NCBI GenBank assembly: GCA_002713705.1
Contig: PAUJ01000003.1
Coordinates: 30,677-62,785, forward strand
Length of the DNA stretch: 32,109 bases
Direction: 5' to 3'
From: Flavobacteriaceae bacterium
GTDB taxonomy: Bacteria; Bacteroidota; Bacteroidia; Flavobacteriales; Flavobacteriaceae
Shown here: positions 1 to 32,109 of the stretch, piece by piece
Layout of the letters: every line of letters begins with the position of its first letter
Numbering within the stretch: position 1 is the stretch's first letter
Position numbers and translations under genes: made by a program
Notes under the pieces: generated by a model
What the model saw: only the letters and a program-made list of their open reading frames with translations
Database searches by the model: none
Told to the model about the DNA's origin: nothing

Positions 1-746
1 ACTGCCTCACTGATAATTCTAGGATGTGATTTTAACATCCTACCTGTTATTGCGGAACCCGTAAATGTAACGACATCTTGTGATTGAACTTCATCTAATA
101 TACTTCTTGCTGAACCAGAAATTAGCTGCAATGACCCTTCTGGTAAAATATTCGATGCTATAATTTCTCTAACTACAGCTTCCGTTAAAAAGGAAGTATT
201 TGTCGCTGGCTTAACTACAGCTGGAACACCTGCCATCCAGTTTACTGCACATTTCTCTAACATTCCCCAAACAGGAAAATTATAGGCATTAATATGTATT
301 GCAACACCTCTTTTGGGAACTAATATATGATGAGCCATAAATCGGCCTCCTTTAGACAAATCAATAGGTTCTCCTTCTATATGATAAGACTGATTAGGAA
401 ATAATTTTCGTAAAGAAGCGTTGGCAAATAAATTACCAAAACCTCCTTCTATATCAATCCAACTATCAACTTTTGTAGCTCCAGTACGGTAGCTAAGGTC
501 ATAAAAATAGTGCTTCTTTTTAATAAGATAAAAAGCCAATTTTTTAAGCATATTACCACGCTCTTGAAAAGTCATTTTTCGTAAAACATCTCCTTTTAGC
601 CTTCCATAATGCAGTACTTCAGAAAGGTCAAAACCTTTAGTATTAGATAAGGCCACAATTTCACCAGTAACAGCATCGACCATTGGAACACCTTCACCTG
701 AACCATAAACCCATTGTCCATTAATATAGCTTTCTAGTTTTTTCAT
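1..746 (-). CDS. paaZ: Bifunctional oxepin-CoA hydrolase/aldehyde dehydrogenase PaaZ, N-terminal ALDH part (runs off the left edge)
   Basis: Absent from the ORF track; translated by hand from ATG at 746: MKKLESYINGQWVYGSGEG...DSWIDIEGG...VAIHINAYNFPVWGMLEK...PAVVKPAT...VVTFTGSA. Open to the window edge, ALDH motifs present, starts 4 nt after the paaJ stop. Confidence 0.93.
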   Translation of the reverse strand, partial: MKKLESYINGQWVYGSGEGVPMVDAVTGEIVALSNTKGFDLSEVLHYGRLKGDVLRKMTFQERGNMLKKLAFYLIKKKHYFYDLSYRTGATKVDSWIDIEGGFGNLFANASLRKLFPNQSYHIEGEPIDLSKGGRFMAHHILVPKRGVAIHINAYNFPVWGMLEKCAVNWMAGVPAVVKPATNTSFLTEAVVREIIASNILPEGSLQLISGSARSILDEVQSQDVVTFTGSAITGRMLKSHPRIISEA

Positions 747-750
747 GACT

Positions 751-1965
751 TTAATTTAAGTTTACATTTTCAATAATTGCAGCATATCCTTGCCCTACGC
801 CGATACACATGGTGATCAATGCGTACTTTTTATTTTGCTCTTTTAATTCTAAGGCTGCAGAATAGGTTATTCTTGCTCCAGTTACTCCTAAGGGGTGTCC
901 GATAGCAATAGAACCTCCGTTTGGATTTAATCGAGGATCGTCATCAGCTAAACCCCAAGCTCTAGTGCATGCCAAAACTTGTGCTGCGAAAGCCTCATTT
1001 AATTCTATTACATCCATATCGTTTATGGTTAATCCTGCTTTTTTCAATGCTTTATTAGAAGCCTCTACGGGACCAATTCCCATTATGCGAGGTTCTACAC
1101 CAATGACTGCAGAACTAACAATTCGTGCAATGGGTTTTAAATTGTATTTTTTTACGGCTTTCTCAGAAGCTATAATAGTTGCAGCAGCACCGTCATTTAA
1201 CCCTGAAGAATTACCTGCAGTAACACTTCCTCCTTCTTTTTTAAAAGCAGGTCTAAGTTTCCCTAAAACCGCTAAAGATGTCATAGGCTTAACAAATTCA
1301 TCTTTAGAAAATTGAATTGGCTCTTTTTTACGTTGTGGAATTTTAACAGTAATTATTTCTTTTGCCAAACGTCCATTTTCTTGAGCTTTTGTTGCTTTCA
1401 TTTGACTCCAATAAGAGAACTTATCTTGATCCTCGCGAGATATATTATACTTTTCTACTAAATTTTCAGCAGTATTTCCCATACCGTCAACACCATAAAG
1501 CTCTTTCATTTTTGGGTTTATAAAACGCCACCCAAAAGTAGAATCATACATTTTAGAATCTCCTCCAAAACCTGTTGATGGCTTTGCGATTACATAGGGC
1601 CCACGAGTCATATTCTCAACTCCTCCTGAAATAAATAAATCCCCATCACCGGCTTTTATAGCTCTATTTGCATGAATAATTGCTGACAATCCTGAACTAC
1701 AAAGTCTGTTGACCGTTTCTCCTGGAACGGTAAAAGGCAAGCCTGCTAATAAGGATGACATACGTGCAACATTTCGATTGTCTTCACCTGCTTGATTTGC
1801 ACAGCCCATGATGACATCATCATAGGCTTCTTTTGGAATATTAGAGTTACGCTTTACAATCTCTGAAATAACCAAAGCTCCCAAATCATCGGTACGAATA
1901 GTTGATAATGTTCCTTTATAATTTCCAATAGGTGTTCTTATTCCGTCTATGATATATGCTTCCAT
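751..1965 (-). CDS. paaJ: 3-oxoadipyl-CoA/3-oxo-5,6-dehydrosuberyl-CoA thiolase (PaaJ/PcaF)
   Basis: Thiolase motifs NRLCSSG, NEAF, GHPLG and MCIGVGQG; CANQAGEDNRNVARM is typical of PcaF/PaaJ; paa context. Confidence 0.93.
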   Translation of the reverse strand: MEAYIIDGIRTPIGNYKGTLSTIRTDDLGALVISEIVKRNSNIPKEAYDDVIMGCANQAGEDNRNVARMSSLLAGLPFTVPGETVNRLCSSGLSAIIHANRAIKAGDGDLFISGGVENMTRGPYVIAKPSTGFGGDSKMYDSTFGWRFINPKMKELYGVDGMGNTAENLVEKYNISREDQDKFSYWSQMKATKAQENGRLAKEIITVKIPQRKKEPIQFSKDEFVKPMTSLAVLGKLRPAFKKEGGSVTAGNSSGLNDGAAATIIASEKAVKKYNLKPIARIVSSAVIGVEPRIMGIGPVEASNKALKKAGLTINDMDVIELNEAFAAQVLACTRAWGLADDDPRLNPNGGSIAIGHPLGVTGARITYSAALELKEQNKKYALITMCIGVGQGYAAIIENVNLN

Positions 1966-2135
1966 TTTTATTCTTAATTGCGGATTAACCGATTTTTGAA
2001 GTGCTACTCTCTTTTAAAAAACTATTCTTATAAGTTCTATTTTATGTGTTAAATTTATCTTTGAGACTAAGGATTTAATGTTGTTAAAATAAACTTTACA
2101 CTTCTTAATCCTCAAATCACAAATCGTTAATCATT

Positions 2136-2543
2136 TTATTTTTTCCAATCTTTCTCTGTTCTATAAACCACTCCTTTAAAAAGAGCTACTAATTCATTTC
2201 CACGTTTTATTTCAACTATATTAAATCCAACTTTATTTTTCTGAAGATCCAATGTAACTTCAGCTGTAATGTAGTCCCCTATTTCTAAAGCTTCTATATG
2301 ATTAATAGATGTTTCGATAGAAACCGCATACTTCCCATGTGTATTTGCTGCAAAGCCAAAAGCGGTGTCCGCTAAAGCATAGGTTATAGCACCATGAGCT
2401 TTATCCATGCTATTCAACATTTCTTTAAGAATTGTCATTCCTAGTTTACAACTTCCAATCTCACAGTCTAATATTTTGACGCCTAACGATTGACTGTAAG
2501 CATCTTGACTTAACATCTTGTAGGGTATTAACTCTCCTTTCAT
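2136..2543 (-). CDS. paaI: Hotdog-fold acyl-CoA thioesterase PaaI
   Basis: 135 aa; AHGAITYALADTAFGFAAN is a PaaI-type motif; its start overlaps the paaH stop (TAATG). Confidence 0.88.
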   Translation of the reverse strand: MKGELIPYKMLSQDAYSQSLGVKILDCEIGSCKLGMTILKEMLNSMDKAHGAITYALADTAFGFAANTHGKYAVSIETSINHIEALEIGDYITAEVTLDLQKNKVGFNIVEIKRGNELVALFKGVVYRTEKDWKK

Positions 2544-3712
2544 TAAAAAAAAGTTTTATTTTCTCGATTCATTTTCCGAAGCAATGGAGAACAACGATAG
2601 CGGTCTTCATGATATTCGTTGTATAAATTATCCATGTTATCTACACACCAATTTATTCCTTTTTCATCTGCCCAAGCCAATAAGCCTTTTGGGTAGTTTA
2701 CTCCGTTTGTCATTGCGGTATCTATATCTTCGGCTGAAGCTATGTTTAAAAATAATGCATCTGCTGCTTCATTGATTAGCATAACTAAAACCCTATCAAA
2801 TATTTGCTGAGACAATCCTCTATTTTGAGGTGTTTTAATTTCTTTTGAAATGACACGTTTGCTATTTTCATCATATTCATAGTAACCAACTCCAGATTTA
2901 CGTCCTAAATAGCCTGCTTCTAAAAAACGTTTTTGTGTAAATGAGGGCTTGTATCTTGAATCGAAATAGAAAGCCTTAAACACCGTTTCTGTAACTGTAT
3001 AATTAATATCATTGCCTATAAAATCCATTAATTCAAATGGACCCATTCGAAAACCACCTAATGTCTTTAAACTATAATCTATGGTTTCAAAATCTGCTAT
3101 ACCTTCTTCGTAAATACGCAAAGCTTCACCGTAAAATGGTCTAGCAACTCTGTTGACTATAAAACCAGGTGTGTCTTTAGTAACTGCTACTGTTTTTTTC
3201 CAACTAGTTATCGTATCTATTGTTTTTTCAAGCACTTCATATGATGTTTGAATAGCAGGAATAACCTCAACCAAATTCATTAATGGTGCTGGATTAAAAA
3301 AGTGAATTCCAACACAACGTTTAGGGTTTTTTAATGATGCAGCTATAGATGCTATTGATAAACTTGAGGTATTTGATGCAATAATACATTCTTCACTAAC
3401 ATAATTTTCTAACTCTAAAAACACTTTTTGCTTAATGTCAAGATTTTCAATAATGGCCTCAATGGTCAAATTAGAATCACTTAATTCTTTTAAAGAACCA
3501 ACATAATTAATATTGTTCTGAATTCGGGTCTTCTCATTAGTATCGATGCGACCTTTTTCAATTAAACGATTTAATATTTTTTCAAGGGAAGCTTTGGCTT
3601 TATCCAAAGCTATTTGATTGGTGTCGTATAAATTTACGATACAACCTGCAGTAGCAGCTACCTGCGCTATTCCACTTCCCATCGTACCACCTCCTATAAT
3701 TCCAACTGTCAT
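2543..3712 (-). CDS. paaH: 3-hydroxyacyl-CoA (3-hydroxyadipyl-CoA) dehydrogenase PaaH
   Basis: GGGTMGSGIA Rossmann motif, SNTSSLSI, HFFNPAP, GFIVNR and MGPFELMD, plus a second C-terminal dimerisation domain; paa context. Confidence 0.9.
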   Translation of the reverse strand: MTVGIIGGGTMGSGIAQVAATAGCIVNLYDTNQIALDKAKASLEKILNRLIEKGRIDTNEKTRIQNNINYVGSLKELSDSNLTIEAIIENLDIKQKVFLELENYVSEECIIASNTSSLSIASIAASLKNPKRCVGIHFFNPAPLMNLVEVIPAIQTSYEVLEKTIDTITSWKKTVAVTKDTPGFIVNRVARPFYGEALRIYEEGIADFETIDYSLKTLGGFRMGPFELMDFIGNDINYTVTETVFKAFYFDSRYKPSFTQKRFLEAGYLGRKSGVGYYEYDENSKRVISKEIKTPQNRGLSQQIFDRVLVMLINEAADALFLNIASAEDIDTAMTNGVNYPKGLLAWADEKGINWCVDNMDNLYNEYHEDRYRCSPLLRKMNRENKTFF

Positions 3713-3721
3713 ACTATATAT

Positions 3722-4657
3722 TTAAAACGGTAAATTATTTAAATCTACATTACCACCGGAAATGATAATACCGATATTTTTATTTTTAAAATTATTTTTT
3801 TCTTTTAGTAATGCTGCAAAAGCAACGGCACTTGAAGGCTCCACTACTATTTTCATTCGTTCCCATATCAATTTCATCGCATTGATAATTTCATCTTCAC
3901 TAACTCGTATAATAGTTTTGACATGTGCTAATATGATCGGAAAATTTCGATCCCCCAAAAATGTTCTTAGACCATCTGCGATGGTATTGGAATTATCATT
4001 AAATACTATTTTCCCACTTTTTAAAGATCGATAAGCATCGTCCACATTTTCTGGCTCTGCACCTATTACCTCACACTTATCTGAAAAATAGTTAGCAGAT
4101 AAAGCAGTTCCTGCCAATAAACCTCCTCCTCCAACTGGAGTAAAAATAACCTCTAAATCGGGATAATCTTCTAATAATTCTTTGGCCGAAGTTCCTTGAC
4201 CTAAAATTACTTGATCATCGTTTGAAGGGTGTATAAAGGTAGCATTCTTTTCTATTCTAATTTTTTCAGCTGCTGCTTCGCGAGCTTTTAAATTAGACTC
4301 ACATTCTATTATTTCACCTTTATAATTTTTAACAGCATCTTTTTTTACTTGTGGTGCATTTTTAGGCATTACTATATATGCTTTAACATTCATTTTAGTT
4401 GCTGCTAATGATAAAGCTTGAGCAAAATTTCCAGACGAATGTGTTACCACTCCACAATTACGCTGTTCCTCTGATAGACTTAAAATTGCATTTGCTGCAC
4501 CTCGCATTTTAAAAGCTCCCATTTTTTGAAAATTCTCGCATTTAAAAAACACCTTACAACCTGTAATTTCATTTATCAACTCAGAACTAAGTACAGGTGT
4601 GCGATGAATGTATGGTTTCACTTTATCATGGACTTGTATCAAGGTTTCTTTATTCAT
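3722..4657 (-). CDS. PLP-dependent serine racemase/threonine dehydratase-family enzyme (fold type II), substrate unknown
   Basis: KCENFQKMGAFKMRG (PLP Lys50), THSSGNF, PVGGGGL, EPSSA and ISGGN motifs; no ACT domain; its start overlaps the paaG stop. Confidence 0.88.
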   Translation of the reverse strand: MNKETLIQVHDKVKPYIHRTPVLSSELINEITGCKVFFKCENFQKMGAFKMRGAANAILSLSEEQRNCGVVTHSSGNFAQALSLAATKMNVKAYIVMPKNAPQVKKDAVKNYKGEIIECESNLKAREAAAEKIRIEKNATFIHPSNDDQVILGQGTSAKELLEDYPDLEVIFTPVGGGGLLAGTALSANYFSDKCEVIGAEPENVDDAYRSLKSGKIVFNDNSNTIADGLRTFLGDRNFPIILAHVKTIIRVSEDEIINAMKLIWERMKIVVEPSSAVAFAALLKEKNNFKNKNIGIIISGGNVDLNNLPF

Positions 4658-5439
4658 TATTTTCCTTTGAAAATTGGCTTTCTCTTTTCCATAAAAGCAT
4701 TAACTCCTTCTGTATAATCTTCAGATAGAGCAGCTTCAATTTGTAATTTTCCTTCTAATTCTAATTGTTGCTCTAAGGTATTTGTATTTGATTTATTTAA
4801 TAATTCTTTAATAAGCCCTAAAGCTTTGGTCGGCATATTTGCTAATTTAACAGCTAGTTTTTCAACTTCTCCATTAAAACTTTCGGATGAAATCACTTTA
4901 AAAATCATTCCCAATTCTTCCGCTTCTTCAGCCGTCACTTTATCTCCTAACATCATTAAAGCAGTGGCTTTCTGAAAACCAATTAATCTTGGTAAAAAAA
5001 AAGTCCCACCACTATCTGGTATCAATCCTATTTTACTAAATGCTTGGATAAAACTAGCTTTATTTGACGCTACAACCAAATCACAAGACAAAGCAATATT
5101 TGCTCCTGCTCCTGCTGCTACACCATTTACAGCTGCTATAATAGGTTTATGAATAGATCTAATTCTAGTGATAATGGGATTGTAATGTTCTTCTAATATT
5201 TTTTTAAAACCAGGATTTAATTCTGAACTAGTAACTTCCTTTAAATCTTGACCAGCACAAAACGCCTTTCCGTTTCCGGTAATAACAATAGATCTAACCT
5301 CATTATTATATTCACAGTCATCCAATATACTTTGAAGTAACAATGCCATTTCTCGGTTGAAACTATTAAATACATCAGGTCTGTTAAGTGTTATATAAGC
5401 AACTTGATTTTCTATTTTTATAAGAATACTATTGTTCAT
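4657..5439 (-). CDS. paaG: Enoyl-CoA hydratase/isomerase-family protein, probably PaaG (epoxyphenylacetyl-CoA isomerase)
   Basis: Crotonase motifs AFCAGQDL and VAAGAGAN; IGLIPDSGG retains the PaaG-type Asp; lies directly after paaD. Confidence 0.85.
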   Translation of the reverse strand: MNNSILIKIENQVAYITLNRPDVFNSFNREMALLLQSILDDCEYNNEVRSIVITGNGKAFCAGQDLKEVTSSELNPGFKKILEEHYNPIITRIRSIHKPIIAAVNGVAAGAGANIALSCDLVVASNKASFIQAFSKIGLIPDSGGTFFLPRLIGFQKATALMMLGDKVTAEEAEELGMIFKVISSESFNGEVEKLAVKLANMPTKALGLIKELLNKSNTNTLEQQLELEGKLQIEAALSEDYTEGVNAFMEKRKPIFKGK

Positions 5440-5453
5440 TTATCAATATTAAG

Positions 5454-5951
5454 TTAAAGACATTTAAAATAGTCGAATGGCTCTTGACAATCTTCACACT
5501 TAAATAAAGCTTTGCAAGCAGTTGATCCAAATTGACTTACTAATTTTGTGTTTTGTGAACGGCAATTGGTACACTTGATCAATCGTTTTCCATTTAATAA
5601 TACCTCTTTATCAGCGTCAGCTTCTAAGGGTGCAGCTATACCATAATCTTCTAATGCTTTTCTTCCTATTGGTGTAATCCAATCGGTCGTCCAAGCTGGG
5701 TGAAGGATTAAATCTATTTTGGAATCATAGCTAGCATTTTTTAATGCTTTTTCAATATCATCTCCTATAACATCCATTGCAGGACAACCACTATAAGTTG
5801 GTGTGATTTCAACTTCTACAATACCATTTATGATTAATGCAGAACGCACAACTCCCATATCCATAATAGACAATACAGGGATTTCTGGATCAGAAACCTG
5901 TTCTAGTATTGGAATTAAAATTGGGTCGATATGTTGTTGCGTTTTATTCAT
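5454..5951 (-). CDS. paaD: Phenylacetyl-CoA epoxidase maturation subunit PaaD
   Basis: DPEIPVLSI, ITPTYSGCPAM, AWTTDW and C-terminal Cys cluster CTNC...FGSTACKALFKCEDCQEPFDYFK. Confidence 0.93.
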   Translation of the reverse strand: MNKTQQHIDPILIPILEQVSDPEIPVLSIMDMGVVRSALIINGIVEVEITPTYSGCPAMDVIGDDIEKALKNASYDSKIDLILHPAWTTDWITPIGRKALEDYGIAAPLEADADKEVLLNGKRLIKCTNCRSQNTKLVSQFGSTACKALFKCEDCQEPFDYFKCL

Positions 5952-5952
5952 C

Positions 5953-6705
5953 TTACCATTCCATATTCGGATAGGTGCGTTGCATGTATTGTAAATCAGT
6001 TAATAAATATCCTAAATGCTCCGTATGAATTCCTTCTTTACCTCCTTTTTGAAACCATTTAGAATCGGGAATTTGGAGTGTTGCTTCTTCTAAAAGATCC
6101 TTAACTCTTTTGTAGTAGTTGTCTTTAAGTTTTGTAACATCTACTCCTACACATTCTAAAACCATCGCTTTGTCAGCTTTTGTTTGATGAAATAATTCAT
6201 CAGTATAGGTCCATAAATCATTGATGGCTTCTTGTATCTTTTCTTTACTTTCTGCTGTACCATCACCTAATCGCTTCACCCAATCAGATGAAAATCGCTC
6301 GTGATAACTCACTTCTTTGATGCATTTATTAGCAATAGCCGATAGTGTTAAATCTGTACTTTTTTGCAATTCAGCTAAAAAGGCTAAATGATAAACATCA
6401 AATAAAAACTGACGCCCAATAGTATGTGCAAAATTTAAATTTGGTTGTTCTACTAATAATACATTTTTATAGTCGCGTTCTTTGCGAAGCATTGCGATAT
6501 CATCTTCGGTTCTATCATCTCCTGCAATTTTCACAGCGTATTGAAAATAACTTCGTACTTGCCCCAATAAATCCAATGATATATTAGTACAAGCAATATC
6601 TGTTTCCAAACTTGGTCCATGACCACAGAGTTCTCCCATACGTTGTCCTAGAATTAGACTGTTGTCTGCGATACCAAGAATATAGTTATATAGATTCTCT
6701 TTCAT
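5953..6705 (-). CDS. paaC: Phenylacetyl-CoA epoxidase structural subunit PaaC
   Basis: ADNSLILGQR, NISLDLLGQ, KEVSYH, GIHTEHLGYLL. Confidence 0.94.
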   Translation of the reverse strand: MKENLYNYILGIADNSLILGQRMGELCGHGPSLETDIACTNISLDLLGQVRSYFQYAVKIAGDDRTEDDIAMLRKERDYKNVLLVEQPNLNFAHTIGRQFLFDVYHLAFLAELQKSTDLTLSAIANKCIKEVSYHERFSSDWVKRLGDGTAESKEKIQEAINDLWTYTDELFHQTKADKAMVLECVGVDVTKLKDNYYKRVKDLLEEATLQIPDSKWFQKGGKEGIHTEHLGYLLTDLQYMQRTYPNMEW

Positions 6706-6992
6706 TACATGTGTTTTACTTCGTCTGGTAAATCGTAAAAGGTTGGATGGCGGTATACTTTATCTTGAGCAGGCTCAAATAATTCACCATTATTATCAGG
6801 GTTTGAAGCTGTTATGTGTTTAGATTCTATAACCCAAATACTTACACCTTCATTTCGTCTCGTATAAACATCACGCGCATTCTCTAGAGCCATCTCTGCA
6901 TCTGCTGCATGAAGACTTCCAAAATGACGATGTTCTAACCCGTTTTTACTTCTGACAAAAATTTCCCAAATTGGCCAATTTTTTTTTGACAT
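6705..6992 (-). CDS. paaB: Phenylacetyl-CoA epoxidase subunit PaaB
   Basis: WEIFVRSKNGLEHRHFGSLHA, ARDVYTRRNEGVSIWV, YRHPTFY. Confidence 0.95.
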   Translation of the reverse strand: MSKKNWPIWEIFVRSKNGLEHRHFGSLHAADAEMALENARDVYTRRNEGVSIWVIESKHITASNPDNNGELFEPAQDKVYRHPTFYDLPDEVKHM

Positions 6993-7004
6993 GACTATCT
7001 GTTT

Positions 7005-7961
7005 TTATACAACTTGTTTTTCTTTTCTTTCTTGTTTCTTTTCAGCATAGGCCATAGCCGCATCACGAACCCATTCGCCTTCTTCCCATGCTCCTACTCG
7101 AGCTCTCATTCGCTCTTTATTGCAAGGCCCATGACCTTTTACAACCTGCCAAAACTCTTCCCAATTAATTTTACCATAGTCGTAACTACCACGTTCATCA
7201 TTCCATTTTAAGTCTGGATCAGGAATTGTTAGCCCAATCAATTCGGCTTGAGGAACAGTTTGATCTATAAATTGCTGACGTAAATCATCATTAGATTTAC
7301 GTTTTAATTTCCATTTCATAGATTGTTCTGTATGAATAGATTCTGCATCCGTTGGACCTAACATCATAAGGCTTGGCCACCACCAGCGATTCAGAGCATC
7401 TTGAGCTAAATCCTTTTGTTCCATTGTTCCATTTGCCAATTTCATCATAATTTCATATCCTTGACGTTGGTGAAAACTTTCTTCCTTGCATACACGAACC
7501 ATAGCTCTTGCATAGGGTCCGTACGATGTACTGCAGAGCGGAACTTGATTAATTATAGCGGCACCATCTACTAACCAGCCTATTGCACCCATATCTGCCC
7601 AAGTTACCGTTGGATAATTGAAAATACTCGAATATTTTGCTGCACCCGTATGAAGTTGGTTATATAATTCTTCTCTTGAAATACCTAAAGTTTCCGTTGC
7701 AGAATATAAATACAATCCATGCCCAGCTTCGTCTTGAACCTTTGCTAATAATGCTACTTTTCTTCTTAAAGAAGGAGCCCTAGTAATCCAATTGCTTTCT
7801 GGAAGCATTCCTACAATTTCAGAATGCGCATGTTGAGACATTTGTCTAATATGTGTCTTGCGATACTTTTCTGGCATCCAGTCTTTTGGTTCAATTTTTT
7901 CGTCACGAGCAATGCGTGCTTCAAATTGAGTTTCTAAATTTTTTATTTGTTCTTTACTCAT
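7005..7961 (-). CDS. paaA: Phenylacetyl-CoA epoxidase catalytic di-iron subunit PaaA
   Basis: [26 protein letters not shown] and KEESFHQ (ExxH ligands). Confidence 0.96.
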
Positions 7962-8048
7962 TTTTTTATGTTTTTGCCTTTTGGCTATTAACCTTTAGCG
8001 AGTTGAACTTCAATTTTTATTTTCAATATAAACCTATTGGATTTATGA

Positions 8049-9119
8049 CTAAACATCAAAATCTACTATTACTTTTTTAGTTGTTGGAACAGCTTGACAA
8101 CTTAACACATATTGTTGTGCAACTTCCTTTTCATCTAAGGCATAATTCACTTTCATGAACACCTCTCCTTCAACTACTCGACATTTACATGTACTGCAAA
8201 CTCCACCTTTACAAGCGAATGGTAAATCTGAACCTGCATTTAAAGCGGCATCCAGAATATTTCCGTCTCCTTTAGGCATACCAAAATGAAATTCTTTACC
8301 TCCATCTATAATGGTAATTTCAACTTGATCTCTTTCTGATATTTCAGTGTTTTTAGTTTCCTTGACATTTTCTTTTGAAAGACCTGTTACAAATAACTCA
8401 AAATGAATCTTTTCTGAGGCCATTCCTGCTTTTATCAATTCATCTTTTACTAAAAAAATCATTTCTTCAGGGCCACAAAGAAAGCATTCATCTAAACTTG
8501 AAACATCTACTAATTTATCAAAAATTATTTCTAATTTTTCTTTTGAAAACCGCCCATTAAACAATTCTACATCTCTGTATTCTTTAGTTAAAAAATAAAA
8601 CAACTCAATCCTTCCGAAATATTGATTTCTAAGTTGTTCTATTTCTTCTTTAAAAATAATAGATTTAACAGTACGGTTCAAATAAAATAATTTGAAGGTA
8701 CTATTAGGTTCCATTTCTAAATGAGTTTTCAATATCGAAAGTATAGGGGTAATACCACTACCCGCTGTAAAAAAAATATAATTTTTTGGTGTCTCAGAAG
8801 TTGCAATGCCAAACCTACCCATCGGTTTCATTACTTTTAAAACATCACCTTTTTTTAGAGTTTCGTTTACAAAAGTTGAAAATTTACCATCAGGTATTTT
8901 CTTAACTGCTACTTTCCATTCATGATCCAAAGGACTAGAACATAAACTATAAGAACGCCTAATATCCTCATCATCTATCGTGTCTCTTAAGGTTAAATAT
9001 TGGCCTGGCTTAAACTTAAATGTTTTTTTTAAATCCTCCGGTACATTAAACGCTATGACCGAACAATCGTCAGTATCTTTATAAATATCTTTTACTTCAA
9101 GGGAATGAAATTTAGCCAC
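8049..9119 (-). CDS. paaE: Phenylacetyl-CoA epoxidase FAD/[2Fe-2S] reductase PaaE
   Basis: RSYS, AGSGITP, CGP, FELF and C-terminal CKGGVCSTC...C ferredoxin motifs. Start moved from the track's 9146 to GTG at 9119 (MAKFHSL...), because the longer start falls inside the operator palindrome. Confidence 0.92.
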   Translation of the reverse strand: MAKFHSLEVKDIYKDTDDCSVIAFNVPEDLKKTFKFKPGQYLTLRDTIDDEDIRRSYSLCSSPLDHEWKVAVKKIPDGKFSTFVNETLKKGDVLKVMKPMGRFGIATSETPKNYIFFTAGSGITPILSILKTHLEMEPNSTFKLFYLNRTVKSIIFKEEIEQLRNQYFGRIELFYFLTKEYRDVELFNGRFSKEKLEIIFDKLVDVSSLDECFLCGPEEMIFLVKDELIKAGMASEKIHFELFVTGLSKENVKETKNTEISERDQVEITIIDGGKEFHFGMPKGDGNILDAALNAGSDLPFACKGGVCSTCKCRVVEGEVFMKVNYALDEKEVAQQYVLSCQAVPTTKKVIVDFDV

Positions 9120-9137
9120 AATTATAATATTTATTTC

Positions 9138-9155
9138 AACTAACAATCGTTAGTT
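9138..9155. promoter_or_regulatory. Palindromic operator candidate for the TetR (PaaR-like) repressor
   Basis: Perfect inverted repeat AACTAAC-AATC-GTTAGTT, 7 nt downstream of the paaE -7 promoter element. Confidence 0.75.
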
Positions 9156-9162
9156 TACGTTA

Positions 9163-9170
9163 CAAAGATA
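9163..9170 (-). promoter_or_regulatory. Bacteroidota sigma-A -7 element for the paa operon
   Basis: TATCTTTG on the minus strand, 43 nt upstream of the paaE GTG; no clear -33 element. Confidence 0.65.
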
Positions 9171-9185
9171 CTAAATATTTACTAT

Positions 9186-9755
9186 TTATTTATTTATTCC
9201 TTTTAACAGCACTTCACTTAAGTTAGCAGCTAAAAGTGAAGGCTCCATATCATCTTTTTTTGGGACCCAAAGGTATAATGATCTTAAGGTAGATAGGATA
9301 GAAAATACCATAATATCGGGATTTATATTTTTTATTTCATTTTTTAAAATACCTTCACTGATAATATTTCTAAAAGAATTTTCATATTCCATACGCAAGG
9401 CTAAATAATGGTTTAATTGATCCTTTAAATGCATCCAATCGTTATTTAAAGAAGCCATTCCGTTAGTATTCCTGCTGGAAATATCTATATGTAAAATAAT
9501 AATTTGCTTTAATTTATATATGCAATCATTATTGCCACTTTTTATTTTTTCTAATCCATCAATAAACTCTTCCGCCAGTGATATAATAATAAATGTAAGA
9601 ATATCCTCTTTGTTCTGTATGTGATTATAAAGGCTAGCAGCTTTAATTCCCATTACTTTTGCGATATCTCGCATCGTGACAGCACTATAACCTTTTTCTT
9701 TAAAAAGGGTAGAGGCTACGGAAATAATTTCTAATTTTCTGGGAGATGGTTTCAT
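9186..9755 (-). CDS. paaR: TetR/AcrR-family transcriptional regulator, probably the paa repressor PaaR
   Basis: N-terminal TetR HTH (LFKEKGYSAVTMRDIAKVMGIKAASLYNH); lies immediately upstream of paaE. The PaaR name is inferred from context. Confidence 0.75.
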   Translation of the reverse strand: MKPSPRKLEIISVASTLFKEKGYSAVTMRDIAKVMGIKAASLYNHIQNKEDILTFIIISLAEEFIDGLEKIKSGNNDCIYKLKQIIILHIDISSRNTNGMASLNNDWMHLKDQLNHYLALRMEYENSFRNIISEGILKNEIKNINPDIMVFSILSTLRSLYLWVPKKDDMEPSLLAANLSEVLLKGINK

Positions 9756-10195
9756 GTGTCAATACTATTTAATAAATCAGTCACATGTTGTTCCCTAATT
9801 ATCATCCCTTTGATTGTAAAAATTTTATATGCTTGTTTCATAGAAAAGGCAAGTTATCATTTCTTTTTTTATTTTCAATTCTGATATTATAGTTTGTATG
9901 AGAATTGTTCAATTTATTTTAATTTCACTTTAAATTGAAAAATTCATCTTTTAAAAATATCATGATTGATAAATGCTATACCAAGAACATAGGCAACATC
10001 AACTTTTATTCACAAGTTAAATTCAATTAAATAGTATATAGAGTTGCTTTTTAATTTCATAGTTTCAATACATCTCTAATCAACATCTTTCTTGCCCATT
10101 ACAAAGTTAATCTTAATAAAAAAATTCAATTAGGTATAGATAAAATATGTAATTTCAGTTCATAAAGTTATATTGCATTGTAAATAATAAAAATC

Positions 10196-11176
10196 ATGTC
10201 TCTAGAAAATATCCGTAAAGAAGTAATGCAAACTCTTGGTAAAAACATCAATCAATTTGTAGATAAGTTTCTAGTAGACGCTGATAAAATTTGGCAACCT
10301 TCCGACTTTTTACCAAACCCTCAAGGTGCTAATTTTTTGGAAGAAGTAAAAGAAATTCAAGAATTAGGAAAAGAATTAGATGATGATTTTTGGGTAAGTT
10401 TGGTGGGTGATACAATTACTGAAGAAGCACTACCAACTTATGAATCTTGGCTTATGTCTCTAGATGGAGTCAATCAAGATCCAGATAATGGCTGGGCTAA
10501 ATGGGTAAGAGCCTGGACTGCTGAAGAAAACAGACATGGTGATGTTCTTAACAAATATTTATATTTATCGGGGAGAGTAAATATGAGAGAAGTTGAAATT
10601 TCAACACAACATTTAATTGCAGATGGTTTTGATATTGGAACAGCAACTGACCCATATAAAAACTTTGTTTATACAAGTTTTCAAGAATTAGCTACGTATG
10701 TTTCTCATAATAATGTAGCCAAATTAGCTCGAAAAAAAGGACATAAAACCCTGGCAAAAATGTCTAAAATAATTGCTGGAGATGAAATGAGACATCACTT
10801 AGCATATTCTCATTTTATTGAAGAAATATTTAAAATTGATCCTTCAGAAATGATGTTGGCCTACTATTATATGATGAAAACTCAAATAATTATGCCTGCT
10901 ATGAATTTAAGAGAATCATTCGGAGAAAAAACATCTTTATTTGATCAGTTTTCGATAGTAGCCCAGCGTGCTGGTGTTTACACAGGCTTTGACTATGTAG
11001 ATATCATGAGAAAATTAAATGTGCTTTGGAGTATCGATAAAATTACGGAATTAAATTCCGAAGCTGAAAAGGCAAGAGACTATTTAATGCGATTACCAGA
11101 TAGAATGTATCGATTGGCAGAACGATCTGTTATTCCAGATACAAAGTATCAATTTAAATGGATGACTAAAATGTAA
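10196..11176 (+). CDS. Acyl-ACP desaturase (soluble di-iron, DesA-type)
   Basis: TITEEALPTY, WTAEENRHG, FQELAT and DEMRH di-iron motifs. Confidence 0.9.
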   Translation: MSLENIRKEVMQTLGKNINQFVDKFLVDADKIWQPSDFLPNPQGANFLEEVKEIQELGKELDDDFWVSLVGDTITEEALPTYESWLMSLDGVNQDPDNGWAKWVRAWTAEENRHGDVLNKYLYLSGRVNMREVEISTQHLIADGFDIGTATDPYKNFVYTSFQELATYVSHNNVAKLARKKGHKTLAKMSKIIAGDEMRHHLAYSHFIEEIFKIDPSEMMLAYYYMMKTQIIMPAMNLRESFGEKTSLFDQFSIVAQRAGVYTGFDYVDIMRKLNVLWSIDKITELNSEAEKARDYLMRLPDRMYRLAERSVIPDTKYQFKWMTKM

Positions 11177-11223
11177 GTCTCTTTTTACATTGAAATAACT
11201 TTTTTCCTTAAATTTCGTTCAAT

Positions 11224-11994
11224 TTGAAATATATTTTACTTTTTATATTATTCCCTGTTTGGGTTTGGTCTCAACAGTTATCTTTAGTTGAAACTTGGCC
11301 ATTGGATGCAGATACGTTTGTAGGAATAGATTCTTATAAAGACATCTACTATGTTAAAAATCAGGTATTCTACAAAAAAAACTACACTAATACATTTAAC
11401 TTTAAGGACTTCCAATTAGGTCAAATTTACTCGGTAGACATCATCAATCCTATGACTATTGCTGTTTACTATCAAGATTTTAATACAGTAGTTTTATTAG
11501 ATAACAAATTGTCTGAAATCGAACGAATTAATTTTAATAACCTTTCAGAATTCATAAATTCCAGTCAGGCAATGGTTGCTGCTAATAATAGCTTGTGGTT
11601 TATTAATATGGATTCTCAGCAATTAGAATTGTACAACTACCGCTTAAAAAATAAAATCTTAGTTTCTCAACCTATTAACGGCGAAGTGTTATCAGTCGCT
11701 AGTAATTTTAATTATTGTTATGTTTTAACAGACTCTAAAATAAGAGCTTATAATATTTACGGAAGTCTTCTTTCCGAAATAAATAATGAAGGCTTTCAGA
11801 AAATCGTACAACTAAACGGAAATTTAATTGCATTAAAAAATAATGATCTCTTTTACATCGATAAAGAGACCCAAGAAATAACAAAAATAAAATCTCCTGA
11901 AATAAGTATAAAAGATTTGCAGCTTACGCAAGATTTCCTTTATATTTATGACGGAAAAAAGATAAGTATATTTAAATTAACTCTTCCAAAGTAA
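11224..11994 (+). CDS. Hypothetical exported protein, beta-rich (possibly propeller-like)
   Basis: 256-aa ORF with TTG start, signal-peptide-like N terminus (MKYILLFILFPVWVWSQQ) and short hydrophobic beta-strand repeats; ends 6 nt before the kinase gene. Confidence 0.7.
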   Translation: MKYILLFILFPVWVWSQQLSLVETWPLDADTFVGIDSYKDIYYVKNQVFYKKNYTNTFNFKDFQLGQIYSVDIINPMTIAVYYQDFNTVVLLDNKLSEIERINFNNLSEFINSSQAMVAANNSLWFINMDSQQLELYNYRLKNKILVSQPINGEVLSVASNFNYCYVLTDSKIRAYNIYGSLLSEINNEGFQKIVQLNGNLIALKNNDLFYIDKETQEITKIKSPEISIKDLQLTQDFLYIYDGKKISIFKLTLPK

Positions 11995-12000
11995 TACTTT

Positions 12001-12615
12001 ATGCACGTTGCAATCGCAGGAAATATAGGAGCTGGAAAAACGACATTAACTCGTTTACTAGCTAAACATTATAAGTGGAAAGCTCAATATGAAGATGTAG
12101 AAGACAATCCATATTTAGATGACTTCTACAATAAAATGGAACGTTGGTCTTTTAATCTTCAGGTTTATTTTTTAAATTCTCGTTTTCGACAAATTTTAGA
12201 TATTCGAAGAGATAAAAAAACCATTATTCAAGATCGAACGATTTATGAAGATGCATTTATTTTCGCCCCTAATCTTCATGCGATGGGATTAATGACCAAT
12301 CGTGATTATGAAAATTACCGCTCATTATTCGATTTAATGGAAAGCGTAACAGAAGCACCAGATTTACTAATCTACTTGAGAAGTTCGATACCAAATTTAG
12401 TGGGTCAAATCCATAAGCGAGGAAGAGAGTACGAAAGCTCTATTAGTATTGATTACCTAAGTAGACTTAATGAACGTTATGAAGCCTGGATTGATCAATA
12501 TAAAAAAGGAAAAATAATAATTTTAGATGTCGACCATATCGATTTTGTAGATAACCCAGAAGATCTTGGAAACATCATCAATAAGATTGATGCGGAGATT
12601 AATGGATTGTTTTAA
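12001..12615 (+). CDS. Deoxynucleoside kinase (dAK/dGK family)
   Basis: P-loop GNIGAGKTT, LQVYFLNSR, IQDRTIYED, GREYE lid. Confidence 0.92.
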   Translation: MHVAIAGNIGAGKTTLTRLLAKHYKWKAQYEDVEDNPYLDDFYNKMERWSFNLQVYFLNSRFRQILDIRRDKKTIIQDRTIYEDAFIFAPNLHAMGLMTNRDYENYRSLFDLMESVTEAPDLLIYLRSSIPNLVGQIHKRGREYESSISIDYLSRLNERYEAWIDQYKKGKIIILDVDHIDFVDNPEDLGNIINKIDAEINGLF

Positions 12616-12631
12616 ACAAAACGTTAAAAAT

Positions 12632-12681
12632 ATATTCATAAAAAAAACCTACTAATTTTAGTAGGTTTTTTTTATGAATAT
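12632..12681. terminator. Bidirectional intrinsic terminator between the convergent kinase and hppA genes
   Basis: Perfect 24-bp inverted repeat ATATTCATAAAAAAAACCTACTAA / TTAGTAGGTTTTTTTTATGAATAT with A8/T8 tracts. Confidence 0.88.
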
Positions 12682-12694
12682 TAATTAAGTAATT

Positions 12695-15448
12695 TTAATC
12701 TTCTTTCTTTGGGTTGAGTTCTAATGAAAATTCAATAGTAACTTCATCACCAAGAGAAACACCTTCTTTTCCAACACCAAATTCTGTTCTCTTTATCGTA
12801 ATTTCACCTTCAAAAGCAGCAGACGGATATCCCCTACCTGTATCTTGTTTACCTAGATAAATCAGAGGAAATTCTATTTCCTTGGTAATATTTCTTATTG
12901 TTAAGTCTCCGGTTACGCTCATTCCATTACCTGTATTTTTAAAACTTTTTGAAACAAAAGTCATCGTTGGAAATTTAGCTGTATCAAAATACTCATCTGA
13001 TCTTAAATGATTGTCTCTATTTTCATTTGAAGTATTAATTGACTCAACATCAATAGTAACGTTCATAGAAGGGGTATCAGAAAAATCTATGACACCTTGA
13101 ATTTTTTGAAAACTACCTTTTGATTTAGCTAAAAAGTGTCTGATAGAAAAATCTACATAAGAATGACTAGCGTCTAATGACCAAACTCCTTGCAATTCTG
13201 AAGTGTTACTTTTCATTACCTCTTCAACTACAACGACCGTCTCTAACACTTTTACTTTATCTTCAGAACTATGTCCTCCTAATATAGGTGCGATCACCAA
13301 TCCAATTAAACACGTAAGTTTAATTAAGATGTTCATGGATGGCCCAGAAGTGTCTTTAAATGGATCACCAACGGTGTCTCCTGTGATTGCTGCTTCATGA
13401 GCGGCAGACCCTTTATGTGTCATCTCACCATTAATCATTACACCTGCTTCAAACGATTTTTTAGCATTATCCCAAGCACCACCTGCATTGTTTTGGAAAA
13501 TTGCCCAAAGCACACCACTTACTGTTACTCCAGCCATATAACCGCCTAACATTTCAGCAATCATTAAATTATCCATTCCAAAAAGCATTGGTACAAATGC
13601 AATCACTAAGGGAAAACCAATAGTTAATAAACCTGGTAACATCATTTCCTTTAGGGATGCTTCCGTAGAAATTGCTACACATTTATCATATTCTGGTTTC
13701 CCAGTACCTTCCATAATTCCTGGAATTTCTTTGAACTGACGACGTACTTCATATACCATTTCCATCGCCGCTTTACCAACTGCATTCATTGCCAAGGCAG
13801 AGAATACCACTGGTACCATACCTCCAACAAATAACATGGCTAAAACAGGTGCTTTAAAAATATTAATACCATCAATACCAGTAAATGTTACATATGCTGC
13901 AAACAATGCCAATGAAGTTAATGCTGCAGAAGCAATAGCAAAACCTTTACCAGTTGCAGCTGTTGTATTACCAACTGAATCTAAAATATCTGTGCGTTCT
14001 CTAACGATAGGATCTTGTTCGCTCATTTCAGCAATTCCACCTGCATTATCTGAAATAGGTCCAAATGCATCAATTGCTAATTGCATCGCTGTTGTAGCCA
14101 TCATTGCTGATGCTGCCATAGCAACACCATAAAATCCTGCAAAAGCATAAGATGACCAGATTGCAGCAGCGAATAAAATTACTGTTGGGAAAGTTGAGAT
14201 CATCCCTGTTGCTAAACCTGCAATAATATTTGTACCTGCTCCTGTAGCAGATTTTTGCACAATATTTAAAATTGGTTTTTTACCTAAACCAGTATAGTAT
14301 TCGGTTACTGAAGAAATAACTGCTCCAACAACTAAACCAACTAAAGTTGAATAAAAAACACGCATTGCAGAAATATATTTTAACACATTACCATTGGATT
14401 CAAAGAAATTCATTTTCATGCTTTCTGGTAACATCCAGATACATAAGAAATAACAAGACACTGCTACTAATAAAATTGAAAACCAGTTTCCTTTATTAAG
14501 AGCTCCCATAACTTGAGATTCTTTGGCATCGTTACTTTTAATACTTACTAGCATAGTACCAAGCATGGAAATAAGTATTCCAATACCAGCAATAGACATC
14601 GGTAATAATATAGGTCCTATTTTACCAAAGCCTGCAAATAGGTCTATGTTGTTTACATCTATAATATAGTTCCCTAAAACCATAGCAGCTAACACTGTTG
14701 CTACGTAGGAACCAAATAAATCTGCTCCCATTCCTGCAACATCACCTACATTATCTCCAACATTATCAGCAATGGTTGCTGGATTACGAGGATCATCTTC
14801 TGGAATACCAGCTTCTACTTTACCTACTAAATCTGCACCAACATCGGCAGCTTTTGTGTAGATACCTCCACCAACACGAGCAAATAAAGCGATAGATTCT
14901 GCACCTAAAGAAAACCCTGCAAGGGTTTCTAATATTTTAGTCATGTCTGTTGTATTTGTCCAACCGTTTGGCATAAAAATCCAAAAGAAAGCTATAAAAA
15001 ATACAGTTAAACCAAGAACGGCTAAACCAGCTACGCCCAATCCCATAACAGTTCCACCACCAAAAGAAACTTTTAATGCTTGTGGCAAACTTGTTCTAGC
15101 TGCTTGTGTGGTTCTTACATTTGTTTTAGTAGCGATCTTCATACCCATGTTACCTGCTAATGCAGAAAATACAGCTCCAAAGATAAAAGCAATAACAATT
15201 AATATACTTGTAGATTCTACAACTTGAGATACAATTGCTAATAAAACACTAGAAACTAAAACAAATATGGTTAGTAACTTATATTCTGCTTTTAAGAATG
15301 CCAAAGCACCTTCATAAATGTGGCTAGAAATTTCAGCCATTTTACCATCTCCTGCATCTTGTTTTAATACCCAAGATCTTTTTATCCACATATAAGCTAG
15401 ACCGATTATGGCTGCCGCTATTGGCATATAAATCATCATTGATTCCAT
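12695..15448 (-). CDS. hppA: K+-dependent membrane-bound pyrophosphatase with C-terminal YceI domain (fusion)
   Basis: GGGIYTKAADVGADLVGKVEAGIPEDDPRN, DNVGDNVGD, GNTTAA, NNAGGAWDNAKK and GDTVGDPFKDTSGPS. The last 164 aa show YceI motifs (WSLDASHSYVDFSIRH, RDNHLRSDEYFD, GDLTIR, IKRTEFG). Confidence 0.93.
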   Translation of the reverse strand: MESMMIYMPIAAAIIGLAYMWIKRSWVLKQDAGDGKMAEISSHIYEGALAFLKAEYKLLTIFVLVSSVLLAIVSQVVESTSILIVIAFIFGAVFSALAGNMGMKIATKTNVRTTQAARTSLPQALKVSFGGGTVMGLGVAGLAVLGLTVFFIAFFWIFMPNGWTNTTDMTKILETLAGFSLGAESIALFARVGGGIYTKAADVGADLVGKVEAGIPEDDPRNPATIADNVGDNVGDVAGMGADLFGSYVATVLAAMVLGNYIIDVNNIDLFAGFGKIGPILLPMSIAGIGILISMLGTMLVSIKSNDAKESQVMGALNKGNWFSILLVAVSCYFLCIWMLPESMKMNFFESNGNVLKYISAMRVFYSTLVGLVVGAVISSVTEYYTGLGKKPILNIVQKSATGAGTNIIAGLATGMISTFPTVILFAAAIWSSYAFAGFYGVAMAASAMMATTAMQLAIDAFGPISDNAGGIAEMSEQDPIVRERTDILDSVGNTTAATGKGFAIASAALTSLALFAAYVTFTGIDGINIFKAPVLAMLFVGGMVPVVFSALAMNAVGKAAMEMVYEVRRQFKEIPGIMEGTGKPEYDKCVAISTEASLKEMMLPGLLTIGFPLVIAFVPMLFGMDNLMIAEMLGGYMAGVTVSGVLWAIFQNNAGGAWDNAKKSFEAGVMINGEMTHKGSAAHEAAITGDTVGDPFKDTSGPSMNILIKLTCLIGLVIAPILGGHSSEDKVKVLETVVVVEEVMKSNTSELQGVWSLDASHSYVDFSIRHFLAKSKGSFQKIQGVIDFSDTPSMNVTIDVESINTSNENRDNHLRSDEYFDTAKFPTMTFVSKSFKNTGNGMSVTGDLTIRNITKEIEFPLIYLGKQDTGRGYPSAAFEGEITIKRTEFGVGKEGVSLGDEVTIEFSLELNPKKED

Positions 15449-15483
15449 ATTTTATTATTTTATTATTTTATTATTAAGGTTTG

Positions 15484-15491
15484 CAAAAGTA
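15484..15491 (-). promoter_or_regulatory. -7 promoter element for hppA
   Basis: TACTTTTG, 35 nt upstream of the ATG and downstream of the ppa terminator. Confidence 0.6.
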
Positions 15492-15508
15492 GTAAATCTA
15501 AATAGAAT

Positions 15509-15542
15509 AAAAAACCCCTCAGAAAACTAATTCTGAGGTGTT
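15509..15542 (-). terminator. Intrinsic terminator after ppa
   Basis: Minus strand AACACCTCAGAA-TTAGTT-TTCTGAGGGGTT (one mismatch) running into a T6 tract. Confidence 0.72.
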
Positions 15543-15565
15543 AACTTTATGTTTATTAGTAGCTT

Positions 15566-16093
15566 TTAAATGGTAAAGTTACCATTAGTTTTATGCTCAC
15601 TATTCTCGTACCTATCCACACATTTATTCAAAATCTCATAGGCTTCTGAAGCATCTCCCCATCCTCCAACATCAACTTTTTTCTCCTCTAAATCTTTATA
15701 TACTTGAAAAAAATGTTCTATTTCTTTTACCATATGAGGATTCATATCAGACAGATCATTTAAACGATTCCAAATAGGATCCGAAATTGGAACACAAATT
15801 AATTTCTCATCTGGTCCTTTTTCATCAGCCATATGAAATACGCCTACAGGTTTTACTTCCATCACACACATTGGAAATGTTGGCTGACTTCCAAGAACTA
15901 AAACATCTAAGGGATCGCCATCTAACGCTAATGTTTCAGGTATAAATCCGTAATCTGCTGGATACATCATAGATGAAAACAACATCCTATCAAATCTAAT
16001 TTTATGTAAATCGAAATCGTATTCGTATTTATTTCTACTTCCTTTTGGTATCTCTATTAATACATCAAAAGATTTGTTTCCGTTTTTAGCCAT
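15566..16093 (-). CDS. ppa: Soluble inorganic pyrophosphatase, family I
   Basis: EIPKGSRNKYE, YPADYGFIP, DGDPLDVLV, DEKGPDEK, FFQVYKDLE. Confidence 0.95.
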   Translation of the reverse strand: MAKNGNKSFDVLIEIPKGSRNKYEYDFDLHKIRFDRMLFSSMMYPADYGFIPETLALDGDPLDVLVLGSQPTFPMCVMEVKPVGVFHMADEKGPDEKLICVPISDPIWNRLNDLSDMNPHMVKEIEHFFQVYKDLEEKKVDVGGWGDASEAYEILNKCVDRYENSEHKTNGNFTI

Positions 16094-16107
16094 ATCTAAA
16101 TTTTATG

Positions 16108-16115
16108 CAAAATTA
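16108..16115 (-). promoter_or_regulatory. -7 promoter element for ppa
   Basis: TAATTTTG, 14 nt upstream of the ATG. Confidence 0.55.
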
Positions 16116-16147
16116 TAATTTCCTTTTTAAAATAGAAGATTTTATTA

Positions 16148-18637
16148 TTAAAAAGAAAAACTAAAATTCCCTGTTATTCCAAAGTTCCTTGCTCCTAGAT
16201 TATCAAAATAGTTGCCACGAAAATTAAGTTGAATTGAAAATATTTTAAAAATATTCCCAACCCCAGCACTCCATTCCCAGTAGATATCTTCTGGAGATTG
16301 GTAAAGAATTGGCAAACCATCTACCCCAACATTAATAGCATTATTTGCATCTGAAATCTGACCCCATACCGCTCTAAAACCCACCAATTCACGTAAATTT
16401 AATTTTCGAATCAAGGGAACTCTCCCAAAAAATCGTCCTCCAAAATTATGCTTTAAATGAAAAGATGCATAGGTATCACTTACAAATTCGTAGTAATCTA
16501 ATTGTGTAAAAGTGTTATAAATACTCCACAGTGTTTGATTTCCCGGAATAGGACTTAATAAGCCAACAGGAACAGTACCAAATATTTTCCCTAATTCAAC
16601 GGTGGTATATAGTCTTCCTAGACCTCCAACATTCCAAGGTTGCGTATATAAGGTTTGTACTCTGTGATAATCAAAGTCACTTTTTAAAACATTTTTTAAA
16701 CCAAAAGTATAACCTAAGAAAAAGGAAGGAAAATCTCCTTGATTTATTAATTTTCTTTCTACTCCATACCCAGAAGTTTTACGTCCTGGAGTGTAATTAA
16801 TCCCTAATTCTAATTCAGACTGTTTTAATATGTCATTAATGGTGCCATTTTTATCATAATAACTTAAACTAAAGGTACCTGAAGCAGACTTTAATGTTCG
16901 ATGAGAACCTGTTATTCTAAAAATAAAATTTTTAGCAGGCTCCATTTCATAGCCTAAAGTAAAAAGATCTATATTGGTTAAACGATCGTTTGCCCCTATT
17001 GTAACCAATCCGGAAGATGCTCTATTTCTTCCCAAAACATCATTACTATTGGTTAAACTAGCTCCTGTTTGTTCTATATCTTTTCGATGACCTCCAAATA
17101 AAATTTTTCTGTTTTTTTTACTTAGCAATACCTTGCCAGACAAACCATATTTAAATTTCTCATCTTTAAATCCATAAGCACCAAAACCTTCTAATCTCCA
17201 CATATCATTTTGACCAAAATATGTTCTTCCTCCAAGTCGAAGTCGCAAACCTTCGACGTCATTATAACCTAAAACAGAAAAAACTGGCCCAGCATCAAAA
17301 CCTTTAAATTCATAATATCCACTGGCGACTAAAGCACCTATTGTATATAAATTTTTAAATCGTGGAACTGTTATCAAGGTGTCTAACATTTTATAAATAC
17401 CTTTTTCGTCACTACTTAAAGATTCCATTCTTCTTTCGTCCCAAAAACTATCAGATCGATTGTAAACTTCATAATCATAGGGATCTATATTCTCTTTATA
17501 AAATTTTTCGTCCTTAGGAATATCAAATTTGTAGTTATTAAAAAGAGTAGTTCTTTTTCCATACATACCATGAGCACTTTCTTTTTTCCTAAAACTAAAG
17601 TCACTTAACATGTAATCTCTTGTTATTAAAAAAGTAGAATCGTTTAGTACATCAAATTCTTGTTCAATATAAATTTCACGCACCCAATTTAAATTTACAC
17701 TTTTTGATGCTTGTAAATTAATTTCTTTAATGGCCCAAGTGCTATCATTTACCCAAAAGTCTCCTTTAAATGTTAATTCATTTTTTCTTCTAGGATAATA
17801 AACAATATTGTAACACCACTTATCACCAACAAAAGCACTATCTAATAACACATAATTATAAATATTAATTCCATTTGTAGATAATGGGCTATTAAAAGCT
17901 ACATCAAAGAATTTTAAATGATTGTCATAAATATCAAAATCTGAATACAAATCTTTCACTAATTCTATCAATGATTGATTGTTTTCAAAGCCCGAGTTTT
18001 TATTACCCTCTAAAAGTTCTTTTTCTTTATCAATTTTATTATCACCGTATACCTTTGAATAAGCTTCATTAATAAAAACTGGCAGGTACGTATTCCCTGT
18101 CACCCTTGAAGTATCAACTTTATCAAAAATGAATTCTATTCCTCTAAATGTTCTACTTTTAATAAGATTACTGTCAATAGTATTTATATCGAATTCTAAT
18201 TTTTCATATTTATTATAAGAATATTGATCAAACTTTTTAACCCCATTTTCTCTTCTATTTTCCCAAATTTTACGAAGAATGTCAATAGCAGGATTATTTT
18301 TTTTTGACTGTTTTCCACTAAAAATAATTACTTCTTTTAAAGAAGCAGGCTCTTCTTTTAGAATAATATTCATTTTAAAATTACTCTTTTTTTCAAGATC
18401 TAAATCTAAAGTAGTATATCCAATAAATGAAAAAATTACAGTGGTATAGGTTTCATTAGATTCTAAATAGAACCTCCCGTTTTCGTTGGTAATTGTTCCT
18501 TGATTAGAATCTTTAAAAAAAACATTAGCAAAAGCAACTGGATCTCCAAATTCATCTTTTATCTCCCCACTTACCTTGGTTTGTGATTGAACCAATGAAG
18601 TAAAAAAGAGTAATATATAAAAATAAAAATGCCTCAT
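16148..18637 (-). CDS. Exported/outer-membrane protein with carboxypeptidase-regulatory-like N-terminal domain and DUF5686-like C-terminal region
   Basis: Signal peptide; KVSGEIKD...GTITNENGRFYL...FSFIGY CarboxypepD_reg-like repeat; long aromatic beta-strand region ending FSFSF. ATG at 18637 preferred over TTG at 18640. Confidence 0.8.
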   Translation of the reverse strand: MRHFYFYILLFFTSLVQSQTKVSGEIKDEFGDPVAFANVFFKDSNQGTITNENGRFYLESNETYTTVIFSFIGYTTLDLDLEKKSNFKMNIILKEEPASLKEVIIFSGKQSKKNNPAIDILRKIWENRRENGVKKFDQYSYNKYEKLEFDINTIDSNLIKSRTFRGIEFIFDKVDTSRVTGNTYLPVFINEAYSKVYGDNKIDKEKELLEGNKNSGFENNQSLIELVKDLYSDFDIYDNHLKFFDVAFNSPLSTNGINIYNYVLLDSAFVGDKWCYNIVYYPRRKNELTFKGDFWVNDSTWAIKEINLQASKSVNLNWVREIYIEQEFDVLNDSTFLITRDYMLSDFSFRKKESAHGMYGKRTTLFNNYKFDIPKDEKFYKENIDPYDYEVYNRSDSFWDERRMESLSSDEKGIYKMLDTLITVPRFKNLYTIGALVASGYYEFKGFDAGPVFSVLGYNDVEGLRLRLGGRTYFGQNDMWRLEGFGAYGFKDEKFKYGLSGKVLLSKKNRKILFGGHRKDIEQTGASLTNSNDVLGRNRASSGLVTIGANDRLTNIDLFTLGYEMEPAKNFIFRITGSHRTLKSASGTFSLSYYDKNGTINDILKQSELELGINYTPGRKTSGYGVERKLINQGDFPSFFLGYTFGLKNVLKSDFDYHRVQTLYTQPWNVGGLGRLYTTVELGKIFGTVPVGLLSPIPGNQTLWSIYNTFTQLDYYEFVSDTYASFHLKHNFGGRFFGRVPLIRKLNLRELVGFRAVWGQISDANNAINVGVDGLPILYQSPEDIYWEWSAGVGNIFKIFSIQLNFRGNYFDNLGARNFGITGNFSFSF

Positions 18638-18726
18638 CAAAAGTAATTCGATGTTAAGATATTAATAATAAGAAAAGTAATTTTAAAAAAATAATTTACA
18701 AAGTCAATTAATACATGTAGTATATC

Positions 18727-19704
18727 TTATTTATATAACACTTTTTTTACCGCCTTTATTACATCAGTACTATTGGGTAACCATTCCGCAAGTAAAACTG
18801 GAGAAAATGGCGCTGGTGTATCTGCTGTATTTATTTTAATAATTGGAGCGTCTAAATAATCGAAAGCTTGTTCTTGTACTTGATATGTAATTTCTGTTGA
18901 AATATTTCCAAAAGGCCATGCTTCTTCTAGGATCACTAGACGGTTCGTTTTTTTAACAGATTCTAAAATTGTTTTATGATCTAATGGTCTTACGGTACGC
19001 AAATCAATAACCTCACATTCAATACCTTCTTCAGAAAGCACATTAGCTGCTTTATAGGCTTCTTTAATAATTTTTCCGAAAGATACGATAGTGACATCCG
19101 TTCCTTGTCTTTTTATTTCAGCAACCCCTAAAGGAATTAAATATTCTCCTTCTGGAACCTCAGCTTTATCACCATACATTTGTTCACTTTCCATAAAGAT
19201 AACTGGATCATCATCTCTAATTGCGCTTTTTAAAAGACCTTTTGCATCTTTAGGATTACTAGGAACTACTACTTTTAAACCCGGACAATTGGCATACCAA
19301 CTTTCAAAGGCTTGAGAATGAGTTGCAGCAAGTTGACCAGCAGAGGCTGTTGGACCTCTAAATACGATAGGAATATTAAATTGCCCACCACTCATCTGAC
19401 GCATTTTTGCGGCATTATTTATTATTTGATCAATCCCTACTAAGGAGAAATTAAAAGTCATGTATTCAACTATAGGTCTATTACCATTCATAGCAGAACC
19501 AATAGCAATTCCTGAAAAACCAAGTTCAGCTATTGGAGTATCAATAACTCTTAACTCGCCAAATTCATCTAACATTCCCTTACTAGCTTTATAAGCACCA
19601 TTGTATTCGGCAACTTCCTCACCCATTAAATAAACGCTTTCATCACGACGCATTTCTTCACTCATGGCTTCACAAATAGCTTCTCTAAATTGAATTGTTT
19701 TCAT
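18727..19704 (-). CDS. pdhB: Pyruvate dehydrogenase E1 beta subunit
   Basis: MGEEVAEYNGAYK, DTPIAE, FRGPTASAGQLAATHSQ, IDLRTVRPLD. Confidence 0.95.
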   Translation of the reverse strand: MKTIQFREAICEAMSEEMRRDESVYLMGEEVAEYNGAYKASKGMLDEFGELRVIDTPIAELGFSGIAIGSAMNGNRPIVEYMTFNFSLVGIDQIINNAAKMRQMSGGQFNIPIVFRGPTASAGQLAATHSQAFESWYANCPGLKVVVPSNPKDAKGLLKSAIRDDDPVIFMESEQMYGDKAEVPEGEYLIPLGVAEIKRQGTDVTIVSFGKIIKEAYKAANVLSEEGIECEVIDLRTVRPLDHKTILESVKKTNRLVILEEAWPFGNISTEITYQVQEQAFDYLDAPIIKINTADTPAPFSPVLLAEWLPNSTDVIKAVKKVLYK

Positions 19705-19789
19705 ATTTAATATTATAATTTAAAAAAAACCTGAATCGTATCAGATTTAAAAAATCTACTACATAATTTTCTCTTTATAAAAAGAGTTA

Positions 19790-19797
19790 CAAAAATA
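19790..19797 (-). promoter_or_regulatory. -7 promoter element for pdhB
   Basis: TATTTTTG on the minus strand, about 85 nt upstream of the ATG. Confidence 0.5.
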
Positions 19798-19885
19798 CTA
19801 TTATTTATATATGGCTCCCTATTTTTTTCTAAAGTTTTAACTAATTTTTATTATGCGTGCATAGTAAAAAGCATAAAAATATCCT

Positions 19886-19893
19886 TATATTTG
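19886..19893 (+). promoter_or_regulatory. -7 promoter element for etfBA
   Basis: TATATTTG, 68 nt upstream of the etfB ATG. Confidence 0.65.
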
Positions 19894-19961
19894 TAACTTG
19901 AAATTTAAAGCTTTTTTATGCCATAAAATTTCTTAAAAAAAATAAATAATAAAATATTACT

Positions 19962-20702
19962 ATGAAAATATTAGTGTGTATAAGTCACGTACCAGACACT
20001 ACATCTAGAATTAATTTTACTGAAGAAAATTCTAAATTTGACACAAATGGTGTTCAATTTGTAATTAATCCTAATGATGAATTTGGATTAACACGTGCTA
20101 TGTGGTTTAAAGAAAAACAAGGTGCAACAGTTCATGTTGTAAATGTTGGAGGACCAGAAACAGAACCAACTTTAAGAAAGGCATTGGCAATAGGTGCAGA
20201 CGAAGCAATAAGAGTTAATGCGGCTGCTACTGATGGTTTTTATGTTGCAAAACAACTTGCAAATATTGCTAATGAAGGTGAATATGATTTAATAATTGGC
20301 GGTCGTGAATCCATCGATTATAATGGTGGAATGGTTCCAGGAATGATTGCTAAATTGACAGATGCTAATTTTGTCAATATGTGTATCAATATTGAAGTAG
20401 AAGGAACCAATGTAACCGCAGCTCGTGAAATAGATGGTGGTAATGAAATTATTAATACTAACCTCCCTTTAGTTGTAGCTGGACAAAAAGGTATTGTTGA
20501 AGAATCTGACCTTCGAATTCCAAATATGAGAGGTATTATGCAAGCACGTAGCAAACCGTTAAAAGTAAAAGAACCAATAAATACCAATATAGAAACAAAA
20601 ATTACTGGTTTCTCAAAACCAGATTCAAAAGGTGCTGTTAAATTGGTAGATAATGTTGATGAATTAATCAACCTGTTGCACAATGAAGCAAAGGTGATTT
20701 AG
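19962..20702 (+). CDS. etfB: Electron transfer flavoprotein beta subunit
   Basis: MKILVCISHVPDT, INPNDE, ALAIGADEA, GRESIDYNGG, LRIPNMRGIM. Confidence 0.95.
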   Translation: MKILVCISHVPDTTSRINFTEENSKFDTNGVQFVINPNDEFGLTRAMWFKEKQGATVHVVNVGGPETEPTLRKALAIGADEAIRVNAAATDGFYVAKQLANIANEGEYDLIIGGRESIDYNGGMVPGMIAKLTDANFVNMCINIEVEGTNVTAAREIDGGNEIINTNLPLVVAGQKGIVEESDLRIPNMRGIMQARSKPLKVKEPINTNIETKITGFSKPDSKGAVKLVDNVDELINLLHNEAKVI

Positions 20703-20714
20703 ACGCTGGTTAAA

Positions 20715-20789
20715 TCATTCCGAAATAATTCGGAAACTTATAAAATTAAAGAAATGTTTAAAAAAGTCCTGAATTTAGTTCAGGATGAC
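20715..20789. repeat. REP-like palindromic dimer (two related hairpins in inverted orientation)
   Basis: TCATTCCGAA-ATAA-TTCGGAA and TCCTGAA-TTTAG-TTCAGGATGAC; the outer ends match each other 8/10 as inverted repeats. Confidence 0.65.
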
Positions 20790-20801
20790 AAAAAATAAAA
20801 T

Positions 20802-21770
20802 ATGTCAGTATTAGTATATACAGAATCTGAAAAAGGTACGTTTAAAAAAATAGCTTTCGAAGCGGTATCCTATGCAAAAGGGATAGCCGATATGTTAGGA
20901 ACCTCGGTTACTGCAATATCCATAAATGGTAATAATACCGATCAATTAGGAAAATATGGAGCTTCTAAAGTTCTTCAAGTTTCTAATGATCAATTGCAAA
21001 TTTTTAATGCTTCAGCTTATGCAGATACGATTGCACAAGCTGCAAAAAGTGAAGCATCACCTGTAGTAATAATTTCATCCAGTGCAAACAGCAAGTATCT
21101 TGCACCCTTATTAGCGGTAAATATGGAAGCTGGGTTTGTCCCAAATGTGACGGAATTGCCAACAAGTACTTCACCATTTAAAATAAGCTCAACCGTATTT
21201 TCAAATAAAGCGTTTGCTACTACAGAAATTACTACCGAAAAAAAATTAATTGCACTTGCTAAAAATGCTTTTGGTGTTTTAGAAAATGATACTTCTTTAA
21301 CTACAGAAGCGTTCTCTCCAAGTTTATCAGAAAAAGACTTTAATACCAAGGTGGCTTCTATAGAAAAAACTAACGACAAAGTAACTATTGCAGATGCTGA
21401 TATCGTAGTTTCTGCAGGACGTGGCATGAAAGGTCCTGAAAACTGGGGAATGATTGAAGATTTAGCTGAGGTATTAGGTGCAGCTACTGCTTGTTCAAAA
21501 CCAGTGAGTGACTTAGGTTGGAGACCTCATGGTGAACACGTGGGACAAACTGGAAAACCAGTATCTTCTAATTTATACATTGCAATTGGTATTTCTGGAG
21601 CAATTCAACATTTAGCAGGAGTAAATTCTTCAAAAGTAAAAGTTGTAATCAATAATGACCCTGAAGCGCCTTTCTTTAAAGCTGCTGATTATGGTATCGT
21701 TGGAGATGCTTTTGAGTTTGTACCACTACTAATAGAAAAATTAAAGGAGTTTAAAAGTAATAACGCATAA
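20802..21770 (+). CDS. etfA: Electron transfer flavoprotein alpha subunit
   Basis: ADIVVSAGRG, VGQTGKPV, LYIAIGISGAIQHLAG, INNDPEAPFF. Confidence 0.95.
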   Translation: MSVLVYTESEKGTFKKIAFEAVSYAKGIADMLGTSVTAISINGNNTDQLGKYGASKVLQVSNDQLQIFNASAYADTIAQAAKSEASPVVIISSSANSKYLAPLLAVNMEAGFVPNVTELPTSTSPFKISSTVFSNKAFATTEITTEKKLIALAKNAFGVLENDTSLTTEAFSPSLSEKDFNTKVASIEKTNDKVTIADADIVVSAGRGMKGPENWGMIEDLAEVLGAATACSKPVSDLGWRPHGEHVGQTGKPVSSNLYIAIGISGAIQHLAGVNSSKVKVVINNDPEAPFFKAADYGIVGDAFEFVPLLIEKLKEFKSNNA

Positions 21771-21801
21771 TTTTTTATTAATTTGGGCCTTAATAAATGG
21801 G

Positions 21802-21846
21802 CTGTTTAATTTTAGGCGAACCCAAAAAATTAAACAGTTTTTTTTT
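21802..21846 (+). terminator. Intrinsic terminator-like hairpin after etfA
   Basis: 12-bp stem CTGTTTAATTTT/AAAATTAAACAG with an inner GG-CGAA-CC, followed by T9. Confidence 0.7.
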
Positions 21847-21857
21847 AATATATTTTA

Positions 21858-22481
21858 ATGAGTTTAATAAAACTAAATATTAAAGGGATTTCATACAGTC
21901 AAACTCAAAATGGTGCTTATGCATTAATTTTGAGTGAAGAAAATGGAGATCAAAAATTACCAATCGTTATAGGTGCTTTTGAAGCCCAATCTATAGCTAT
22001 TGCACTAGAGAAAGAAATTATGCCACCTAGGCCTCTAACCCATGATTTATTTAAAACCTTTGCAACACGATACGATATTGTTGTTCAACAAGTAATTATT
22101 CATAAATTATTAGATGGTGTTTTTTATTCTAGTATTATTTGTGAAAGAGATGGCATTGAAGAAATAATAGACGCAAGAACTAGTGATGCTATTGCTTTAG
22201 CACTGCGTTTTGATGCACCAATTTTTACCTATAAAAATATTCTAGACAAAGCTGGTATTAAAACGGAAGTAGAGCCCTACAAAAATGATCTTTCCAAGAA
22301 AGCAGCGACTGTTATCAAACAGCTTATTACTGGTGACGATAAAAAATCTTCTATTTCTACTCGAGAAGACTTCAGCAAGCATTCATTAAAAAAACTAAAA
22401 AAAATGCTTGAAGATGCAGTTAATAGTGAAGAATATGAAAAAGCAGTAAGTATTCGAGACGAAATTTCAAAAAGACAATAG
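21858..22481 (+). CDS. Bifunctional nuclease family protein (DUF151/BFN) with C-terminal UvrB/C-type coiled-coil motif
   Basis: LPIVIGAFEAQSIA, RPLTHDL, IDARTSDAIALA; C-terminal AVNSEEYEKAVSIRDEI. Confidence 0.9.
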   Translation: MSLIKLNIKGISYSQTQNGAYALILSEENGDQKLPIVIGAFEAQSIAIALEKEIMPPRPLTHDLFKTFATRYDIVVQQVIIHKLLDGVFYSSIICERDGIEEIIDARTSDAIALALRFDAPIFTYKNILDKAGIKTEVEPYKNDLSKKAATVIKQLITGDDKKSSISTREDFSKHSLKKLKKMLEDAVNSEEYEKAVSIRDEISKRQ

Positions 22482-22487
22482 CATCCT

Positions 22488-24203
22488 ATGCAAAAATATT
22501 TATTAGTTGGAGTTTTAGTTTTAGTTCAGTTTTTATCATTTGGACAAAACTTAGAGAAAAAATGGCAGTTTTCTAGTATTGAAAATGCAGAAGAAGAATC
22601 TTTAATAAGTATAAATCCAGAAAACGACTTTTTAACACTAAGGGATGGAACTTTTTCATACGAATTAGAAGCTAAAGAAAACTTAAAAGCTTCCGGAGAT
22701 TATATGTTCCAAAATAAGTTAATGATTTTTTATTACAATCAACCTACGGATACTATTAGAAGGTATAAAATAAGTGAGCTTACCGATTCAACATTAATAT
22801 TCACTGAAAATGGATCGAATTATAAATTTATAAGTTCCATCGGCGAACAAAAAGAAGAAATACTGCAATCAGAATCGAATTCAGGAGTAATACCAAGTCA
22901 AGGTTTTTCTTTTACGAGTATTTGGAAAGGTGTTTTAGGAATGACTTCCTTGTTATTTATCGCATTTTTATTTAGCAGTAACAGAAAAGCTATTAATTGG
23001 AAAACAGTAGGTATTGGCTTAGCGTTTCAATTATTTATTGCTATTGGTGTTCTAAAAGTTTCTTTTGTACAAAATGCATTTGAGGCTGTTGGAAAAGTAT
23101 TTGTAAGCATATTAGAATTTACAAGAGCTGGTAGTAAGTTCTTATTTGAAGGACTGGTAGTAGATATGGATACCTTTGGATTTATTTTTGCATTTCAAGT
23201 ATTACCAACTATCATCTTCTTCTCTGCATTAACATCTGTGTTATTTTACTTTGGGGTTATCCAAAAAGTAGTTAAAGCCTTTGGTTGGTTATTATCAAAA
23301 CTATTAAAAATATCTGGTGCCGAAAGCTTTAGTGTCGCTGGAAATATCTTTTTAGGACAAACAGAAGCTCCCCTTCTTATCAAAGAGTATTTAGAAAAAA
23401 TGACTAAATCAGAAATACTTTTAGTAATGATTGGAGGAATGGCAACTGTTGCAGGCGCCGTTCTTGCTGCATATATTGGGTTTTTAGGTGGTAATGATCC
23501 AGTACTTAGATTATTGTTTGCAAAGCATTTATTAGCAGCATCGGTTATGGCTGCGCCAGGTGCCATTGTAATTTCAAAAATATTATACCCACAAACCGAG
23601 GTCATCAATACAGATGTTGAAGTTTCTTCAGAAAAAATTGGATCTAACGTATTAGATTCAATCGCAATCGGAACTACAGAAGGATTAAAGTTAGCTGTAA
23701 ATGTTGGCGCTATGTTGTTAGTTTTTGTTGCCTTTATAGCAATGTTCAATGGAATTCTAGGTTGGCTTGGAGGTTTTACTACTATTAATAGCTGGGTTGC
23801 AGCAAATTCTTCCTATGATCAACTTTCATTAGAAGCCATTCTTGGTACTGTATTCGCTCCATTAATGTGGTTAATTGGAGTTGCAAAAGAAGATATGATG
23901 ATGATGGGACAACTTTTAGGAATCAAATTAGTAGCTAGTGAATTTCTTGGCTATATACAGCTTGCAGATCTTAAAAATGTTGCCAATGCCACTCATTTAA
24001 CCTATGAAAAGTCAATTATCATGGCCACCTATATGTTATGCGGTTTTGCAAATTTTGCTTCCATTGGCATTCAAATTGGGGGAATTGGATCATTAGCACC
24101 GGGACAACGTAAAACCTTATCAAAATTTGGAATGAAAGCATTAATCGGTGGTAGTATCGCATCTTTAATTTCAGCTACCATCGCTGGAATGATTATAGGA
24201 TAA
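22488..24203 (+). CDS. nupC: Concentrative nucleoside transporter (NupC/CNT family) with an extra N-terminal exported domain
   Basis: FAFQVLPTIIFF, NIFLGQTEAPL, GGMATVAG, KLVASEF and LCGFANFASIGIQIGG; about 135 extra N-terminal aa with a signal peptide. Confidence 0.9.
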   Translation: MQKYLLVGVLVLVQFLSFGQNLEKKWQFSSIENAEEESLISINPENDFLTLRDGTFSYELEAKENLKASGDYMFQNKLMIFYYNQPTDTIRRYKISELTDSTLIFTENGSNYKFISSIGEQKEEILQSESNSGVIPSQGFSFTSIWKGVLGMTSLLFIAFLFSSNRKAINWKTVGIGLAFQLFIAIGVLKVSFVQNAFEAVGKVFVSILEFTRAGSKFLFEGLVVDMDTFGFIFAFQVLPTIIFFSALTSVLFYFGVIQKVVKAFGWLLSKLLKISGAESFSVAGNIFLGQTEAPLLIKEYLEKMTKSEILLVMIGGMATVAGAVLAAYIGFLGGNDPVLRLLFAKHLLAASVMAAPGAIVISKILYPQTEVINTDVEVSSEKIGSNVLDSIAIGTTEGLKLAVNVGAMLLVFVAFIAMFNGILGWLGGFTTINSWVAANSSYDQLSLEAILGTVFAPLMWLIGVAKEDMMMMGQLLGIKLVASEFLGYIQLADLKNVANATHLTYEKSIIMATYMLCGFANFASIGIQIGGIGSLAPGQRKTLSKFGMKALIGGSIASLISATIAGMIIG

Positions 24204-24343
24204 GATTAATTTTAATCATTTTTTTAATGTTTCTTTTTTTATCTTTTAAAGATTATGAGGTAAATCCCTGCTTTAAATTTTAATTATATATAACCTCTTG
24301 TTATTCACTATTTACGTTGATAACTTTTAATAATATAAAGGTC

Positions 24344-24380
24344 CTTTAGAAATAATTATCTAAAGCTTTTTTTTATTTTT
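24344..24380 (+). terminator. Weak terminator-like hairpin between nupC and thyA
   Basis: CTTTAGA-AATAATTA-TCTAAAG followed by C and T8; AT-rich stem. Confidence 0.4.
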
Positions 24381-24440
24381 AACCTCATAAGAATTTGAAT
24401 CTATTATTATAAAACCCCCTTTTATTACGAGGAGTCATCT

Positions 24441-25265
24441 ATGAAACAATACCACGATCTTATAAAGCATGTTTTAGAAAACGGAACCACAAAACAAGAT
24501 AGAACAGGAACAGGAACTAAAAGTGTTTTTGGTTACCAAATGCGATTCGACTTAAGCAAAGGTTTCCCAATGGTAACCACAAAAAAACTTCATTTAAAAT
24601 CAATCGTTTATGAATTGTTATGGTTTTTAAAAGGCGATACCAATATTAAATACCTTCAAGAAAATGGAGTTCGTATTTGGAATGAGTGGGCAGATGAAAA
24701 AGGTGATTTAGGTCCTGTTTACGGATATCAATGGCGTAATTGGAATGGTGATGAAATTGATCAAATTTCAGAAATCATCGAAACGATTAAAACCAATCCA
24801 GACAGCAGAAGAATGTTAGTTTCTGCCTGGAATCCAAGTGTGTTACCTGATACCAGTAAAACATTTTCAGATAATGTAGCTAATGGTAAAGCAGCTTTAC
24901 CTCCTTGTCACGCTTTTTTTCAATTTTATGTAGCCAATGGGAAGTTATCTTGTCAATTATACCAGCGAAGTGCCGATATCTTTTTAGGAGTCCCCTTTAA
25001 CATAGCATCCTATGCATTATTTACCATGATGATGGCTCAAGCTTGTGGACTAGAAGCAGGAGATTTTATACATACTTTTGGCGATGCACATATTTATAGC
25101 AATCATCAAGAGCAAATAGATCTTCAATTATCAAGAGATCTAAAACCGCTTCCTAAAATGATTTTAAATCCAGAAGTGAAAAATATTTTCGATTTTACAT
25201 TTGATGATTTCACTTTAACAGATTACGAGCACCACCCGCATATTAAAGGTGCTGTGGCTATTTAA
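24441..25265 (+). CDS. thyA: Thymidylate synthase ThyA
   Basis: [53 protein letters not shown]. Confidence 0.97.
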
Positions 25266-25313
25266 TTTATTTTAAAAAAACAGTATATTTACCTTAAGTC
25301 TAAAAAAAAGAAT

Positions 25314-25736
25314 ATGTTTTCTAAATCTAAAAAAGAATTTCGAAATGACGCTGAACAAAGAGAGCAATACGAATATGCTCGAAAGCGAATTCTTCAAAAA
25401 AAAGGTTTACTTTCTCATTTTATTTATTTTATTGTTGGTGCCATTTTATTGGCCATTATTAATTTAGCTTTAGGAGTTGGAAAGGAAATTACTCCAATAG
25501 GCTATCCTTGGTTTGTATGGACAATTGTAGCATGGGGGTTTTTATTTTTAATCCATGTTTTTAATGTTTTAATTAAAAATAAATTTATGGATAAAGAATG
25601 GGAAAATCATCAATTAGAAAAACTAAAAAAGCTACAGGAAGAAAAGATATCTGAATTAGACAAGAAAGCAGAAAAAGAAGTGATACAGAAACTAGAAGCT
25701 GAAAAAAAAACACTAGATTCGGAGGAAAAAATATGA
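25314..25736 (+). CDS. 2TM-domain membrane protein, function unknown
   Basis: YEYARKRI...HFIYFIVG...WFVW...WGFLFLIH...WE pattern of 2TM proteins; two hydrophobic segments and a charged coiled-coil tail; ATGA overlap with folA. Confidence 0.8.
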   Translation: MFSKSKKEFRNDAEQREQYEYARKRILQKKGLLSHFIYFIVGAILLAIINLALGVGKEITPIGYPWFVWTIVAWGFLFLIHVFNVLIKNKFMDKEWENHQLEKLKKLQEEKISELDKKAEKEVIQKLEAEKKTLDSEEKI

Positions 25737-26215
25737 TTACAATTATAGCTGCTGCTGGATCTAATAATGAACTAGGCAAAGACAACGATCTGGTTTGGCA
25801 TTTACCAAAAGACTTTAAACGATTTAAGAAATTAACTACTGGTCATCATATTATCATGGGACGAAAAACATTTCAATCGTTTCCAAAACCACTACCAAAT
25901 AGAGTACATATTGTTATTACACGTAATACCGATTACCATCCAGAAGGTGCTATTATTGTTCATTCCATGACTGAAGCATTGGAGATCTCAAAAAATGATT
26001 CTCAAATTTTTATTATTGGTGGAGGAGAGATCTATCAACTAGGAATGAAAATAGCAGATAAAATTGAATTAACCCGAGTGAATAGTTCATTTGATGCAGA
26101 TACTTTTTTTCCTGAAATCCCTTCAGAGGATTGGAAGCTTATTTCTGAAGAATTCCATTTGAAAGATGAAAAACATAAATTTGATTTTTCTTATCAAACC
26201 TTTGTTAGCAACTAA
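25733..26215 (+). CDS. folA: Dihydrofolate reductase
   Basis: LVWHLPKDFKRFK, IMGRKTF, PLPNR, IIGGGEIY, ADTFFP. Confidence 0.96.
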   Translation: MITIIAAAGSNNELGKDNDLVWHLPKDFKRFKKLTTGHHIIMGRKTFQSFPKPLPNRVHIVITRNTDYHPEGAIIVHSMTEALEISKNDSQIFIIGGGEIYQLGMKIADKIELTRVNSSFDADTFFPEIPSEDWKLISEEFHLKDEKHKFDFSYQTFVSN

Positions 26216-26240
26216 ACTTTATAAAATTTAATTAATAAAT

Positions 26241-26248
26241 TATTTTTG
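26241..26248 (+). promoter_or_regulatory. Possible -7 promoter element for fabD
   Basis: TATTTTTG, 74 nt upstream of the ATG. Confidence 0.45.
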
Positions 26249-26322
26249 AATCGAATTAAGAACAATAATCATCTTAAAGAAATAAAGATTTACAAACTCC
26301 AATAATAAAATAATACAAACAG

Positions 26323-27210
26323 ATGAACGCATATATTTTTCCAGGACAAGGAGCACAATTTACAGGAATGGGATTGAACCTATACGAAAAGTCTTCCAAA
26401 GCAAAAGAATTGTTTCATCAAGCTAATGAACTTTTAGGTTTTGACATCACTAAAATAATGTTTGAGGGCACAGTGGAAGCATTAAAAGAAACTAAAGTAA
26501 CCCAACCTGCAATATTTTTACACTCTACTATTTTAGCTGAAGTATTGGGCGAATCATTTCAACCAGATATGGTTGCTGGCCATTCTTTAGGTGAAATATC
26601 CGCTTTAGTTGCAAATAAAACCTTGAGCTTTAAGGATGGACTTCTTTTGGTATCAAAAAGAGCTCAAGCAATGCAAAAAGCTTGTGAAGTAACACCTTCT
26701 ACGATGGCAGCAGTGTTAAGTTTAGAAGATGCTGTTGTTGAAAAAATATGTACAGAAACCCCTGGTATTGTGGTAGCGGCAAATTATAATTGTCCCGGCC
26801 AATTAGTGATTTCAGGAGAAGTAAACGCTATCCATTTAGCATGTGAAGCCATGAAGGAAGCTGGAGCAAGAAGAGCATTGGTTTTACCAGTAGGCGGAGC
26901 CTTTCATAGCCCTCTTATGGAGCCAGCAAGAGAAGAATTGGCTGCAGCTATAGAAAATACTCCTTTTACAAATCCTGCATGTCCTATTTATCAAAATGTA
27001 AGTACTACCGCGGTTATTGATCCTTCAGAAATTAAAAAGAATTTAGTTTCTCAATTAACTGCACCTGTAAAATGGACTCAAAGCATGCAACAAATGATTG
27101 CAGATGGAGCTACTCATTTTATTGAGGTAGGACCCGGAAATGTATTGCAAGGTCTAATGCGGAAGATAGATAGAAGTCTAACTACTAGTGCCGCTTCATT
27201 TGAACTCTAA
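26323..27210 (+). CDS. fabD: Malonyl-CoA:ACP transacylase
   Basis: FPGQGAQ, TQPAI, GHSLGE, ANYNCPGQLVISG, AFHS. Confidence 0.96.
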   Translation: MNAYIFPGQGAQFTGMGLNLYEKSSKAKELFHQANELLGFDITKIMFEGTVEALKETKVTQPAIFLHSTILAEVLGESFQPDMVAGHSLGEISALVANKTLSFKDGLLLVSKRAQAMQKACEVTPSTMAAVLSLEDAVVEKICTETPGIVVAANYNCPGQLVISGEVNAIHLACEAMKEAGARRALVLPVGGAFHSPLMEPAREELAAAIENTPFTNPACPIYQNVSTTAVIDPSEIKKNLVSQLTAPVKWTQSMQQMIADGATHFIEVGPGNVLQGLMRKIDRSLTTSAASFEL

Positions 27211-27215
27211 CTACT

Positions 27216-28226
27216 TTATTTTAAACTTTCCTGCCACTTCCATGAACTAGCCAATGCTTCTTCTAAACCTAATTTAGCTTTCCAACCTAATTCATTATTG
27301 GCTAAACTAGTGTCTGCATAAGCTGAAGTTACATCTCCTGGACGTCTGTCTACTATTTTATAATCCACTTTTTTATTCGTAGCTTTTTCAAAAGCATTTA
27401 TGACATCCAGCACGGAACTTCCTTTTCCAGTTCCGATATTAAAAAACTCAAATTTTGCTTTGTTTTTATTTTTTAACAATCTATTTAAGGCTATAATATG
27501 AGCTTTTGCTAAATCTACAACATGAATATAATCGCGAACTGCAGTGCCATCGGGAGTGTTATAATCATCACCAAAAACAGAGAGACATTCTCTAATTCCA
27601 GCTGCAGTTTGCACTACAAATGGAATTAAATTTTGAGGAACTCCTAAAGGTAATTCGCCAATTTTAGCGGTTTCATGTGCTCCAATCGGATTAAAATAAC
27701 GCAATGCAATTGCCTTTAATGCAGTTACTTTTGTAGTGTCCTCAATAATAATTTCACCCATTTTTTTTGTAGCGCCATAAGGAGATTCTGCAGGTTTTGT
27801 AGGTGCATTTTCCGTAATTGGCAATTCATCTGCTTGGCCATAAACTGTGCAAGAAGAACTGAAAATAAAATTAGCCACCTTGTTCGCAATCATTTCCTTT
27901 AGTACGTAGGTTAATGTTGTAATGTTATTTTCATAATACTTTAATGGCTCATTCACACTTTCACCTACCGCCTTTGAAGCCGCAAAATGAATTACCCCAT
28001 CAATGGAATAGTTTTTAAAGAATTGCTCAACTGCTTGTTTATTTTTTAAATCTATTTCTTCAAAATCAGGTTTAATTCCAGTAATAGAGGTAATCCTACT
28101 TAAAACCTCTTTGGAAGAATTGGAAAGATCATCGATAATTACAACCTCAAAACCTGTTTTTTGTAATTCAACTACGGTATGGGAACCAATATATCCTAAA
28201 CCTCCAGTTACCAATATTTTTTTCAT
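27216..28226 (-). CDS. galE: UDP-glucose 4-epimerase
   Basis: TGGLGYIGSH, HFAASKAVGES, SSSCTVYG, YGATK, LRYFNPIGAH, RDYIHV. Confidence 0.95.
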   Translation of the reverse strand: MKKILVTGGLGYIGSHTVVELQKTGFEVVIIDDLSNSSKEVLSRITSITGIKPDFEEIDLKNKQAVEQFFKNYSIDGVIHFAASKAVGESVNEPLKYYENNITTLTYVLKEMIANKVANFIFSSSCTVYGQADELPITENAPTKPAESPYGATKKMGEIIIEDTTKVTALKAIALRYFNPIGAHETAKIGELPLGVPQNLIPFVVQTAAGIRECLSVFGDDYNTPDGTAVRDYIHVVDLAKAHIIALNRLLKNKNKAKFEFFNIGTGKGSSVLDVINAFEKATNKKVDYKIVDRRPGDVTSAYADTSLANNELGWKAKLGLEEALASSWKWQESLK

Positions 28227-28227
28227 G

Positions 28228-29388
28228 CTAATTGTTTTTTAAAAAATCAATAACCGTTGAAGTTATAAAATCGATTTGTTCATCCTCCAATTCTGTGTGC
28301 ATAGGCAATGAAATAACTTCTTTTATTAATTGATTGGTCACTTTAAAGTTTTCTTCTTTATACCTATCATCTATATATGCTTTTTGCAAATGCAATGGAA
28401 TTGGATAATAAACACCACAAGGAATTCCATTTTTATTTAAATGTGCAGCTAGCGCATCTCTATCAGCATTTATAATTTTTAAGGTATATTGATGGTATAC
28501 GTGTAAATTGCATTTTTCTTTATTTTCTATAGAACAGTCGCAAAAACAACCAGGAGTAATTACCCCATCAATTCCTTGAAAAGCCTTTGCATATTTTGAG
28601 GCTGCCAATCGCCTAGCATCATTATAGGCATCTAAATTTGGAAGCTTAGCCCTTAAAACTGCAGCTTGAATTGAATCCAACCTTGAATTTACTCCTACTA
28701 CATCATGATGGTACCTTATATACATTCCGTGGTTTACAATACCCCTAATTGTGTAAGCCAAATCATCATCATTTGTAAAAATAGCACCACCATCTCCATA
28801 ACAACCCAAATTTTTAGAAGGGAAAAATGAGGTAGAAGCTACGTGTCCTATCGTACCCGTTTTCTTTTTAGTGCCATCTTTTGAGGCATAATATCCACCA
28901 ATACCCTGAGCATTATCTTCAATTACAAATAAGTTATGCTCATTTGCTAATTTCATAATCTCATCCATATTTGCAGCTAAACCAAATAAATGTACAGGCA
29001 CTATTGCCTTGGTGTTTGGAGTAATTGCATTTTTAATAGCATTTACATCAATATTAAATGTAATAGGATCTACATCGACTAAAACAGGTGTTAATCCCAA
29101 TAGAGCAATAACCTCAACAGTTGCAGCAAAAGTAAAATCGGCCGTTATTACTTCATCGCCAGGTTTTAAACCTAAACCCATCATAGCTATCTGTAATGCG
29201 TCTGTACCATTGGCACAAGGAATCACATGTTTAACTTCTAAATACGCTTCTAATTCTTTTTGAAAAGCATGAACTTCTGGACCATTTATAAAAGCAGTTG
29301 TTTCAATTACGTTTAAAATGGATGCATCTACTTGATCCTTTATTCTATTATATTGACCTTTAAGGTCAACCATTTGTATTTTTTTCAT
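28228..29388 (-). CDS. DegT/DnrJ/EryC1/StrS-family nucleotide-sugar aminotransferase
   Basis: NGTDALQIA, PVHLFG, EDNAQ, SFFPSKNLGCYGDGG (PLP Lys), NSRLDSIQAA, SLPMH. Confidence 0.92.
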   Translation of the reverse strand: MKKIQMVDLKGQYNRIKDQVDASILNVIETTAFINGPEVHAFQKELEAYLEVKHVIPCANGTDALQIAMMGLGLKPGDEVITADFTFAATVEVIALLGLTPVLVDVDPITFNIDVNAIKNAITPNTKAIVPVHLFGLAANMDEIMKLANEHNLFVIEDNAQGIGGYYASKDGTKKKTGTIGHVASTSFFPSKNLGCYGDGGAIFTNDDDLAYTIRGIVNHGMYIRYHHDVVGVNSRLDSIQAAVLRAKLPNLDAYNDARRLAASKYAKAFQGIDGVITPGCFCDCSIENKEKCNLHVYHQYTLKIINADRDALAAHLNKNGIPCGVYYPIPLHLQKAYIDDRYKEENFKVTNQLIKEVISLPMHTELEDEQIDFITSTVIDFLKNN

Positions 29389-29516
29389 GCGCCTATAATT
29401 ATTATTATTTAATGGGCATATGCTGTTCGCTACTATTCAAGTATATGAGTGTGTAAAAATAATATACTCGTTTAAACGTTTCGCCCTAAAGCCTTTAATT
29501 ATTACAAAATAAAGTA

Positions 29517-29524
29517 CAAAATTA
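29517..29524 (-). promoter_or_regulatory. Possible promoter for the degT-galE operon
   Basis: TAATTTTG on the minus strand, with TTG (29545-29547) 20 nt upstream. Confidence 0.5.
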
Positions 29525-29592
29525 CAAAATTTGAAATCGACAAACAATGTAATTCCATAAAGAAACGTATTTTAGCAGTATAGTACCATCTG

Positions 29593-30846
29593 ATGCATTT
29601 ATTATATAATTTTTCAATATTTATAACCAGTAAGCTAATTTTGCTAACTACTTTTTTTAGTAAAAAAATGAGTCTGTTTGTTGATGGCAGAAAAAAAGTT
29701 TTTAATACCCTAAAAGAAACCATTCATCCTAATGATAAAACCATTTGGTTTCATTGCGCATCTTTAGGAGAATATGAACAAGGTGTTCCTATCATGGAAA
29801 AAACAAAAGAGTTATTTCCTGACCATAAATTAATTGTCACCTTTTTCTCCCCTTCAGGCTTTGAAGTAAAAAAAAACACAACTCTTGCGAACATTGTTCT
29901 TTATTTACCAATTGACACGATGTCAAACGCAAAAAAATTCATTGAATTAGCACATCCTTCATTAGCCATTTTTATTAAATATGAGTTTTGGCCCAATTAT
30001 TTAATTCAATTAAAAGAAAAAAATATACACACATTTTTGGTTTCAGGACTGTTTAGAAAAGAACAGATCTTTTTTAAACCCCATGGAGTTTTTATGAGAA
30101 AAGTATTAAATAGTTTTGATCATTTTTTTGTTCAAGATGAAACTTCAAAGGAATTATTAAACAATATTAACATCAAAGAAGCTACTGTTAGTGGTGACAC
30201 TAGATTTGATCGTGTTAGTAATCAATTACTGCAAGATAACACCTTAGCGTTTATTTCAGAATTCAAACAAAATAATCTATGTATTGTTTGCGGAAGTACC
30301 TGGCCTGAAGATGAAGCTGTTTTAATTGACTACATCAATAAAGCTCCAGACCATGTGAAGTTTATAATTGCGCCTCATGAAATAAATACTTCTAAAATTG
30401 AATCATTTAGAAAAAATATTCAACAAAAAAGCAGCTTGTTTTCAACAAAGAAATCAACTAATATATCTCAATACAATGTGCTTATTATAGATACGGTGGG
30501 TTTACTAACAAAAATTTATTCGCATGCTGATATTGCTTATATAGGTGGCGGGATGGGCGATACCGGATTGCATAATATTTTAGAACCTGCCACATTTGGA
30601 GTTCCAATCGTAATTGGCAATCGTTTTGAAAAATTCCCAGAGGCTAAAGAGCTAAGAGAACTGAAAGGATTGTTTTCAATTTCAAATGCTACTGAATGTT
30701 CTAAAACACTAGAAAAGCTCGTAACTGACAAAAACACTAGAATAAAATCGGGTAAAATAGCTAAGAAATTTATCGAAAACAACAAAGGAGCTACTAAAAT
30801 AATAATGAATTACATCAAACAATTAAAAGGCAAATCCCTTATCTAA
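29593..30846 (+). CDS. waaA: 3-deoxy-D-manno-octulosonic acid (Kdo) transferase
   Basis: IWFHCASLGE, YLPID, YEFWPN, GDTRFD, GSTWPEDE, HNILEPA. Confidence 0.94.
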   Translation: MHLLYNFSIFITSKLILLTTFFSKKMSLFVDGRKKVFNTLKETIHPNDKTIWFHCASLGEYEQGVPIMEKTKELFPDHKLIVTFFSPSGFEVKKNTTLANIVLYLPIDTMSNAKKFIELAHPSLAIFIKYEFWPNYLIQLKEKNIHTFLVSGLFRKEQIFFKPHGVFMRKVLNSFDHFFVQDETSKELLNNINIKEATVSGDTRFDRVSNQLLQDNTLAFISEFKQNNLCIVCGSTWPEDEAVLIDYINKAPDHVKFIIAPHEINTSKIESFRKNIQQKSSLFSTKKSTNISQYNVLIIDTVGLLTKIYSHADIAYIGGGMGDTGLHNILEPATFGVPIVIGNRFEKFPEAKELRELKGLFSISNATECSKTLEKLVTDKNTRIKSGKIAKKFIENNKGATKIIMNYIKQLKGKSLI

Positions 30847-31603
30847 GACTATTTATTTGTCCCTTTAAGTCTTCCATAGATTGTTGTAATTCTTTAAGTA
30901 AATTACTACCTGAAGGTTCATCAATCCCAAAAGTAAGTTTGCTATTAACTTGCCATAACTCTTGAATATCAACAATATTAACTTCAATGGGTAGATACTC
31001 CTCATTTAAAGATATTAATCTAATTTTTGATGAATCATTTGTTTTTTGAAGCTTCTTTACTAAAACAGAATCATGAAGCACTACAATATAAATCTTATTA
31101 TCTGATGCTTCAGTAACATTAGATACTGAGCGTCCTAAAACCCAATCGTTGGGATGAATATTAGGTAACATACTATCTCCTTCAACCTGAAAGCCTCTAT
31201 ACGTAGCATTTCTATATTCTGGTAAAGGGAAATTAAAAATAGGTAAGGTTTGATACCAATCTACATCTTGAATATTATGCGGATAACCCGCAGCAGCTTT
31301 TTGATTGACCAATACAATAGTTTCTGTATTGTCTTCTTTTATGGTGATCACTTTCGGACTTACATCCCTTCCGTTAATAACAACATATTGTTGAAAGCTT
31401 TCTCCAAATAGCCAAAGCGGATTGATTTGAAAATCTTTTAAAAGCCTCATTATCGCCTTTCCTGGAATTTTTGTTTTACCTCGCTCAATGTCAACAGTAC
31501 TTAGTCCAATATCCAATAACTCTGCAAAAGATTGTTGGGTATAATTTTGCTCTTCCCTAACTTTTTTAAAACGCTTTGCCTCTATTTTTAGTTCTTTATC
31601 CAT
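30839..31603 (-). CDS. XRE-HTH + S24 peptidase repressor (non-canonical LexA/CI-like)
   Basis: N-terminal XRE HTH (TQQSFAELLDIG...IERGK), Ala-Gly cleavage site (KAAAGYP), catalytic Ser (GDSM) and Lys (VKKL). Start moved from the track's TTG at 31636 to ATG at 31603. Confidence 0.88.
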   Translation of the reverse strand: MDKELKIEAKRFKKVREEQNYTQQSFAELLDIGLSTVDIERGKTKIPGKAIMRLLKDFQINPLWLFGESFQQYVVINGRDVSPKVITIKEDNTETIVLVNQKAAAGYPHNIQDVDWYQTLPIFNFPLPEYRNATYRGFQVEGDSMLPNIHPNDWVLGRSVSNVTEASDNKIYIVVLHDSVLVKKLQKTNDSSKIRLISLNEEYLPIEVNIVDIQELWQVNSKLTFGIDEPSGSNLLKELQQSMEDLKGQINSLR

Positions 31604-31606
31604 TCT

Positions 31607-31636
31607 CAAATATACAATAAAATGGAAAATTTCCAA
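31607..31636 (-). promoter_or_regulatory. Promoter of the LexA-like gene: TTG-N19-TATATTTG
   Basis: TTG at 31634-31636, 19-nt spacer, TATATTTG at 31607-31614; fits the Flavobacterium -33/-7 consensus. Confidence 0.75.
31624..31634. promoter_or_regulatory. GGA-N5-TCC box 1 (Bacteroidota SOS-box candidate)
   Basis: GGA-AAATT-TCC inside the -33/-7 spacer. Confidence 0.78.
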
Positions 31637-31646
31637 TAGTTAATAT

Positions 31647-31657
31647 GGATTATTTCC
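31647..31657. promoter_or_regulatory. GGA-N5-TCC box 2 (Bacteroidota SOS-box candidate)
   Basis: GGA-TTATT-TCC within ATGGATTATTTCCAT, 23 bp centre-to-centre from box 1. Confidence 0.75.
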
Positions 31658-31959
31658 ATTTTTTATAAATATAGTGATTATAAAATAGGTAAATATTGCT
31701 ACTTTAATTCTACTTATTTTCAAATTCAGGTTCAATGAATTAGCAAGACAATTTATGGCTAAATATGATTGTTTTTAATTCTTAATATTAGCAAAATAAT
31801 TAATATTTAGTGGTGTGTACGTCCTACTTAATAAGTAAATTAAATAATGAATCAATTGATTTAAAGCGCAATAAGACCAAAGAAATTAATGAAATATATA
31901 GTCGCAATTTATATATATTAAATTAAATAATATTTTATTATATTTTTTACTAAAAACAC

Positions 31960-31989
31960 TTTGATGTTGTTTTAAAAGTTTTAAATTTG
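31960..31989 (+). promoter_or_regulatory. Promoter of tRNA-Gly: TTTG-N18-TAAATTTG
   Basis: Both -33 and -7 consensus elements present, 37 nt upstream of the tRNA. Confidence 0.7.
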
Positions 31990-32026
31990 CAACCGCTTTG
32001 ACACATAAAGCTATGTTCATTTAATT

Positions 32027-32099
32027 GCGAAAATAGCTCAGTTGGTAGAGCGCCACCTTGCCAAGGTGGAGGTCGCGGGTTCGAATCCCGTTTTTCGCT
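32027..32099 (+). tRNA. tRNA-Gly(GCC); CCA not encoded
   Basis: Acceptor stem GCGAAAA/TTTTCGC, D-arm GCTCAGTTGGTAGAGC, anticodon arm CCACC-TTGCCAA-GGTGG, T-arm GCGGG-TTCGAAT-CCCGT, discriminator U. Confidence 0.97.
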
Positions 32100-32109
32100 C
32101 GATTCGAAT

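Follow-up and report, generated by a model that had tools for sequence, protein, structure and literature searches.

The gene for a serine-racemase-like PLP enzyme that separates paaG from paaH in the window (the whole stretch of 32,109 nucleotides analysed, from a Flavobacteriaceae bacterium) is an integral cistron of the paa operon in this genome; nevertheless, its upkeep is independent of the paa pathway, and its product is probably not a PaaA-K/Z ring-opening step. The reading that we favour, at a probability of roughly 60%, is that the protein is a β-hydroxy-amino-acid ammonia-lyase acting on serine, threonine or 3-hydroxyaspartate, possibly a racemase as well, that is carried as a paa-independent passenger in an amino-acid catabolic island. 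It is regarded as a passenger rather than a missing pathway step because relatives that have lost paa keep the gene under the same selection, and a polar or acidic substrate is favoured because the enzyme has the equivalent of R135 of human serine racemase (SR) and because its two best NCBIfam models are both hydroxyaspartate dehydratases. The substrate, the balance between dehydration and racemisation, and co-regulation with paa are predictions read from sequence.

The block spans positions 3-9755 in the order TetR-PaaE-A-B-C-D-G-[PLP]-H-I-J-Z, with spacers of -1 to 170 nt (Table 1). Across the junction of paaG and the PLP gene the minus strand reads ...GGAAAATAATGAATAAA..., and the last A of the paaG TAA (4659-4657) serves as the first base of the PLP-gene ATG (4657-4655); at the other end, 9 nt separate the PLP-gene stop (3722-3724) from the paaH ATG at 3712. 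Sequence and spacing agree with the earlier note on this point, which had described an integral cistron with an overlapping start. By its position the gene would be co-transcribed and translationally coupled with paa, the spacing being what suggests co-transcription. GC and GC3 of the PLP gene are the same as those of its neighbours in the operon, and horizontal insertion, for which they give no signal, was rejected. Matches to internal promoters and terminators around the gene were at the chance level of shuffled sequence, in a scan with no model of Bacteroidota promoters. In nearly all paa-linked loci with a sufficiently long flank, a tblastn match to the TetR regulator is found at the same position.

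Table 1. Features of the paa operon in the window
Feature	Position	Strand	Basis
Serine-racemase-like fold-type II PLP enzyme, 311 aa	3722..4657	-	Pfam PALP, NCBIfam and PDB matches
TAATG overlap; paaG stop and PLP-gene start share one base	4655..4659	-	Sequence and spacing
paaG (1,2-epoxyphenylacetyl-CoA isomerase), immediately upstream of the PLP gene	4657..5439	-	TIGR02280, 310 bits, best match; cut-off of 345 not reached
paaH-type 3-hydroxyacyl-CoA dehydrogenase, 9 nt downstream of the PLP gene	2543..3712	-	NF006124, 507 bits; TIGR02279, 472 bits
paaE-paaA-paaB-paaC-paaD, ring 1,2-epoxidase genes, same operon	5454..9146	-	TIGR02160, TIGR02156, TIGR02157, TIGR02158, TIGR02159; A to D above cut-off
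TetR-family regulator (PaaR-like), operon head	9186..9755	-	ORF list; position kept in relatives
paaI thioesterase	2136-2543	-	TIGR02286, NF006551, TIGR02430 (set for the paaI/paaJ/paaZ block, 3..2543)
paaJ thiolase	751-1965	-	Same model set as paaI and paaZ
paaZ N-terminus, runs off the window	3-746	-	Same model set as paaI and paaJ

Judged by Pfam, NCBIfam and PDB matches, the 311-aa protein is an intact member of the serine racemase/L-threo-3-hydroxyaspartate dehydratase clan, as the earlier note had held in assigning it to the serine racemases and β-hydroxy-amino-acid dehydratases. The best NCBIfam models are BhcB, with 417 bits against a cut-off of 550, and threo-3-hydroxy-L-aspartate ammonia-lyase, with 383 against 452, and the generic threonine and serine dehydratase models score lower than both; relatives score 396-461 and 367-390 bits on the same two models, below cut-off in all Bacteroidota homologs tested. 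The top PDB match is 6lut, the 'probable serine racemase' of Dictyostelium (E 1e-93), followed by the maize, S. pombe and human SR.

The residue map, read from the PDB alignments with human and S. pombe SR, confirms that Lys50, Ser75, Phe78 and Arg126 correspond to human K56, S84, H87 and R135, as the earlier note had aligned them. K50, in GAFKMRGA, is the Schiff-base lysine of the S/A-F-K-x-R-G motif (S. pombe K57), and S75 (S. pombe S82), in the loop T72-H-S-S75-G-N-F78, is at the re-face base position, which we take to be alanine in threonine dehydratases such as IlvA and TdcB. K105 aligns with human K114, H143-P-S145 with the substrate loop H152-P-N154, and E201/D207 with the Mg (divalent-metal) site E210/D216; the phosphate loop is a tetraglycine (GGGG, G176-G179), and the invariant motif S300-G-G-N supplies the serine near the pyridine N1. 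K50, S74-S75-G-N, R126, GGGG, E201/D207 and SGGN are all invariant in 99 sequences (70 paa-linked, 10 paa-less and 19 more distant). In human SR, K56 and S84 are the bases of the si and re face, respectively, and R135 positions acidic substrates, L-threo-hydroxyaspartate and L-serine-O-sulfate being favoured about 100-fold over L-Ser (PMC6424897). Since L-threo-hydroxyaspartate dehydratases conserve S84 and R135 equally well (PMC6424897), the equivalents of these two residues define the clan and not a racemase.

Three of these residues had been put forward as clues in the earlier note; in a family-wide comparison none is specific to paa. Ser75 and Arg126 are family-wide rather than paa-specific, being kept in 121 and 122, respectively, of 126 diverse full-length family representatives. 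Phe78 marks a minority clade rather than paa linkage: the residue after SSGN is His in 127 and Phe in 15 of 150 diverse representatives, and Phe78 is present without exception in the 87 F-type sequences sampled, 17 of them without paa linkage. Ser145 is fixed across the 80-row clade, and Phe78 and Ser145 occur together in a single one of the 126 representatives; the two are not generally coupled. A compensatory swap of His78 to Phe with aromatic residue 145 to Ser was ruled out in these representatives, in which Phe78 is mostly accompanied by Tyr or Phe at 145 and Ser145 mostly by His78. The rare combination of Phe78 and Ser145 could reflect an unusual substrate.

Among characterized systems, the eukaryotic serine racemases (Dictyostelium 6LUT, maize 5CVC, S. 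pombe 1V71 and human 3L6B) are the closest in structure databases; the one from Dictyostelium is about 55% identical over the full length. They share the PLP lysine, the SSGN loop with its re-face serine, the Arg135 equivalent, the tetraglycine loop and the Glu/Asp metal site, but have His87 in place of Phe78 and a loop H/P-P-F/Y/N in place of H-P-S, and the present gene is in a bacterial operon. BhcB and threo-3-hydroxy-L-aspartate ammonia-lyase (NF045641 and NF005454), the best curated models, have the same fold and the arginine that binds the β-carboxylate; however, the protein scores under both curated cut-offs, and no bhcA, bhcC or bhcD lies beside its gene. Membership of the β-hydroxyaspartate cycle was ruled out on these grounds: the scores are below cut-off, the bhc partners (aminotransferase, aldolase and iminosuccinate reductase) are missing, and the neighbours are paa genes or unrelated. 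The bacterial SerR homologs assayed by Uda et al. in 2025, which comprise L-Ser dehydratases and Ser, Asp, Asn and Arg racemases, belong to the same monophyletic family; substrate loop 146-148 is a recognized determinant of specificity among them, none of the 20 assayed is from Bacteroidota, and the H-P-S loop with Phe78 is not among the patterns described (PMC11850409). Tree position in this family predicts activity poorly (PMC11850409). For the phenylserine dehydratase of Ralstonia pickettii PS22, which is said to use PLP and to yield phenylpyruvate, the literature matches mention only a use in biocatalysis; the same activity is disfavoured here by Arg126, by the polar pocket residues and by paa-independent retention.

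In the mechanism that we propose, Lys50 would hold PLP and, as the si-face base, take the α-proton of a small polar β-hydroxy-L-amino acid, the candidates being L-Ser, L-Thr or, favoured by Arg126, L-threo-3-hydroxyaspartate. Elimination of the β-hydroxyl would give an enamine, and hydrolysis a 2-oxo acid (pyruvate, 2-oxobutyrate or oxaloacetate) and ammonium, while Ser75, as the re-face base, could permit some racemisation. In the linked sub-clade, the place of the gene between paaG and paaH would mean that it is switched on with phenylalanine/phenylacetyl-CoA breakdown, within an island in which a 2-oxoacid dehydrogenase, BCAT, urocanase and an aromatic amino-acid hydroxylase are also encoded.

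The linkage to paa was followed through the nearest 80 loci of a scan with one genome per species, all from Flavobacteriaceae and 69-97% identical. The order TetR-paaEABCD-paaG-PLP-paaH-I-J-Z is the same in 71 of these loci, so that the paaG-PLP-paaH linkage is more than chance, and it is limited to one sub-clade of the family, made up of Winogradskyella, Yeosuana, Lacinutrix, Geojedonia and the uncultured lineage of the window. Tight coupling is broken in many Winogradskyella loci by spacers of 0.4-0.6 kb. In the one such locus examined, from Winogradskyella pacifica (L066:3000-8000), the gaps contain a GC-rich palindrome of REP-like character, GATTGTCCCCTTGAGGGGACTTTAGGGGTGTT, that recurs on either side of the PLP gene, together with duplicated small ORFs of about 116 aa of the four-helix-bundle type. 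In a MAG 97% identical to the window (L036:2994-3927), the PLP gene is split by a frameshift near residue 230-239, reflecting either a misassembly or recent pseudogene formation. To our knowledge, the PaaA-K/Z scheme has no amine intermediate. A literature search found no paper describing a PLP gene in flavobacterial paa clusters, and a 2026 survey of paa clusters mentions none (PMC13186573).

Ten syntenic loci (the other nine of the 80, and L082) carry the PLP gene without adjacent paa genes. Their flanks are kept in the order rhodanese/(VOC)/PLP/ECH/aromatic amino-acid hydroxylase (on the other strand)/DUF4136/urocanase, which places the PLP gene two genes from the hydroxylase. PaaA is absent genome-wide in all ten of these relatives (nine of the 80 loci, and G402), seven of which are isolates or assemblies rated 94-100% complete (G004/G443, G006, G008, G009, G402, G003/G725 and G005), the other three being unrated MAGs. 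The fused E1 2-oxoacid dehydrogenase of the cluster adjoins paa in five of five paa genomes tested, and no ortholog of it (E≤1e-100) was found in any of five paa-less genomes; E1 thus co-varies with paa, whereas the PLP gene does not. The PLP tree splits the paa-less rows into three groups, all nested in the paa-linked clade and one of them sister to paa-linked Yeosuana rows, and parsimony requires three changes, at least two of which are forced by well-supported branches. It is implausible that four separate paa blocks were each reassembled in an identical order, so these loci are best read as losses of paa with the PLP gene kept. Pairwise dN/dS is 0.03-0.11 for paa-linked and 0.04-0.09 for paa-less copies, and the two groups do not separate at any of about 50 positions examined, among them those of the active site and the substrate loop. 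If the gene is indeed a passenger, overlapping stop and start codons kept across genera do not prove pathway membership, and natural pathway-loss lineages can test guilt-by-association calls.

A 121-aa gene of the VOC/glyoxalase fold with no NCBIfam match lies next to the PLP gene in four of the paa-less loci (L006:6643-7008, and L032, L039 and L061), its stop overlapping the PLP start by 8 nt. No paaG deletion scar was found at the VOC-PLP junction of the paa-less loci, the C-terminus of the VOC protein being its own. The same gene is present between paaD and paaG in several paa-linked loci, and no VOC homolog is found in the window's genome. The aromatic amino-acid hydroxylase, a conserved neighbour of the block, has 586 aa (NF010657, 878 bits; L006:8744-10504, minus strand) and lies upstream of TetR in L001-L003; bacterial Phe-4-hydroxylases are usually about half as long. 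It has no match in the window's genome (tblastn, 1e-5).

Across 401 Flavobacteriaceae species genomes, some of them incomplete MAGs, 184 have an ortholog of the PLP gene (E≤1e-100) and 141 have PaaA; 94 have both, 90 the PLP gene only and 47 PaaA only. The two co-occur above expectation (odds ratio 3.8, p 8e-10), a raw figure that ignores phylogeny and genome size. They are adjacent in at least 21 of the 401 genomes, all at 69% identity to the query or above, and the other checkable pairs among the matches listed are on different contigs or at least 49 kb apart; in about 70 other family genomes with both genes the paa-operon position was not seen. Across the phylum, SR-like genes are common in a sample of 401 genomes and lie beside PaaA only in the window's genome. 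Thus, the earlier note's placing of the enzyme in an unassigned branch of phenylacetate catabolism is not upheld: linkage is a property of one sub-clade, 90 of the 184 ortholog-bearing genomes lack PaaA, and dN/dS is the same with and without paa.

That note had also named sporadic paa linkage among homologues as an outcome that would tell against its own reading, and linkage is largely of this kind, firm in one sub-clade (71 of the nearest 80) and replaced elsewhere by unlinked or paa-less orthologs. In the comparison of SSGNF and SSGNH neighbourhoods that it proposed, the F-type is linked in the sub-clade and unlinked, among unrelated neighbours, further out: of 20 more distant orthologs, 12 have THSSGNH and seven, all unlinked, have THSSGNF, two of these seven coming from outside Flavobacteriaceae and five from within it. 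Orthologs with THSSGNF at 62-77% identity are in unrelated contexts or in paa-less syntenic loci. The neighbours of the distant orthologs include DUF1684, GldD, an ABC ATPase, alkaline phosphatase, a sodium:solute symporter, an S58 peptidase, a desaturase and PIG-L, and no conserved neighbour was found among them. The enzyme represents a widespread Flavobacteriaceae branch of the serine racemases (184 of 401 species genomes) with an unusual Phe-for-His loop residue.

In the window's own genome, the operon continues past window position 3 (G000 C3:23080-31422) as paaZ-ECH-PaaY-lipoyl E2-type II BCAT-fused E1 alpha/beta. The ECH, a divergent crotonase, has no specific NCBIfam model, its best match of 93 bits being far under cut-off. 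PaaK is absent from the genome and the cluster has its own BCAT and E1/E2, so phenylpyruvate is the likely entry point: phenylacetyl-CoA would probably be made from it by these enzymes independently of PaaK, which suggests a route from Phe through phenylpyruvate to phenylacetyl-CoA. Flavobacterial paa clusters that lack PaaK and have their own BCAT and fused E1/E2 look more like phenylalanine than phenylacetate clusters. The SR-like gene is the sole detectable fold-type II gene of the Ser/Thr-dehydratase type in this 2.5-Mb genome. A role as a substitute for biosynthetic IlvA was ruled out, because IlvD is absent from the genome and the 311-aa protein has no C-terminal ACT-like regulatory domain.

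This arrangement is what gives some appeal to an enzyme that feeds the pathway, the first of the two inferences in the earlier note, either by dehydrating a β-hydroxy aromatic amino acid such as L-threo-phenylserine or by racemising D-Phe, the resulting phenylpyruvate or L-Phe passing through BCAT and E1/E2 to phenylacetyl-CoA for PaaABCDE. A phenylpyruvate-forming lyase would fit a genome without PaaK in which BCAT, E2 and a fused E1 that is gained and lost with paa follow directly on paaZ-ECH-paaY; the operon position is stable in 71 loci, the aromatic amino-acid hydroxylase is a conserved neighbour, and Phe78 puts a hydrophobic residue into the substrate-carboxylate loop. Set against this, the ortholog is under equal purifying selection in genomes without PaaA and E1, Phe78 is also present in unlinked orthologs, the loop residues are polar (H-P-S-N-D), and the invariant Arg126 is the binder of acidic side chains in SR (PMC6424897). 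By analogy with SR, the conserved arginine argues against a hydrophobic pocket for phenylserine or Phe, and we consider such a feeder quite unlikely. A version of it in which Phe78 and Ser145 confer a new specificity, for example for β-hydroxy or D-aromatic amino acids of algal or peptide source, so that in the paa-linked sub-clade the enzyme would open a PaaK-independent entry branch through phenylpyruvate, BCAT and E1/E2, with paa-less relatives using the neighbouring aromatic hydroxylase as the route instead, seems to us just as doubtful. Either would amount to a new entry reaction into a central aromatic pathway. An enzyme that is mainly a racemase of Ser, Asp or another amino acid, using D-amino acids from marine dissolved organic matter or making one, with dehydration secondary, is unlikely too. 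The re-face Ser75 and the closest PDB relatives speak for it, as does the adjacency of one distant F-type ortholog to an S58 (DmpA-type) peptidase; SerR, AspR, ArgR and mixed enzymes are all found among bacterial homologs, and specificity shifts towards Asp when the 146-148 loop contains a Ser, which is here at the third position (PMC11850409). However, Ser84 and Arg135 are no less conserved in the L-threo-hydroxyaspartate dehydratases (PMC6424897), the top NCBIfam models are dehydratases, and 6 of the 20 assayed bacterial homologs are pure L-Ser dehydratases in spite of typical SerR loops (PMC11850409). Very improbable, in our judgement, is a separate small module of the PLP enzyme and ECH, with VOC where present, acting on an amino-acyl or CoA-linked substrate. 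It would account for the only block genes that survive the loss of paa, since all 10 of the paa-less syntenic loci have PLP and ECH and four have VOC, for the 8-nt overlap of VOC and PLP genes in those four and for an ECH without a specific model, but VOC has no homolog in the window's genome, neither ECH nor VOC lies near the F-type orthologs further out, and no known chemistry joins a fold-type II PLP lyase to a crotonase.

The preferred reading, an ammonia-lyase kept independently of paa, has to accommodate observations of its own. The slot between paaG and paaH, with codons that often overlap or nearly abut, is kept across several genera and may indicate selection for co-expression with paa rather than inertia. 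Co-occurrence of the ortholog with PaaA is above expectation (the odds ratio of 3.8), the aromatic hydroxylase is still two genes away in the paa-less loci, and the transaminase and 2-oxoacid dehydrogenase of the cluster could consume a 2-oxo acid released by the PLP enzyme.

Other features of this genome were noted. The paaZ product has 831 aa (G000 C3:28927-31422), with about 150 residues after the aldehyde dehydrogenase and hydratase parts; E. coli PaaZ is shorter. The region G000 C3:25000-31400 contains many ambiguous bases (X in translations), and gene details there are of low quality. A second fold-type II PLP gene, of the ACC deaminase/D-cysteine desulfhydrase family (TIGR01275, 134 bits, below cut-off), is located at G000 C3:14784-15701, about 13 kb downstream of the fused E1 gene that ends the cluster and near urocanase.

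What the first reader, a model, noticed from the sequence alone, without database searches (positions are those of the whole stretch)
12695..13279. Membrane pyrophosphatase fused to a C-terminal YceI lipid/polyisoprenoid-binding domain
Seen: after the last mPPase helix (LIGLVIAPILG) the frame continues without a stop through a roughly 30-aa linker (13190-13279) into a complete 164-aa YceI domain (12698-13189) that has no signal peptide of its own. Established: structurally characterised mPPases (T. maritima, V. radiata) have 16 helices with the C terminus on the non-cytoplasmic side and no such domain. YceI proteins are typically periplasmic beta-barrels, and the T. thermophilus one was crystallised with octaprenyl pyrophosphate. 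Inference: a periplasmic lipid-binding barrel is tethered at the ion exit side of a PPi-driven pump. It might sense or carry prenyl-pyrophosphate, quinone or amphiphiles and regulate pumping, or link pumping to acid/envelope stress. I know of no functional characterisation of this architecture.
Basis: partly seen in the sequence, partly recalled or inferred. Interest (0 to 1): 0.75.

Follow-up and report, generated by a model that had tools for sequence, protein, structure and literature searches.

The report
Proton-pumping pyrophosphatase with tethered YceI barrel
A marine flavobacterium really does encode a pyrophosphate-driven proton pump with a lipid-binding YceI barrel tethered to its outer (periplasmic) end; the design is conserved, expressed and unstudied, but close relatives have repeatedly lost the barrel, so it looks like an optional add-on, not part of the pump mechanism.

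Summary
ORF 12695-15448 (-) encodes 917 aa: a full H_PPase core (Pfam 843 bits, res 14-719), a roughly 26-aa acidic linker predicted to be disordered, and a full YceI domain (146 bits, res 756-911; AF2 pLDDT 93.5; TM 0.90-0.91 to E. coli YceI, PA0423 and TT1927b).

It is not an assembly artefact. Independent metagenome and metatranscriptome contigs cross the junction without indels. 38 species genomes and more than 150 protein clusters keep the same in-frame fusion. The YceI part is under purifying selection (dN/dS 0.10-0.35).

The pump is the Flavobacterium johnsoniae type: K+-dependent signature, Glu at 5.43, no Glu in TM6. It should therefore pump H+, not Na+ as databases label it.

New context:
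- The fusion is rare. It was found in 8 of 28 genomes of the genus, in Vicingaceae and Salibacteraceae, and in none of about 400 other sampled Flavobacteriales.
- YceI-less alleles are nested among fused ones at about six places in the tree.
- Linkers vary from 26 to 104 aa.
- No pump residue tracks YceI presence.
- Other Flavobacteriales pumps carry different C-terminal tails: OmpA, Cys-rich, a 45-55-aa module, or unknown beta domains.

Best reading: an accessory, flexibly tethered periplasmic isoprenoid-lipid binder, analogous to cytochrome b561-YceI fusions. Its function is untested. I found no paper describing it.

The parts
12695..15448 (-). Whole fusion gene: 917-aa mPPase-linker-YceI protein (stop codon 12695-12697)
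   Evidence: expressed in marine metatranscriptomes
13292..15409 (-). H_PPase core (residues 14-719), 16 predicted TM helices, all catalytic motifs present
   Evidence: Pfam 843 bits over the full model; helix pattern in the AF2 model; invariant motifs in the alignment
14897..14899 (-). Glu184 = position 5.43 (GAES-IALFAR). TM6 has no Glu at 6.53/6.57 (DLFGSYVATV). This is the F. johnsoniae-type H+-PPase signature
   Evidence: invariant in 16/16 aligned fused proteins and present in 31 of the 34 loci with a full-length frame (the motif regex missed L005 and L036; the rest are cut by contig ends); literature
13958..13960 (-). Ala497 in GNTTAA (position 12.46): K+-dependent subclass (Lys here in K+-independent enzymes)
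   Evidence: Table 1 of PMC10897367
13277..13345 (-). TM16 (residues 702-724) with gate residues N706 (16.46) and K710 (16.50). It runs from cytoplasm to periplasm and ends in the invariant G724-G-H726
13199..13276 (-). Acidic linker predicted to be disordered (residues 725-750)
   Evidence: pLDDT <50 for 720-747; length 26-104 aa in relatives; dN/dS up to about 1; in-frame -36 nt population variant at 13227-13275
12698..13198 (-). YceI domain (residues 751-917; Pfam envelope 756-911), eight-stranded lipocalin-like barrel
   Evidence: Pfam 145.6 bits; PDB sequence hits 1Y0G, 5W17, 7BWL, 3HPE, 1WUB; AF2 pLDDT 93.5; Foldseek TM 0.90-0.91, rmsd 1.7-2.2 A; dN/dS 0.10-0.35
12633..12680 (.). Bidirectional intrinsic-terminator hairpin (20-bp stem) between the fusion gene and the convergent deoxynucleoside kinase gene
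   Evidence: RNA depth falls below about 12700
15566..16093 (-). Soluble family I inorganic pyrophosphatase directly upstream on the same strand. This is context, not a conserved partner
   Evidence: Pfam PF00719 209.9 bits; one RNA contig spans 15108-16043; adjacency kept only in some Flavobacteriaceae and absent in L004/L005/L007 and Vicingaceae

Best explanation
The gene encodes a K+-dependent, H+-pumping membrane pyrophosphatase of the Flavobacterium johnsoniae type. Its last helix exits into the periplasm and continues, through a flexible acidic tether, into a complete YceI lipocalin-like barrel.

The pump part should work as any mPPase: PPi is hydrolysed on the cytoplasmic face and protons are expelled through the gate and exit channel. 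The YceI part is held within a few nanometres of the outer leaflet of the inner membrane. There it most likely binds a long isoprenoid lipid, as crystallised YceI proteins do. The candidates are the cell's menaquinone, a polyprenyl phosphate or a carotenoid.

The fusion replaces the signal peptide of a free YceI with a membrane anchor. This gives fixed stoichiometry and fixed location. It is the same design as the published cytochrome b561-YceI (LcoA-BcnA) fusions, which are proposed to protect envelope lipids from peroxidation.

The barrel is an accessory, exchangeable module and not part of the pumping mechanism.

Shown: architecture, integrity, expression, fold, selection, subfamily signatures, patchy distribution. 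Inferred: topology (from known mPPase structures and OmpA-bearing relatives), H+ specificity (from the E5.43 signature), isoprenoid ligand (from family precedent), accessory role (from repeated absence, free linkers and no co-varying pump residues).
For: - Architecture and integrity.
- Conservation: 151 clusters; 38 species genomes, all in frame.
- Fold: pLDDT 93.5, TM 0.90-0.91 to 7BWL, 1Y0G and 1WUB. Family signature residues (HxYVxFxIRH, N..RD.HL) are invariant.
- Purifying selection on YceI: dN/dS 0.10-0.35, against 0.04-0.12 for the core.
- Subfamily: E184 at 5.43, no Glu in TM6, GNTTAA matched to the literature.
- Periplasmic side: TM16 polarity, plus an OmpA domain at the same position in a relative (59.5 bits) and in Paucibacter (PMC11210485).
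- Precedent for tethered YceI and for isoprenoid/ubiquinone ligands: PMC9113575.
- Accessory nature: only 8 of 28 genomes in the genus are fused, and no stand-alone copy of the fused type exists in the others. YceI-less alleles are nested among fused ones. Linkers are 26-104 aa with near-neutral evolution. No pump column is specific to fused forms.
- Context: the organism carries a rhodopsin gene and the sequence recurs in marine metagenomes and metatranscriptomes, so a sunlit-ocean habitat with photo-oxidative lipid damage is plausible.
Against: - No ligand, topology or transport experiment exists.
- The full-length AF2 model is poor (mean pLDDT 62.8), so docking of the barrel on the pump cannot be excluded.
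- The genome lacks the cytochrome b561 partner of the BcnA system, so the peroxidation-defence analogy is incomplete.
- The specific YceI subtype was found only fused to mPPases (38 of 38 loci). This argues for some functional tie to this pump beyond a generic anchor.
- Gly724 and His726 after TM16 are invariant across the aligned fused forms, where the intervening residue is nearly always Gly. The YceI-less tails of the same clade keep a similar G-(G/S/E)-H start. This hints that the start of the tail matters for the pump.
- Tree-based counts of loss are blurred by recombination, which is evident in this very gene.
Confidence: 0.55

Rival explanations
1. Regulatory plug or sensor. The YceI barrel docks on the periplasmic mouth of the exit channel and gates or tunes pumping in response to a bound lipid or to periplasmic pH.
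For: The domain sits at the ion-exit side. Conserved His residues in the barrel (H762, H771, H814) and the invariant His726 after TM16 could be pH-sensitive. This YceI subtype occurs only on mPPases.
Against: Pumps 85-90% identical lack the domain. Linkers range from 26 to 104 aa and may contain an extra 55-aa module. No pump residue co-varies with YceI presence, and periplasmic loops are the least conserved region. The conserved His residues are family-wide YceI signatures, not specific to the fusion.
Confidence: 0.12
2. Membrane-tethered antioxidant. The barrel holds menaquinol or a carotenoid and quenches lipid peroxyl radicals next to the inner membrane, like BcnA. In this light-exposed, rhodopsin-bearing bacterium the pump is merely the anchor. 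This is a specific sub-case of the best explanation.
For: BcnA/YceI lipocalins protect against lipid peroxidation and are fused to a membrane protein in alpha-proteobacteria. The genome encodes a rhodopsin. The gene is expressed in marine metatranscriptomes. A related YceI-AhpC/TSA fusion exists among the homologues (P0163).
Against: No cytochrome b561 to re-reduce the quinone. No redox partner in the neighbourhood. The ligand is unknown.
Confidence: 0.15
3. Undecaprenyl or prenyl-pyrophosphate handling. The barrel captures periplasmic C55-PP or another prenyl diphosphate, functionally linked to PPi metabolism.
For: YceI crystal structures contain an isoprenoid, typically octaprenyl phosphate, octaprenylphenol or ubiquinone-8, and TT1927b (1WUB) was deposited as a polyisoprenoid-binding protein. 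Both domains nominally deal with pyrophosphates.
Against: The PPi site is on the cytoplasmic face and the barrel on the periplasmic face, so no substrate can pass between them. No cell-wall or lipid-carrier genes are nearby. The domain is dispensable in close relatives.
Confidence: 0.05
4. Artefact: a chimeric assembly, or a frameshifted or decaying gene pair that only looks fused.
For: The genome is a 41-contig draft. The gene is a recombination mosaic.
Against: Independent DNA and RNA contigs cross the junction with no indels. The fusion is kept in frame in 38 species. There is purifying selection on both parts. The mosaic boundary lies inside the pump core (about 14350), not at the junction.
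Confidence: 0.01

Closest known systems
Flavobacterium johnsoniae K+-dependent H+-translocating membrane pyrophosphatase (Luoto et al. 2011, as cited in PMC10897367 and PMC6882861)
   Same: Same subfamily signature: Glu at 5.43, none at 6.53/6.57, Ala at 12.46. Same bacterial order. All catalytic and gate motifs are present.
   Different: Carries a YceI domain. Sampled genomes of the large genus g18 of the same family carry instead a Cys-rich segment plus a 45-aa module. No transport assay exists for the fused form.
LcoA-BcnA: cytochrome b561-YceI fusions of alpha-proteobacteria (PMC9113575)
   Same: A YceI lipocalin without a signal peptide, joined by a linker to the periplasmic C-terminus of a polytopic inner-membrane protein. 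The linker replaces the signal peptide.
   Different: The membrane partner is an ion pump, not a haem protein. This genome has no cytochrome b561 above the Pfam threshold, so the proposed quinone re-reduction step has no counterpart.
mPPase with C-terminal OmpA-like domain (Paucibacter sp., PeerJ 2024 review, PMC11210485)
   Same: An extra periplasmic domain appended after TM16 of an mPPase, role unknown. The same kind of OmpA tail is found here in a Flavobacteriales relative.
   Different: Different appended domain (peptidoglycan binding versus lipid binding). Different mPPase subclass (K+-independent, Betaproteobacteria).
Stand-alone periplasmic YceI proteins: E. coli YceI (1Y0G), P. aeruginosa PA0423 (7BWL), T. 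thermophilus TT1927b (1WUB), B. cenocepacia BcnA (5IXH)
   Same: Same fold (TM 0.84-0.91), 27-32% identity, family signature residues kept.
   Different: No signal peptide; covalently tethered to a pump. It forms its own subtype, scoring 264 bits to its own profile, while the best stand-alone YceI in 400 Flavobacteriales genomes scored 147 bits.

Membership tests
Membrane-bound pyrophosphatase (H_PPase, PF03030) | Full-length match to the family model above the curated threshold | tested here: met
   843.2 bits against a cut-off of 29.7, model positions 1-645 of 645
Membrane-bound pyrophosphatase (H_PPase, PF03030) | 16 transmembrane helices with conserved hydrolytic-centre, coupling-funnel and gate motifs (GGG-IYTKAADV, DNVGDNVGD, DTVGDPFKD, N16.46/K16.50) | tested here: met
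   All motifs are invariant in the alignment. The helix pattern in the AF2 model fits 16 TMs (low-confidence model). Layout as described in PMC5150537
Membrane-bound pyrophosphatase (H_PPase, PF03030) | PPi hydrolysis coupled to cation transport | not testable with these tools
   Needs vesicle assays
K+-dependent mPPase subclass | Ala (not Lys) at position 12.46 in the GNTT[A/K]A motif | tested here: met
   GNTTAA, A497; classification table in PMC10897367
F. johnsoniae-type H+-PPase | Semi-conserved Glu relocated to 5.43, with no Glu at 6.53 or 6.57 | tested here: met
   GAE184S-IALFAR191 and DLFGSYVATV; literature. Numbering assumes R191 = 5.50 (from my knowledge of the numbering scheme)
F. 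johnsoniae-type H+-PPase | Transports H+, not Na+ | not testable with these tools
   Inferred from the signature only. Public annotations call it sodium-translocating
YceI family (PF04264) | Full-length match to the family model above the threshold | tested here: met
   145.6 bits against a cut-off of 23.7, model positions 1-150 of 150
YceI family (PF04264) | Eight-stranded lipocalin-like beta-barrel fold | tested here: met
   AF2 pLDDT 93.5; TM 0.90-0.91, rmsd 1.7-2.2 A to 7BWL, 1Y0G and 1WUB
YceI family (PF04264) | Binds a polyisoprenoid or quinone in the barrel tunnel | not testable with these tools
   Family precedent only. I could not read model coordinates to analyse the cavity
YceI family (PF04264) | Located outside the cytoplasm | tested here: inconclusive
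   Inferred from the even TM count, TM16 polarity and OmpA tails at the same position in relatives. There is no experimental topology
BcnA-LcoA lipid-peroxidation defence system | YceI lipocalin genetically linked or fused to a cytochrome b561 (PF01292) | tested here: not met
   No PF01292 match above the cut-off anywhere in the 97%-complete genome (best 18.2 bits against 30.1). The partner here is an mPPase

The most novel reading that the evidence does not exclude
Flavobacteriales membrane pyrophosphatases are display platforms. Their periplasmic C-terminus, at the mouth of the proton exit channel, carries interchangeable envelope modules (YceI, OmpA, Cys-rich tails, a 45-55-aa module, unknown beta domains) that are swapped by recombination. 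In the YceI version, the local proton efflux (low surface pH in alkaline seawater) drives loading or release of an isoprenoid lipid through the barrel's conserved histidines. PPi energy would then be coupled indirectly to lipid or quinone trafficking or repair in the envelope.
Probability: 0.07. Interest if true: 0.8.

Novelty: new variant of a known kind. Interest (0 to 1): 0.48.

Why it matters
Membrane pyrophosphatases are treated as self-contained 16-helix pumps. Accessory domains are almost absent from the literature: one review notes an OmpA-like tail.

This locus and its relatives show that in a whole bacterial order the pump's periplasmic C-terminus is a site of domain accretion and exchange. 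The YceI barrel is the best-defined add-on.

If the barrel is functionally tied to the pump, it would be the first link between PPi-driven ion transport and envelope lipid or quinone handling. If it is only anchored there, it is a clean natural example of a streamlined marine genome replacing a signal peptide with a ride on an abundant membrane protein.

It also corrects the database label: the signature predicts an H+ pump, not a Na+ pump. And it offers natural plus/minus-YceI allele pairs for experiments.

Tried and rejected
1. Exhaustive profile search of 1.84 billion representatives with the YceI profile. It was uninformative for architecture, because fused proteins are clustered under unfused mPPase representatives. 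It only surfaced C-terminal fragments (P0123-P0125, P0151, P0182, P0208) and showed the family is huge (25,240 hits).
2. Full-length AF2 model with 16 sequences. Mean pLDDT was 62.8, too poor to judge docking of the barrel on the pump. No multimer tool is available.
3. Order-wide Pfam YceI search. The listing was swamped by stand-alone YceI paralogues. I replaced it with a search using the fusion-type profile.
4. Soluble PPase as a conserved operon partner. Rejected: the adjacency is present only in some Flavobacteriaceae and is an indel between close relatives.
5. Whether the unknown beta-rich tails of other families are degenerate YceI domains. hhalign probability was 1.3% or less and there were no Pfam hits.
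6. Gene fission as the explanation for YceI-less relatives. Rejected: no stand-alone copy of the fused subtype exists in those genomes.
7. Cytochrome b561 partner. Absent.
8. Luoto 2011 and Baykov 2013 could not be read. I could therefore not check whether the characterised F. johnsoniae enzyme's own tail was ever discussed.
Full report
**What is there**

The minus strand of 12695-15448 is one 917-codon ORF.
- Pfam places a complete H_PPase domain at residues 14-719 (843 bits).
- It places a complete YceI domain at residues 756-911 (146 bits), both over the full model length.
- Between them, TM16 ends in ...LIGLVIAPILGG.
- A 26-residue acidic stretch (HSSEDKVKVLETVVVVEEVMKSNTS) follows. It has no hydrophobic segment and no stop.
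- The ORF is followed by a 20-bp-stem bidirectional terminator at 12633-12680 and by a convergent deoxynucleoside kinase gene.
- A soluble family I pyrophosphatase gene lies immediately upstream on the same strand.

**Is the fusion real?**

Contigs assembled independently from marine metagenomes of 2014 and 2025 cover 12600-13475 and 12600-13489 with no difference and no gap. Metatranscriptome contigs from separate studies cover 12765-13483 and 12701-13396 without gaps, and RNA depth falls off past the stop. So the junction is contiguous in DNA and is transcribed.

One population variant replaces 49 nt of the linker with 13 nt. That is a net change of -36 nt, still in frame.

A word-indexed search restricted to long proteins found 151 clusters. 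All 120 listed carry PF03030 plus PF04264, at 49-98% identity in the C-terminal part.

A scan of 185,579 species genomes with two YceI motifs returned 38 loci. All are Flavobacteriales MAGs (Flavobacteriaceae, Vicingaceae, Salibacteraceae). In every one the YceI lies in frame behind an mPPase, with 34 complete frames of 917-994 aa and 4 cut by contig ends.

Pairwise dN/dS is 0.04-0.12 for the pump core and 0.10-0.35 for the YceI domain. For the linker it ranges from about 0.1 between the closest pairs to about 1.2. Both domains are therefore under purifying selection and the linker is not consistently so.

**What kind of pump**

The protein has GNTTAA (Ala at 12.46, the K+-dependent class). 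It has no Glu at 6.53 or 6.57 (DLFGSYVATV). It has Glu184 in GAES-IALFAR, which is position 5.43 if R191 is 5.50.

The literature assigns exactly this arrangement to the unusual K+-dependent H+-PPase of Flavobacterium johnsoniae (PMC10897367, PMC6882861). Public annotations such as 'sodium-translocating' or 'K+-stimulated sodium pump' are therefore probably wrong about the ion. This remains an inference from signature residues.

**What kind of YceI**

Sequence search of the PDB finds E. coli YceI, C. jejuni YceI, PA0423, HP1286, TT1927b and BcnA/BcnB (E from 6e-23 to 1e-10).

An AF2 model of the domain alone has mean pLDDT 93.5 (35-sequence alignment). It superposes on 7BWL, 1Y0G and 1WUB with TM 0.90-0.91 and rmsd 1.7-2.2 A.

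The family signature residues (H762, F767, R770, H771, T806, R811, D812, H814) are invariant across fused forms.

The fused domains form their own subtype. Their profile scores the window's domain at 264 bits, while the best stand-alone YceI in 400 other Flavobacteriales genomes scored only 147 bits.

**Topology**

The hydrolytic centre of mPPases is cytoplasmic, and the funnel, gate and exit channel lead to the periplasm (PMC5150537). In this protein:
- the catalytic DTVGDPFKD (691-699) precedes TM16;
- N706 and K710 (16.46 and 16.50) lie within TM16;
- the helix ends at 724, with nothing hydrophobic after it.

The 16-helix pattern puts both termini on the same side. Independent support comes from a Flavobacteriales relative that carries a peptidoglycan-binding OmpA domain at the same position (PF00691, 59.5 bits). 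A review reports the same for a Paucibacter mPPase (PMC11210485). The barrel is therefore periplasmic. This is inferred, not measured.

**Distribution and evolution**

- Within the window's own genus, 8 of 28 genomes have the fusion. The others have 85-90% identical pumps with no YceI, and no stand-alone copy of the fused subtype, so this is not fission.
- The YceI-less alleles end in 60-200-aa tails. These hold one or two copies of a 45-55-aa module (…VNVxMEVNDDGxAKATVTTxxTKNGETxxTEQVFEGTEAEVKAxVEALK…) with no Pfam match.
- The same module sits inside the 91-104-aa linkers of some fused forms.
- In a maximum-likelihood tree of pump cores, YceI-bearing rows dominate a 45-row clade. YceI-less rows are nested at about six places, including the window's sister pair.
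- An evenly drawn sample of 400 other Flavobacteriales genomes had no fused-type YceI.
- About 290 of those 400 genomes have an mPPase, and most open frames in the listed best matches run about 750-915 aa, against a core of about 730.
- Sampled tails are: a Cys-rich segment plus the module in the large genus g18; OmpA in genus g7; and unknown beta-rich domains in families f16 and f3. None of these is detectably related to YceI.

So the C-terminus of these pumps is a general site of periplasmic domain accretion, and YceI is one rare option.

The window's own gene is a recombination mosaic. Its 3' half including YceI and both flanks are 91-98% identical to a sister species (L004). The block 14350-16110 (the 5' half of the pump plus the soluble PPase gene, which the sister lacks) is only 74-87% identical to anything sampled. 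Recombination can evidently reshuffle parts of this locus.

**Is the barrel coupled to the pump?**

Evidence against tight coupling:
- repeated absence of the domain in near-identical pumps;
- free linker length and sequence;
- no alignment column of the pump core that is conserved in fused forms and changed in YceI-less forms;
- periplasmic loops as the least conserved class of positions (0.84, against 0.91 for cytoplasmic loops).

Evidence for some tie: the subtype is exclusive to mPPases, and Gly724 and His726 at the helix exit are invariant across the aligned fused forms. The full-length AF2 model is too poor to say more.

**Mechanistic reading**

The best-supported reading is a normal Fj-type H+-pumping PPase that carries a flexibly tethered, periplasmic, isoprenoid-binding YceI barrel as an accessory module.

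The closest precedent is the cytochrome b561-YceI (LcoA-BcnA) fusion of alpha-proteobacteria. There a linker replaces the lipocalin's signal peptide, and the pair is proposed to quench membrane lipid peroxyl radicals through a bound quinone (PMC9113575).

This genome has no cytochrome b561, so membership of that system fails. The physical design is nevertheless the same. The genome encodes a rhodopsin, and near-identical sequence recurs in marine metagenomes and metatranscriptomes. An antioxidant or lipid-chaperone role at the outer face of the inner membrane is therefore plausible.

The regulatory-plug idea and the prenyl-pyrophosphate idea are weaker, for the reasons given above.

**Novelty**

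I found no paper that mentions YceI together with a membrane pyrophosphatase in a relevant way. The 2024 review of microbial PPases reports only the OmpA-like tail.

The architecture is visible in automated Pfam annotations of public proteins. Notes from this scan on other genomes describe the same design. I treated those as leads and re-derived the points I use.

I rate it a new variant of known kinds: an mPPase with an accessory domain, and a YceI tethered to a membrane protein. Interest is moderate, limited by the absence of any functional handle and by the evidence that the domain is dispensable.

Noticed in passing
window 14350-16110: Recombination mosaic. The 5' half of the mPPase gene plus the whole soluble PPase gene is only 74-87% identical to every sampled relative. 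The flanks and the 3' half (including YceI) are 91-98% identical to sister species L004. L004, L005 and L007 lack the soluble PPase gene at this site. dS is 0.65 in the core against 0.17 in YceI for the same pair.
   Followed up: partly
L043, L044, L049, L052, L053 (tails after TM16); linkers of L006, L009-L012, P0082, P0098: An unannotated 45-55-aa module (…VNVxMEVNDDGxAKATVTTxxTKNGETxxTEQVFEGTEAEVKAxVEALK…), predicted beta-beta-beta-alpha and with no Pfam hit. It forms the C-terminal tail of YceI-less mPPases. It also sits inside the long linkers of some YceI-fused ones, and it ends the tails of the large genus g18.
   Followed up: partly
L046 (G030), L066 (G263), genus g7: The mPPase carries a C-terminal OmpA peptidoglycan-binding domain (PF00691, 59.5 bits). 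Frames of 902-913 aa are typical of that whole genus.
   Followed up: partly
L059-L061, L069 (genus g18): mPPase tails hold a Cys-rich segment (about 10-14 Cys; CC, CxxxC-like spacing; Met-rich) followed by the 45-aa module. This could be metal- or redox-related. The biochemically studied F. johnsoniae enzyme may carry such a tail.
   Followed up: no
L047, L063-L065, L067 (families f16, f3): Other mPPases end in 120-165-aa beta-rich tails with no Pfam match and no hhalign similarity to YceI. These are unknown periplasmic domains.
   Followed up: partly
window 13227-13275: A natural population variant in one metagenome replaces 49 nt of the linker with 13 nt (net -36 nt, in frame).
   Followed up: no
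P0128, P0267, P0163, P0138 (hits): Other YceI architectures among the homologues: a 338-aa protein joining mPPase TM1-3 directly to a TM16-like helix plus YceI (internal deletion?); a 669-aa unknown polytopic membrane protein with a C-terminal YceI; a YceI-AhpC/TSA peroxiredoxin fusion; a YceI-EF-hand fusion.
   Followed up: no
window 13271-13279 (residues 724-726): Gly724 and His726, immediately after TM16, are invariant in all aligned fused proteins, and the residue between them is nearly always Gly. YceI-less tails of the same clade start in a similar way (GGH, GSH or GEGH), and more distant family-f15/f16 pumps have a His-rich start (APHI...). This may be part of the proton exit.
   Followed up: no
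G000:C34:61443-61922 (L058 3941-4522): The genome's only other YceI is a 193-aa stand-alone protein with a signal peptide, next to a Crp/cNMP-type regulator gene.
   Followed up: no
window 15517-15538: A terminator-like hairpin lies between the soluble PPase and the mPPase genes, yet one RNA contig spans both (15108-16043). This suggests partial read-through.
   Followed up: no
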